64,000 bases of DNA, from IMG/VR virus record IMGVR_UViG_3300031344_000001; one strand, 5' to 3'. The stretch's first letter is position 1. Each line of letters begins with the position of its first letter. Below, piece after piece: positions 1 to 64,000 of the stretch. Position numbers and translations under genes: made by a program. The notes below the pieces were generated by a model that saw only the letters and a program-made list of their open reading frames with translations, made no database searches and was not told the DNA's origin. The DNA comes from a virus (lineage: Duplodnaviria; Heunggongvirae; Uroviricota; Caudoviricetes).

Positions 1-669
1 GGGCGCGGGCTCGGATGGCTCGGAGGGCTCGGCGGGCTCGGCGGGCTCGGCGGGCTCGGGCTCGGCGGGCTCGGCGGGCTCGGGCTCGGCGAGCTCGGCG
101 GGCTCGGGCTCGGGCTCGGCGGGCTCGGCGGGCTCGGGCTCGGCGGGCTCGGCGGGCTCGGGCTCGGCGAGCTCGGCGGGCTCGGGCTCGGGCTCGGCGG
201 GCTCGTCCGACTCGAGATCGACGTAGGTCACCGGGTTGTGCGGCCCCGGGCGATGCAGCCGATCCTCGCTCTGGAGCCGCTCCAAGAGCGCGTTTGACGT
301 GGCGGGCTCGTCAGATTCGGCGGGCTCGGCGGGCTCGGGATCGGCCTCGTAGGCGCAGCACTCGGTGCAGTGCGTGCAGGCCGTCGATCCGGGGAACTCG
401 GGGTCGCGACCGTGATCCTCGGGGGCGCCACCGCAGACGCACGGATCCGTGCCGCTCACGACGGCCCCAGCCGACAGAGGCGCAGTCGTGGGCTTCGCCA
501 GCGGCTTCTTCGCGGGCACCTTCTTCTTCGCGGGCACTTTCTTCTTCGCGGGCACCTTCTTCTTCGCGGGCACCTTCTTCGCGATCTTGAGCACCTTCGC
601 CTTCACGTGGGCCTTCGTCTTGGTCTTCACGTGTGCCTTCGTCTTGGTCTTGGTCTTGGTCTTTGCCAT
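1..669 (-). CDS. Histone H1-like basic protein with Cys cluster and acidic EPA-repeat tail (3' end runs off window)
   Basis: Absent from the ORF track because there is no stop in the window. ATG at 669 reads MAKTKTKTKTKAHVKTKTKAHVKAKVLKIAKK(VPAKKK)3VPAKKP..., then CVC...CTHCTECC, then EPAEPEPEPAE repeats to base 1. Confidence 0.8.
   Translation of the reverse strand, partial: MAKTKTKTKTKAHVKTKTKAHVKAKVLKIAKKVPAKKKVPAKKKVPAKKKVPAKKPLAKPTTAPLSAGAVVSGTDPCVCGGAPEDHGRDPEFPGSTACTHCTECCAYEADPEPAEPAESDEPATSNALLERLQSEDRLHRPGPHNPVTYVDLESDEPAEPEPEPAELAEPEPAEPAEPEPAEPAEPEPEPAELAEPEPAEPAEPEPAEPAEPAEPSEPSEPAP
5..204. repeat. GGGCTC/GGCGGGCTC tandem repeat (encodes EP/EPA on the minus strand)
   Basis: Directly visible 6/9-bp tandem units. 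Confidence 0.9.
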
Positions 670-767
670 GGGGTCTTTCCTAGTCGTCGGAATGCTGCTT
701 CTGTCGCATGAATGCAGCGCGCGAGGCGCTCGTGACTGACACGAATTAATTCGGCGTTTGCACGTCT

Positions 768-795
768 GAAAAGTCGAGACCTCAGCGAGGTCTCG
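768..795 (-). terminator. Probable intrinsic terminator
   Basis: Perfect 9-bp stem CGAGACCTC-AGC-GAGGTCTCG (775-795), followed on the minus strand by ACTTTTC, just downstream of ORF 832..1140. Confidence 0.6.
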
Positions 796-2034
796 CATCG
801 ACTGCGTCCTTTCGCTCCTACACGCGCGCGCTCATCGACGCCCCCGCGACCAGTCACGTGCGTAGCGGTCCTGCGCGTCGCGCATCGGAGCGCTCGGGCC
901 GTGGCCATCGTTCAGCCCCTTGCGCGCGTGGTCGTCGTACGCTGCGACGATCGACGCGGCTCGCGGCTCGCCCGCGCTGACGACGCGCCACTCCCCCGGC
1001 ACCCCTTCGATCTTGAGCACGGCGCCGACGCGCGCCTTTCCCGAGGGGATCCAAGCGACGTACTCGCGGTAGCGCCGCGCGTCGCCGTCGTGCAGGACGC
1101 ACTGGCGGTACATCTCTTCCTTCGTGGTGGTCGAGCTCACAGCGGAATCCCCATTAGTTCACGCGCGTGCGGTCTTGGCAGTGGCACCCGCACTCCAGGG
1201 CATCGCAGCGCGTGTGGTCGGCCGGTCGTCCCGCCAGCTTGGCGCGGAAGTGCGGAGCGCACCACGCGCAGACGCGCTGGGCGCCGAGCGCGGCGGCGAC
1301 CTGGTCGTGCGGGTCGAGGAGGTTGCGCTTGGTCACGGCACCCCCTCCTTGGCAGCCGCAGACACAGCGGCGACGATCGGGTGGACCGGCGCCTCTGTGA
1401 TCATCCTGCCGACGAACTTGAGCACGCCCTTGAGCGTGACCTCGTCGCCGCCACATGAGAGCCCGGCCGAGTACACGAGCGCCTCGGTAAGAAAGCGCAT
1501 GACGCGGACCGACGCCTCTCGCGCGTCGCCGCCTGCTTCGCGGACCGCCTGCTCGTAGATCGCGTGCGCGAGGGCCTCAGGGGTCGCGGGCTTGATCTCT
1601 GGAACCTCGGTCATGCCCGCACCTCTCTGCGCGCGTGCACCTTGCAGGCGCGCGTCTTCGTTCTTACGGTCCGCGCACCATGAAACACCAGTACGCCAGC
1701 TCCGGAGAACACGGCTGCACCTGCAACGTCAAGCGCAAGAGTCTGTTCGGCCTGCTCCACGTCCAGTCGGGGGTCCACAAGCGCGGCTGCCCCAAGAGCA
1801 CGAAGCTCGATGAAGTGCTGCGCACGTTCGAGTAGGCCGTTCACGCGATTGACCTCTGGGCCGCGGCCACTGCGGCACTTTCCGTCGAGAAGCGGCGAGG
1901 ACGCCCTCCCTTGTCCACGAGGCGTGTGCCCTCGACGTAGACCGTCCACGGCTTGACCGCCACGTGCGCGTGGGCGTAGCCGGCGACGGCGGGATCCTTG
2001 ACCGCTTTGATCTCGCGCTCCTTTGTCACTGGCG

Positions 2035-2940
2035 TCATCGCGACTCCTTCGTTTCGTCGAGCACGCGATCGAGCATCACGGCCTCGTCGAGCAAGTCCTG
2101 CGCCCCGCGCCCCAGCTCGGGACGGCCCGCGAATCCGCGGAGAAATCCGCGGGTGTCGATCAAAGCCGTCCGCAGCCGCCGAGCAGTCTTAACGAGTGTC
2201 TCGTGTGCACGCGCGTCGATCTGCGGCCTGGCCCTCCACCGCTCCACGACACGAACGACCGCGACGACGGCCTGCATGCGCGGGGTGTTGCCGTGGACGT
2301 GCCTGGACGGGTCGCCACCGACCGAGATCGCGTAGTCGTTGACCGCGTTCCACAGCTCAGTCTCGAGTTGCATGCATGGATCGCAACACGAGGGATCATG
2401 CGTCGCGCACGTGTGCCCTGCGTCGTCGCTGTCGATGGGAACGAGGCGAATCGCCGCGCGCAGCCGCTCGATCTCGTCGAGCAGCGCGGGAACGAACGCG
2501 CGGGCTGCCACGACGAAGGCCGCGTTGGCCGCCCCATTCGCGCTGTCGTGCAGCTTGGCGACGTAGGGCGTCACGCCCGCGGCGTGCACGTAGACGACGT
2601 GCGGCGGTTTGCTGCCGACCGCTCGCCACGGGGGCGGCGTCGCCGCCTCGCACAGCTTCCGCGCCGTCTCGACCGCGTCGATCCCAAGCAGGTCCTCACT
2701 CAGCTGCATCGCATCGACGTGCGCACGCCACGCTTCGCAGCTCACGTGCCAGCGCCCCGTACCGGACTCCTTCGAGGCGGCGGCAACCACGCGGTCGATG
2801 AGAGTCTCGTCCGTCTCCTTGAAGTTACCGAAGACGACGTTGGTGGCCGCCCGGCGCACCGCGCCCTCGATCGTACCATGCACGGAGTAGTCGTGAAGCT
2901 GCCCCGCAGCGTCGTAGACGTGGACGACGAAGACCTTCAT
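2035..2940 (-). CDS. Phage protein with Ead/Ea22-like 'TPxPW...FxxAAR..VPxLLDEIERL' module
   Basis: LCEAATPPPW...ANAAFVVAARAFVPALLDEIERLR; ATG at 2940 overlaps the upstream stop. Confidence 0.6.
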   Translation of the reverse strand: MKVFVVHVYDAAGQLHDYSVHGTIEGAVRRAATNVVFGNFKETDETLIDRVVAAASKESGTGRWHVSCEAWRAHVDAMQLSEDLLGIDAVETARKLCEAATPPPWRAVGSKPPHVVYVHAAGVTPYVAKLHDSANGAANAAFVVAARAFVPALLDEIERLRAAIRLVPIDSDDAGHTCATHDPSCCDPCMQLETELWNAVNDYAISVGGDPSRHVHGNTPRMQAVVAVVRVVERWRARPQIDARAHETLVKTARRLRTALIDTRGFLRGFAGRPELGRGAQDLLDEAVMLDRVLDETKESR

Positions 2941-3402
2941 CGAAGCGCCTCGGCGTCGCGCATGACCTGGGCGTCGGCGACGCGCTTGTAGTGGTAGCAG
3001 CGGTGCTCTCGGGGCGTGCGGCGACGGTGGCCTCCGAGCGACCTGGTGATCACGACTCCCTTGTACTTGCAGGGCTCCTGGAGCCCCGCCTGGCACATGC
3101 GGCACGGGATCGCACGCGGGCTCACTTGAGCACCTTCCGGAGGTAGGCCACCGCGTCGTCGACGATCTGCTGCTGCCAGCCGCGTCCACCGTACTTCTTG
3201 CGAGAAGAGTCCCACGCTTCATCGACGAAGCGCCCCATCGTGTCGTGTCCGCCGCGGAAGCCGCGCTTGCGAAAGTCGATCGTGGCCATGTAACGCACTC
3301 CCGTCGGAGGTGTCGACAGGAGCGCCTGGTCTGGTAGCCGCACGATGTTCTCGAGCGTCCATCCCTCAGGCACGACGAGCGCGTGCAGGTTCGGCGCGGC
3401 GG

Positions 3403-3624
3403 TCACGGAGACGACGTCCGTCGGCCGGTCGTCGTCTTCTTCTTCTTCTTCTTCGGGCCGTCCGCGAACGGCGAGGAAGGCTCGTCGCGACGCGCGTTCA
3501 GGCTGTCGCGGATCCACGTCGAGAGCCCCATCGCGTCCGCGCGAGCGAGGCGCCGCCACGCGGCCCTCTCCTTCGGGAAAGCCCGAAAGCGCACGATGAC
3601 GGACTTGACCGGAGGCTTGGGCAT
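3403..3624 (-). CDS. Ribbon-helix-helix-like DNA-binding protein (paralog 1)
   Basis: SVIVRFRAFPKERAAWRRLARADAMGLSTWIRDSLN: beta-helix-helix pattern shared with 27809 and 35817 ORFs. Confidence 0.6.
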   Translation of the reverse strand: MPKPPVKSVIVRFRAFPKERAAWRRLARADAMGLSTWIRDSLNARRDEPSSPFADGPKKKKKKTTTGRRTSSP

Positions 3625-3625
3625 C

Positions 3626-3666
3626 TGTGGCGACAAAGGTAGCCACACTCCACGGGAGCCTGTCAA
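3626..3666 (-). promoter_or_regulatory. Putative sigma70-type promoter with operator palindrome
   Basis: TTGACA (3666-3661)-19 bp-TACCTT (3641-3636); inverted repeat TGTGGC-N10-GCCACA at 3626-3647. The spacer is longer than canonical. Confidence 0.45.
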
Positions 3667-4619
3667 GACGGGATCTCGCCGCCGCGGGGTCAGCGAGCAG
3701 CGGGCGACGTCGGCCGGTAGTCGCACTGAGCGCCGCAGCCGCAACGCCAGTAGTGCGGCTCAACTTTACGCATGCGGACGAGACCGGGGCAGCGCAGGCA
3801 GTACGGGGCGTAGCTCGGATCGGCCGCCGCGTTGCGCAAGATGACCTCGCGCTGCCACGCTTCGGCGTCGAAGCTCACGGACCACCCACGTCGCCCGTCT
3901 CGACGACGTACTCGGCATTGGACATCCACCGGTACGGGTCACACGCCTCGCAGACGTCCTCGGTGGCCCAGGCGTGCATCGTCCTACCGGTCGACTTTCG
4001 ACAGTATTGGCAGCGCGTGACGTAGCGCCGACGCGGGTACACGTACCAGCGGAACCGCCAGTAGATCATCCGCCACCACGAGAAGGGATTCATGGGGACT
4101 CCTCGCCCAGGCACTCGACCTGGTACGCCTGGACGGCGCCGTCGAGCACGATCTCCGTCAGCGCCGCGTCATCGCTTCTACCCGAGAGGAGCGCCTTGAC
4201 GTGGTCGACGACGGCCCGCGCGAGGCCAGCGACGTGCCGCGGGATCTGCGGCGGGATGACGCGCTCCGTGCCCAGCTCGCGGCAGTCGAAGCACGGCGAC
4301 GATTCCCGCGGGTCAGGAGCACGCACGCACGCCGCGCACTGCTTACGACGCGCGTGGCTGCCTCTGCAACACGCGCAGTCGTCGCAGCCGAACCACGCGA
4401 CACCTGCACCAATCTCCTCGACCCGATCCGCGTTGACCGGCGCCACGATCATCGTAGCGCGGTCCTGTCGCACGATCCCATTCATGATCAAACTCCACGT
4501 CGACCCGCACCCGATGCAACGCAAGATGTCACCGTAGCGTGGAGCCTGCATGTCGCCCGCACAGTCCGACACCTCAACAGCGACGAGCGCCACGACTGCG
4601 TCATTGCCCACAGCCGCGT

Positions 4620-5237
4620 TCATCGCGCCTCCACGATCGTGACCTCCACCTCGACCTCCCCGACCTTGACCACGTCCCCCGATCGAATCGCCAGCTTGCT
4701 GGCGCGCTGACCGTTGACGAACGTCCCGTTCACCGAGCCGAGATCGATGATGACCGCCTCCGCGGCGGTGCGCGCCTCGATGATCGCGTGCATGCGCCCG
4801 ACGCTCGGATCGTCGAGTCGGAGGTGAGCGGACGCCACCCGGCCGATCTTGACGACCTGCCCGTCCAACGTGACGACGCGCCCCGCACAAGCGTGCCGCG
4901 CGGAATCGGCACGGACGCGGAGCGTGATCCGGGACTTCGTGCTCGTGCTTGCGCTCGTGGGCGCCTTCGTCGAGACGGACTTCATGTCGAACGGGTCGAG
5001 CCTGGAGTCCTCGATGATGTCAGGACCAGGACCCGTCTTCCACAGGTTGTCACGACACGCCATGGAACACGCCCAGACGATGTAGACGCGCCCAGTGTCG
5101 CGGTCGTTCTCGCGCATCGGCGACTCGAGGAAGAACCAGTGGTCGGGCGCGGCGCAGCCCGCGCGACGTCGCCCCGAGTGCCCGCAGCCATCGCATCGAA
5201 CGGGCGCGTCGCTCGGCAGTGTGGTGTCTACGATCAT
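4620..5237 (-). CDS. Zn-finger + FHA domain protein
   Basis: N-terminal CDGC...WACSMAC; C-terminal KIGR..SAHLRLDDPSVGRMHA..DLGSVNGTFVNG..IRSGDVVKVG is a canonical FHA signature. Confidence 0.85.
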   Translation of the reverse strand: MIVDTTLPSDAPVRCDGCGHSGRRRAGCAAPDHWFFLESPMRENDRDTGRVYIVWACSMACRDNLWKTGPGPDIIEDSRLDPFDMKSVSTKAPTSASTSTKSRITLRVRADSARHACAGRVVTLDGQVVKIGRVASAHLRLDDPSVGRMHAIIEARTAAEAVIIDLGSVNGTFVNGQRASKLAIRSGDVVKVGEVEVEVTIVEAR

Positions 5238-7746
5238 GTCAGTCTCCTGTTCATTCGCTGGTCGCTGGGCTCGGCGACGCGGACCTGCGTGACCGCAAGC
5301 CGGCCAGGATGCCGATTCGGATCGCACTCGTGGCCGGTGAGGAACCCGGTGATCTGAGAGTCGAGCACGTGGGCCCACTCCTTGGCTGAGGCCGAGGGCT
5401 GGTAGCAGATCGGTGCACGCGCCTCGCATCCGTCGACCATGCACTGCGTCGCGCCGATGACGTCCCCGGCGCGCACGGTCTCGTTGTCGAAGTCGAGCAT
5501 GATCGTCGACGTGACACGACGGCCTTTCCTGAGCGTCAGCATGGCTTCCTCGTCGTCTTGGGTGAAGTGCAGGGCTTCACGAGGGCGTCGTCGGTGAACT
5601 GACCGGCAGCGTGCACGATCTCCTCGGCCTTGCAACCACGGCACTGGCGAACGCTGTAGAAACGCTCCGTGCCGGCGGGCGCGCGCACGTCGGTGAAGAA
5701 CTTGCTCATGCGGTGGGAAGCGTGGACCGCGCGCTTCATCAGGTGCCCTTGCGGAACGTCACGACGGCCGCCGGCAGCTCGACGTAGTTCTCCATGAGCC
5801 ACTTCAGGCGCCCTTTTTCTCGACAGGCCTCGCACATGACCGCCATGACGCGCGTCCCGTCCGCCGTCAGGCGCTCGACATCTTCGTACAGCCGCCAGCA
5901 ACACCCGCAGTGGATCATACGCAAGGGTCCCGTTCGAGGAAGGTGGTCGTACTCAAGGGACAGCCCAAGAGGCAAACCATCAAGCGTCTCGTGTATCCGC
6001 TTCACGCGAGCCTCGTCAGGGGCTTCGTCAAAGAACGCCAGCGATCGCGCCAGGCGTCGCGCTCGATGAAGTCCCGAGGCTCGCGGCGCAGTTGCTGCTG
6101 CTCATCGGGCGTGAGCACGGCGAGCAGCCCCTCGTAGCAGCGGTGGCACACGCTCTCGCCGGTGATCGGCAGGTACCAGCGCGCCTCGTCGCCGGGGCAT
6201 TGGCGCTCAGCCGCGTTGTAGCGCTCGCACATGTGCGTGCGCACTTGAGGTGCTTGCGTCCCGCAGGCGCAAGCACCGATGGTCCCACTGCATTGACGAC
6301 ACCTCTCGCGCCACGGGGCGTGGCAGAACGTAAGCTTGCACCCATCAACAGCGGGATGCGCGTAGTGGTCGAGGACGGCGTCCCAGACGCTCGGCAACCC
6401 CGCTGCACAGTACGGGCAGCGCGTAGGATCACTCATCGCGCGACCCCGATGCGGACATCGAAGGCATGCTGGTCAAGTAGCTCTCGAAGCACTCGTGCCT
6501 CCAGGCGTCGATCCCAACGCCGCCGCGCGAACGGCCGCCAGACAGGTGGGCGCGGCGTGCCTCCCATGAGTTCGCCGAACGTCGCGAACGGCGTGACCTC
6601 CCGGTCGAGCGCGTACGGGTCGCGGTCGATCACGGGTCGGCCGCACGCGGGGCAGCACCACGCGTCGATCGCAACGTGCTTCGCTCCAACCTGATCTGCC
6701 CGATCGCGGCTCATGCGTCCTCGATGACGACCGGGAACTCGCGAGCGTGGTGCTTGGTGCGTTGCTCCATGCCGGGGCGCAGCGCTCGGTCCATGTCGTC
6801 CGCGAGCTTGCGCAGGTTCGTCGCGGCCTCGTCCTTGCCCTCGCGGAACAACACCACCGCGCGTTCTTTGAGCCACTCCACGGCGACGCTGAGCCCGCTC
6901 GCGTGGCCGTTGAGCCATCCCTGCGTGCGGATATTGCCGAACGAGTAGCGGACGCCCTCTTCGTCGGTGAGGATCGTGTCAGCCACGGGGACCCTCGTTG
7001 GAGCAAGCGTTCCGCAACCGCCGCTCACGCGCGTCGATGTGCAGGCACTCGACGATGCTGAGGCCCTGCCCCAGGTGCCGCGTCTTCTTGCACTGGACGG
7101 ACCAGACCAGCTCCAGCCCCGCGCGGCACGCGCGGCAGTCGACGGACTCCTCGCGGCACGCCCGACACTCGACGGACTGGTCGCTCACGACGCCCCTCGC
7201 GCGGCGGGTGGTCCCCGCAGGTCGGCCACGACCTGGCGGACGAACTCGACGAGTTGTTCCTCGGTGTGACCACTCTCGGCCATCATCGTGACGCCCAGAC
7301 CGAACGTCGCCCCCGCGATCACGTTGACGGGGAAACCCCACTTCTTGACGAGCTCCTTGTGGACCTCCTTCAAGGCGCGGGTGGTGATCGCCGTCATCTG
7401 CTCCGTGGTCCTCATGCGCGAGGCGCTCCGATCTGGTGAAGGGGTTTACGCTTCGGAGCCTTCGGAGCCTTCGGAGCCTCCTGAACTTCGACGCCAATGA
7501 AGGCGAGTGCCTCGATGAAGTCCTTGTCCCAGCGTTCGACGAAGCGCTTGCCGTCGACGACCTTCGTCACGAGTCCCGATCCAGCGCCGATCTTGCCGTC
7601 GGTTCGCAGCGTCTCGACGACGCACGCTGCGAGCTTCAAGGCAGCTTCACGCCAGTCGCAGTGGTGATCGAACTTCGGCTTGGAGGGCTTGGCGTCCTTC
7701 GCCTTGGGGGTCTTCTTCATTCGTTGGAGGCTCCTGGTGATCTTCT

Positions 7747-8580
7747 TCATTCGTCGACAGCTCCGAGCTTGGCGAATTGGGGTTGATCCCGCAACCTCAG
7801 CCGCCGCAAGAGCGGCAGGACGTCCGCGTTCATGACCCGCAGGAACTCGGTCGTCGCGCGCGCGTCGCGACGGATCGCCTCGAACACGAGCATGAGGTGG
7901 AGCGGGCGCTCCGGTGTCCCGCCCGCTCCCCGCGACAAGAGCGCGTCCCACGCCTTCTTGAACCACTCCAACTCATCCGCGTCGATCGGCCGGTCAAGGT
8001 AGAGGCCCGTCGGACCGTCGGGCGGCAGGTCGTCGCTGCCGGTGACCGCGAGCGACGGCGACGGTGCCCCCGCGCCGAGGCGCGCGCGCGCGCGGTGCAC
8101 GGCCAGCTCGTCGAGCATCGCGGAGAGGACGCCCAAGCAGCCGGTCGTGGCGTCGAGGGCCTGGCGCACCTCGTGGACCGAGGGCGCCGGAGGGGGGTCG
8201 GCCGCGACCCGCGTGACCCGGAGGTGCACGCGCCAGTCAAACGGGGGGAAGACCTCCGTGTCGAGGTCGATCGTGCGGAAGCCCTCTCGCTCCTCGATCG
8301 AGAAGAATACACCGTCGTGCAGGTCCGCGAAGCTGCGCAGGAGGTCCGTCAGGTTCGCCCCCGCGTTCCGCGCAGCAGCCTCCTTGGCAGCGCGCTCCTC
8401 GGCCTCCGACGCGCAGGTGCTGAGGACTGGATCTGTCTGGTCCTTGAGTCGCGGCGCGATCAGCAGGTAGGCGTAGACCTCCGCGACGTCCCCGCCGTAG
8501 CCATTCTTGCCCGCGAGCGCCAGCTCGAGGTCGTGCCAGACGCGGACCGCATTGCCGACGGACGGCGCTTCTTCGTTCAC
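7747..8580 (-). CDS. Hypothetical protein
   Basis: Coupled GTG start at 8580, normal composition. Confidence 0.6.
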   Translation of the reverse strand: MNEEAPSVGNAVRVWHDLELALAGKNGYGGDVAEVYAYLLIAPRLKDQTDPVLSTCASEAEERAAKEAAARNAGANLTDLLRSFADLHDGVFFSIEEREGFRTIDLDTEVFPPFDWRVHLRVTRVAADPPPAPSVHEVRQALDATTGCLGVLSAMLDELAVHRARARLGAGAPSPSLAVTGSDDLPPDGPTGLYLDRPIDADELEWFKKAWDALLSRGAGGTPERPLHLMLVFEAIRRDARATTEFLRVMNADVLPLLRRLRLRDQPQFAKLGAVDE

Positions 8581-9765
8581 ACGACCTCCTTGGGTACGCG
8601 CTGCGGGATACCACCAGCCCACACGAACGAGGCACCGCAGCGAAGGCACGTGAACGGCAGCCGCTGGCCGTCGTCCGGCGGCCCATGCGCGGCGGGATCG
8701 GAGAGCAGCGCCTGCGCCTCCGGGTCTGCGGTCCAGCCGTTGCCGAACGGGTCGTCACCTGTGACGTGTCCTTGCCGGATCGCCTCGAAGCGAGTGGCGG
8801 CCTCGCGCGTGAAAGGACGCGGGTTGGTGAACCCAACATTCTTGCCGCAGCACTCGACGGCGAGAAGGCCGCCGATCGGTGCAAGCTGCTCAGCGAGGGT
8901 AGCGCTCACAGGATCACTCCTTCGACGACCACACGCGCGAGGAGCGGGCGATCACCACAGTTGGTCACGCGCACCGAGACCACGTCGTCGACACCTGCGA
9001 CCGGCAGGTCGGCGACCTGCGCTGGCGGGCGCGCGCAGTTGCCGACGGCGACGTGATCGATCTTCAGCAGCGCCGTTGCTCTCGCGCGATCAGCGGCCTC
9101 GCGGTCACGGAGGATCCGACCGACGAGGCGGCCCACGCCGGGGATCCGGCGCACCAGTCGCTCGACCTGCGACTGCGGAAACGCTGCGGTCGCCCGGGTG
9201 CCCGTCACGCGGAAACACCCCTGAAGGAGGGCCCCGCCGACGTGGAGTCCGCCACCAGGATCCAGGCACCCGAGGTTCACGACCACGAAGGCGCCGTTCG
9301 GCGCGGCGCTTCTCAAGCGTCCCCCCGCGCTTGACCGCACCTGTTCGGGTGCACCCGCCAGTCGGTCCAGTTATCGACGTGCAGTGGCTGCGGCGCTGCG
9401 GCGCCGCCCAGATCATGACGCCGCAATGGTTGCAGCAGCGGCGCTCGGAACCGTACGGCTGGTCGTCCTGCGTGAGGACGTGCACGATCGACGTGGAGTC
9501 TAGTTGCTTGCAGGCTTGTCCGGTTGTCACCCAACACATCACAGCGGACTCTCCCAGTCCGAGCGCGTCCACGGGTGGTCTCCCTGTCGGACCTCGCCCT
9601 CGTAAAACCCGTGTGGCTGCTCGTGGTCGTCGGAGCCCCAGTAACGATGCGCGCCCTTCGCGCCATGGTTCGCGCTCACCTCCGAGATGGTGATCGTGCG
9701 GAGCACCTGTCGATCCCAGCCCGTGTCGATAGTCACGACGTCGCCGACTTTGTATTTTGGTTTGC

Positions 9766-9925
9766 TCATGTCTTGTCCTCGTTCTTGAATCCCGGCAAGA
9801 AACGCACGCCGACTGGGTGAACGACCACAGGGCGCCACGTCAGTCCACACTTCTGGCACGAGTGCGTGTGGTGTAGCTTGGCTGCGAACTCGCCCTCGTC
9901 GATATGGAGTTCGCCGCACTCCGCA
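9766..9925 (-). pseudogene. Start-less remnant of a Zn-binding phage domain
   Basis: Frame reads *WRADAECGELHIDEGEFAAKLHHTHSCQKCGLTWRPVVVHPVGVRFLPGFKNEDKT*, with an in-frame stop upstream and no start codon. Confidence 0.45.
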
Positions 9926-10484
9926 TCAGCGCGCCATCACTTCCTTCATTTCGGGGCTAACCCGCCAGTAGAGCTTCCAGCAATTCGTCACGACTGATCT
10001 CGAGCGCGTCGACCCACGCGCGGAGTCCGCCGCCGAGCCACGTGATCCTCGGACCCTCGCGCAGGTCTTTGTAGGTCTTCGTCATCACCACAGCCTGCGG
10101 CTCACCCTCTCGATCCTCGAAGCGCAGGTCAACGCCTCGGTCGTCCCACGCGCGGCACACCGAGTACATGCGCTTGTTATGATGGAAGATGCCGATGCAC
10201 GTCGTGCTCGACAGCCTCTCCACGAGCTTGAGCAGCCTGTTGCGATCCCAGGCTTCCCAGCGTGCGTCTGCTGGTGGCGTGTCACGCGTATCACTCGTAT
10301 CAAGCGTGTCACTCATGAGGATCCTCCTTCGAGGGTGCGCAGAGGTGCAGGCTGCCGAGGATCCACTTGTTGACGCAGACGATCTCACCGCACCCGGCGC
10401 AACGGCCGTAGAGCTTGCGGCCCACGGCGACCACCTCCCCAGGGCGCAGGTCGACCCTTTGCACCTGCGCATCGGGCGCCTTCG

Positions 10485-11225
10485 TCACGCGCCGCCTCCG
10501 TCCATCGCGCGCAGCAGCGCGTCGACCTTGCGAGGGTCGAGCACGCCGAACTTCTCCTCGACGCCGGTGCCGACGAGGTAAGCGTCGACGTACGGCAGAT
10601 AGTCGCGCACGTTCTCAGGTGTAATCCCCGACGCGAGCGCGATCGGCGAGGCCGTCCCGGCCCGCATCGCGCGGACCTTCGCGACATCGGCCGCCACGCC
10701 GGTGCCCGGGCCACTCGTGCAGACCACGTCGACGTAGGACGCCGCGAGCGCGGCGAGGCGGCCAAGATCCTCGTCGGCGACCGGGCGCTGGTACTTGAAC
10801 GCGACGCCCCCGAAGTAGAGGCCCTGCCAGCCCAACGCGCGACGAAACGCGACGAACAAGTCAGCGCGCTCCTGCTCACGGCGGTGCACGTCGACGCCCG
10901 CGTTGTCGCTCCAGACACCGTCGACACGACCGCCGCAAGCGTTGACGGCGTCCATGAGCACCTGAGCGGGGTACCGCGACGACAGCAGGTTCACGCCGAT
11001 CCACAGTTCGGGGTAGAGGTCGCGCGCCTCGCAGACGAGCGCGAGGACCTCGGCAGGCGGCAACTCCTGGTCGATCAGGAAGACGCCGCGGCAGCCCGCC
11101 GCGCGCGCGACGCGGACGCTCTCGAGGGCCTCGCTGCGCCCGATGGTGTGGACCACCGGGAGCAGGACGCGGGAACTGCCGAACATTTCGTGAAACCTCG
11201 ACGACGTCACCATTGGGGCTCCCAT
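10485..11225 (-). CDS. BtpA/SgcQ-family TIM-barrel protein
   Basis: LLPVVH...GVFLI..WIGVNLL..FGGVAFKYQ..DVVCTSGPGTG..IALASGITPENV..DAYLVGTG. Confidence 0.75.
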   Translation of the reverse strand: MGAPMVTSSRFHEMFGSSRVLLPVVHTIGRSEALESVRVARAAGCRGVFLIDQELPPAEVLALVCEARDLYPELWIGVNLLSSRYPAQVLMDAVNACGGRVDGVWSDNAGVDVHRREQERADLFVAFRRALGWQGLYFGGVAFKYQRPVADEDLGRLAALAASYVDVVCTSGPGTGVAADVAKVRAMRAGTASPIALASGITPENVRDYLPYVDAYLVGTGVEEKFGVLDPRKVDALLRAMDGGGA

Positions 11226-12034
11226 CACTGCTTGACCTCGACGCTGACGACGTGCTTCCAGCCATGCGCGTCGACGAGCCTCTGGTTCTTCTGACGAATG
11301 ACCTCGGCGCGCTCCTCCGAGATCCACTGCGAGGACCAGAAGACGCTTCCGTCCTTCGCGATGGACACGCGATAGTTGGACGACATCACCGGCACCTGTT
11401 CCGCGTAAGCTTCTCGCGTTTTGGCTCCTGTATAGAACTGCGCCACTGGTAGCCAAACGACGGTAGTGACAGGGTCTCGTCGGTGACGACGCAGGCGATC
11501 TTGGCGTGATCGACGCGGATCGCGTCCCCTGGGCGCAGCACGCCCCCACCGCAAGCGTGCGCGATCCTCTGCGCGAGCTCCTGCGGTGAAACGTCCTCGT
11601 CGAGCAGGAACGTGAGCGTTACCGCGTGCTTCTTGGAAACGTTGTCGATCTTCTTCATCAATTACTCACCGGCAGCGGCGACAACTCGTCGAGGTCCAGC
11701 CACACTTCCGCGAAGCGCCCCCGCCCGTCGTCCACCTTGTGGAGGTCGACGGCGAGGCGGATCCGGTACGGACGCCCGCCGCGGGCGTTCACTTCTCGAA
11801 GACCTTCGAGCAGCTCGGCGTCGTCGTTGACGACGGCCACGCCCTCGTACCCGATCCCGAAGGCGCTCATCGCAGCGACGAGCTTGGCCTCCGTCGAGAA
11901 CACGCAGACGAACAGGTCGTCGGTGCCAGGCATCCCCACGAGCACGGGCACCTGGGGCGACGCCGTCGGCATGAAGTAGCCCGTGAGCGCGCGCGCCACC
12001 TCACGATCGGAGATCCTGCGCGGCGCCTCGCGCG

Positions 12035-12211
12035 TCACGCGCCCTCCTGCGGGTGTGCTTCGAGCCAGCAGTCGTCGCAGTGCTCCGGCATGTCGTCAGC
12101 GTCGCCGCCGCCGCCGTAGCACCACGGCACGCGTCGGGCGCACCCCGCGCAACTGTACGTCCTCAAGATGCGCTTGCCGTCTTTGGACAGGCAGTAGCCG
12201 CACGTGCACAT
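12035..12211 (-). CDS. Small Cys-rich (Zn-ribbon) protein, 58 aa
   Basis: Below ORF-track cutoff: MCTCGYC...CAGC...WCYGG...HCDDCW; GTGA overlap with next gene. Confidence 0.55.
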   Translation of the reverse strand: MCTCGYCLSKDGKRILRTYSCAGCARRVPWCYGGGGDADDMPEHCDDCWLEAHPQEGA

Positions 12212-12310
12212 GACACCGTTGACCCGCGGTCTGCTGGCGTCAAGCGCGACGGCGGCCCTGGCCCTGTAAGCTGTAAGCGTCCCACACCTCCGTAGTGTCG
12301 AAGGCCCCCG

Positions 12311-12979
12311 TCACTCGGCGCTCTCGATCTTGAAACCTGCCGCGTTCTTGCGCGCGTTGCGCGCGGCGAACTCGCCCAAGGGCTTGCTGAGCACGCGGTG
12401 CACCTCGCGGCACTCCTCCTCGTCGGCCGACAGGCCAGCCGCCGCGGCGAGCGCGAGCGTCGTGACGGCGACGCCGCCCAATTCCTGCCCGATCTGGCCT
12501 GGCGGGCGCCCGAACACGTACGCGACGAGATCGTGCGCCATCGCCTCGTCGCCGCCGCACGCCTGGAACGCCTCGATCGCTTCCTCGAGCAGCCGCAGCC
12601 CGCGCTGCGGGAGGCTCGTCGCCTCGGCCTGCCCGAACGCAGCGGCGGCCCAGTTCGCGATCGACACTTGACGCTGGTCGCGCGAGTGGTGGCGCACGCC
12701 GGCGTGCGCGGCGGACGGCTCACGCGCGAAGGGCCGATCGACCGGGTCGCCGGCCCAAGCGTACGCTTCCTCGAAACGCCCCCAGATCTCGACGGCGTCG
12801 AGGTTGTCGCAGCCCACGAAGAGGCTCGTGATCGCCTGCTGTCCCGCGCGATGCCCGTGCGCGTACGCCAGCGCGACCAGGTCCTCGGTCGACAAAGGCT
12901 CCACACCCGTCGTAGCAGATCGCCGGATCTCCAGCCACCGGAGGCCGTCCGCGAACACGCGCATCGGTCGACTCGTCAT
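12311..12979 (-). CDS. MazG-like (all-alpha NTP pyrophosphatase) domain protein
   Basis: WAAAAFG...QRGLRLLEEAIEAFQA...VFGRPPGQIGQELGGV: EExxE...QE pattern of phage MazG-like proteins. Confidence 0.5.
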   Translation of the reverse strand: MTSRPMRVFADGLRWLEIRRSATTGVEPLSTEDLVALAYAHGHRAGQQAITSLFVGCDNLDAVEIWGRFEEAYAWAGDPVDRPFAREPSAAHAGVRHHSRDQRQVSIANWAAAAFGQAEATSLPQRGLRLLEEAIEAFQACGGDEAMAHDLVAYVFGRPPGQIGQELGGVAVTTLALAAAAGLSADEEECREVHRVLSKPLGEFAARNARKNAAGFKIESAE

Positions 12980-13734
12980 TGCAGCCTCCGTCGGACTTCG
13001 TCATAGAGCTTGATGTCGTAGTCACGTTCGGCGAAGGGGACGCCCTCGACGTCGGCCACGGTCACGAGGAGCGCGAGGGCTCCTCTTGCCGTCAAGGAAG
13101 CGTCGAATTCCCGCACTTTCTGGATAGCGAGTTCGAGCCCCAGACGCGCGCAGTTGATCGTCTCGTTCCAGATCACGGTGCGCAATCCTTCAACTCGCGA
13201 AGGGTCTTACGCCCGTGGTCGGTGACGCGCCACCCCATGCTGGTATGCTCGACGAGGTTGTCGCGCGAGAGGCTCTCGCGCGTCTGCCTGCGGAAGAGGG
13301 GCCCGTCGCCGCGCGCGATCGACTCCAGGCACTGGCGCTGCTGCCGGGACAACCTCAAGGTCCCTCCCACAGCACCGGCGTCACGTGCGGTCCAGCATGA
13401 CCTGCGCGGCCACGGCAGGACCGGCCCTCCCGATCGCGGGCCGTGCACGCCGTGCACGCGGACATCTCCGGTATGACTTGTGCGTCGAGCGCGCGCAGTT
13501 CATTGAGTAGGCGCCTCCGCAGATCGCGCCAACCAATCAGGAACGCAGCGCACTCGCGCGCCGTCCCGTCGAACGCGATCTGGCCACCACTGTCACTGCG
13601 CACGAGAGCGAACTGCGACTGCTCCTTGGCGCGGTCGAAGTCGACGCCGAGGGGGACCGCGTGCTCCGCGCGGCGAAGCTCGAAGCCGAGCGCCCGCGCG
13701 ACGTCGGCGAGCGCGTCCATCGTCGCCGGCGCGA

Positions 13735-14025
13735 TCACGAGAGCACCTCCTGGACCGACCCGATGCAGACGAGCCATGACGTCGACGCCGCGACCGGGCA
13801 CGGGGCGTAGTAGCCGGTCGTCGCGGGGTCGAGCTGACCGTCGACGAACTTGCGGACGACCGCATCCGCGCGGATCTCGGCGCGCACGGCCTCGGGAATA
13901 CTCCCCAGGTGGAGCACCGCCTCGACGGTCGACGCGCGCGCGGGGCCGACGATCGCGAAGCGCTGGGCGTCGCGCGTGCCCTCGGGGAAGTAGCGGACGG
14001 TGAAAACCCAGTGCTGCGCCTTCAC
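13735..14025 (-). CDS. Hypothetical protein (tandem paralog A)
   Basis: VKAQHW..VGPARASTVEAV..PEAVRAEIRA..VRKFVDGQLDP. Confidence 0.65.
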   Translation of the reverse strand: MKAQHWVFTVRYFPEGTRDAQRFAIVGPARASTVEAVLHLGSIPEAVRAEIRADAVVRKFVDGQLDPATTGYYAPCPVAASTSWLVCIGSVQEVLS

Positions 14026-14390
14026 GTCAGACCTCCGGACTGCTGGTCGACGATCACCCGCGTGACGAACGCGAAGTCGACCGACCACTCCACGAGCTGC
14101 GCATCGGGCGCGTCACTGACGTAGTGTCTGCCGCCCGTGTGGTGCGGGTACGCAGGGTCCGGGTCGAGCCTGCCTTCCACGAAGTTCCGCATGACGCCAC
14201 TCGCACGCACCTTCGCGCGGACCTCCTCGGGGGCGCCCAGCGCATTGAAAACGGCCTCGACGGTCGAGGCGGCGGCCGGTCCGACGACGGTCCGTCGGTG
14301 AAAATCCTCCGGGGCAGGATGACGCCGGTTCCCGGGACGCCCCCCGCTCGCCGCGTAGCGGAAGCTGACGGCCCAGTGCTGCACCTTCAC
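14022..14390 (-). CDS. Hypothetical protein (tandem paralog B)
   Basis: VKVQHW..VGPAAASTVEAV..PEEVRAKVRA..MRNFVEGRLDP. Confidence 0.65.
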   Translation of the reverse strand: MKVQHWAVSFRYAASGGRPGNRRHPAPEDFHRRTVVGPAAASTVEAVFNALGAPEEVRAKVRASGVMRNFVEGRLDPDPAYPHHTGGRHYVSDAPDAQLVEWSVDFAFVTRVIVDQQSGGLT

Positions 14391-15535
14391 GACGAACCGG
14401 CCTTCGCGGCCCGTGCCGCGTCGATCGCGTCGATCAGCCTCAGCTTCTCTTGGAGGATCCCCTTGCTGGAGAGGGGCTGCGAGGCCGCGTCCCGCCACGC
14501 GCACGCCGCGTCGAACACCGCCACCAGTTGCCCGACGAAGCCAAGTGCCCCGACAAGGTCGATCACGCGACCCCCGTCAACGTCAACGACGCCCTGTTCG
14601 CGACGCACGGCGCCGAGGTCGACGACACCCGCTTTGTAGCCGAAACAGAAGGCGATCTCTCGCATCGCCTGTAGCGGCGCGTTCTCGGTGCGCGTCATCA
14701 ACTCTGCGGCGCGCTTCTTCGCGTGCGCATCGAAGTCGTCGATGATCTTCTGAGTCGCCGGATCGAATTCGTGCGTCACGCTTGACCCCTCTCGCAGCTG
14801 TTGTCGGTGATCTGGACTACGCATCTTCAGGCTTCAGGCAGCGTCACGATGTCGACGAACGCCTGCATGGCGAGAATCTTTTGGGCGCGTGATCCCCTCT
14901 TGTCGAGGGGCGAACCCGTGAACAAGCCCGCGTCGATGAGGGTCTCCGCCGTGAAGGCCCCGTCCTTGACGAGCTCGCGCAGTGCCCGGAGAGACGGACG
15001 CACGTCAGGACGAAAAATCGCGATGCGGTCTTCGATGGTTCCTGCCATCGACGCGCGCGACGCCGGTCTCTTGCTCACGCCCGCCCCCTCTTGCGGCGGC
15101 CGTCGAGTTTCCACGCAGGCACGGCGCTGAAGGCGTCGTCGCGGTCGAACGCCTGCATGGTCGCGTCGTGCCGTCGCTGCGCGCTGGCGTCGTACCTCCG
15201 CAGCCATGCCTGGTACTGGCGCCGCTCGCGACGCCAACTCCGGATGTGGAGCGCGTGGACGCCGAAGACGACGACCGCGCCGACGAACCAGAGGAGACCG
15301 TCGATCTCGATCACGGCGCCTCCTTCACCAGTCTTGTGACCTCCTCGTGCATGACGAGGAGGTCAAACAGCGTCGGGAACAGCCTCTCTAGGGCAGTTCG
15401 AGATAGCGGGGACCACGCCCCCCGCGGATCGTCAACCAGCTCGCGCAACTCGCGGAGGCCCTCGGGTCGTGGCTTCCCGACCACGGCGCGGAGTGCCGCG
15501 CGGAGCTGCCCATAGTCCGTTGCATGCTTATCGGG

Positions 15536-15564
15536 TTGACACCACCAGCATCCGTAGCTAGTGT
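15536..15564 (+). promoter_or_regulatory. IS inward promoter
   Basis: TTGACA inside the left IR, 17 bp spacer, TAGTGT; AGGAG RBS before ATG 15587. Confidence 0.55.
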
Positions 15565-15586
15565 GTAGATATAGGAGATTTGAACC

Positions 15587-15847
15587 ATGACGAATCAAGC
15601 ACTTGCCTACCTCACCCCCGCGCTTGTCCGCGCGCTCACCTCGTGGAATCCGCTGGCGCGCACGGCCACGCTCCCGAACGGCACCAAGGTGCGCGAAATG
15701 TCGGAGTCGACCAGCGATAAGGTCTGGTACGTCGCCGTCCCCACGAAGAAGCGCGGCAAGCAGATCGACGCCGAGATCGTCGAGATCCTGACGACCCCGG
15801 AAGAGGACTTCGGCACGAAGCGTGGCGGCGGAAGGGAGCCCGCGTAA
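15587..15847 (+). CDS. IS passenger hypothetical protein 1
   Basis: Strong RBS (AGGAG), 86 aa, inside the IRs. Confidence 0.7.
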   Translation: MTNQALAYLTPALVRALTSWNPLARTATLPNGTKVREMSESTSDKVWYVAVPTKKRGKQIDAEIVEILTTPEEDFGTKRGGGREPA

Positions 15848-16048
15848 ATGCGCGTCACCTCGCTCAAGGCGGACGCCTCCGTGCCGCCGGGGCTCTCGGG
15901 GCGCGTCGTGCTCAGGCGCGACAACGGGCCGAATTCGAGCGCCTCTGAAATCGAGTGGTTCGACGCCGCCACGATCGAGTCCTCGGGCGGCTGGATCGTG
16001 CCCGAGACCGTCAACGGCTTCTACTACGTGCTGGAGACGGAGAGCTGA
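15848..16048 (+). CDS. IS passenger hypothetical protein 2
   Basis: ATG abuts the previous TAA; 66 aa; stop lies 3 bp before the transposase start. Confidence 0.65.
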   Translation: MRVTSLKADASVPPGLSGRVVLRRDNGPNSSASEIEWFDAATIESSGGWIVPETVNGFYYVLETES

Positions 16049-16051
16049 GGC

Positions 16052-17065
16052 GTGAACGGACTCGCCGACAAGTTTCCCGAGTCGCTGCCCGCGTTTCAGC
16101 GGATGTTTCCCGACGACGGCGCATGCGCCGCGTACCTCGAAGCCCTGCGCTGGCGCGATGGCTTCCAGTGCCCCAAGTGCGCGTCCACCGCCGCGCCGAT
16201 GCACCTCGGCCGACCCGGCGTCCTTCGCTGCAAGGCGTGCAAGCGCGACATCGCGCTGACCGCCGGCACCGTCATGGAGCGCACGCACATGCCCTTGTCG
16301 ACGTGGTTCTGGGCCGCGTTCCTCGTCGCCTCGCTCACGCCCGGCATGAGCGCCGTGCAGTTGCAGCGCCAGCTCGGGATCAAGAGCTACGAGACCGCGT
16401 TTCAGATTCTCCACAAGCTGCGCGCATCTATGGCCGTCACGAGTGGTCGCATCGGCATGCGCACGCACGTCGAGATCGACGAGACGTGGGTCGGTGGCCG
16501 GACGCGCGGCAAGGGCCGAGGCGTGCACGATCAGACCTGCGTGATCGGCGCCGTCGAGGTCAAGCAGCGCGTCACGAAGCCCGAGCGCGAGGACGGCAAG
16601 GGAAAGCCCCGGCGCGGCGGGCGCTATGCGGGCCGGCTGCGGCTCGCGGTCGTGCCGGACCGTACCGCCAAGACGCTCACCGGCTTCGTGCAAGAGGCTG
16701 TGGAGCCCGCTACGGAGATGGTGGTCACCGATGCCTGGCAGGGCTACGCGTCGCTTGCCAAGCTCGGGTACCAACACCTCGCGGTCGCCGAGCGCGGCGA
16801 GCCGGGCGTGGCCGAGGACTACCTGCCGATCGTGCACCTCATCTTCAGCAACTTGAAGGCGTGGCTCAACGGCGTGCATCACGGCGTGAGCCCCAAGCAC
16901 TTGCAGGCGTACTTGAACGAGTTTGTTTTCCGTTTCAACAGGCGGTTTTATCCCTTCAACGCGTTCCGCTCGCTGCTCGGCTTGAGCGCCGATTCGGAGT
17001 CGCCCACATACGCGGAGTTGTACGATGGAATTTGGCAGCATCCGACCACTACAGGCGTGTCTTAG
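16052..17065 (+). CDS. IS1595-family (ISXO2-like) DDE transposase
   Basis: Zn ribbon CPKC..CKAC; VEIDETWVGG; VVTDAWQGY; GVHHGVSPKHLQAYLNEFVFRFNRR. Confidence 0.95.
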   Translation: MNGLADKFPESLPAFQRMFPDDGACAAYLEALRWRDGFQCPKCASTAAPMHLGRPGVLRCKACKRDIALTAGTVMERTHMPLSTWFWAAFLVASLTPGMSAVQLQRQLGIKSYETAFQILHKLRASMAVTSGRIGMRTHVEIDETWVGGRTRGKGRGVHDQTCVIGAVEVKQRVTKPEREDGKGKPRRGGRYAGRLRLAVVPDRTAKTLTGFVQEAVEPATEMVVTDAWQGYASLAKLGYQHLAVAERGEPGVAEDYLPIVHLIFSNLKAWLNGVHHGVSPKHLQAYLNEFVFRFNRRFYPFNAFRSLLGLSADSESPTYAELYDGIWQHPTTTGVS

Positions 17066-19019
17066 TGGTGTTAACCCGACAAGCATGGTCCGTTGTGGGG
17101 AAGGACACCCAGCCCTGCTCCCCCTCCATGTCCTTGAAGGACGCCGCGTCGAGGTTGCCGATCTTGATCTTGCAGTCGAAAAGTTCCCGGTCATCCGCGC
17201 TGGGGTCCACATTCCGAGCGCTCGCGTCCAGGAGCGCGCGACGGATCTGGTCAAACGCACGCTCGAGCGAGGTGAAGGCGGCGGTAACCGCGTGCCCTCC
17301 CAAGTCCGGCCTCGCGAGCAGGTCCCTCACCTCTCTCGCGCGGCGATCGATCGCCTGCGCCCGGTATGCCGCGACACGAGTCCGAAAGTGCGCGTACCGC
17401 TCTTTCGCCTGTTCGGGCGTCCAGCGCGACCCCTCGCGGTTGTTCCCGCAGTCGCACGGCCCGCAGATGAGCGGGCCGCCCATGCTCGGCCTCGCGACGG
17501 GTTCACCGCAGAGCAGGCACGGGGGCACGCCGTCGATCTCGACCTCAAGCGCGGGGTACAGGAGTCCCTGGTCAATGGAGTACCTCACGGTCAGCTGTGC
17601 TCCTTCTGTGACGCGGCAGCGAACGCTTGCGCCACGCGGTCCGCGAACGCTTTGGCGAACCGGACGTCCCTACGCTTCCGCGAGTTCTGGCACGTGACGC
17701 GGTGCCAGGCGCGGCGCTCGTCGAGCGTCGTCTCGGCCCACAGGCTGTTCACGATCGTCATCTCGGGGGAGTCGTCCGCGAGCGGAAGACCCGTGTTGAC
17801 GTCCACCATCGCGGGACGGCAGCCCGCGCACTTGTCGTCGAAGTGATCTCTCACAGGACGTCCAATTCGCGCAGACATTCGTAACGACGCAGGCGCTCCA
17901 GCTCGTCGAGGATCGCGGGAAGTGCCGCCGCGATCTCGTGGGCATCACGTCCCGTGCCGTCGATGTAGTTCGCGAAGGCTGCGCGGACGCTTGCGGCACG
18001 TTCACGCATGAGGACCGTAGGATCAGCGGTCATAGCGATTGCAACTCGTTCCTGGTGGCGACCGGCGTCTCGCGGCGGATACCGGCCTGTCTGCCGTGCA
18101 GGTCGCACACAGCGACCAAATGGCCCTCAGCCGTCCGGGCAACCCACTCGGCGACGGCGCCGCAGTAGTACGGGCCCGACTGGATGTCGTCTCCCGTCTT
18201 CGTGCCGCACAGGTGAACCTCGTGGTCGTGCGTGGGACGGAACGTCAGCTTCAAGACGTCGACGGGCTTGCCGCCTGGGATGTAGTCGCGCATCCGTGCC
18301 CCAAGGTTTTCGGCCTCGGACTTCGTCATCACAGCTCGTTGTCCGTCGCGACCACGAGCGTCTGCCCGCTCACGCGGAGCACACGGTGGTCGACGTTGCC
18401 GTGGGCCTTCGCGCGGGCGTAGCGGAGCGCCACGTCCTCGTCCGCGAAGCACCGGACCACGACGCCCATGTCGTCCTCCAGGGCCCCGTTCTCGACGACG
18501 AGGAAGGTCTCCTTCATCGCGTCGAACTGGTCGAGAGCCTCCTTCTCGACCAGGGCTTCGAGCTTGATACCGTTCATGCCCAGGCCCCGCACGACGTCGG
18601 CGCCCTGGAACGTCTTCGGCAGTCTCTTCACGGTTCCTCCTCAGTGAACGAAAGCACGCTCGGGTGGTACGACAAGAACAAGTTGCGAATCACACCGAGT
18701 CCGTCGACGCGATGGTGCCCGCGCATCGGGTACTGGCAGTGCGCGCAGTGACCCTCACCGTGCACCGCGCCCCACTTGAAGCCCCCGAAAAGGCCCATGC
18801 CGAGGTAGCAACGCAGGCTCGTGCCACAGCACAGGCATCTGGCGTCGGTCAGCTTGGCGAAGCCTGCGAAGTAGGCGTCCCAGCGCGCCAGCTCTTGATC
18901 GGCCTCGGCACCAGCGTCTGCGTCCTTGGCGAAGTAGTCCGCCGCGCGCACCCGCGGGACCTCGCGTGCTTGCAAGGCGCCGAGAGCCTGCCGATCGAAC
19001 GTGCTGAAGACCTCCGTGC

Positions 19020-19406
19020 TCACCGGGCTGCCTTGATCGCCGCGAGCGCGGCCTCCGTCTTCTCCTTTAGCGTCTCGGTGGCGGTGACGTCGTCGAGCGA
19101 GAGCCCCTGCGCGAGCAGCTCGGCGACCACGGCCTCGGGGATCCGGAAGTAATAGTGGGCGTACGTGCAGTCGTACTCGTCGTCGTGGTCTCGGATGTAG
19201 AGCGAGTGCGCCGTGAGCACGACGTTGGGGTAGTCCTCGCGGTTGCCTCCGCCCGTGCGGCACAGCAGGTGGAAGACGTGCTGGTCGCCGTCCTTGCCGA
19301 ACGAGGCGTCACGGAAGCGGTCGACCTGCGCCGGGTCGATCCCCAGCGCGTGCAGGATCGGTCCCGCGTTCGAGTCGTGCCCGTGGAGGAGGTTGTAGAG
19401 GCTCAC
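19020..19406 (-). CDS. Conserved-looking phage hypothetical protein
   Basis: RFRD...RTGGGNREDY...DHDDEYDCTYAHYYF motif. Confidence 0.55.
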   Translation of the reverse strand: MSLYNLLHGHDSNAGPILHALGIDPAQVDRFRDASFGKDGDQHVFHLLCRTGGGNREDYPNVVLTAHSLYIRDHDDEYDCTYAHYYFRIPEAVVAELLAQGLSLDDVTATETLKEKTEAALAAIKAAR

Positions 19407-20623
19407 GGCTTCTCCTCGGGGAGCTTTCGCAACTGAAGTCCCGCGATGAAGAGGTCGCTCCCGTGGTCGGGACGGCACATCTTCAAGACCGTCGAGCGGT
19501 CGTCCGCCCCGACCAGGTAGACGCCGTCCTCGCGGACCTCGGGCTCCCACAGCTGCTCGGTGACGTGCTTGACGGGTCCTTGGTCTTGCTGCTCGCTCAC
19601 GATCGGCCCTCCTGCTCGGTCGCCCACTTCTTCGCAACGTCACGGATCTTCGCGTCGATCTTGGGGTCCTCGCTCAGGCACTGGAGGATGCCGATCGGCA
19701 CCTTGCCGTCCTCGCGCGGTGGGTCGAGGTGCCCTATCCGACAGAACAGGACGAAAGCTTCCAGCTCGCCACCGAGCAGCACGAGCGCGACGTCGAGCGG
19801 CGAAGCAGTGCTGTTCATGCCGATGATCCCGTCAACGATCGCCGCAAGACGCTCCTTCAACTCGTCCGGTGCCCACGACTCCAACCGCGCCGGATGCAGG
19901 TGCCCGAGCGAAGGGCTGTTCGCGACGCCTGCTTCCTCGCTCACGACGTCACCTCGCTGTAGGGACTACCGGTCCGCAAGAGGTTGTCGATCATCCACTC
20001 ATAGCTGTGGAAGCCGTCGCTCTTGGCCAGCTCCTCACCAGCCGGCATGATGCGCGCGGACACCTCGGCGACCCAGCCGTCACTCCAGCGGTGCGTCCAG
20101 CTGCGACGACACTCCACGAGGTCAGCGCCTCCCGGCGTACGGTCGAACAGCCTCGCTAGGTCCTCGTCGGACAGCTCGCGCACGACCGCGTAGTGCTTGC
20201 CCTCACCGGACCAGCCGCCGTCCCACGACGCGCGACTCGGCATCGAGAGCCTGAACTCGACGCGGTGAGACTGCGCCCTCGGCGCCACGGCGCCGCCGCC
20301 CGCCGCGACTTCTTCCATCACGGCGAGCACCGAGCAGTCCGGCTGGCAGTTCGCCCGGTGCACCTCGATCGCGGTCCGCAGGTCGTCGATCGGGACCTCG
20401 GTGCACATGGACCGCACCTTCACGAGCAGCCCGCTCGTCCGCGACGTTCGATCGGCTTCGAGCATGCGATCGACAGCCTGCTCCAACGGGTGCTTCATCG
20501 GCCGGGAGCCGTGTCCCACGCCGCTACCAGGAAACATGATCGGCTTCACGGGCGGTCCTTCGGACTCCCGGTCGTCCTCTCGAAGCTCGATCATGACGGC
20601 GGTCAGGTGTCGGCCACGGTCGA

Positions 20624-21112
20624 TCATCGCCACAGCTCCTTCTTGACCTGCTCCAGCATCCGCTCGCGCTCGCGCAGCGACACGACGTACCCATGGTCTG
20701 CGAGCAGGTCGCGCAGCGTGCGCACGAGGTGGTCACGGTCGCGGAAGATGCTCGGGTGCTCCCCAGTCGAGAGGCGCAGCCCCGCGATGAGCAGGGCGTC
20801 GAGCTTCTGCACAAACGCCTTCCCGGCAACCTCGTGCTCTTCAGCCGTCGGCCGTGCCGGTCCCCCCGTTTCGTCGACCGCCTCGAAGGCCGCGCGAAAC
20901 TCGTCGTCGTCGACAACAGAAACACACGCGGCCGTCGACATGATCCAAGCGCCGACGCGCGCACGTGTGCCGTTGAGCAGCACCAGTTGCTGAGTCTCCA
21001 TGGCGTAGCGGGCCTTATGCGGGGCAATCAGGTCGAGCACCGCTGCGGTGTCCTGATCCCCGTTCCACTGCACGGCGCGGAACGGAACACGCCTCTGGGC
21101 GTAGTGCTTCAC
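20624..21112 (-). CDS. Phage protein with 'RAVQWNG...VGAWI' N-terminal domain
   Basis: N-terminal domain paralogous to that of 38537..39160. Confidence 0.55.
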   Translation of the reverse strand: MKHYAQRRVPFRAVQWNGDQDTAAVLDLIAPHKARYAMETQQLVLLNGTRARVGAWIMSTAACVSVVDDDEFRAAFEAVDETGGPARPTAEEHEVAGKAFVQKLDALLIAGLRLSTGEHPSIFRDRDHLVRTLRDLLADHGYVVSLRERERMLEQVKKELWR

Positions 21113-21715
21113 GCGATCACCTCCGCGCGCGCTGCGTCCACGATCGCGCCGAGAAGGTCGGCGCGTGTCACGTCGTCCAAGCCGTCGACGCCGTAACCCC
21201 GCCGGCTGTTCAGCACCGATTCGACGAGCTTCGTCGCGAGCGACCTATCGACCACCTCCCCCTCGCGCGCCCGGTAGCCAGTCCGATAAGCTTGAACCAC
21301 CGCGTGCTCGAGGAGTTCGAGGAGGGTGCGCCGCTCTGAGTTGAGAGCGTTGGTGTCGACGTACAGCTTCACGATCTGCTTGCCCGTGTTCACGAGTTGG
21401 TCGTCAGTCTTCATCGTTTTGCCTCGTCGTCCTTTGTTGTTCCCGTCGGCGACGGTGACGGCGAGATCGCCTGACGGAGCGTGCGCGGCGTGCGTGCCAC
21501 GTTGCCATCCGCGTCCAGGAAGTAGAGGTGCGTTTTATAGTCCAACTCAATCGCTATCGTGAGCACGCACTCGGCGTTCTCGTCGACGATTCCTGGGGCC
21601 TTGCGCCTGATGCGCCATACGCCGTCCGCCTTGAGGAAGTACAGGTAGTCGGCGTCGCGCTGGACGCTCGTGCGAAAGAGCACTTCGTCGCCCTCTGTTT
21701 TTCCGCGGACGTCCG

Positions 21716-22126
21716 TCACATGCTCACCGTCGTGCCTTCCAGCGCTTCGGCCATCGTGTCGGCGAAGGTCACCAGCGGGTGGCGCACCCACGACCCGAGG
21801 GGCCGGAGCGAGGTCGGCTCGATGACCACGCCCGGCGAGACGACGCGGATCGGGACGCGGTGCGCGAGGGCGATCCCGACTTCGATCAGCGCGCCCTTGA
21901 GCGGGAAGTCCTCGGGCTCGACGTACAGCACCAGGCGCTCTGACCCGGCGATCTCCGCCTCGATGCGGACCCAGAGAGCCCCGAGGTCCGCCGACTCACC
22001 GACACCGGCCTCGTCGATCCACGTGGACGTGATCTTCCAGCCGTCGCGGTCGCGCAGCCGACGCCACGCCGCCGCGCGCTCGGGGAGGCTCGCACGCGAC
22101 GCGATGTAGGTCCCGACGCTCGTCAC
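21716..22126 (-). CDS. Nucleoside 2-deoxyribosyltransferase-like protein
   Basis: YIASR..ITSTWID..EIAGSERLVLY..GALIEVGIALAHRVPI: NDT/Rcl flavodoxin-like pattern with G-x3-E-x-G-x-A. Confidence 0.6.
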   Translation of the reverse strand: MTSVGTYIASRASLPERAAAWRRLRDRDGWKITSTWIDEAGVGESADLGALWVRIEAEIAGSERLVLYVEPEDFPLKGALIEVGIALAHRVPIRVVSPGVVIEPTSLRPLGSWVRHPLVTFADTMAEALEGTTVSM

Positions 22127-23405
22127 GCCGCCTCCGACGACGACGGGATCGGCGTCCCGCCCGGTCCGTGGAAGGCCCCCTCACCGCGCGCCGGCCCTTC
22201 CCACGCACCCTCCGGCAACCAGCTCGGCCGCGGGTGGCGCTGGACCGGGTTGTCGGACGCGCTCGCGTGCTCGGTCGCCGCGTAGACCACGGCCTCGACG
22301 CGGCGGCGGAGGTCCCAGTCGGCGACCTGCTCGATCGTCGCGTGGTAGCCGACGAGCGCGAGGAGGTCGACCACCTCCGAGACGAGCGCGCCAGGCTCAC
22401 CGGCCGCGAGACGCGCGAAGTGGTCCTTGAGCACGCGACGGTACGCGGCGCCGAAACCGCGAGGCACGCGCCAGTTCTCGTCGAGCACCCGCACCTGCGT
22501 AGTGCGCCCTTTCGTCACGCTCTTCCCCACTAGTCACCCCCGCAGTGCGAGCAATCAAGGCACGCGGCGCCGCTGCGGTCCGAGTAAGAACGGCTTCCCG
22601 CGTGGTCGCACAACGAATGGTTCGTCTGCGAGAGCACCCGCACCATCCCGAGGATGGCGTTCGCCTCGACGGCCGCGGCGCGCAACAGCTCACGGTTCGC
22701 CTTGATCGTCGCGTGGTCGCGGGACGCGCGGAAGTTCGCCGCGAGCTCCCCGCAGCTAACAGCGTCAATGAATGCCTTCGTCACGGACGCTCCTCGTCGA
22801 ACTGCTCCCACACCGCGCCGAGGCCACCACACTCGTGGCATCCGCCACCGAGATGGCACTGGAGCTGCGTGCTGAATGGTCCCGTCGGGTGGCCCTCATC
22901 GGTCTCGTGGCATCCGGTGCACGCCCTCCACATGCCGTGCGCGAACACCGCAGGATCGATCGTGATCTCTGCGAGCATCACGGGACGCCCGCCTTCTTGA
23001 GTTCCTTCAGGTCGAAGGCGGAGACCCCGGCCGCGCGCGCGGCTTGGAGCGTAAGCCCACTGGTGCGAGCCGCCTCGCACACGCCCGTACTGTCCCCGTG
23101 GCCACGGTGCATCTCCGCGAGGGCAACGGCGTAGCCGCTCACCCAGCTGTCGCGCTCGCCGCGTTGGACACCGCGGTTGCGACGAGGCTTCCGACGCCCG
23201 ACGTTCAGCTTCGCCAAGATGCAGTCGCCGAGGCGGTACGGGTGCGTCGAGGTCGAGTCATACGCGGCGGCGACGTCCGCGGCGGCAACGACACCGCGCC
23301 GGAATTCGCTGAGCTTCACGAGGGCGAGCATCTCGGCGAACATGCGATCTTGCCCGTCGAGCTTCCCGGCCACGACGGCAACCTCCTTCCGTTCGTCGCG
23401 CTTCT

Positions 23406-24755
23406 TCACGGCTTGTACTCGTCGGCGCCGAAGTCGCACGCAGAACCCTGAGGCCGCACGTCACCGTCCAGGTCGACAGGATCGACGACGGCGCATTGGC
23501 CCGCGGCGTCGACGACCGTATGGGGAGTGGCCGAGGTCAGGTGAAAATCGAGTGGCGAGGTGACGGGGCTCTTGAACCCGAGGTCAGCCGCGTCGGTGAC
23601 CACGACCAGGGTGTCCCCGAACTGGCAGCCCCCCGCGTCTTGCGTCGCGGCACTGGTCGTCGTCCCCTCCGCATTCTTGTAGATGAGGTTGCCGGAAGCG
23701 GACACGTTCGCGCCCGTGCACGTCACCCCGCCACGATAGATGGCCCCGGCACAGGCGTTGAAAGCGACCGTGTTGAACAGGAAGGTGCTCCCAGGGGTGT
23801 TGGCGATGAGGGTCGCGCCGCCGACCTGGGAGGCGTTGTCACCGCCCGCGGTGCCGTTGTAGACGATGAAGTTGTTGGTGATGTTGAACGCCGTGCCCGT
23901 GCCTGACACGGAGATGCCGCCGCCGGGGTTGCTGGAAATGGTCGATTGCTCGACGATCAGGCTGCCAGCCGCCGTGGAGATGCCGCCACCGGGGTTGTTG
24001 GAGACGGTGGCCCTGATGAGGGAGACCGCAGGGGCGCCGCTCGCGATCGGCACGACGACGCCGTAGCCGCTGGCGTTGTTCGGCCCATCGCTGATCGACA
24101 AGTCGTAGATGGTGAGTGACGTGCCGTCGCCGCTGACCGTGAGAATCGCGCCAGCGCCCGTGCTGCGCGTCAGCTTGGCGGCGCGGTCAGCCAGGAACGT
24201 GACGGTCTGCCCGCTGACCGTCACGGACTGGTCGGTCGTGCCGGTGAACTTCACGAACGGCCGACGGGTCGCGAGCGCCTTGGTCACCGAGGTACACGGC
24301 AGCGCCTTCACGCACGAGCTGTTGTCCGTGCCCGCGGGGTCGACGTACGCGACGCTTGCGTCGTCCCCGCACGAACCGTCAGGCAAGCAGGCCCCCGAGG
24401 CGCAGTCCGCGTGCGCGGAGCAAGCGTGACAAGCGTCGTCACTCCCGCACAGCGGCGTCGTCCCGATGCACGCAGCAGCCTCCGCCTTCGTGCAGACCAC
24501 GCAGGTCGCATCGCCCAGGTCACAGACCGCGGTCGTGCCCGTGCACGCCTGGTCGTTCGCGCAACCCGTCGGCGCCGCGTCGATCGTCAACGACGACGGC
24601 GCGTCGGCGTACGTGACGGCGTTGAAGCCGCAAGCGCCGATTCCCTGCGCGAGGCCGAGGAGGAGGAGGACGCCGAGGTTCGTCGCGACTCCACGAAGGG
24701 CGTCGAAGTCGATGACGATCTTTTGAGATCCTGGATCGCGTTCGTGCTTGGTCAT
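23406..24755 (-). CDS. Secreted/membrane Cys-repeat, beta-helix, choice-of-anchor-Q protein (myxobacterial type)
   Basis: Hydrophobic N-terminal segment ending in GAC; CxxxxxCxxxxxVC repeats; NNPGGGIS repeats; C-terminal DLDGDVRPQGSACDFGADEY. Confidence 0.75.
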   Translation of the reverse strand: MTKHERDPGSQKIVIDFDALRGVATNLGVLLLLGLAQGIGACGFNAVTYADAPSSLTIDAAPTGCANDQACTGTTAVCDLGDATCVVCTKAEAAACIGTTPLCGSDDACHACSAHADCASGACLPDGSCGDDASVAYVDPAGTDNSSCVKALPCTSVTKALATRRPFVKFTGTTDQSVTVSGQTVTFLADRAAKLTRSTGAGAILTVSGDGTSLTIYDLSISDGPNNASGYGVVVPIASGAPAVSLIRATVSNNPGGGISTAAGSLIVEQSTISSNPGGGISVSGTGTAFNITNNFIVYNGTAGGDNASQVGGATLIANTPGSTFLFNTVAFNACAGAIYRGGVTCTGANVSASGNLIYKNAEGTTTSAATQDAGGCQFGDTLVVVTDAADLGFKSPVTSPLDFHLTSATPHTVVDAAGQCAVVDPVDLDGDVRPQGSACDFGADEYKP

Positions 24756-24981
24756 ACCTGTCCCTCCATCAGATCGAGGTCGCTGATCGACCAGCCTTCC
24801 GTGATCATGCGCTCAGTGTCGAGCGCTTGATCCACGGCACGCTCGACGCGCGCGGTAGCCTCGTAGGTCTTCTTCGCCCCGTTGCGGTGAAGCGCGACCG
24901 CAGCGCGGTAGACGGGCTCCACCACGTGCAAGCGCTGACGGAGGCGCCGGATCGTGACGGCCGGATCTTCAGGCACGTTGC

Positions 24982-26103
24982 TCATGGCTTGTCCTCCGTC
25001 GCCGACGTCTCCGGCTTGTAGGTGTGTACGAGCCGAGCGCCCTCCTCAGGTCCCTTCCAGAACGGCGAGATCCACTTGGAAGTGCGCAGGACGCGCTTCG
25101 GACCGTGAGCCTGGTCGCGGTAGTGCCCGCGCACGATAAACCGACTCTTGATGCGGAACGCGATCTCTCGCGCGCCGGCGCGCGCGACGCGCACCAGCTC
25201 GGGGTCGATCTTGATCGTGCGCCCGATCGTCCAGTGCGCGATCGACGCTTGTGGATCCTGGCGCTTCTTCGACAGTCCAGGAAAGTGCTCCGTGATCGCG
25301 CGGTCGACCGCGGTGGCGTACGCCAGCGCGCCAAACACGACACGCTGGATCGTCTTGCGTGCCTCCTTGTCGGCGTCGAGTACGACGTCGTCCGGAAGCT
25401 CCTCCAGCGCAGCCCACGACAGCTCCTCGCGCGGCGCGGTCGTGGTCAGGATCCGGACGCCGTCGGTCGCGTAGATCGTGATCGAGGGTCGCTTCTCACG
25501 ACTCACCGCAACGGAGACGTCCTCACCGAGCTCGCGACTGTCGTTCGCCTCGAAGACGTGGACCTTCGTGTACGACGTGCCCTCCGCGCCGACTGCGAAC
25601 CGGTCTGGGATCATGAAGAGCAGGCCGCCGAACGGCAGCTTCAGGGAGGGCAGGTCGATCCCGCTCGGATCGGTGAGCAACATCGCCGCGACGAAGTCGG
25701 GGGACAAGTCGAAGACGTTGTATCCCGCGCGCGCCCACGCCAGGAGCCAGGGCGCCTCGGCTCCGTACCAGAGGGGGTCGTCTCCCACCGTGCGCGTCAG
25801 CTTGTTCTGCGAAAGCTGATACGGCTTGTTCACCGCGGTGCTCAGCCCATCGAGGCGCTCACCGAGCCCGGGGGTGTTCTGGATGTTCTCGAACGTCGCG
25901 CGTATGCCCTCCAGCCTCTGAACAAGGGCTGTTAAGCCGAGACTCCGCGCACGAGCGAGCGCGTCGTCGACCTTCGCGATGTCCCCGCTCATGTCAGTCA
26001 TCTTGTCGAAGTCCCGCGGCAGCCGCAGGACCGCGTCGGGGTCCGGGTTCACGCGCAGCCACGCCGCGGCGACCTCCATCATGCGCTTGGAGTAGCCGCT
26101 CAC
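24982..26103 (-). CDS. Conserved phage hypothetical protein
   Basis: C-terminal FIVRGHYRDQAHGP..WISPFWKGP motif recurrent in phage proteins. Confidence 0.6.
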   Translation of the reverse strand: MSGYSKRMMEVAAAWLRVNPDPDAVLRLPRDFDKMTDMSGDIAKVDDALARARSLGLTALVQRLEGIRATFENIQNTPGLGERLDGLSTAVNKPYQLSQNKLTRTVGDDPLWYGAEAPWLLAWARAGYNVFDLSPDFVAAMLLTDPSGIDLPSLKLPFGGLLFMIPDRFAVGAEGTSYTKVHVFEANDSRELGEDVSVAVSREKRPSITIYATDGVRILTTTAPREELSWAALEELPDDVVLDADKEARKTIQRVVFGALAYATAVDRAITEHFPGLSKKRQDPQASIAHWTIGRTIKIDPELVRVARAGAREIAFRIKSRFIVRGHYRDQAHGPKRVLRTSKWISPFWKGPEEGARLVHTYKPETSATEDKP

Positions 26104-27808
26104 CGCGTCGCTCCCCTGGAGCGTGCCTCGCGTCGGTCCCACTTCCACGGGTGGACCCGCGCGTGCGGTGGCACGCCGTCCTTCGCGACGCGGCTGACCG
26201 TGATCTGGAGCTGACGGGCCTCCGCCTTCGCCGTCGAGTCCCAGTGGACACGCGACGACGCGCAGGTCACCTGATCAACGCGGTAAGCGAAGCGCGGGCG
26301 CACCTCGGACATGAGGTAGTCCCCGATCCGCGGAGGCGGGCCGACCCACCGGGCACGAAGGTTCATGTGAACTTCCGAAGCTCGTAGTCATCGGGAACCG
26401 CTCTGAAGACGTAATCGTCGTCTGGACGCGGACCATTCAAGGACGCCACGATCGTCTCGACGAAATGCTCCGAAACGCGCTCTGCGATCAACAGGTCATC
26501 CGAGAGACCTGGGCGCTCGCGATTGAAGTGATCGACCAGGATGACCTTCACCGCGCCCCCCGCTTCTTGCGAGAGGGGCGCTGCTGCTCTCGCCGCGCAG
26601 ACGACAGCATGAAACCGTTTCGTTGAGCGCCCTCAAACGCGGCGACAGCCTCGTCGGTCCAGCCCCACCGCGCCCGAGGGACCCCCTCGTAGCAGACGTG
26701 CGCGATGTCCAAGTCGCACTGGAAGCAACTCACCGCTCGGCGGCCTCCGCCGCGTCGATCAGCGCCTGCCCGAGACGACGGGCCTCGTCCGCGCTGAAGT
26801 AGGCCGCGTCGTTCTTGGTCCCAGGCCGCGTCATCATGACGAGGGGACGCTGCATCGAGGACCAGTCGTGCTCGACCTCGTGCCCCGCTACCAACTCTCG
26901 GTACCGGGTGCTCATGGAGTCCTCCGCGCGAAGGGTGAGATCCCAATGTAGACCCGCGCGACACGCACGGTCCCGAGCGGTAGGACGCCCACGAAGTGCC
27001 CTCGGTCGAGGGCCCGCGCGTACTCCACGGGTGCCCGCGGGTTCGGCGCGACGTGCGCCTCCGTCGCGAGGATCTCGTCCCGCGCGTCGAACATTCGCCC
27101 GAGGTCCGCGAGCGCGTCGAGCATCGACGCCCCCTGAGAGGCGACGTCCTCTTCGAGCGCCTGCACCACCCAGGACGACCCCTCGTGGCAGGCGAGCACG
27201 GTCACCCTCACGGCTCGCGCCTCGCGCCCTTCTTCGTCGCCTTCTTGTGCGCGTCGGCGATGAAGTCGATCGCGGCCAGGGCTGCGGCGTAGCGCTTGTC
27301 CCAGCCGTAGTCCTTGCGCGCGTGCGAGGCCGTTCGTTGGTCGAGCACGCAGGCGCGCGCGAACTTGAGACCCTCGACGACATCGTCGGTGACGTTGGGC
27401 CGGCTCACGCGGTCCTCCCCGAGACGGGCACGCGGTCGAGCAGCGCCCGGAGCTGCTGCGCCCACTCGGCAGAGTTGGTGCCGAAGGCGCTGAGGATCGT
27501 CTCGATGCCGGTACGCAGCGCCTGCGCTTCGGTGTCGCGCGCCTTCGCAGCCGCTCTTCCGGCAGCGGAGGCTTCCAACGCGAGCGTCTGGAAGTCAGGC
27601 TCGTTGCCGCCCGGGTAGCGTGCGGGCAAAAAACGCGAGTAGCTCCCGCGTTCGGCGATCCGATCACGGGCGCTCGCGACGAGACTCGCCCAAGCGTGGA
27701 GCACCTCGGCGTCTACGGTGACCCCCACGGAGAGCCCTCGCGCGTACGAGAGCACGAATGCCTCGTCCGCGAGGATGACCGCGCGCGCCTCCGCTCCAGT
27801 GAACGGTG

Positions 27809-28024
27809 TCATGACGAGGACTTCGCTCTCTTCGGGCTGCTCGAAACGGGCAGCTGGACCGGCGGAACAGACGGCGGCAAAGGGGTCACCGCACGGTTGA
27901 GAGTCTTCCGAGCCCACAGCGCGAACGGCTCGTCCGCTTGCTTCGCCGCGCGCTTCCACATGACGAGGTCGCGCTTGCGCACGCGAAACGCGACTTGAGC
28001 GTCGTGAAGATCGCGGCGAGACAC
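27809..28024 (-). CDS. Ribbon-helix-helix-like DNA-binding protein (paralog 2)
   Basis: AQVAFRVRKRDLVMWKRAAKQADEPFALWARKTLN, then a Pro-rich tail. Confidence 0.6.
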   Translation of the reverse strand: MSRRDLHDAQVAFRVRKRDLVMWKRAAKQADEPFALWARKTLNRAVTPLPPSVPPVQLPVSSSPKRAKSSS

Positions 28025-28060
28025 GACTAGCGTTCTACTAGTCCTTGTTTAGACAGTCAA
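28025..28060 (-). promoter_or_regulatory. Sigma70-type promoter (leaderless) with operator palindrome
   Basis: TTGACT-17 bp-TAGAAC-7 bp-GTG; IR GACTAG-N7-CTAGTC (28025-28043) brackets the -10. Confidence 0.65.
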
Positions 28061-28482
28061 GGCGCGTCATCGCGGCAGAGATCACCACGATTGCGCGTCT
28101 GCCCAAGGAAACTGCACTCCCGACCAACTCAAGTGCGAGCATGCTGCCCGCGACGAGTCCGTAGGTCGCAACGCCCCTCAGCGCCACGGCTATCACTGCA
28201 TCAACCGCTGAATGCTTGCCCATTACGGGCCTCCTTCACAGACACGTGATCAACATCGAGATCACCGTGCGCCCTCATCGAGCAGCGGCGCACAGATCGC
28301 CGCGAGGTGCGCGGTGTCAGGGTCGTGCGCAACGCGGTCTCCCAGACCGCCGTCGCGGAGCACCGTGCACAACTCCCGACCGACCGCTGCCGGGGCCTCT
28401 AGATCGCGGGCACGCGTGCTCCAGTGCTTGCTGACGAGGGACATCGCGATGACGATCAGGGCCAATGCTACGACCATGACCC

Positions 28483-30516
28483 TCACGACAGGCCCCCTGC
28501 GCTCACGGCGATCTTCCCCATGCCGTCGTACTCGATCTCAGCGGCGCGCCGGAGGTGGGCCGCGTTAATCGGCACCCGCTCGTCGGCGGCGAGGAAAGCG
28601 GCCCGGAGCGTCGCGTTCCGAATGTAGCCGCCCGACATCTCGAACTGCTGGGCGAGGCCCTTGAGCCCGAGCTGGGCCTCGACGGGTGCCGCGGGCGGCA
28701 GCATCGCACGCCACAAGTCCAGACGTTCGCCTGCATCCGGGACCGTGAAGCGGACGTGGAGTGACAGGCGCCGCTGAAACGCTTGGTCGATCGAGCTCTC
28801 GTGGTTGGTCGTCAAGAGGCAGATGCCCGTGAAGCTCTCCAACCGCTGCAAGAGGTAGTTGGTCTCCTGGTTCGCGTAGCGGTCGTTGCTCGACTTGACG
28901 TCGGTGCGCTTGCCGAACAGCGAGTCCGCCTCGTCGAACAAGAGGATCGCGTGCCCCGCCTCGGCGGCGTCGAACAGTGCTCCGAGCTGCTTCTCCGTCT
29001 CGCCGATCCACTTCGACACGACCTTCGCGAGGTCGACCTGGTACAGCTCGAGGCCGAGGTCGCGCGCGATCAGCGCGGCGATCATCGTCTTGCCCGTCCC
29101 GGGCGGCCCGGAGAACAGCGCGGAGACGCCGAGCCCCTTGCCGACCTTTCTCGCGAAGCCCCAGTCCTCGTAAACGCGGCTGCGCTCGCGTACGCGAGCG
29201 ATCAGCTCCGTCACCGGCGCGAGCTGGTCGGAAGGCAGCACCAGGTCGTCCCACGTCTGGCTCGTGGTCGACCGTCGCGCCAGACCCCCGAGCTTGTCGT
29301 CGAGGACGGAGCGCACGCCGGCCTGGATGTCCGCCGGCGTGACGCGCGGGCCAATCGCGCGAGAGCGTGCGGCCCGCGCCGCGGCGTGGATCAGGGCCGG
29401 CGCGAGCGGGTACTGGCCCGCGAGGTGGGCCGCGTCTTCCGGGGTCCCGTCGCCGAGTGCCGCGAGCCAGAGCGCACCGCGCTGCGCCGAGGTCGGTCCC
29501 AGCAGCTCGACCACGACGACCGGGCGATCCCAGCGGAGGGCCGGGGGTTGCGCCCCGGCGGTGACCAGCACCGGCCCGGGGACCGCAGCTGCCAGCTCGG
29601 CACCGAGCGTCGGTACTCGGTCGGGCACGTTCTCCGTCGGGGACAGCGCCTCGATGTTCACGACCAGCGGGACGCGGTCCAGCAGCCTGCACTCACGGGC
29701 GACGCGGCGCAGCTCCTCGACAAGGCGCGCGGGGTCGCGGCTCAGCGCGCGCGCGTTGACCTGGAGCACCTCAAGCCCGGCCGCGGTCGCGGCGGAGAGC
29801 AGGGACGTTCGGCGCCCGACCCCGGGTGGACCGCTCGCGACGACGACCTGTCCCGTCGGCGCCGCCACCGCCGCGACGAGCAGCGCCGCCGCGGTCTCGT
29901 CGATCGCGAGCTGGCTCAACGCGGGCGCGGCGCCCGGGATCGAGACGCACGCGAGCGCGGGGTCGGGAGAGGCGTCGCCGTGGAGCAGCGCGAGCACGCG
30001 GCGCGCCAGCGTGAACGTGTGCTTGGTCTCGTGCACGTCCGCGCCGCCCCCATCGCTGCGCTCGATCAGCGCGAGCCGACGCAGCGGCGCGTCGGGGCCG
30101 AGCTCGGCGAACGCGCGGCGCGACGGGCGGGCGCCGTACACGACCAGCCGGAGGACTTCGAGCGTGGGGTCGGGCGCGCTACCGCCAGCCAGCGCGATCG
30201 CCAGGGTGCGCGCGTCACCGTCGACCGCGATGGCCGTAAGCAGCCAGACCACCTGCTCCTCGGTCTCGGACAACCCGAGGCGCGATCGCAGCCTCGTCGC
30301 CCCGAGATCGGGGTGAATCGCGCCGCGCGCCGTGATGCGCGCCTGGGTCTGGGCCATCGTCCCGAGGAGGTGCGCCGCGTCGGGTCCGGGCTCCTCGCCG
30401 CGGTGCGCGCGCACGCGCAACTCGAGGTTGGCCGTGAACCACGCGACGTGGTCGGCCAGGTGCTCGAGGTCGAGGCTGCCGTCGTCGAGCGCGGTACCGG
30501 GGGAGGGTTGAAACAT
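28483..30516 (-). CDS. AAA+ ATPase, eCIS-associated (Afp15/Pvc15-like) type
   Basis: Degenerate first P-loop [10 protein letters not shown]; WDDLVLP; [10 protein letters not shown]; [11 protein letters not shown]; LLFDEAD; [14 protein letters not shown]; probable ATG at 30516. Confidence 0.85.
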
Positions 30517-30976
30517 GCTCGTTCGGTCGGCGCCCCTCACTTGACCTCCCAGACGATCGACCGCACGTTCAGCGTGCGCCGCGGTCGGGGCACACCCTCG
30601 ATCACGACGCCGAAGAGCACCCCGCACTTCAAGCAACGAGTGGGCCCATCGCCGATGACACCCTCAAGCACGTCGTCAGGCGCATCCTCCAGTGAGTACG
30701 TGTCCAGCCGGCAGTCGCCTGACTTGGACTGCCAAGCTTCGCGCGCTCCGCACGCAGGACACGGGACCATCACAGTGTCAAACATGCCCATACAAGCCTC
30801 CCCTGGTACCTATCTGGTTAACGTGCCATTGGCGCACGCCACGCACGCCACGCTCTTGCGCGTCGGGCGCTTGTTCGCCGTCACCCACAAACGGTGGCCG
30901 CACGCGAGGGACAACTCCCAGCGCTTCGGGTTCATTGGCGAAGGGTCCACGCGTAACACGGTCTGTTTCAAGCCAC

Positions 30977-31588
30977 TCACGTTTCGTCCTCTCGCGCCGC
31001 GGCGACGACGGCGAGCGAGACGTCCTTCATCTGACACCGTCCACCATGACCGTCCTTGAGTTGGCACATCAGCCAGCCGTCGGCGGACGTGACCGGGCAC
31101 GCCCTCGCGGCCTCGTACACCGGCCGCATGCGCTCGACCTCGTCGAGTAGCCGTGGCACGAGTGTACGAGATGCCGCGATGAAGGCGCGGTTGGGGGCCG
31201 TCATGTCCCACTGGACGATTTCCCCGTGCGCCAGCACGCCGTGGTCTAGCGCCTCGTTCCACAGGAAGCCTTCGGAGAACACCCACGGTCCTGGCGTCGC
31301 TGCGTCACACAGCTCCCGTGGCGCGTCGCTCTCTCGTGCGCTCACACGCTCGCCGTCGTCCGCCACGCGCTCCTTGGCGTCGAGGGCCTCGGCGCAACGG
31401 GCACCTATCTCCTCCAAGAGTGCGTCGAGTTCGGCGCCTTGGAGCGCCGTCGCGTCGCACGCCCTGCCAAATACGTAGGCTTCCAACGCGATAGCTCCCA
31501 TCGTCGGGGGCTCGGGTCTGACGACGTAGAGCTTACGCTCGGCCAAGACAGCGCGCACAACGCCCGTAATCGTAGAGGCTCTCTGCAT
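30977..31588 (-). CDS. Phage protein with Ead/Ea22-like TPGPW module
   Basis: LCDAATPGPW...NRAFIAASRTLVPRLLDEVERMR. Confidence 0.6.
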   Translation of the reverse strand: MQRASTITGVVRAVLAERKLYVVRPEPPTMGAIALEAYVFGRACDATALQGAELDALLEEIGARCAEALDAKERVADDGERVSARESDAPRELCDAATPGPWVFSEGFLWNEALDHGVLAHGEIVQWDMTAPNRAFIAASRTLVPRLLDEVERMRPVYEAARACPVTSADGWLMCQLKDGHGGRCQMKDVSLAVVAAAREDET

Positions 31589-31592
31589 GCGC

Positions 31593-32699
31593 CTACTGAG
31601 CAGGCCCCGAAGCCGCAGCCGTCGCGGGCGCTCCAGCGGAACCTGTCTTCGCGTCGAGGTCGTGCTCATCGAACGCGGGGCCGACGTAGGGAGCGCGCGG
31701 CGGGATCACCGGCGGGGGCGGCCCCGCAATGCTGTGCGCGCAGCGAAAGGCTGCCGGCCCACTGTCGAGCACTTCCTCTGCTGCCTCACCGATCGTCGCG
31801 CCAGCGCGGCCCTTCACGACGTGGAGCACCTCAGCCTCAGGCGGGTCTTCAGGAGCCTTCCCAATCGGGTCGACCACGTTGGTGGCGCGCCAGTCGACGA
31901 TCGTCCAGCGCCGGTCGATGGTCGGGATCCCGTCCACCGTCACGATGCTGATGTTGGGTTCCGCGCGTGGGTCCCTGAGGTCGGCATGCCCGTTGACCTC
32001 CTTGCTGTGCACGTACCAACGCCCGTCTTCCCAAGGGTCCGCGACCCACTCGCCAACAGTCCCGTACGTGTCGTCCACGCCGTACGGACTGCGGCTGTCA
32101 GGGTAGTGGCCGACGGGCGGCGGGTTGAGGGTGCAGTGCAGGAGGACGTGCTCTTGCGCGGGGACCTCGAAGTCCGAGAGGCTCACGTTGGGCCCCCGCT
32201 GACACGTCGGGACGCTGTTCCCCCACGGGTAGATTCGATCGTCCGCGCTTCCTCGCGCAGCCTTCTCCCACTGCGCCTCCGTCGGGAGTCCCTCGCCGTG
32301 CCAGGCGCAGTACGCGCGCGCCTGCGCCCACGTCACGACCGCCGCGACGGCGTCCTTCTCGGCGACGAAGATGTCCGGGCCTCCCCAAGAGATCACCGGG
32401 GGCTCTCCGACACCCGGCTGGCAGGCCCCCGCACGAACGCACTGCTCGAACTCGCCCCGCGGTACTTGACGACTGTCGACCTCGAAGGACGAGAGCCAGA
32501 CGCGCCGAGGGGGGCGATCGTCCACGCACTGCGCCAGCGTGGCGAACTGAACACCCCGGTACATGCCCGTGCAGCCCGCGGTGTACCAGCCAGCGGCGAC
32601 GACGCGCGGGTGGTTCGGCGCGGCCTTCAACGGGGCCCGTGGTGTGCCCTGACCACACGCCGTACCTGCGACGACCACTAGCAGGAGGAGCATCCTCAC
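31593..32699 (-). CDS. Formylglycine-generating-enzyme (FGE-sulfatase/SUMF1) domain lipoprotein
   Basis: Lipobox-like LLLLVVVAGTA-C; WAQARAYCAW..LPTEAQWEKAARG..YPWGN..SPYGVDD..GTVGEWVAD..FRCA. Confidence 0.85.
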   Translation of the reverse strand: MRMLLLLVVVAGTACGQGTPRAPLKAAPNHPRVVAAGWYTAGCTGMYRGVQFATLAQCVDDRPPRRVWLSSFEVDSRQVPRGEFEQCVRAGACQPGVGEPPVISWGGPDIFVAEKDAVAAVVTWAQARAYCAWHGEGLPTEAQWEKAARGSADDRIYPWGNSVPTCQRGPNVSLSDFEVPAQEHVLLHCTLNPPPVGHYPDSRSPYGVDDTYGTVGEWVADPWEDGRWYVHSKEVNGHADLRDPRAEPNISIVTVDGIPTIDRRWTIVDWRATNVVDPIGKAPEDPPEAEVLHVVKGRAGATIGEAAEEVLDSGPAAFRCAHSIAGPPPPVIPPRAPYVGPAFDEHDLDAKTGSAGAPATAAASGPAQ

Positions 32700-34558
32700 G
32701 CCGGTTCCTTCGACTCGCCCGCGCGCTCCGTCTCGGACTGCGGCGACGTGTCGTCACTCGTCACGGTGACGCCGCGCTGCGCGAGAGGTCGTGCCAAGAC
32801 GAACGCGATGATCTCCTGCGCGCCGCGCTCGGCGTCGACCTCCACGAACTGCTCGGCGTTCGCGTCGGCGGGGACGTGCTCGTGCGGGAGCGCGCTGATC
32901 GCCCCCTCGCGACCGGACTTGCCGTCGACGCGGACGCGCCCCGACTCGTCGCGCGTGATCACCCGTCCGCCGTTCACGACGATGCGCAGCGGGATCTTCG
33001 CTGAGCCGAGGTCGACGTCCGCGAGGCGGTGCGCGACCGCCGCGGCGACGCCGTTCACGCGCGCCTCGGTGATCTGGTAGGGCCCCTTGCCGCTGCCGTA
33101 CCCGAAGTCGGTGACGACGACGTCGAGGAGCCCAGCCGGCGCGTTCGCCGCGAGGTCGCCGTGACCGCCCTTGTCGTTGACCTTGCCGGCGTCGCGCAGG
33201 TCGGTAACTTCCGTCTCGGTGCCCGCTACCTTGGCCACGCCTTGGTGCACCCTGCCTTGGTAGGCCACCCAGGCAACGCTGGTGGCGGTGGTCTGCTTGT
33301 TGTGCGCGCCGTCCTTCGCCGCCTTGAAACTGTCTCCGATAGCGGTCATCGCGGCGGCTCCCATCGCAGGATTTGTGCGCAGCAGGGGACGCAACCTCTT
33401 CTTGGCGTCGAGGACGTTGTCCCCGTTGACGGCTTCCAGCGCGCGGAGCGCGGCCTTCTGGTGGTTGAAGAAGTCCACGATACCGTCGGTGGTCGCCTCC
33501 GATGGCTCCGGGTGATCCAACGCCATCTCGGCGGCCTTCTTGAGACCGTCCTCGACGGCAGCGGTGGCGCCCTCCACGATCAAGGAGTCCTCGTTCTCGA
33601 CAACCTTCGCCATCGCGCGGATCGCTGCCGAGGCCGTGGTGCTCTTCCCCGCGGACTCGATCACTTTCGCGATGTGCCCGACGAGGGCTTTGGACACGAT
33701 GCTGGCGACGCCCGCGGTCCCCATCGTGATCGCGATCTCGAGCAGGTCCTTCCACAGCGGCCCTGGCATGATCGGTGCGGTGTAGTGACTCGCTTCCATC
33801 GCCACCGACTCCACGGCATCCCCTTGCGTGTGGGCCAAGCGCTCGGCGGCCTTCTCGGACGCCGTGGAAGCGTCCTCGAAGGCGTTCACCGCGTTCTGCG
33901 GGTACGGCGTGGGGTCCTGCGCGTCCTTCGCCATCAGCTCCGCACCCTCGCGCTGCGCGTCGGCCGTCGACCTTGCTGCGCTACCGGTCGCGCCACCGGT
34001 CGCGCCACCGCTCGCCACCTCGTCCGCGCCCGCGGGCGCGTCGTCGATCTTGCGCGCGCGCCCCGTCAGCTCGGTCTTCACGTGCTCGACGTGGCCGTCG
34101 CTCCACATCGCCGAGAACGTCACGGTCGTGCCGAAGGCCCCGGTCTGCTTGGGCGCGAACAGCACGGCGATCGCTTGCTGGAACGCCGCCTTGGCATCGG
34201 CCGCGCTGGGCGGGACGAGGAACGTGTACGGCGCCCAGCTCGCGGTGAACGGCGTCCCGTCGGGCACGGTCACCGTGACGATCGTCGGCGGGCGCGTCCC
34301 CTCCAGCAACTCGGGGGGCTGGAGCGAGAACACCTGGCGGCTGCCGAGCACCTGCTCACCGACGTCGAGCGGCCGGCGGAACGTGGTCAGGCGCTGTTGC
34401 CCGAGCCCCCCGTCTCCCTGGTCGCGCGCGCGCTGACTGGAACGCGCGGCCAGGAGGTCGTCGACGTTGGGCGCGAAGCCGTTGGGCCCCGGAGCTTGGG
34501 CATCGACGAGCGGCGCGGCGGACGAGGAGTTGGGCTTGGCTTGCGGTCCGAACGTCAT
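32696..34558 (-). CDS. Large hypothetical protein (Ig-like segment + helical/hydrophobic region), possible secreted cargo
   Basis: GAGGT RBS before ATG 34558; VLFAPKQTGAFGTTVTF..LTGRA resembles choice-of-anchor-D/Ig; coupled to the FGE gene. Confidence 0.65.
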   Translation of the reverse strand: MTFGPQAKPNSSSAAPLVDAQAPGPNGFAPNVDDLLAARSSQRARDQGDGGLGQQRLTTFRRPLDVGEQVLGSRQVFSLQPPELLEGTRPPTIVTVTVPDGTPFTASWAPYTFLVPPSAADAKAAFQQAIAVLFAPKQTGAFGTTVTFSAMWSDGHVEHVKTELTGRARKIDDAPAGADEVASGGATGGATGSAARSTADAQREGAELMAKDAQDPTPYPQNAVNAFEDASTASEKAAERLAHTQGDAVESVAMEASHYTAPIMPGPLWKDLLEIAITMGTAGVASIVSKALVGHIAKVIESAGKSTTASAAIRAMAKVVENEDSLIVEGATAAVEDGLKKAAEMALDHPEPSEATTDGIVDFFNHQKAALRALEAVNGDNVLDAKKRLRPLLRTNPAMGAAAMTAIGDSFKAAKDGAHNKQTTATSVAWVAYQGRVHQGVAKVAGTETEVTDLRDAGKVNDKGGHGDLAANAPAGLLDVVVTDFGYGSGKGPYQITEARVNGVAAAVAHRLADVDLGSAKIPLRIVVNGGRVITRDESGRVRVDGKSGREGAISALPHEHVPADANAEQFVEVDAERGAQEIIAFVLARPLAQRGVTVTSDDTSPQSETERAGESKEPA

Positions 34559-34639
34559 GGTGACCTCGTGCGTGCGAGTGGGTGAGCGCGAGAATGAGGG
34601 ACTAGCGGCGTCCCGCAACAACGCCTGCTTAGCCGGTTG

Positions 34640-34825
34640 TTACCCACGAGGGTGCTTCTTCGCGTAGGCGACAGCGCAGACGGCTTGCGTAAGCGACAGC
34701 CCGAACTCTTTGTGAAGAAGCCGTGCCGGTTGATCGGGATGATCCTCGATCGCCATTCGCGCAAGCTCTACTTGCTCGTCGGTCAAGTAGATCTCCCGCC
34801 GTTGGTCCATTAGGTATGTAGGCAC
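34640..34825 (-). CDS. Small hypothetical protein, lower GC
   Basis: 61-aa ORF in an AT-richer patch. Confidence 0.5.
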   Translation of the reverse strand: MPTYLMDQRREIYLTDEQVELARMAIEDHPDQPARLLHKEFGLSLTQAVCAVAYAKKHPRG

Positions 34826-34867
34826 TCGTTAATCTTTGGGGTGTTAACCGGCTGAGCGTGCGAAGAA

Positions 34868-35248
34868 CTAGCGGGAACGTGCAGCGGTGACAGCCACGCG
34901 GCGGCGCGCGGCGGCCAGGAAGGCAAGCAAGCGGTGCTGCCGATCGATCGTCAACCGCTTGAACGCCGCGGCGACGTGGTCCCCCTCTTGGGGCACCGAC
35001 AACCGCGCGTGCAACGCGCGAGACTCGGGCACCGAGAGCGTCGCGAACAGCGCGCCGATCTCGCGCTCCTTGCGCTGAAAGCCGACCATCGCGGGCTCGT
35101 TGATGAGCAGTGGCGCGGTGATGATGGCGACGACCGCGGCGCCGGGGTCAGGAGCCTGCGCGGGATCCTCGACGGTCGGCTGCTCCCGGCGCGCGACCGG
35201 CACCCGCCGACTGCCCGCCAGCGCCTGGTGGTCGAACAGCGAGGTCAT
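34868..35248 (-). CDS. Hypothetical helical protein
   Basis: ATG overlaps the upstream stop; GFQRKEREIGALFATLSV..RLLAFLAAARRR. Confidence 0.65.
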   Translation of the reverse strand: MTSLFDHQALAGSRRVPVARREQPTVEDPAQAPDPGAAVVAIITAPLLINEPAMVGFQRKEREIGALFATLSVPESRALHARLSVPQEGDHVAAAFKRLTIDRQHRLLAFLAAARRRVAVTAARSR

Positions 35249-35775
35249 CACGGCACCACCTCGGCGTCCGCGTCGACCCAGCGCACGGAGCACAGGCGCG
35301 TACCGTACGCCGCGGCGGAGCACTCCGAGAGGCCGAACAAGTCGCACACACCCGCCAGCGCGCCGAGACTCGACGGCTCATCCCCGGCGAGCGTCACCTC
35401 GACGCGCTCGTGCGCGTGGTCCTTCCTGAGCGTGATGATGAGGCGTCGGCCGCGCTCACGAAACTTGCCGCTGAACCAGTGCGCGTAGATCTCGTCCGTG
35501 TCCTTGCTCGCGAAGACGTCGGTGACGTCGGCGACGTACCTCGCGTTCTGCCCGGTTGTATACCCAACGCCGTCGTCGGTCACCGAGATCCGCGGGGCCG
35601 CCGCGATCCACGCCTGGAGTTGGCCGCGCACGACGCCGATGCAGGCACGGGCCCCCGCGCGGCCAGCACCCGACTCCGCCTCGACATAGCCCGACGACGA
35701 CTTGAGGACGTAGGTCGTGTCCGCGAGGGCGAACGCAGGGCTGACCAGCAGCGCGAGGACGAGCACGATTCTCAT
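35248..35775 (-). CDS. Secreted hypothetical protein
   Basis: Signal peptide MRIVLVLALLVSPAFALA; AAAGG RBS. Confidence 0.65.
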   Translation of the reverse strand: MRIVLVLALLVSPAFALADTTYVLKSSSGYVEAESGAGRAGARACIGVVRGQLQAWIAAAPRISVTDDGVGYTTGQNARYVADVTDVFASKDTDEIYAHWFSGKFRERGRRLIITLRKDHAHERVEVTLAGDEPSSLGALAGVCDLFGLSECSAAAYGTRLCSVRWVDADAEVVP

Positions 35776-35816
35776 GGCGTACCTTTCTTGCGGTGAATGA
35801 TCGAAGCGCCGCGGCG

Positions 35817-36017
35817 CTACTCGTCCTTGAGGAGTGAGAGTTGGTCACCAGAGACCGTCGGTGGCACCGGCCGCGGTGGCGGGACAGCCGCGAGATCCAA
35901 CCGCGTACGGATCCACTCCGATAGCGTCTCGTCGTCCCTCTTCGCAGCCGCGCGCCACATCTTCATCTGACGAGGGCGCGCTCGGATGTTGACGTTAACC
36001 GAATGAGCTGAGGCCAC
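35817..36017 (-). CDS. Ribbon-helix-helix-like DNA-binding protein (paralog 3), first gene of the leftward block
   Basis: SVNVNIRARPRQMKMWRAAAKRDDETLSEWIRTRLD; GTG at 36017. Confidence 0.65.
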   Translation of the reverse strand: MASAHSVNVNIRARPRQMKMWRAAAKRDDETLSEWIRTRLDLAAVPPPRPVPPTVSGDQLSLLKDE

Positions 36018-36060
36018 AGAGATCTGTTTACAGTGGCGCTTTACGATTGTCAATACAGAT
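36016..36060 (-). promoter_or_regulatory. Divergence point; leftward sigma70-type promoter (leaderless)
   Basis: TTGACA (36053-36048)-17 bp-TAAACA (36030-36025)-7 bp-GTG; IRs ACAGA-GA-TCTGT and ATCTGT...ACAGAT; AT-rich. Confidence 0.7.
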
Positions 36061-36284
36061 GCACTCGTGCTACCTGTCTTCTCCCATGAGCCGCTGGTTA
36101 TCTGGAGACGTCGCCACCATGACGCTCGGCGCGATCGAAGCCGAGATCTCATCCATCGAGAGGACGCCGATGCGCGACCGATCCGTCGCCGACGTCGAGC
36201 GACTCGCCGACCTACGCTCGGCCCAGCGCCGGATCAAGGGCGTCAAGGGCGGCTCGCGCAACTGCTTCTGGAGCTGACCCCGAC

Positions 36285-37196
36285 GTGCACCTGTTCGTCG
36301 TGACAGACTGGGACGAGGGTTTCGCTCTCGCCCCAGCGGCCGAGGCCCTCGCCGACGTACCGTCGGACGGCGAGTACGCCGTCGAGTGCGTTGCACCGCA
36401 CTTCGGCGTGCTCCAGGACGTCATGGTCCGAGGCTTCGCACTCGATCGGCTCTACATTGACGACCGGTTCGTGCCCGTCGTCGAAGCGCCTGTCACGACC
36501 ACCGCCCACAGCGAAGACCATCACTACGACCTCACGCCCCCAATCAAGATCGAGGGCCACGCCGTCCGCGCAGTCCTCAGGAACACCTCCGACGCGCCGA
36601 AGAAGCCCAAGGTCGCCGTGCTGGCCCAGGGGCTCCAGGCCGCGGAGGGTTGGCGCGTCGAGGTGCACACCGGCAGCGCCGCGCGACCGCTCACGCCGAG
36701 CTGCCCGACGTGCGACTCACCCGAGCGCGACGTCCGTCGCCAGCTCACATGCGCTCATCAAAAGCCGTGCCCGCACCGGGGCCCACAGTACACGCCGGAC
36801 GAAGCGGCGCGCATCGCGAAAGAGACGGGGCACTATCCACCGAACACGGCGTGGGAGATCGTGACCGGTAAGGCAGCCGCGTCCGGCGTGTTCTGCGCCG
36901 ACACCTGGCACGACGCAGCCACGAAGCCCGCGCGGGAGTCCGTCGTGCACGCCCCCAAGCTCTCGCGCACGACCCACGAGGGCCCCGGCAACGCGACGCT
37001 CGTGCGAGGGTGCTCGTGCGGCGTGGAAGCCTCGACGCCCGAGGCGTTCGCCGCTCACGTCGGCGTTCCCGAGCGCGTCTTCACCGCGATGCTGGGCCTC
37101 GTCGGCGTCATCTACGACCTCTGCGACTCGGCGCAGGTGACGCGCGAGGAAGCCGCGCGTCGCGTCGCCCGCTGCCTGGAGTTCCCCTCATGCTGA
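36285..37196 (+). CDS. Hypothetical protein (beta-rich N-terminal domain + Cys-rich region)
   Basis: N-terminal domain paralogous to 37190..37552. Confidence 0.6.
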   Translation: MHLFVVTDWDEGFALAPAAEALADVPSDGEYAVECVAPHFGVLQDVMVRGFALDRLYIDDRFVPVVEAPVTTTAHSEDHHYDLTPPIKIEGHAVRAVLRNTSDAPKKPKVAVLAQGLQAAEGWRVEVHTGSAARPLTPSCPTCDSPERDVRRQLTCAHQKPCPHRGPQYTPDEAARIAKETGHYPPNTAWEIVTGKAAASGVFCADTWHDAATKPARESVVHAPKLSRTTHEGPGNATLVRGCSCGVEASTPEAFAAHVGVPERVFTAMLGLVGVIYDLCDSAQVTREEAARRVARCLEFPSC

Positions 37197-37552
37197 GCGC
37201 CTCGACGGGCCCCACCCGCGCAACGGCTGCCATGGCGCGTGTCCGCGTCAGAGACTTCGACGACTCTCCCGCCATCATACCCCCGGGCGAGACGTACGAA
37301 GCGACGTGCCACTCGATCGAGCGCCTGCACCTCGTCGAGGTCGTGACCCACGACTTCACGCTCGTCGCGCTGTACGTCAGCAACAGCTTCGTTCCGACGA
37401 AGGAGCGCGTGACCGTCGTCGGCGCGCGGGTGTACCAGCCCGGACCCGCAGGCGTGGGCATCCCCATGTGCTCGCGCGTCAGGGTCGTCCTCCGGAACAC
37501 GACCGATCACCCGCTTCGCGCCCGACTCGCGAACTTCGAGGGGCCCCGATGA
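37190..37552 (+). CDS. Hypothetical beta-rich protein
   Basis: F.L..LYV...FVP..E...VRVVLRNTTDHP shared with the upstream gene. Confidence 0.6.
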   Translation: MLSASTGPTRATAAMARVRVRDFDDSPAIIPPGETYEATCHSIERLHLVEVVTHDFTLVALYVSNSFVPTKERVTVVGARVYQPGPAGVGIPMCSRVRVVLRNTTDHPLRARLANFEGPR

Positions 37553-38536
37553 CGCCGGAGTTCGTCGGATGGCTCACGGACCGGGGATTCCTCGACAGCG
37601 TGAACAGCGCGCAGGAGGAGCGCCTCCGCGCCGCGACCGAGACCCCGCTCTCACCCGAGCAACAGCTGCGCTGGGTCGAAGCCCTCGCCGACCTCGTGGC
37701 CGAGAAGTGGGCCGCGACGGATCCTCCAGGGCTGGCGACCGCCCGGACCGCGATCACCTTCCTGAGGACGGAGGCCGCGGAGCGCGACCACTGGTGGCGG
37801 TCACCCCGAATCGAGATCGACGCCGTCGAGGACTACCTCTGCATCGCGATCGACCAGATCCTCGAAGACGAGGTCGACATCTCCAGCGAAATGCACCCTC
37901 TCGACCAAAGTCACGACGTCGCCGACCACGACGCGGAGGGATGCGCGGAGTGCCTCAAGCAGTTCGCCCTCCAGGACGCGCACATCGACGAGGTACGCGG
38001 GACCATCGCGTCGATGATCCTCCACGCTCACGACCTCGCCCTCGTCAGTCCCGCCTACGTCAGCACGGAGGAGTCCTGATGAACCTCTATGACATCTATG
38101 AGCGCTTCCGCAAACGCGCGAAGGACCTCCGGGCGTGCGCCGAGTTGGTCGGCAACCTGAAGCAGCTGCCTGAGCGCGTGGCCCCGAAGGACTTCGAGCA
38201 GGTGGTCGACCTCATGGCCGGCGCCGCGAGCGACATCGAGATGCTGGTCAAGTCACGGCCGATCGGCTGCATCTGCCGTTGCATCGAGGGCGAGAACTTC
38301 GACTACTTCGACTACGTGGAAGGCTGCTTCCACCACAGCCAGCTCTACCAGCTGCGCGAGACGCTCAAGGCCGACTACGCCAAGATGGAGCGTGCGCTCA
38401 AGAACGAGGCACGGATGAAGCTCGTCGCCGCGGCACTGGCGGGCGCCGCGACGCTGCCGAACTACACCGCCCACGACTACGCCAAGCGAGCGGTCGAGAT
38501 CGCAGACGAAACGATTCGCAGGATCACGGAGACGAC

Positions 38537-39160
38537 GTGAAAACCTACCGCCACAAGCACGGCGTCGAAGCGATGCGCTGGACGGGCACCCCCGAGGACC
38601 GCGCGCGGTTCACCGAATGGTTCGGCGGCCACGACATCATGTTCAAGACGCACGGTTCCGAGATCGTCCTACCCGCGATCCACGGCTACACGCGGGCCGC
38701 CGCCGTCGGCGCGTGGATCCTCCACGCCGACGGTGAATTCCTCGCGATGGAGGACGCGGTGTTCACCGCCACCTACGAGGAGGTCGCGAAGACACTCGAG
38801 ACCGCGAAGACGTTCGGTCCAGGCTTAGCTGGACGTGCGGCACTCGTGGAGTACCTCAAAGGGGTGGACCCTGCGAAGGCCTTGCTCGTGTGGATCCGCA
38901 CGGCTGTCGACACCTTCTTGCGCGACACGGGCGCCGTACAAAACGCGGTCGAGGGCTGGGACGTGTTCTTGGGTTGGGTCAAGGGTCACCGCGGGCGACC
39001 GGACCTCAACCTGGAAAGTCCAGCCGAGCGCGTCCTGCAACGAATCACCGCGCGCGCCGAAGAGGAGATCCGTCAGGCCGCGCTGTCACGCCCCGTGGCG
39101 GACCTGCGCGTCGTAGAGCCCTGGATCGACGAGTTCTTCACCCACGAGTCCCTTGCGTGA
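38537..39160 (+). CDS. Phage protein with 'EAMRWTG...VGAWI' N-terminal domain
   Basis: GTGA overlap; paralog of 20624..21112. Confidence 0.55.
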   Translation: MKTYRHKHGVEAMRWTGTPEDRARFTEWFGGHDIMFKTHGSEIVLPAIHGYTRAAAVGAWILHADGEFLAMEDAVFTATYEEVAKTLETAKTFGPGLAGRAALVEYLKGVDPAKALLVWIRTAVDTFLRDTGAVQNAVEGWDVFLGWVKGHRGRPDLNLESPAERVLQRITARAEEEIRQAALSRPVADLRVVEPWIDEFFTHESLA

Positions 39161-39724
39161 GCCCCGAAGTGTCCCACGTCGCCGCGCAGCACGCGAAGCT
39201 GCGCGCTCTGGGCGCAGAGGTCGCGCTCGCTGGTGCGCATGACGCGCCGGTCTTGCACGCCATGCTGCGAACACTCGTCGAACTGGTGTGCTCCGCGCCG
39301 GAGCCATGCTCCGCAATGCCCAACAACGTGGAGCTCTACGAGGGCGTGCTGCGAAGACTGCGAGAGGGTGGAGCGTGACACGCAAGAAAGCACCGACGAC
39401 GGCTACGCTTGCGGGTGCCACGCACGAAGCGCTTGCGACGTCCCCCCGGGCGGCGATCCACATCGTTCGTCAACGTGCCGAGCGCGCCCAAGCGCTACGC
39501 GAACGACCGTCGCACACGGTACCGCGCAAAAAGCACGAGTCCGACGCCTACGAAGTGACGCTCCGTCGTGACGTGCAGCAGGTAGCGCTCGTCCGCCTCG
39601 AAGCATCAGCGCCCCAGGAGGCGATCAACATCGCGGAGGCGAACGCCGCCGAGGACGAAACCGCGTGGAAGATCGAAGAGTACATCGGCTCCCACAAGCC
39701 CGAAGTCCGCCGCACGAGGCTCCG

Positions 39725-40102
39725 GTGAAGGCCGTGAAGATCACGGCGGCGGACTGCCGGTCGTGCGGCGCGTGCTGCGTCGCCACCGGCGACGGCAGTG
39801 AGGTGCTCACCTACGGCTACGCCGACCTGACTTCCAAGGACGTCAAGCGGATGACGCCGCACGTGCGTCGACAGCTGTACGAGTTCTTCATCGGCGGCGA
39901 GACCCGGCACGCGACGCGCGCCAAGCAACTCACCTCCGGCGCGGTCGGCTGCCAGTACCTGCGGGGCACCCCGGGAGCGCGCTGTTCGTGCTCGATCTAC
40001 GAGACGCGGCCCGAGGTCTGCCAGAAGTTCCGCGTCGGCGGATCGACGTGCAAGCTCGCGCGTGCGGCCCTGGCGTCACGCGAAGAGGACACCCGCACGT
40101 GA
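39725..40102 (+). CDS. YkgJ-family (CxxCxxCC) cysteine-cluster protein
   Basis: DCRSCGACC...CQYLRG...CSIYETRPEVCQKF. Confidence 0.8.
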   Translation: MKAVKITAADCRSCGACCVATGDGSEVLTYGYADLTSKDVKRMTPHVRRQLYEFFIGGETRHATRAKQLTSGAVGCQYLRGTPGARCSCSIYETRPEVCQKFRVGGSTCKLARAALASREEDTRT

Positions 40103-40169
40103 CGCTGTCCCGTCAAAGATTTCTACCGCCTGATGATCCCCGTACCCCCACGCAGAAGGTGAATCGCGC

Positions 40170-40502
40170 ATGACTCCCACGACCACGACCACGTCTCCGA
40201 CCATCCGCCCCCTCCACGACCGCATCCTCGTCAAGCGCCTCGAAGCCGAGGAAAAGACGCCCGGCGGCCTCTTCATTCCCGAAGCCGCCAAGGAGAAGCC
40301 CGTCGCGGGAATCGTGGTCGCGATCGGCGACGGCGCTCGCGACAAGGACGGCCAGCGGATCCCGCTCGACGTCAAGACCGGCGACCGCGTGCTGTTCGCC
40401 AAGTACAGCGGCACCGAGGTGCAGACCCTCGGCGAGGGTCACGTGATCTTGCGTGAGGACGACGTCCTCGCCGTGATCGGTGACGCGGGGCAGGAGTCCT
40501 AA
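40170..40502 (+). CDS. groES: Co-chaperonin GroES
   Basis: IRPLHDRILVKRLEAEEKTPGGLFIPEAAKEKP..GDG..LDVKTGDRVLFAKYSGTEV..ILREDDVLAVI. Confidence 0.95.
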   Translation: MTPTTTTTSPTIRPLHDRILVKRLEAEEKTPGGLFIPEAAKEKPVAGIVVAIGDGARDKDGQRIPLDVKTGDRVLFAKYSGTEVQTLGEGHVILREDDVLAVIGDAGQES

Positions 40503-40503
40503 C

Positions 40504-41049
40504 GTGGCCGATCCCCTGACCAACTACGTCGACCTCCTCGGGCGCAACGGCCACGATCGCGTGACGCGCTTCGAGGGCGCCGTCACCAGCGTCACGTTCG
40601 ACCTCTACGGCTGCATCCAAGTGTCCGTCCAGCCGCGGGTCGACAAGGACGGCAAGCTGCCCGACGGGCGCTGGCTGGACGTCCATCGTCTGGAGCCCGA
40701 CGCCACGCGGGCCATGCTCGTCCCGGACTTCAGCTCCAATGCGCCCGCGATCGCGATCCTCGGGCGCTGGGGGCGTGACCGGGTGTCCGGCTTCGAGGGC
40801 ACCGTCAGCTCCATCGCGTACCACCTCAGCGGCAAGGTGGAAGTCGCGCTGTCACCACGCGTCGACAAGGAGGGCAAGGTTCCGGAGGGCCGGTGGCTCG
40901 ACGCCGCGCGCGTCGAGCTGATCGGCGACACGCGCGCGATGGAGGCCCCGAAGTTCACGCACGCGCCGGGCACCCTCGCGGTGGACCCCCACCAGCACGA
41001 GCACGGTCCCGCCGAGAAGCCCTCGGCGGACGCGGGCCCCCCGGTCTGA
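40504..41049 (+). CDS. Phage protein with internally duplicated domain
   Basis: Two copies of LGRxGxDRVxxFEGxVxS....L.G...V...PRVDKxGKxPxGRWLD. Confidence 0.7.
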   Translation: MADPLTNYVDLLGRNGHDRVTRFEGAVTSVTFDLYGCIQVSVQPRVDKDGKLPDGRWLDVHRLEPDATRAMLVPDFSSNAPAIAILGRWGRDRVSGFEGTVSSIAYHLSGKVEVALSPRVDKEGKVPEGRWLDAARVELIGDTRAMEAPKFTHAPGTLAVDPHQHEHGPAEKPSADAGPPV

Positions 41050-41713
41050 CACCACAAGCCGATGACGCGCCACTACGAGACCACGTTCCGCGAGTCCGGC
41101 ACCGGGCGCACGCTGGTGCTGCGCGGGCAGGGCAACACGCGCACGAGTGGCGCGCGGGCAGCGCGGTGGCAACTGCGCCGCATCGTCGGAGACATGTCGG
41201 GCTGGTACGAGGTCGAGACGCACTTCGTACCGCAAAAGGAGGCCAGGTGATGTTCGGAGAGCCCGAGGACCTCGAGAGCGCGTGCAACGCGCGCCTCTTC
41301 AGCGCAGACAACTACGGCGACGGGTCGGCGACGATCCGCTGCCAGCTGTCGCCGGGGCACGACGGCGTCCACCGCGAGCAATTCGAGTGCGGCCTGCCTC
41401 CCACGACGCACAACCGTGCGCCGACGACCCCGAACACCGAGAGTACCCCGATGCCGATCACCCCTGCACAAGCGCGCGAGGCCAGGAGCACCGCGGCCTC
41501 GCCCGCCGTAGCTGACCTCGTCGAGAGGATCGACGCCTACCTCAGCGCGACACGATCGACGCTCAACCACGAGTGGTTCTTCGCGATCGCCGGTGCCACG
41601 GACGACGCTGTCGAGGACGTGATCAAGCTCTACGAGAGCGCGGGCTGGCGCGTGCGCAGGATCTACGACCGCGAAGGACACGCGCTCGTCTTTAGCGAAG
41701 GAGTCGGGCGCTG

Positions 41714-42310
41714 ATGCTGGCCTTCCTCGACCTCGAGACAACGGGCCTCGACAGCGAGAGCGACGACATCCTGGAGGTCGCCTGCGTCGTCACCGAGGAC
41801 GATCTCCAGGAAGTGGCCCGCTACCACTCCGTCCTCGTGGCGCACCGTCCCTTCCATCGCCTGCCGGAGGTCGTGCGCGACATGCACGCCAAGAGCGGCC
41901 TGTGGGACGAGGCGACCGGCGGGTCGAAGAAGGCCGCCAAGACCCTCGGTGCCGTCGACCAAGACCTGTCGACCTTCCTGCGCGCGCACGCAGTCAGGAT
42001 CCAGAAGCGCGACGACGGCACCCCTGTGATCGAGCGCGCGCAACTCGCCGGGCTCGGCGTCTACTTCGACCGCATGTTCATGAAGCGCTGCCTGCCGCGC
42101 GCCGAGGCCGAGCTGCACTACCGCCAGCTCGACCTCACGGGCGTCAACGAGCTCTTCGCGCGCTTCCGCCCGAGCGTCTACGAGGGTCGTCCCAAGCACC
42201 CCGTCGTGCACCGCGCGATGCCAGACGTCCTGGAGGCGATCGACGTCGCACGCTACTACGGCGCGTGGATCGGGAGCCCGGAGCACGGCGCCAACACGGG
42301 AACGCCGTAG
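41714..42310 (+). CDS. orn: Oligoribonuclease (DEDDh 3'-5' exonuclease)
   Basis: FLDLETTGLD..DDILEVACVVT..MHAKSGL..FDRMFMK..LHYRQLDL..HRAMPDV. Confidence 0.85.
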   Translation: MLAFLDLETTGLDSESDDILEVACVVTEDDLQEVARYHSVLVAHRPFHRLPEVVRDMHAKSGLWDEATGGSKKAAKTLGAVDQDLSTFLRAHAVRIQKRDDGTPVIERAQLAGLGVYFDRMFMKRCLPRAEAELHYRQLDLTGVNELFARFRPSVYEGRPKHPVVHRAMPDVLEAIDVARYYGAWIGSPEHGANTGTP

Positions 42311-44104
42311 CGATGGGGGCTCCAGAGGACACCACCAGCGTGCCGTTTGAAGGTGCCCGCGTGACGAACAACGCAGGGCCGTTCAAGAAAGTGCGTGCCT
42401 CGTGCCCGCTCTGCCGTCAGGAAGTGACCCTTGAGATCTTCGAGCGAGATCTTGCGTCGTCACGTCGTAACCGCACCGAGATCTCTCGCTTTCCTGTGCA
42501 CCCAATCCCGCTGATCGCCGTGTGCGACGAACGCCTTGGCCTCCGCTGCCCCGCGTCGTACCGAATGGTGTTCCTGCTCTGCGACAGAGTCCACGTCCGC
42601 CCCACGTGCTTGGACCCAGAGTGCTGGTTGGAGGAGCCTTGACCATGAGCGTCTCGACCAACGCAATCTTGTTCTACGGCTACTGCTGGGACGACGAGGC
42701 TGAGCACCCGTGGCCCGACGGTGAAGGTGAGGTCCTCGATGAGGATGAGGACGACAACTGGGAAGATCGCTACGCGCGTGCGCGTGGTTGTCTGCCTCCC
42801 GACGCGGAAGCCTCCGCGCGTGAGCACAAGAAGTACGAGACCGCGAAGAAGAAGCTCGTCGCGGCCTCACGCTGCCGCGTCGACACGCACTGCATGACCT
42901 CGTGCCCGATGCCCTACGTGGCCGTGGAAGCGTCCGTGACGATCAGCCACCGGGGCTACCCAAGCACGGTCACTTCCATCGACGTTGACCCCACCTGGGA
43001 CGAGGCCCTCACCGAGTTCTGCAAGACGCTGGGGATCAAGGTCGGCAAGAAGAAACCAAGCTGGTGGCTGGTGAGCGACTGGAGCGAGTGATGACTACCC
43101 CCACGACCCCGTCGAGGATCTCATGACCACTACCGCGAAGCCCTGCACAAACCACACACCCCCATGGTTCACCGGGCGCTGGCAAGACTGGCACCGCGGC
43201 CACGGCTGCGCGCAAGACGACGGCAAGCCGCGATCGCCAGAAGCGCTGATCGAGGTCACCCAGCACGAAGCCAACAAGGCAACGGGATACCTGACCGACG
43301 CCGAGCTGAGCTTCCTGCGGGCGCGTACGACGTCCGGCGACACGCTGCTCGTGCGCGCGCTCGACGAGCTGAGGGTGCGCCGTGCAACCGCGAAGGACGC
43401 GGGCTGAATGGCGTCTCCGCTCCACAAGATGATGGGACCGCCGGGCGAGCGCTGCTCGTGCGGCGCCAGTTTCGACGACTACGCCTCCTTGGCCGAGCAC
43501 GTGCGCCTGGACATCAAATGCCCACGCTGTGGCGCCCTCGCCGCTGACCAACTCGCCGCTGAGGAGGGCTTCAGCTGGCAGTGCGGTCACTGGATCGCGC
43601 GAGGGGACTTCTCGGCAACACTCCGGGAAGCAGGCGACGCTTTGGAGCACTACCCAACGTACGGACCAGACGCGAACCACGTAGCCTGCGCCTGCGGCCA
43701 CACAGAGCGCATCGAGGACAACATCGAGGACAGCATTGAAGTGCGTGCGCGACAGTGCGCTGCCGCCATCAAGCGCGTAGAAGCCCACGTACGACAGTTC
43801 AAGGTTCAAGGAGCCCGCGTGCGCGGCGATAACCCGTGATCGACGCCCGCGTCATCGACGTCCAGCCGCACCCCGACCAGGCCACGAACAACCCTGGCTG
43901 CTGGGCGGTTCAGTTCCGCGTCACCCACGCGGGGCGCTCGCGCACGTTCTGGCGCTGGCACACCGTGCGGAAGCTCAACGCGAACGGTGCCTGGGTCGCT
44001 CCCGGCGACGCCCCGCCATCGCACGAGGAGATCCTCACGCGCTTCTGGGACGACACCTTCGGGGAGCTTCACGGCTTCTCTTTCACTCCTGACGAGGCAC
44101 ACCC

Positions 44105-44656
44105 GTGACGAGCGCCGAGCGCCAACAGCTCCGAGCGACCTGCGCAGCCGCGACGCCCGGCCCCTGGTTCCTCGCCTACGCGACCGTGCATGACGGGCCG
44201 CGCACGCGCGAGTACATGCGCGTCGAGCGTGAGATCCCAGACGACGCACCTGAGGAGGCGTACGACGCGCTGCCGAACACCGCCATCTGCCACGTGCCCG
44301 TGATCGCGGGCGACACGCCGACCACCCAGGGCGCGCACGACGGCGAGTTCATCGCCGCCGCACGGACCGCAGTCCCGCGGCTCCTCGACGAGGTCGACCG
44401 GCTGCAAGTCCTCGCGGCCGATCGCTGGGCCCTCAAGGCGTTCCGCGACACCGTGGAAGAAGCGGAGGCCCTGATCAAAGAGCGAACGCGCCTAAGGACA
44501 GAGGTGGACGAGCAGCACAACGCGATCACCTGTCTTCGTACGGCGCTCGCCGAGGCCCTCGACCTCTTCGACGCCGTGGGGGGCCCCGAGCACGCTCCCC
44601 GCCCCGAACAGCTCGAGCGCGCCGCGGCGCTGAGGGCGTTGGTGCCCCCATGCTGA
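44105..44656 (+). CDS. Phage protein with Ead/Ea22-like TPGPW module
   Basis: CAAATPGPW...DGEFIAAARTAVPRLLDEVDRL. Confidence 0.6.
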   Translation: MTSAERQQLRATCAAATPGPWFLAYATVHDGPRTREYMRVEREIPDDAPEEAYDALPNTAICHVPVIAGDTPTTQGAHDGEFIAAARTAVPRLLDEVDRLQVLAADRWALKAFRDTVEEAEALIKERTRLRTEVDEQHNAITCLRTALAEALDLFDAVGGPEHAPRPEQLERAAALRALVPPC

Positions 44657-44858
44657 CCGCACCTGCGTACTACCCCGAGTACGAGCCCAAGGACGTGGAC
44701 AAGTTTGCAACGATGGAGAAGCTGCTCGGCACCGCGACGGACCCCGCGATGCTGCGCAAGCTCGTGCTGCTGTACACGTTCGACATGTCCTACGACCGTG
44801 GAGACATCCTCGTGGCGCTTGGCCGTGTGGAACGCGCACGCGGCTGGAAAGTCGACCC

Positions 44859-45248
44859 GTGACGACCAATCGGGCGACGGCGCCGAGCGCCAAGATCCGG
44901 CGCCCGTGCGCCAATTGTCCCTGGCGTGTCGACGCGCCGCGCGACTACTGGGACCCGCAGCACTTCATCGACATCTGGCGGAACTGCCAGGACGACGGCC
45001 TGAACATCATGCTCTGCCACAAAGCCGGGGCGCTGCCCGAAGAGGAGCGCGGTGGTGTGCCGTGTCAGGGGTGGATCCGCGTCATGGGCTTCGACGCGAT
45101 CGGCGTGCGCATCCTCGTCTTGCAGGGCCGAGCGACTCCGGAGGAGGTTAAGGACCGCAAGGGGCCCGCGCTGTTCCTGACGTTCACCGCGATGATGCAC
45201 GCGAACAAGATCAAACTGCCCAAGCGATCGAGGAGAACGCCCCGATGA
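44859..45248 (+). CDS. DUF6283-like Cys-rich protein
   Basis: RPCANCPWRVDAP..W...CHK...CQGW. Confidence 0.55.
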   Translation: MTTNRATAPSAKIRRPCANCPWRVDAPRDYWDPQHFIDIWRNCQDDGLNIMLCHKAGALPEEERGGVPCQGWIRVMGFDAIGVRILVLQGRATPEEVKDRKGPALFLTFTAMMHANKIKLPKRSRRTPR

Positions 45249-46045
45249 GCACTACCCCCAGCACCCTCGACTGCACCCCCGCGTGCGAGGCAGCGCCCGC
45301 CTGCACCGTCTGCCACAGGCCCAAGCGCCCGCACGGCCGGAGCGTCTCACCCGAGCGGGAGCACGGGCTGTGCGGTCTCGACTGCTCCGGCTACGCGCTG
45401 GCCCCGAGGGCGGGGCACCTGTGGCCGGGGGAGCTCAAGGACGTGCAAGAGCGCCAGCGCGCCGGCGTTCAGGCCACCGAGATCCGCATCCTCGAGTCCT
45501 TCCTCGTCCACGCGGTCACCGGCACCTCTGACGTGAGGTGCCGCGGCGATCACCTGCGCTACGAGCGCGCTGGTCGACAATTCGAGTTGCGCGTCGCGGT
45601 GATCGAGGACGACGCATGAGCACCGAGGGCGTCGCCGTCATCGGAGCGCAAGAGAAGACGTACAAGCGCACGCGCACGATCTACGTGATCGGCGACGTCG
45701 CGTTCGTGGCGAACCCGGCGTCGCGCAGCTCGTGGTGGAAGACGCACGTCTCGGTCGCGATCGCAGCCTGTCCCACGTGCGGGGCGCCAATCGGCCAACT
45801 CTGCAAACCGGCGTTCGGGTTCTGTCACGGCAGTACGCACGGGGCCCGCAGGCGCCTCGCGCGTGGGCGTGACCAGGTCGCGATGCGGGTCGACGTCCAG
45901 CAGGTGGCACCGTGAGCGCGCTCCAGGCACGCCAGCTCCGTCGCGCGAAGAAGGACCTCCGCACGACCCAGGACGACATCGCAGAGCGTCAGGTGGACCT
46001 CGTGAAGGTCCTGGAGAAAACACACTCGAAGGAGACGAAGCTCTC

Positions 46046-46393
46046 ATGACCGAACTCGAACTCGACGTCATCGCCGCACTCAAGAAGCTGGCAGAGGCGG
46101 CCACGCCGGGGCCGTGGCAGACCACCACTGAAGTGGACAGGCCCGTCGGCCTGCACGTGAACGGGCGCTCGCTCCTCATGCGGGACAGCGACGGCCTGGC
46201 ATGCGTCGACAGACGTGAGGACGCGGCCTTCATCGCCGCCGCCAATCCCACCGTCATCCTCGCGCTGATCGCGCTGATCACCGAGCCACTGATATTCCTC
46301 AAGCCGGGATCGCTGATCGCGAGCGGTGAAGCGATCGAGAGGCTGGAGAGAGACGCAACCCCGAAGGCCGCGTCTGAGCCGGAGTGTCCATGA
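46046..46393 (+). CDS. Ead/Ea22-like protein
   Basis: LKKLAEAATPGPW...DAAFIAAANPTVILALI. Confidence 0.7.
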   Translation: MTELELDVIAALKKLAEAATPGPWQTTTEVDRPVGLHVNGRSLLMRDSDGLACVDRREDAAFIAAANPTVILALIALITEPLIFLKPGSLIASGEAIERLERDATPKAASEPECP

Positions 46394-47758
46394 CGAAGAT
46401 CCTCGAAGCGGTCGGAACGCTCCAACTCATCGACACGGGCAAGCGCTGCTCGGTGCGCAACGTCCGCATCCTGCGCGTGCACTGCACCGCGGGCTGCGGC
46501 GACGACTTCCTGCACGATGCGATCGTTGCCCCCTACTGGAACACGGTCAAGATGCTCGACGGCTACCACCAGGGGTGCGATCCGAACTCCGCGTGGAGGA
46601 AGGACCCCGTCGGCAGAAAGCTCCGGCATGACGCGAGCAAGTCGCTGCTCGACAAGAGCGCGGCCGGCGCATGCATCGCGTGCGACGAGCTCAACTGCAC
46701 GGGGGCGGGCCCGAACACGACCGCACCTGCCAACTAGGACGACGGAGACACCAGCGTGCCTGACATCGCCATGTGCAAAGGAGACGACTGCCCGAGGAAG
46801 GCGGAGTGCTACCGCCACCGCGCGGTACCGACGCCGCGACGGCAGTCGTACTTCGCTAAGCCGCCCCTGCACGCGGACGGGTCATGCACGGACTTCCTGT
46901 CGCTGCGGAAGGGCGACCGACTCGCGGACGGTACCCTCGTCGGAATGGAGGAGGCGTGACCGCAGAGTTGACGCACTGTCCGACCTGCCGATCGACCTGC
47001 CGATCGACTCATCCGCGCCCTCACACGGCAACGCTGAGGGGCCTTTGGGACGACTACTGCTACAACCCGTGGCACCGAGGGCTCGTCGTACACTTCACAC
47101 GCACGCCGTTCAGCACGCCCAACACCGCGGTGTGCGACGCGAAGATCGACGACCCCCGGCTCCAGTTGACGAAGAGCTGGACATTCGTCTCGTGCCCGCG
47201 CTGCATCTCCACGGCCCCAACGTGCGACCGATCGCACCCGGCCCCCTCGTGCGCGGACCCCGCGTGCTACCGCGCGGAGGCTGCACGCAAGGCCGCCGAG
47301 TCCTTGCCGAGCCCGGGCCTCAGGAACCAGGACAAGCGCGACCCTGACACGATCAACGGGGCCTACGAGATCGCGCCGCGCACGCGCGGCGACGACAACG
47401 TCCCGTCCATCGCCGAGGACTTTGGCGGCGGCGAAACCAAGGTGCACTACCTGCCGAACGAGCCCAAGGCCCCCGCGCGCTCCACCTCGAGCTTCACCGA
47501 ACCAGATCCAACGCCCGCACCTCTGCCGCCCACGCCGAGCGCACCCCACGAGATCTCCTGTCCGCTCTGCACACAAGGCCCGACCGTCCAGGACCTGCCC
47601 GAGATCACCGCGTGGTCCTGCGGGCACGAGATCCTCAAGCGCCCACGCTCGATCGCAGCGTTGTTCCAAGACATGCTGCGAAGCGCCTACCAAGCAGGCG
47701 TCGCTTCCGCGACGACCGGCGAGACCTTCGAGGCATGGTACCAGCGCGAGGTATTACG

Positions 47759-48505
47759 ATGAGCGACGAGAACACAACCGAGATGAAGACAGCCCCGAAC
47801 GGCGTACCGAACGGCGTGGTGAACGGTACGGCGAGCGGTGACCTGCACGACGGAGAAAAACCAACGGCCGCGACCGACGGCCACAAGGCGGACGAGACCG
47901 TGTCCAACAAGAAGAAGCACAAGCATCGTGGCAAGCCGGTGCCCACCGTCGACACCGCGCCACCAGCCACCGGCGCAGCAGAGGCCCCCGCGTCGATCGA
48001 CACGGACACCCCAGAATCGACAGCGCCGTCGCAGGCGTCGACGTCGATCGAGGCGTCGTCAACGCCACAGGAGCCAGTCGAGCTGTTGCCGCAGGAGACG
48101 ACGACTCCGGAGGAGACGGCTCAGGTGGAGCCCCCGCAGGAAGCAACGGCTCCGCAAGAAGCTCCGGCTCCGGCAGCGCCCCCGCAGGAGGCGACGGCTC
48201 CGGAGCGTGAGGCGCCCGCCGAAGATCTCCGGCTGCGCACGAAGGTCTGGACCAACCCCGCAACCGGCAAGCGCTACCTGATGCCGACCGCGTTCATGCG
48301 CGACGTCGTGAACGGCCAGCCGGTCAGCGACGTGATGTACGCCTACGCGATGCGCGACGACGACACCCAGCTCGTGACGCTGACGGCGCGCGAGTGGAAC
48401 GCACTGCCATTCTTCTACTTCAAGGAGGACGGTCCGGCGCCCCGCGCGACCGCGCGGCCCGTCGACGTGGTGCCCGGGCGCCGCCGCACACGAGGGGCCC
48501 GGTGA
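47759..48505 (+). CDS. Hypothetical protein with low-complexity PQEATAP repeats
   Basis: Disordered A/P/T/E N-terminal half, globular C-terminus. Confidence 0.65.
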   Translation: MSDENTTEMKTAPNGVPNGVVNGTASGDLHDGEKPTAATDGHKADETVSNKKKHKHRGKPVPTVDTAPPATGAAEAPASIDTDTPESTAPSQASTSIEASSTPQEPVELLPQETTTPEETAQVEPPQEATAPQEAPAPAAPPQEATAPEREAPAEDLRLRTKVWTNPATGKRYLMPTAFMRDVVNGQPVSDVMYAYAMRDDDTQLVTLTAREWNALPFFYFKEDGPAPRATARPVDVVPGRRRTRGAR

Positions 48506-48623
48506 AGTTCGAGGTCGCGATCGGACTCGATCGACGCGTCGCGCTCCAGATGCCAGGGGCCGTGTGAGCTGGTCGTCGACGACGCGCTAGGACACGAGAG
48601 CGAACATCAAGAAGGGACTCGAA

Positions 48624-49214
48624 ATGATGGGTGATGATTTTGCAGAGCGTAAGAGCGCCGCGGCGGCGCTGGAGAACAACGGCTTGCACACGGCCCTGAA
48701 GAATCCGCCCTCGGTGATCTCTGGTCAGCTCCGCGACGAGCTGATCAGGATCCTCAGGACGGGCGACGACAAGAGGGAGGGCGCGTTCACCGTCGCCATT
48801 GCCGCCCAAGTCGAGAAGTTCGCCGTCGCCGCGCGAGAAATCCTGATGACGGAGAACCTCGCCCAGCAAGACCTCGCGTCCCTCATGATGATGCGCAAGC
48901 ATCAGATGGGCTTGGGCGGTCCGTACAGCGTCGTCGGAGGCGGCCTCAGCAGCCTCAGTAGCGACAGCCTCATGTCCATGCCATACGGCGGCACGGGTCC
49001 GATCAACAACGAGAATTTCGGCGTCCAAGCCGTCAGGCAGATCGTCGATGCGGCCCGGACGATGGGCGAGTCACCCGCGAAGCTCGTCGAGGCGCTCGCC
49101 GTCGCGCGCTCGAACAACCTCGCCGACGTCGCCGCCGTCCTCGAGAAGAAGCTCGGCGTCTCGAAGGCCGAAGCGCCCCTCGAAGGCGCAGCGCCCGAAG
49201 GGCAGACGTCGTGA
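48624..49214 (+). CDS. Hypothetical protein
   Basis: RBS-like AAGGGA upstream; coupled to the next gene. Confidence 0.65.
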   Translation: MMGDDFAERKSAAAALENNGLHTALKNPPSVISGQLRDELIRILRTGDDKREGAFTVAIAAQVEKFAVAAREILMTENLAQQDLASLMMMRKHQMGLGGPYSVVGGGLSSLSSDSLMSMPYGGTGPINNENFGVQAVRQIVDAARTMGESPAKLVEALAVARSNNLADVAAVLEKKLGVSKAEAPLEGAAPEGQTS

Positions 49215-50053
49215 AGTTCTACATCCCGTCGTGGAATGGCGACTTTCGGCTCGAGGCCGACGGCGAAGGGTCGAAGCTCGTCGTCCACGACCCGACTCCG
49301 CACGAGCAGAAGATCATCGGGGAGTTCTTGATCAGGGCCGAGGCCGAGGGCTGGATGAGCAAAGCGGCGATCAAGAGCTTCGGCCTGAGCGGCAAGAGCG
49401 AGGTGTCGATCTCCGCGTCCCTGGCGAAAGCGGCGAAGATCCTCCTCAAGCTCGCTAGGCCGAAGAAACAGACGTTGACGGCGATCTGGTTCTCCGATGG
49501 AGTTCTAAGCGTCATCGAGGGTGCCGACGAGGCTGCCGCCGAAAAGGTCGAGAAAGCCGTCGAGAAAGCTGTGGCGACCGAGGATCCGAAGCAGCCCGCG
49601 AAGGCCGCGAGCGTGCGGCGCCCAACGCCTTGCTGCCCCGACTGCGAGATCGGATCCGTCGCGCCCGCGAACGAAGTGCTGCTCTCATTCTTGAATGACG
49701 AAGAGCACGAGACGTGGGCGCGAGAGCGGGCCATCATCGTGACGGGTGGCCTCACCGGCCACCGCTACGTCCTCGCCCACAGGCAGAGTGCCCTCGCCGC
49801 CTACAACACCAAGGTGTGCTTCGACCTGGACGACGGGCAGGTCCTGCATTTCCACGACAACAGCGTGCCCCCCGAGGAGGAGGTGCTCGCCGCGAAGTTG
49901 ATCCTCGAACATCGCGAGCCGTGGCTCCGCAACGAGGCAACGCTCCTCGAAGGCACCAACATGAAGTTCAAGAACCCGTTCGGCGATCTCGCCGACGGCA
50001 CCGAGACCGCCGCCTTCGTGGGCCAGCTCGGCCGCTTGTTCAGGGGCGCCTGA
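49211..50053 (+). CDS. Hypothetical protein
   Basis: 280 aa; RRPTPCCPDC and FHDNSVPPEEEVLAAKL motifs. Confidence 0.7.
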   Translation: MKFYIPSWNGDFRLEADGEGSKLVVHDPTPHEQKIIGEFLIRAEAEGWMSKAAIKSFGLSGKSEVSISASLAKAAKILLKLARPKKQTLTAIWFSDGVLSVIEGADEAAAEKVEKAVEKAVATEDPKQPAKAASVRRPTPCCPDCEIGSVAPANEVLLSFLNDEEHETWARERAIIVTGGLTGHRYVLAHRQSALAAYNTKVCFDLDDGQVLHFHDNSVPPEEEVLAAKLILEHREPWLRNEATLLEGTNMKFKNPFGDLADGTETAAFVGQLGRLFRGA

Positions 50054-53000
50054 GGACTCGGCATGACTCAGCCTGACTCGAACCCGGACCCGGGCCTGCT
50101 CGACGAGGTGACGAAATTCGTCCGTCTCGCAGAAGAGGCGCTGTCGGACGATGAGGAGCAAGAACCCGGTCCCTGGACGACGGGTACCTGCATGAGTGGA
50201 GAGGCGTGCTGGTGCCGTACAGTGATCTCGTCGCGTATTGACAACGACTCGCCAATCAGCAGCGAACGCGGTAAGCCCGCCTGGGTCGTTGGAGACGCTT
50301 CGCTGGACAGAGCTGTCGCCGAGTACATGACGCGAGTCCGCACCCGCGAACCGCAGCTCGCCCGCGCGGTGATCGAGTTGAGCCTCCTTCTCGGCTACAG
50401 CCGGGAAGGCGTCGGCCACTGGACGCGCGAGGCAGAGAGGCTGATGCACGAGCGTGACGCGGCGCTGGCCGACGTCACCAAGCTACGTGCCGCGCTCTCA
50501 CAGACACCAATGTGAAGGAGATCCAGCCGTGATCATCGTCCGACATACCAAAGAGTGCGCCGGCAAACCCGACGCGAACGGGCGCCTGACCGGGAGGTGT
50601 AACTGCAAGACCGCCAAGCTCGACGAGTCCGCGATGAAGCGGCTGCGCCTACTGCTTGGCACGCTTGCCGGCGAGTCACTCAAGGCAGGCGAGGAGTCCG
50701 AATATTTTGCGCTTCGTCTCGACGAGCTTGCAGATCAGATCGCGAAGGACGCGCGCGGCGTGCGCCGGACCGCGAAGCGATCGGATCTCACGACCCGAAG
50801 AACTGCGCATCATACGGCGGTGGCCTTAAACCGCTGAGCACGGAATTAACAATGACGCCCAACGACGACAACGCCGCGCCTCTCGGTACGGTCCTCCAGT
50901 ACGCTGCCCTGCCGACGGCTTCCGGCATGGACGCGATCGAAGCGCGCCTGGTCCCCGTGCAGGAGGTCCCGCCCAGGGCAGAGGTCCACTTCTACGCGCT
51001 TCGCGGAGGCGCAAGAGAGCGCCTGACCACCGCGGAGGCAACCGCGGTGCTGCACGAGCTCGTGCCGCAGAAGGCCATCAGCACGTTGTCCCACGTCGAG
51101 CTGCTCGTGGAAGTCTCGGTGCTCCGCACCGAAGTGGCACGCTTGCGACCGATCTACGCGGCGGCGAAGGCGTGGAGGGCCGGCCGTGCACCGCGCGCGG
51201 TGGCGGAACACCAAAGCTCCACGGAGGAAGGGCTGATCGAGGCCGTCGACACCGCGACCAGCGCAGCGGGGACCTCCTCGTGACGACGACCGTCGATGCC
51301 ACGTCCGTCGCGTGCCCCACGTGCGACGCCTGGATCGGCTGGGCCTGCGAAGGTGCGGACTACGGCTACCACGCGGCGGGTTACCACCCCGCGCGCGAGG
51401 AGGCTGCGGTTCGTGCGGCCACGTCCACACAAGTCAACACGTCCACCGAAACGAAGGGCGCGCCATGAGCACAGGAGTCGTCAAGGTCGACCCGACCACG
51501 TACGTGATCTTCAACCTCAGGTTCCAGCCGTGACCCGCGAGGACTCCATCCGACCATGACGACCAAGACCAAGACGACTCCGGCACCCAGTGTCCAAGCC
51601 CACGAGATCACGATCCACCGCGTGCCCCCCTCGCACGAGGGCGTGCTCGTGCTCATGGGCGGTCACCGCGCGAGCTGCTCGTGCGGCTGGGGCAGCGACT
51701 GCTACTCGCAACTCTCCGACACCGAGCGCGCGATCGACGTCCACCTGCGCCGCGCAGGGCGCCTCGACCTCGACGCGCTGATCGCCCGGTCGTCGATCGG
51801 CGCCGCGGTCGCCGACATCAAGGCCCGCGGGATCGACGCACACCTGGTCGACCTGGAGCGCGAGATGAACCGCCGCCCGACGAAGACGAAGAGGTCCGCA
51901 AAGAAGGAACTCTCCGTCAAGGATAAGGCGTTCATGCGCGGATTCGGCATCGCGCTCGCCTCGATCTGGAGTTGCCACCACGACGGCCAGATGGTGCGCT
52001 GCCTGATCAAGCAGAACGGCTTCACCCTGTCCTCGTTCCGCGACGTCGACATGCTCGACGGTGACTACGCGGCAATCTGCGCGGCGGTGCGCCAGTGAAC
52101 AATCACCAGAAGGACCTCCTCCGTCGCGAAGCGTTCGTGCACGGCTTCGTCGCCGGGCGCGACCCCAAGACCCCGCGAGACACACTCCTCGTGCTTGAGG
52201 AAGCGGAGCGCGCGTGGGGCGTCCACCTCACACTCAGGGAGGAGGCCGCGCGTGGCTAGGATCCAACTAGAGACCGTCGGACTGGAGTTCGAGGAAGACG
52301 GCAACACGATCTGGGTCCACGGATCGGAGGGCACGGTCCTGCGCATCAAGTGCTCCGGTCGGATCACGACGACGCGCTGCTCGGCGCCGGGTCCGCACTC
52401 CGACGTCCTCGTCCACGGGGACATCGAGTTCTGCTTACCCGCGAGCGTGCTTGGCGAGGACACCGAGCCCAAGGAGTTGGTCCATTGATGCCCTCCGCGC
52501 CACCGGGCAAGAAGCTCCTGTTCTGGGACGAGCTTGCCGGCGAGCTCCAACCGCTACTCGACCTACTCAACGTGATCCCCGGCGGTCGTCGGCACGGCCA
52601 ACCCCGGGATCACGTCAGGCGAGACGTACCGCGCACTGACCGCGAGGCGCTGGCCCGCGCGCTCCAGCTCCGGTCCGCCGCGAACCCGTCGGGCGGCGAC
52701 GTGCTCATGGGGTACATGGGCTGGGCGGACTGCCGGATCTGCGGCGAGCGCCTCGGCACGCGCGACTTCTTCGGCCACGGCTTCGTGTGGCCGGAGAAGG
52801 CCGACCACTACGTTCTCGTCCACGACGTCTGGACGCCCGAGTGCTCCGAGCTACTCGCGGTCCTTCGCCGAAGTTCGCGGAGGGCCCCGTGACGCTGCTC
52901 CCGTTAGAGCAGAGCGCCGTGCCGCTGCGGTGCGCCGTCTACGCCCGCCACGCCGTACTGTGGAACTACTGGCTGCTATCAGACAAGCGCGTCAACGGCA

Positions 53001-55153
53001 GACGATTCACCGTCGAGCAATACGGCAAGGCGCGGGACTGGGCCGAGCCCATCGTCTACGGCACCGACTACGTCATCGACGGCGTCTACGTGACGGCGGC
53101 CGAGTTCGACCGCGTCATGCGCCTCGAAGGGATCCCGTGACCGTTCAGAACGCAGCAAGGAGCGCTACATGATCGAGTCCGGTGCTCTCGATCTAACAAC
53201 CACGGTCACGGTCACGTACACAATCGGTGGCAGCGGCGGACCTGTCTATCGCGGCATTCCGTCACTCGACGCGGCGATCTCCATGCTGGATGACCTGGTG
53301 CGCTACGACGATACAGACGAGGCGATCGTGCGCACCTCGCTTGAGGTATCGTTCGACTACGTCGAAGACGCCCCCGAGAAATACTGGCAGGTAGCCGACG
53401 AAGACGGTCGTCCCAATCTGGTCATCAGCGAAGAGTTCCGTTGTGGCCATTGTGGAATGCGGAAGCCGTGACGTTCCACGACGAAAACGTGCGTCGCTGC
53501 CCATGGTGCGCGGAGGTCGTCGCCCCCGGTGACCTCACGCACTCACTCCTGCCGGGCTACCACTACGCCTGCGCTCTCCGATCCGCGATCGGCTCGATCG
53601 GCCACGTCCGCGGCACGTGCAGCTGCTACGTGAAGGACGGCACCGCAGAGGAGGATCCGCCCGGGCTCAGTCGACGCCAGGCAGCTCGGCTCGTCGCTGA
53701 CTACGTACGCCAGCAACAGGCTCTCGCGCCTTCGCCAGGGCGGAACTGATGCGCGCCCAAGGAAGGGGCCACAAAGCATGAAGGAGAGCGAAGCGAAAAC
53801 GTGGAAGGCAGAGACCGGCATGATGCCGTGCTGGATCATCTGGGAAGCCGCCTCCGACGGCGGTCGCCCCTACCTCATCGCCATCGACACGAGCGAGGAG
53901 CAGGCGAACCTGCACGTCCGCGCCAAGCGCGAGGAGGCGCGGCTACTCGACAGACCGCCGCCGCAGATCCGCGTCGAGGAGAGCTACCTCGACCACCTCT
54001 ACGGTGAGTCGATGACCAAGACGTTCGACGAGGCCAAGAAGATGATGAAGGACATCTTGCGCGCCCAGATCGTCGACCTGAAGGCTCGCCTCCGCTGCGC
54101 CGTCGACCTGGCACGCGACGCCGTCAAGCACAGCCACCTCCACCGAACCTCTGCGCAGGAGGTCCTCGACGCGCTCGCCAAGCTGGAGAAAGGGCTATGA
54201 CCACGCTCCTCACCGACCGCGTCGAGCAAGCGCTCCGACGCGCACACTGCTCGCACGCCGACAGCGCCGACCCTGAACACCAGTGTGTCGGCAGCTGCCT
54301 CATCACGCCCCAGGGGGTGAAGCTGTCCTGCAAGGCGTGCGGTGACGACGATCGCGCGATCGCGCCGTCCGACACGCTGCCGGAAACGAGACTCGTGCGC
54401 GCCGTGCTCGACGCGCTCGGCATCGCATACGACGCGCTGTCGCCCGAGTACAAGGTGCGCGCGGCGGAGACCGCAAAACGCTGGATGGGAACACGGAGAT
54501 ACTGATGAGCGACGACCCCAGAGACGAGAAGCGCTTGCACGGCCTGAACGCCGCAAGTGCCGGCAACCTAGGCAGCATCGACACGGGCAGTCTCCTGGGA
54601 CCGTGCCCGAGCTGCGGCGCCGAGTTGCACGACACCCACGTCAAGGACCCGAGGACCGGCCGTGTCGAGCGCGGGATGGTGCACCCGGTACCATTCTGCA
54701 CGTACTTCGGCGAGACCGACCCCGCGGTCATCGAGCGTGACGTCCGCCGCGCGCAGGAGGCTTCATGACGACAGCCACGATCACCCAATTATGCGCGGAG
54801 CACGCGGCGTTGACCGCGGTCTACCTCGCCGCCGCCAACTTGCGCCAGTTCCCGGTCCCCTTCGACGCACACTTCGAGTTGGTCGGTGCTGTGGACCAGT
54901 GCCGCGCCATCCTGGAACCCGCGCCCGAGGAGGATCCACGGTCCGACTGGCGGAAGCACGTCGCGGCGTACCCGCGCGAGGAGTTCCTGGCCACGTTCCG
55001 CGAGGCACACGCCACACTCCACCGCCTGTGGTCGGCAGCTGTGGGCACGGAGGGCTACGACAAGGAGGCGTGGAAGACGCTCGACAACGCGCTCGCGTGT
55101 TTCGCGCGTGACGCCTCCGAGAAGTGCGGCCTCGATCGATCGGAGCCACTCCT

Positions 55154-55606
55154 GTGACCGCAACGACCAGACCCCTCGTCGGCATCTCCGTCCTCATCCT
55201 GAAGGAAGGGAAGCTGCTCCTCGGCAAGCGTCGCGGTTCGCACGGCGCCGGAGAGTACGCGGCACCCGGCGGTCACCTCGAGCACCTGGAGAGCTTCCAG
55301 ACCTGCGCCACGCGCGAGGTTCTCGAAGAGGCCGGGATCGAGGTCGGCCCACTGCGCTTCCTGTGCGTGCGCAACGCCACGCAGTACGCGCCGAAGCACT
55401 ACGTCGAGATCGCGTTCGTCACCGAATGGAAGGCGGGCGAGCCAGAGGTCCGCGAGCCGGACAAGGTCGACCGCTGGGACTGGTACGCCCTCGATGCGCT
55501 ACCGTCCCCCCTGTTCGCGCTGCTACCGGGAGCGATCGCGATCCTGCGCGACGGCGGTCCGCCCTGCCAGGACGCTCCATGCGCGGTCACGGACCCGCGT
55601 ACGTGA
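55154..55606 (+). CDS. Nudix hydrolase (NUDT15/MutT-like)
   Basis: LLGKRRGSHGAG..PGGHLEHLESFQTCATREVLEEAGI (Nudix box)..EPDKVDRWDWY. Confidence 0.9.
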   Translation: MTATTRPLVGISVLILKEGKLLLGKRRGSHGAGEYAAPGGHLEHLESFQTCATREVLEEAGIEVGPLRFLCVRNATQYAPKHYVEIAFVTEWKAGEPEVREPDKVDRWDWYALDALPSPLFALLPGAIAILRDGGPPCQDAPCAVTDPRT

Positions 55607-56352
55607 CGGCCGCAACCTTCGCGCGCCTGATCCCGCCCGCGGTCCTGCGACGAGTCCCTGATCGTACGGCCTTCTTGAACGAGACCGCGCACTACATCGC
55701 AATGGGCGATGACGCACTCCTGCGTGCGACCCAAGTCTGCCTGCGAAACTTGGAGCGCCTCGACGACCTTACCGGCCCCGACGCCGCCCTCCAGCTCGTC
55801 CTCGTACCCGAGCTTTGGGAGCGCCTCCGATCAGGTACACGAGACGCACTCCGCCGCATCTCGTCCACGCTGGCCGAATACGACCCTGACCCGGCACGCC
55901 CCTCGATCTTCGTACGGCGACTGGCACCGGAAACGTACGCGCGCCTGCGCGAGGACGCGGATGCGCTGCGCCAGTACGTCGCGCGCACCACGCCCCTCGA
56001 CGACAAATCCCTCGTCGAGCAGGTACGTTTCGCGATCGCGGGGTCGCGCGCTACCGACCGCTGGTCCCCCGCCGACTTCGTGTACGAGCCTGGGTTCGTC
56101 TACCGCCTGGTGCCCGCCATCGCGTGGCGGGTGCTCGTCCGCGATCACGACCACCAGAGGCAGCGATGATCGACGTGCTCGGACCCGTGACTGCCGCGAC
56201 GCATGGCGGCTGCATGGAGTGCGACCCGCACGACGACCGCGGCGACGACCTCTTCGTCTTCCAGCTCGGAGGCTTCAAGATCCGGCTCTGCCGTCACCAC
56301 CTGGTGATGCTGCGAGAGAGCCTCGGGCGCGTCGAGCTGCGCGCCTGAGAAG

Positions 56353-57138
56353 CTAGGCCAGCTTCTCGATGATCAACTTCTGCGCGTAGGCGTGCGTCAG
56401 CGATCCGTCTGCCGGCGTGACAGTGAGCGCGGTCGAGTTGCCCACGGGGTTGATCACCGCGAGCACCTGGCCGCCGCCCGACGGGACGGTGACGACCGCG
56501 TCGATGACGATCGGGTGGCCGCCCGAGGTCGGGTTCGCGTTGCCGAAGGCGGAGTTGTCGACGGCGACGCCGGCGAGCTCCAGCTCCAGCTGCCCCGGCT
56601 CCGTCGTGTGCACGGTGGCCGTCACGCGGTAGGTGCCAGGCGCGAGGGTGAAGGACGAGGCATCCACGCGCGTACCAGCGCCCGTGGTGGGACCGTTCTG
56701 CGGGAACGGGACGCGCCCCGTGCCCGCGGAAGTCTTGACCGGGATCGTCGCCGGGTAGTCCGTCGCGCCGCCGTTGCCCGTCCCGGCCGTGAGGCCAAAG
56801 AACATGCTGACGAGGCCGCTGGCCGCGATGCCCGTCGCGCCCGTCGCGCCGACCGAGCCCGTCGAGCCCACCGCACCGGTCGCACCAGCCGTACCCGTCG
56901 GGCCCGTCGCGCCCGTTCCGGTGGCTCCCGTCGGACCCGTCGGGCCCGTCGGGCCCGTGGTACCCGTGGGTCCACCCGAGGGGCCCGTGGGGCCCGTACC
57001 ACCAGCACCGGTCGGTCCGACGGGGCCAGGAGGCCCATCGTGCCCATCGTGCCCACGATGGCCACGCTTGCCGCGCTTGCCACGCTCGCGCTCGCACTCG
57101 TCTTCGCAGCCGGGGATGCCGATGCTGATGTCCGCCAT
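56353..57138 (-). CDS. Collagen-like protein with BclA-type C-terminal domain
   Basis: G-X-T/G-P-T triplets followed by [38 protein letters not shown]. Confidence 0.8.
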
Positions 57139-57255
57139 AGGTCCCGACTCTAAGCTCAGCGCAAGGGCACGTCCAAAAAATGGCATGCGGGGGTCGCGGA
57201 GATCTACCCGAGACCGAGCGCCGTTCTCGACGGAGGCCCGTGATAGGACCTGCCG

Positions 57256-57864
57256 ATGCAGATCTTCCTACGAATCCTGCTCGCGATCCTGACACCTGCC
57301 AGCGACGCGAACGTCGCACGCCACCTCGCCCCGAACGAAGTGACCGCCCAGGGCCAGGACGCCTACCGTCATGGACAAGCCTGGGCAGCGCATGTAGTGA
57401 CCGCGGTCTACGCCAACGCCCCGATCGCACTCCTCCTCCGCGCCCTCGACCAGCCTGACGTTCAGCCCCGCGACGTCGCGATGGCCTGGGTGGCCGCCGA
57501 GCTGGAGGCCACCCCCCACGCCGACGCGCCACTCCTCATGGCCCTCATGTGGCCCGAGAGCCGGTACCAGTCAACGGCCGGCCCCGCGTGCGGCGTGATG
57601 CAAGTCTACCCCCACGACCTCGGCCTCGACGACGCTTCCTCGTGCGCCCTGTGGAAGCGCGACGTGCTCGCGGGCGTTCGCGCCGGCGTGCTCGAGATCG
57701 AGACGCTACTCGCCGACCACCGCGTCCATAGCCTGAGGGAAGCGCTGCTCTACCGCGCGTGCGGGAACAAAGCGTTCACCAACGAGTGCGACAGGGACGG
57801 CTGGGTCAACGCGGTGTTCGCGCGTCGCATGTACCTCGTCAACGGCGGACGCCCGAAGGTGTAG
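57256..57864 (+). CDS. Lysozyme-like/SLT transglycosylase domain protein (candidate endolysin)
   Basis: Hydrophobic N-terminus; [11 protein letters not shown]...ACGVMQV resembles the SLT ES and GLMQ motifs. Confidence 0.5.
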
Positions 57865-58055
57865 CGCGCAGCGCGCTTGCTCTCTGTCTGTTGATCATGT
57901 GAGGCTCCCGCACAGGCGAAAGGTAATACACGGTCCCTCTGGACGAACCTCCTGGACGATCAACGGGGTCGTCTCACGTCAGTAGGCCACGGGCCGTTGA
58001 ACGCGAGTAGCCTTCTTTTTCCTTCGACCGCGCGGCTGGAAGTAAGATCGATCCC

Positions 58056-58262
58056 ATGCCGCTGACGACCTACCAAAAGTCGAGACTCCTGTGGATCGGA
58101 GGCGGCCTCCTGGGCGGCGTCATCGGGTACGCGGTCACCAAACGTCCCAAGGAGGCCCTCCTGTCAGGGGCCATGGGATCGATCCTCGTGGGCGCGGTAG
58201 GGGACAAGGTGCTCGAGCAGCATCAACGCACCGGCGTTTGGTCGCTACTGCCCGTCCGCTGA
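58056..58262 (+). CDS. Small two-TM membrane protein
   Basis: Two Gly-rich hydrophobic segments, 68 aa. Confidence 0.55.
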   Translation: MPLTTYQKSRLLWIGGGLLGGVIGYAVTKRPKEALLSGAMGSILVGAVGDKVLEQHQRTGVWSLLPVR

Positions 58263-58283
58263 CCGCTGAGCACCGCCGAGCCG

Positions 58284-59168
58284 TCAAGCAGGCAGCGATC
58301 GCACGTGCACCGCGTTCGTGCCGTAGCAGGCCACCGCCATCAGACCGTGGTTGACGTCGACGCCGTGCGGGAAGTCGTAGCCGTCGACCTGGTCCACCTG
58401 CCGGAGCGTGCGCGCATCGACCACGAGCACTCGGCCCCCGGGGCTGTCGACAGCGAACAGGCGGTCACCGTAGGCGGCGACGGAGTCGAGCTGACCGGCG
58501 TCGTACGACTGCCTGTTCAGCAGGCGATGCTTGCCACGGCCGATGTCGAGCTCGACGAGCAAGATCTCGGAGGCGTGGCGATCGCTTGACCTCTCGGCCG
58601 ACGGCGCGCCGTCGGTCGTCACGATGGCCGCGCGATCACCCGGCAAGAAGCAGACGTCCTTGGCGAGCCCTGCCGTCTCGATGTAGAGCAGTTTCCTCAT
58701 CGTCGATAGGTCGAAGAAGTGGACGCCGCGCGGGGCGCGGAGCGCCGTGGCGGCGACCACGTCAGGGCCGCAGAACCGCGCGCCGTGGCAGTAGTTGCCG
58801 GCGAGCCCCGTGGCCAGGTCGCGCTCGTGCCGCACCTCGTCACCGATTCTCCGGTAGAGGCTCATGCTGCCGCCGTCGCAGTTGCTCGTGACGATGAGCC
58901 CGCTCGCGTCCGCGTCGCAGAGGTCCGTCTCGACGGGGCTGCCGGCGTGCGTGGTCTCCGAGCACCCGAGCACCTCATGACTGCCCCGCGCGAGGTCGAA
59001 GCGGATCAAGTAGATCTTGTGAGCGAGGAGCGAGCAGCAGACGATCGTGCACGGGTCGAGGAACCGCACGGCCGTGGCCGTCGCGTAGCGCGCGCGGTCC
59101 CCGACGTAGAGCGGTCGCCACTCGGGGCGCCGGAGGTCCTCGAGCTGCACCTGTAGAGTCATCGTCAT
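58284..59168 (-). CDS. Beta-propeller-like protein
   Basis: Repeated short beta blades (CHGARF, PRGVHFFD, AKDVCF, FPHGVDV..AVACYGTNAVHV). Confidence 0.5.
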   Translation of the reverse strand: MTMTLQVQLEDLRRPEWRPLYVGDRARYATATAVRFLDPCTIVCCSLLAHKIYLIRFDLARGSHEVLGCSETTHAGSPVETDLCDADASGLIVTSNCDGGSMSLYRRIGDEVRHERDLATGLAGNYCHGARFCGPDVVAATALRAPRGVHFFDLSTMRKLLYIETAGLAKDVCFLPGDRAAIVTTDGAPSAERSSDRHASEILLVELDIGRGKHRLLNRQSYDAGQLDSVAAYGDRLFAVDSPGGRVLVVDARTLRQVDQVDGYDFPHGVDVNHGLMAVACYGTNAVHVRSLPA

Positions 59169-59191
59169 CGACGGCTGTACGATAGCCGACG

Positions 59192-59887
59192 ATGGTCATC
59201 GAAGCAGCGCCCTCGATCGCGATCGCAATGACGACGGCCCCCCGCCCGCACCCGACGCTCATCCGCGCGCTAGCGAGCCTGCGCGGCGCGGGTTTCTCCG
59301 AGGACGTGCACTTGTTCGCCGAGCCCGGCACGCTCGCCCGCCGCCTGCACCCGAGTGCCGAGCACGACCGCACGATCGTGCACGTCAACTCCTCCAGGCG
59401 CGGTTGCTTCGGTAACTGGAAGCAGGCGATCACGCAGTTACTGTTGAAGACCGAGGCCCGCTGGCTCTTGGTCGTCCAGGACGACGCGATTTGGGCCCCC
59501 GGGTCGGCCGACATCTTGCGCGCGCAGACGAGCGTCCGGCAGGCGTCGCGAACCGGCTTCCTCTCGCCCTACGTCACTGACAAGGACGCCGTCGAGTCAG
59601 CGTTCGTCGACGGCTGGAACGAGTGCCGCATCGGGTGGACCTTCTGGGGAGCGATCGCCTTCTGCGTGGAGCGCACCGCCGCCGCGGAGTTGCTGAGGCA
59701 CCCCCGGTTCGCCCAACACCAGGGGACGCAGCAGGTCGACGCGGTGGTCGCGGCGTCGATGCTCGACCTCGCGCGCCCGAGCTTCGTGCACGTGCCGAGC
59801 CTCGTGGACCACGTCGGGAACACGAGCACGGTAGGACACGACGACGTCGCGGGGAGGCTCCGCGGGTACCGCTTCGGCGAGCGCTAA
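59192..59887 (+). CDS. GT-A fold glycosyltransferase-like protein
   Basis: GCFGNW..WLLVVQDDA (xDD)..WGAIAF..PSLVDHVGNTST. Confidence 0.6.
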   Translation: MVIEAAPSIAIAMTTAPRPHPTLIRALASLRGAGFSEDVHLFAEPGTLARRLHPSAEHDRTIVHVNSSRRGCFGNWKQAITQLLLKTEARWLLVVQDDAIWAPGSADILRAQTSVRQASRTGFLSPYVTDKDAVESAFVDGWNECRIGWTFWGAIAFCVERTAAAELLRHPRFAQHQGTQQVDAVVAASMLDLARPSFVHVPSLVDHVGNTSTVGHDDVAGRLRGYRFGER

Positions 59888-60406
59888 CGCGCGCCCTCAA
59901 CGATACGTTCCCCAGCCACTCACACGCGCTTGTCGGAGGGCGGCAATTTCCTTTTCCACAGCACAAAGCCTGGAAAATTGGTAAGTGCTGATGAAGAAGA
60001 GCGTGGCTATCAAGAAGAGCGGAAGGGCTTGCATGGCCTTTCGAGTCTACCTTCTGATGCTTCTGATGAGCAAAGCCGCTGACGTGCTGATTATCGACGG
60101 CCTCCGCGGATGTCGCTTCGGCGAGCGGCGAGCGGCGAGCACTTGCCACGCGGAACTTCATTTTTGTTCGAGCCGCCGGTAGGCTTGGCCCATGGGCTTC
60201 AAGAGCAGCGGGACCTACGTCGTCAAGTCGTTCCGCGATCGTGGGTTGAACGTGGAGATGCCGTCGTTGGCCTTGGCCAAGAGTTCCGCTCGCGATCTTG
60301 CGAGCATGCCATTGCGCTGGAAAAAGGAAGAGGTCTTAGACGCCAGTGGCGATCCACTTCGCACGACGTACTACAACGATGGCGACTTCTACATCGAGTT
60401 GCGCAC

Positions 60407-60862
60407 GTGAGCGCGAGCGTGACGGCCAAGCTGTCGCGCGCCGACCTCGACAAGGCGATCCGCGAGGCCGAGACGGCACTCGCGCGTTTTGGGGTGCAAG
60501 ACCGCTTCACCGTGAAGATCAAGCCTGCACGTAAGGGCGAATGGATTGGCATGTATCGAAGTCGGACCCAATTTCACGGGCACCGGCTGCCGATCTTCTG
60601 GATCAGCGAAGCAGCCCCACGGATTGCGAAGGCCACAGGCTGGTCTCTCCACAGGGCGCTGGTCTCAACGCTCCTGCACGAGTACGGGCACGTGATTTAC
60701 GAGTGGGCGAAGCTCGAGTCCCCCGCCCTGATGCAAGACATCGAGAACATCACCGACGATGAAGAAGACTTCGCGGAGACGTTCGGCATTGCCGCTATGA
60801 ATGGAGCGTCATCGCCAGCGTACAGAAAGATCGCGGCGCGTTATTTCGAGGAGGCTTCGTGA
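60407..60862 (+). CDS. HExxH zinc-metallopeptidase-like protein
   Basis: STLLHEYGHVI...EEDFAETF; GTGA overlap with 60192..60410. Confidence 0.6.
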   Translation: MSASVTAKLSRADLDKAIREAETALARFGVQDRFTVKIKPARKGEWIGMYRSRTQFHGHRLPIFWISEAAPRIAKATGWSLHRALVSTLLHEYGHVIYEWAKLESPALMQDIENITDDEEDFAETFGIAAMNGASSPAYRKIAARYFEEAS

Positions 60863-60874
60863 ACACGCACACGA

Positions 60875-61738
60875 TCAGCGAAAGGTCACAAAGCGCCCGC
60901 TCGGGTGAACGTAGCCGACGAAGCGCCCCTTGCTGACGCTGTAGACCCCCGCGGGTGCCCCCATCTCCTTGGCCACGCGCTTGGCGTCGGTGAGGTCGTA
61001 CGGCCGCACCGCGCCGCCCACGCGGCGCATCGGGACCTTCACCGAGCGCTCGGCGTGGCGGTGCGTCGCCTCCGGGTAGACGACGTACTCGTAGTCACGA
61101 GTCGCGGGCGCGATCGTGCTGTGCGCGAGCCCCCCTCCAAGCCTAGCCCGATGCTGTTGGTACACCGCATTGATCTCGGATTGAGCGATTCCGGTCCTGC
61201 TTGCGTAGTAGGCACCCATTCCAGTCCAGGGCTTCATCATCACGCGCCAGATTTCTGCCAACTCGTCGGGTGTATGCGCCTTGCTGAAATGTCTGTGCGC
61301 CCACGCAGCAGGTGCCCCCGGTGGCAGACTGATCTTGGAAGTCGCGATTGTGCTGTGCCCGCCGGGACCTCCGTGCTCCCCGCCGCCCGCGAGCGCCTCG
61401 GTGATCTCGGCGTCGAGCTGCGCGGGCGTCTTCTTCACCGGCGTCTCGCTCACCTCGCGCGGAGGCTTGCGCGCGCCGGGACGCTCGTTGATCACGTAGC
61501 GCTGCCACAGGTTGTAGCCCTGCCGCCCACCGACGCGGATCTGGACGCTACCCTTGCGCGCGCTGCCCACCACCGAGCACGCCTTGTGGCTCCTGCGACA
61601 CGCTTGCGCGGCGTGCTTCACTTCCTCGGCGAGCGCCTTCGCGGCGGCCTCCTTCGAGTGGAACTCGTGCGGACGTCCCGTGACCTCGTCGACGAGGTAG
61701 CCGCGCTGCGTCGCGATGATGTAGTGCTTGCCGGCCAT
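60875..61738 (-). CDS. Modular protein with KKTPAQLD tag and two HSTI motifs
   Basis: ATG at 61738 (or 61747); KKTPAQLDAEITEAL, GGHSTI, LAHSTI. Confidence 0.75.
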   Translation of the reverse strand: MAGKHYIIATQRGYLVDEVTGRPHEFHSKEAAAKALAEEVKHAAQACRRSHKACSVVGSARKGSVQIRVGGRQGYNLWQRYVINERPGARKPPREVSETPVKKTPAQLDAEITEALAGGGEHGGPGGHSTIATSKISLPPGAPAAWAHRHFSKAHTPDELAEIWRVMMKPWTGMGAYYASRTGIAQSEINAVYQQHRARLGGGLAHSTIAPATRDYEYVVYPEATHRHAERSVKVPMRRVGGAVRPYDLTDAKRVAKEMGAPAGVYSVSKGRFVGYVHPSGRFVTFR

Positions 61739-61781
61739 GTGCGTCATCCTTGCAGGCTTTTGTCGTCGAAAGTCGAGCGCT

Positions 61782-62582
61782 TCAGCCCTGAGTGGCCGCG
61801 AGGTACCGCGCGACAATCTTCGACGCGCGATCCGGCGTCGTGCGACTGCGACTCGCACTCTTGATCGAACGCAGCCCATTGTCGTGAATGAGCACGTCAA
61901 CGAGGTCATACCCAAGCTTGTTCTTGGGGTCGGGCACCTTCACGTTGTAGTTGGTCCCGTCCGAACGCATCGAGATCGCGAGGATCTCGGGGAACTCCTC
62001 GCGGCGCTGGATCGTCTGCACGTGACGGCGTGCCTCCGCCGTCGGGTACAACCCCCCGTCACGGTTGATCGTGCTGTGAGCCTTGCGCCCGCGCTTCTTC
62101 AGCGCCGCGTCCTCCGCCGCCAGCTCCTGCGCGATCTGCTTCGCGATCCCGATCTGTTCCCGGTACTGCTTCTCGGTCAATCCAAGCTCAGCCGCCGTCT
62201 TGTTGCCGAGGTTGTGCTCGTGCCGATAGCGCAGACAGTTCGTGCACAGCGAGCCGGACAACGGACAGTGCTTGCCTGGCGCGTAGAGGATGGCGTCGAC
62301 CTCGCGACCGATCTTCGCGTGCTGACGCTTGGGCTTCTTCGCGCCACGCGACAGCCCCAGCTTCTCCACAGCCTTGTAGATCTGCTGCGCGTCCTCGGCG
62401 TGAAGTGCCGCGGAGTTCGCGTGCATCGACCTATTCGTCATGATGTCGCTGCGCTCCGCGTCACGGTGCACGTCGGCGGCATCCATGTGGTCGTCGGCCG
62501 TCCAGTCCCCGAAGTTCGGGTGCAGCTGGTAGGCCGCGTACACAGGCTTGCCGCTGCTCGTGTGTCCGATCGTCTTGGGCAT
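61782..62582 (-). CDS. Modular protein with HAKI/HSTI motifs
   Basis: ATG at 62582 just after the upstream TAG; RQHAKIGREVDAIL, KAHSTI. Confidence 0.75.
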   Translation of the reverse strand: MPKTIGHTSSGKPVYAAYQLHPNFGDWTADDHMDAADVHRDAERSDIMTNRSMHANSAALHAEDAQQIYKAVEKLGLSRGAKKPKRQHAKIGREVDAILYAPGKHCPLSGSLCTNCLRYRHEHNLGNKTAAELGLTEKQYREQIGIAKQIAQELAAEDAALKKRGRKAHSTINRDGGLYPTAEARRHVQTIQRREEFPEILAISMRSDGTNYNVKVPDPKNKLGYDLVDVLIHDNGLRSIKSASRSRTTPDRASKIVARYLAATQG

Positions 62583-62584
62583 CG

Positions 62585-63151
62585 CTAGATCCTCTCGTCG
62601 TAGAAGCCCTGGAGCTTCTCCGCGAGCGCGGCGGCGGCCAACGGGAACGGCGAATGCCCGCCCTCCGCGTCGCTGTCCACGTCGTCGGTCCACTGCCACA
62701 TCTCGGACTCACTGAACGCGACGCTCCCGTCCTCCGAGGCGTGCGCGGCGAGCATGTCCGGCCAGGCGTAGCGCCCACGCGCGAACTCGACCGCGCGCAG
62801 CTCGCTCGGCGTGAGCTGGAGCCGGTAGGCGACCCGAGACGGCGGCTGCTTCTTCCGTGCATGGCTCGAGGTGCAGGCCCCGCACGGCGACTTCTTCACC
62901 AGCGCGCCCGCGATCTCGCGGTCCAGCTGCGCGGGCGTCTTCTTGGCAGTCGCCGCCTTCGCGTGTTCCGCAGCCGCCGCCTTCGCCTTCCGCTCCGTGG
63001 GGAACGTACCGACGTGCTCGTGCTTGCCCGGGGGACGGAACGAGACCGTGTGCTGGTCCTTGCGGTGCGAGATCACGTAGTCGTGCTCGGTACCCCCGTG
63101 CGAGATCGGAGCCTGGATGCCGGGCATCCCCGGCTCCTTTTTCCACTTCAC
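62585..63151 (-). CDS. Modular protein with KKTPAQLD tag and HARK motif
   Basis: GTGA overlap at 63151-63148; KKTPAQLDREIAGAL, SSHARKK. Confidence 0.75.
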   Translation of the reverse strand: MKWKKEPGMPGIQAPISHGGTEHDYVISHRKDQHTVSFRPPGKHEHVGTFPTERKAKAAAAEHAKAATAKKTPAQLDREIAGALVKKSPCGACTSSHARKKQPPSRVAYRLQLTPSELRAVEFARGRYAWPDMLAAHASEDGSVAFSESEMWQWTDDVDSDAEGGHSPFPLAAAALAEKLQGFYDERI

Positions 63152-63999
63152 TCGAAGATCTCCGCGTAGCGCGTGATGCCGGGCGACGCCTCCAGCCAGT
63201 CGAGCAGGCGCCCCACCGCGCCGCGGTAGCCGGTCCACTCGACCACGGCGTAGCGCGCGTCCTTCGGCCGCCGGTATGACCGCCCGCGCGCCAGCTCCGC
63301 CTCGGCGAGCGGGACGCGGTCGTCGCGCCACGTGGCGTCGGCCGGGAGGTCGCGCCCGCGATCGAATTCGCGCGGGTCGATCTCGACGGCGAACAAAGCG
63401 CTCGCAGCCTTCGTGGCATGTGCCGTCCTACGCCCCGGACGCGATCCGCGGAGAGCCTCGGTGATCTCGCGATCGAGTTGGGCTGCCCGCGCCCTCAGCT
63501 TCGGATCGCGCTTGATCCGCTCGACGGCCTTGATCGCGGCGGCGATGTCCTCCACCACCTCGTCATCCACGGACTTCCTCTTCCTCGCGTGATGCACCGA
63601 ACTGCCAGACGGCCCGAACCACCGCCCGTCGCTGGTGACCGCGTGCCCCGCCCGATGAGCGCGCTCCAGCGCGTAGCCCACGCCCAGCACATCGGCACCT
63701 CCGATGGCGCGAGACATGCCGTGAGCGTCGATCTCTGTGCCCGGGCGCATGTTGCTGAGATGGGCCCTCACGCGCGCGTCGAGGTCCATCGTCGCGTGCG
63801 CGCGGGGCGGCACCTTGTAGCCCTTCGCCCGCGCCTGCGAGAGCCCGATCGCGATCGCCTGCTCGCGCGAGGTGACCTTGGCGCCGCTGCCGCTCTTCAG
63901 CTTGCCGCGCTTGAACTCGTGCATCGTCCGCCCGACCTTCTCGGACGCCTTCTCACTGTACTTCGTCGCATGCGTGGGCGCGTCGGCGTCGGCCCTCTT
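63148..63999 (-). CDS. Modular protein containing a DUF6496-like domain (5' end beyond window)
   Basis: Frame is open to the window edge: ..PTHATKYSEKASEKVGRTMHEFKRGKLKSGSGAKVTSREQAIAIGLSQARAKGYKVP; also HATM, HARK, QLDREITEAL, HATK. Confidence 0.8.
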   Translation of the reverse strand, partial: KRADADAPTHATKYSEKASEKVGRTMHEFKRGKLKSGSGAKVTSREQAIAIGLSQARAKGYKVPPRAHATMDLDARVRAHLSNMRPGTEIDAHGMSRAIGGADVLGVGYALERAHRAGHAVTSDGRWFGPSGSSVHHARKRKSVDDEVVEDIAAAIKAVERIKRDPKLRARAAQLDREITEALRGSRPGRRTAHATKAASALFAVEIDPREFDRGRDLPADATWRDDRVPLAEAELARGRSYRRPKDARYAVVEWTGYRGAVGRLLDWLEASPGITRYAEIFE

Positions 64000-64000
64000 C

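Follow-up and report, generated by a model that had tools for sequence, protein, structure and literature searches.

A short histidine motif recurs in four adjacent genes

Comparison of the window (the whole 64,000-nucleotide stretch analysed) with related loci showed that a short His motif marks nearly every module joint of a set of small proteins in this uncultured giant soil virus and its relatives. We lean towards reading these proteins as tagged cargo polyproteins, which would be packaged in the virion of a probably bacterial virus and cut at the motif by a putative viral protease.

The motif is concentrated in four adjacent minus-strand genes, in which we recovered all nine copies listed in the earlier note (eight strict and the variant HAKI). 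Gene A (63148..64000) comprises five modules, four His motifs and one tag; its full product has 343 aa, the 5′ part of the gene (180 bases) lying beyond the window end. Its motifs are HATK (63961..63972), HATM (63787..63798), HARK (63580..63591) and HATK (63409..63420). The first precedes a DUF6496 module (63802..63963; Pfam E 7.6e-19) with one motif at each side. Pfam aligned residues 13-66 of the window frame with positions 1-57 of the 58 in the model; the domain thus runs from the Lys of the first motif to a point two residues short of the next, which bears out the motif-bounded unit proposed earlier. HATM is kept in 4/4 joints between DUF6496 and the next module. Gene B (62585..63151; 188 aa from a GTG start or 180 aa from the ATG at 63127) has the order module, tag, motif (HARK, 62852..62863), module, and its last module is preceded by another first module in eight relatives. 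Gene C (61782..62582; 266 aa) contains three modules and two motifs: HAKI (62310..62321), with HSTR at the same joint in relatives, and HSTI (62067..62078), which precedes module C3. In gene D (60875..61747; 287-290 aa) the order is D1, tag, motif, D2, motif, D3, and the two HSTI copies stand at the left end of the inserted module D2 (61346..61357) and at its right end, where D3 starts (61112..61123). Near-identical pieces of the stretch are present in bog and soil runs from two other studies.

The strict motif occurs 8 times in the 1,027 aa of the four genes; 2,000 shuffles gave a mean of 0.18 and at most 3 copies (Poisson p about 2e-11). In the window's remaining called genes there are 4 copies in 18,567 aa (shuffle 1.0). 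A tetrapeptide is short, and a six-frame translation of the window contains 12 further strict matches, so that chance, the composition of basic and GC-rich genes, or a faulty assembly might be invoked. We regard this explanation as refuted by the p value, by a single public contig, possibly from the source sample, that covers the whole stretch with zero differences, and by 110 loci chosen on the tag alone, with the motif not used, where tagged proteins carried 58 copies vs. 1.8 after shuffling, an excess of approximately 30-fold.

The motif coincides with module boundaries

Comparison with relatives shows that the four genes are mosaics whose modules, 55-130 aa long, come from a common pool. 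The segments between motifs measured 57-97 aa (55-95 aa had been claimed) and, as anticipated, were found elsewhere, either as genes of their own or joined to different partners. With 20 seeded modules, the motif was detected in the linker of 114 of 115 adjacent module pairs (4.3 expected), a count that rests on seeds placed by hand at observed boundaries and on related, non-independent proteins; the pairs fall into 30 types that bring together at least two unrelated domains in variable combinations. Motif sites numbered 0 in 22,192 core residues and 141 in 4,066 linker residues, the zero being partly by construction because the seeds were cut at observed boundaries. Homology breakpoints lay at most 5 aa from a motif in 42% of cases vs. 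11% for random positions. A module-anchored alignment made without the motif recovered it at a constant distance from the downstream module, with an invariant His, Ala/Ser at +1 (90%), Thr at +2 (81%) and K/I/R/V/M at +3 (92%), and with neither Glu nor Gly-Gly-X or Ala-Gly-X in the consensus.

The AlphaFold2 model of the gene D product (pTM 0.35) placed both motifs in linkers with pLDDT<50 and separate domains on each side; module D2 was folded without homologues, at low confidence. Breakpoints, linker counts and disordered linkers thus agree with the earlier claim that the motif is a module boundary. At the D1-D3 joint the site follows the tag in some proteins and precedes it in others, yet there is always one. 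Tandem spare sites are also present.

Stand-alone versions of the modules begin in register with the motif: their start Met falls within His+0 to His+3. Two D3 genes start exactly at +3, and tags have their mode at +2. One such gene lies in the window itself (60192..60410, plus strand); its Met aligns at His+1 of relative P0026, and it shares 76% identity over 70 aa (E 1e-37) with the module that follows the His motif there.

An invariant His with Thr two residues on in most anchored sites recalls self-cleavage by an N-to-O acyl shift, for which GAIN sites have His-Leu|Thr/Ser and Nup98 sites His-Phe|Ser. Cutting at His-x|Thr by the proteins themselves is very improbable, however, since such reactions depend on bond strain imposed by a folded domain, whereas the sites here lie in low-pLDDT linkers. 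Moreover, some joints have Arg, Lys or Ala in place of Thr; this is so at three of the nine in the window.

A helical tag accompanies the motif

The four proteins had been described as otherwise unrelated. This does not hold for three of them, which have in common a second element overlooked in the earlier note, a 15-residue helical tag (core QLDREI), located on the minus strand at 63451..63486 in gene A, 62900..62944 in gene B and 61391..61435 in gene D, where a lone helix is predicted for residues 105-117. Among the fetched loci the tag was found in 110 proteins, in 59 N-terminal, 84 internal and 16 C-terminal contexts. The tag is the better candidate for the packaging signal, its addressing role being putative. 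Motif/tag proteins are basic (median pI 9.6 vs. 6.9). Ten matches to the tag pattern were obtained in bacterial genomes, most of them DUF3618-like and one confirmed by Pfam. The N-terminal helix of the bacterial DUF3618 proteins (PF12277) resembles the tag, but these proteins lack the His motif and module shuffling.

The position of the motif relative to the tag bears on whether the site is cut at all. The motif stands directly ahead of 56 of the 84 internal tags, mostly 7-8 residues off. Further copies are located close to N-termini, so that cutting would release only a few residues, and in one membrane protein of the structural block. These positions, in disordered linkers, could suit a site that stays uncut and serves for docking, as a hinge or for modification (scaffold- or metal-bound, or modified on Thr), tethering each module in the core. 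We consider such a role unlikely, though the strongest of the alternatives, because N-terminal modules and N-terminal tags lack the motif (1/59) and the more distant relative L138 has tags on single-module proteins without it. Nor would docking need one site per joint or register with an ancestral start Met. For N-terminal tags, the motif was between tag and first module in 0/16 and within 45 aa in 8/60.

Codon usage and recombination

The motif is encoded by 48 different 12-mers among 90 sites, with both Ser codon families in use and the third codon position of His at background. This variety of codons implies that selection acts at the protein level, and a protein-level function of the motif is therefore favoured. 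At the same time, the modal 12-mer accounts for 19 of the 90 sites and 42 are at most one change away; Ala is encoded by GCG in 36/40 motif positions vs. 48-59% in context (p 2e-5). This uniformity of the motif DNA exceeds what codon bias can account for and is consistent with common ancestry or recombination. Such an excess of a single codon string, together with D2 and one further module whose insertions have a motif copy on each flank, could indicate that the motif is mainly a translated DNA crossover site for module fusion or swapping, the proteins remaining uncut. We judge this improbable: differences among sites are mostly synonymous or Ala/Ser swaps of two or three bases, orthologous joints carry CAC-AGC, CAT-TCC or CAC-GCG, and the motif outlasts the upstream linker DNA, which has decayed to about 30% identity in old fusions. 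Recombination probably contributes but leaves retention of the motif unexplained.

Genomic setting and a candidate protease

Candidate capsid, packaging ATPase and protease genes were seen only in the relatives, where the same modules adjoin predicted jelly-roll genes and a gene for a putative transglutaminase-like Cys protease; because of this neighbourhood the element is probably not T4-like. In L037, L042 and L124 the motif/tag genes lie directly 3′ of the protease gene within the jelly-roll block, and the gene directly after it in L138 carries a degenerate tag only. A triplicated gene of the relatives is predicted to encode a single beta-sandwich (pLDDT 83), with a best Z of 7.2 (rmsd 3.6-4.7, 98-117 aligned residues) at which viral jelly-rolls (orf virus scaffold, SPV1, HCIV-1) are tied with cellular GOLD domains.

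Among 65 homologues of the candidate protease, Cys97 is invariant and His148 and Asp171 are at least 90% conserved; PF01841 matched 19/65, weakly, and the match to LapG-type structures was also weak (E 0.03-0.06). This Cys-His-Asp protein is the best enzyme candidate, linked to the motif by gene order only. Prediction of its complex with a motif-plus-tag peptide gave no answer (score 0.00). A weak second candidate is the HExxH zincin-like protein, its motif read from the sequence, encoded at 60407..60862 on the plus strand, convergent on gene D. It matched no family and ranks below the transglutaminase-like gene because no homologue was present beside the clusters of the related loci examined. 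A shared promoter class was unsupported, as TAnnnT boxes preceded 15% of motif genes vs. 9% of others (p 0.06).

Pfam searches of 122 cargo proteins identified DUF6496 in five and YgjP-like, DUF5661 and GNAT domains in one each, about 90% having no match. For the gene D product, Foldseek against the PDB and an atlas search gave no clear match, and atlas feature searches returned unnamed viral clusters only. Searches of IMG/VR for gene D, the tag and the jelly-roll gene yielded no relatives; apart from chance matches, they returned DUF6496 genes of the stand-alone kind only. GenBank phages gave weak DUF6496 matches only. Searches of the literature brought up no account of the motif, the tag or DUF6496. 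In a sister element, the same modules occur singly behind a different basic leader ending in Tyr-Gly-[Arg/His]-Ala.

Proposed processing of tagged cargo polyproteins

In the reading that we favour, the virus would be giant, probably tailless and bacterial, and the proteins would be cargo polyproteins with a two-part code. The tag, a portable amphipathic helix, may address a protein to the core of the assembling particle. There, most likely after packing, a virus-encoded protease would cut at His-[Ala/Ser]-[Thr>Arg/Lys]-[Lys/Ile/Arg/Val/Met] in the basic disordered linker, probably at His|Ala/Ser or Thr|X, and would free small basic modules with N-termini at the observed positions of the stand-alone versions. 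The enzyme may be the transglutaminase-like protein, as synteny with the morphogenesis block in relatives suggests. Recombination in shared motif/tag DNA is a plausible route to the observed mosaicism, with selection presumably retaining one site per joint. Once released, the modules would probably compact DNA or function early in the host. Several observations count against this reading: the motif, sought in the capsid-like jelly-roll proteins of the relatives, is carried by none of them; an N-terminal tag would usually stay on its module; gene C has motifs yet no clear tag; and the LapG-type match is weak, for a candidate protease known only from the relatives.

If this reading is correct, both the protease specificity and the packaging signal are new. 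Processing of cargo polyproteins, which occurs in tailed phages and in jelly-roll viruses of eukaryotes, would then extend to an undescribed group of giant soil viruses. The motif splits hundreds of unannotated proteins, DUF6496 included, into natural modules, which form a list of candidate anti-defence or host-takeover factors. Cutting can be assayed without culture, with one protease and one fusion substrate. More tentatively, and with somewhat less confidence than in processing itself, we propose an undescribed clade of tailless bacterial viruses of 0.4-0.5 Mb in which the helix loads and His-Ala/Ser-Thr releases, via the transglutaminase-like protease, hundreds of recombining effectors, with sister clades using different code words.

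Comparison with known systems

The parallel with T4 gp21 and phiKZ gp175 drawn in the earlier note stands as an analogy only. As in T4 IPI-III and Alt (capsid targeting sequence, gp21), phiKZ gp175 and SPN3US gp245 (PMC9026906), a short portable peptide is shared by small basic proteins that are otherwise unrelated, and likely maturation cuts are marked by a short motif that also has spare copies; phiKZ propeptides have tandem spare cut sites (PMC9026906). However, T4-type enzymes cut after Glu (L/I-x-E or S/A/G-x-E), which the His consensus lacks. The T4 targeting peptide is cut off, whereas the tag described here is N-terminal, internal or C-terminal and would usually not be removed from its module. 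The T4 and phiKZ proteases process shell and cargo alike, unlike the situation in the relatives, whose jelly-roll proteins are without the His motif. Finally, the proteins here are shuffled multi-module strings, and the relatives' neighbouring genes appear to encode jelly-rolls rather than an HK97 head cluster.

Poxvirus I7 and adenain are comparable core-protein proteases. In African swine fever virus, the core polyproteins pp220 and pp62 are cut by pS273R at Gly-Gly-X (PMC10308890). That system likewise combines a jelly-roll virus, a short site repeated at product boundaries and a Cys protease (in our case, predicted jelly-rolls and a candidate protease). The sites of these viruses are Gly-Gly-X or Ala-Gly-X instead of His-[Ala/Ser]-Thr-x, and their enzyme is of the SUMO-protease type (clan CE), whereas the sole Cys protease candidate among the genes seen, in the relatives, is transglutaminase-like. 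The present system also differs in its many small genes, strain-variable modules and probable bacterial host.

Polyvalent proteins, known from phages and conjugative elements (PMC5512222), are likewise combinatorial, multi-domain and predicted to be packaged and processed; one cargo relative has a zincin (YgjP-like) domain and another a GNAT domain. Polyvalent proteins are built from a described domain set (MPTase, ART, primase, LPD and others), to which the cargo proteins may be distantly related despite their few Pfam matches. The proteins studied here differ in having 100-400 aa and, for about nine in ten, no Pfam match. We take it that no junction motif is given in Iyer et al. (2017; PMC5512222), as the word "linker" is absent there. 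LapG, a periplasmic adhesin protease and bacterial transglutaminase-like Cys proteinase, cuts Ala|Ala (PMC3032545), i.e., between two small residues; the candidate protease compares with it in its conserved Cys, His and Asp and in weak PF01841 and LapG-type structure matches.

Results

The His motif, H-[AS]-[TR]-[KIM], is a real and strong feature of the window. All nine copies listed in the earlier note (eight strict and one HAKI variant) were found at their claimed positions, within four neighboring minus-strand genes: A (63148 to past the window end; 343 aa in an overlapping contig), B (62585–63151), C (61782–62582) and D (60875–61747). The supposed enrichment was clear, with eight strict copies in the 1,027 aa of genes A–D vs. 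0.18 in shuffled sequences; the remaining called genes of the window hold four in 18,567 aa. The DUF6496 domain indeed begins at the Lys of the first motif and stops just short of the second. One public contig matches the motif stretch without differences, and near-identical pieces are present in two other studies. A second repeat, overlooked previously, consists of a basic stretch followed by a 15-residue helix with the core QLDREI (the tag), and occurs in A, B, and D.

The motif genes are mosaics. Using D and C as queries, 139 proteins were retrieved, most covering just 25–50% of the query at 60–85% identity, and the string of modules (swappable segments of 55–130 aa) was different in each relative. 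Gene D corresponds to a common two-module form with one extra module, flanked on either side by the motif; at the same place another relative carries a different insert. Syntenic clusters (contigs of 181–502 kb) contain the same genes with modules lost, gained or moved. Modules also occur on their own: the plus-strand neighbor at 60192–60410 is a lone copy of a module found behind the motif in a relative. A cargo protein with a YgjP-like zinc metallopeptidase as last module, behind the His motif, was noted in two loci (L058:9092–9775 and L073:3323–4006).

In 110 metagenome loci selected by the tag alone, tagged proteins carried 58 strict motifs vs. 1.8 in shuffled sequences. Of the homology breakpoints, 42% lay no more than 5 residues from a motif, vs. 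11% at random. With 20 module seeds, a linker with the site was found in 114 of 115 adjacent module pairs (4.3 for shuffled linkers). Since the seeds were cut at boundaries already observed and the relatives are not independent, it is fairer to count the 30 types of pair among them. Module cores held no motif in 22,192 residues. Anchoring on modules only yielded His-[Ala/Ser 90%]-[Thr 81%]-[Lys/Ile/Arg/Val/Met 92%] at a constant distance from the downstream module. For D, AlphaFold2 tentatively predicted three domains, with the tag as a helix on its own (pTM 0.35) and both motifs in the low-confidence linkers that join these parts; here, as in the module pairs, motif positions agree with domain boundaries, as had been proposed. 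Stand-alone versions of modules start at His+0 to His+3 (exactly His+3 in two genes for D3, the third module of D, and His+1 in the window's own stand-alone gene), and the commonest start of N-terminal tags is His+2. The motif precedes 56 of 84 internal tags vs. 1 of 59 N-terminal tags. A cut at the motif would restore a native N-terminus, while the spread of starts points to no single bond.

The 90 sites examined comprise 48 different 12-mers, motif His codons occur at the background ratio, Ser codons are drawn from both codon families and the linker DNA upstream shows an identity of only about 30%, which points to selection of the motif at the peptide level. At the same time, one codon string is in excess (Ala GCG in 36 of 40, p 2e-5), indicating common ancestry of the copies, which probably act as crossover points. 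That the motif is a DNA crossover site and nothing else would suit this excess, but not the peptide-level signal, and we consider it improbable.

In a distant relative (L138, 3279–6017), single-module proteins inside the jelly-roll block are tagged but lack the His motif; the tag thus looks older, and the motif appears to be a trait of fusions. A different element (L135, 168–10419) also contains modules of this family, at least four of them, each singly behind a basic N-terminal leader. This leader ends Arg-Arg-Tyr-Gly-[Arg/His]-Ala and is found on small genes in 26 copies in 10 kb, two of which run on as HATR and HAKR. Bacterial proteins in L011–L018 have an N-terminal helix that fits the pattern of the tag; for L011, its identity as DUF3618 was confirmed.

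In relatives, the jelly-roll block adjoins the motif genes. A capsid-like gene is present in L037, L042, L121, L124, and L138, with three copies in L037 and L121; its domain is predicted to be a single jelly-roll-like sandwich, for which matches to viral and cellular proteins were tied. Modules of gene A lie beside capsid-like genes in L121 and L073. In four loci, a transglutaminase-like Cys-His-Asp protein is encoded directly ahead of motif or tag genes. In L042 (2912–4423), an intein-like insert that carries a LAGLIDADG domain splits the gene of this protein at the catalytic Cys, which hints that the gene is essential. A structural-block family just upstream of capsid-like genes keeps Arg-Arg-His-HATM ~16 residues from the N-terminus (L121:6724–8543, L078:6637–7694, L047:3–188), perhaps as part of a propeptide that the enzyme acting on the motif genes would also cleave. 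An HExxH zincin-like gene (60407–60862, plus strand) converges on the motif cluster of the window; a family search with it gave no match.

The window derives from rhizosphere soil and holds about 145 short genes, mostly unknown; of those scanned, none codes for a head or tail protein. It encodes an IS1595-family transposase (16052–17065, plus strand, against the local gene direction) and five host-like products that could help host identification: a Cys-rich beta-helix protein (23406–24755), a winged-helix AAA ATPase (28483–30516), an FGE-sulfatase domain (31593–32693), GroES (40170–40502) and an exonuclease (41714–42310). The minus-strand gene at 1–669 has a repetitive Lys/Thr/Ala-rich N-terminus like histone H1-like tails, and at 35800–36200, where the AT skew changes, coding passes from the minus to the plus strand. 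A TAnnnT box 6–7 bases ahead of the start codon (58056, 58284, 59192, 60192), seen in 66 of 609 genes of related loci with a peak at 6–7 bases, suggests leaderless mRNAs.

Discussion

We demonstrated the enrichment of the motif, its position at joints, its register with native starts, the protein-level constraint and the gene order in relatives. On balance, we lean toward a model in which the tag would bring basic proteins into the virus particle and a viral protease would cut them at the His motif, setting small modules free. In this model the cutting, the identity of the enzyme, packaging, delivery and the functions of the modules are inferences. We consider self-cleavage at the motif very unlikely. 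Three points count against the tag-and-protease model: the jelly-roll proteins of relatives lack the motif, for which the earlier note had proposed to look in capsid proteins; most N-terminal tags would stay on their proteins; and no clear tag is present in gene C. That the motif serves as an uncut docking site we regard as rather unlikely, as docking would not call for the register with native starts. Under the cleavage model, tag and motif would represent virion cargo processing in a virus group not yet described.

Our literature search found no paper on the His motif, the tag or DUF6496. In its way of working, the proposed system resembles both the ASFV core polyproteins (PMC10308890) and the internal proteins of T4, with gp21 and a targeting peptide (PMC9026906), but the His motif agrees with the cleavage motif of neither. 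Polyvalent proteins, for which PMC5512222 describes no junction motif, have in common with the motif genes a combinatorial architecture.
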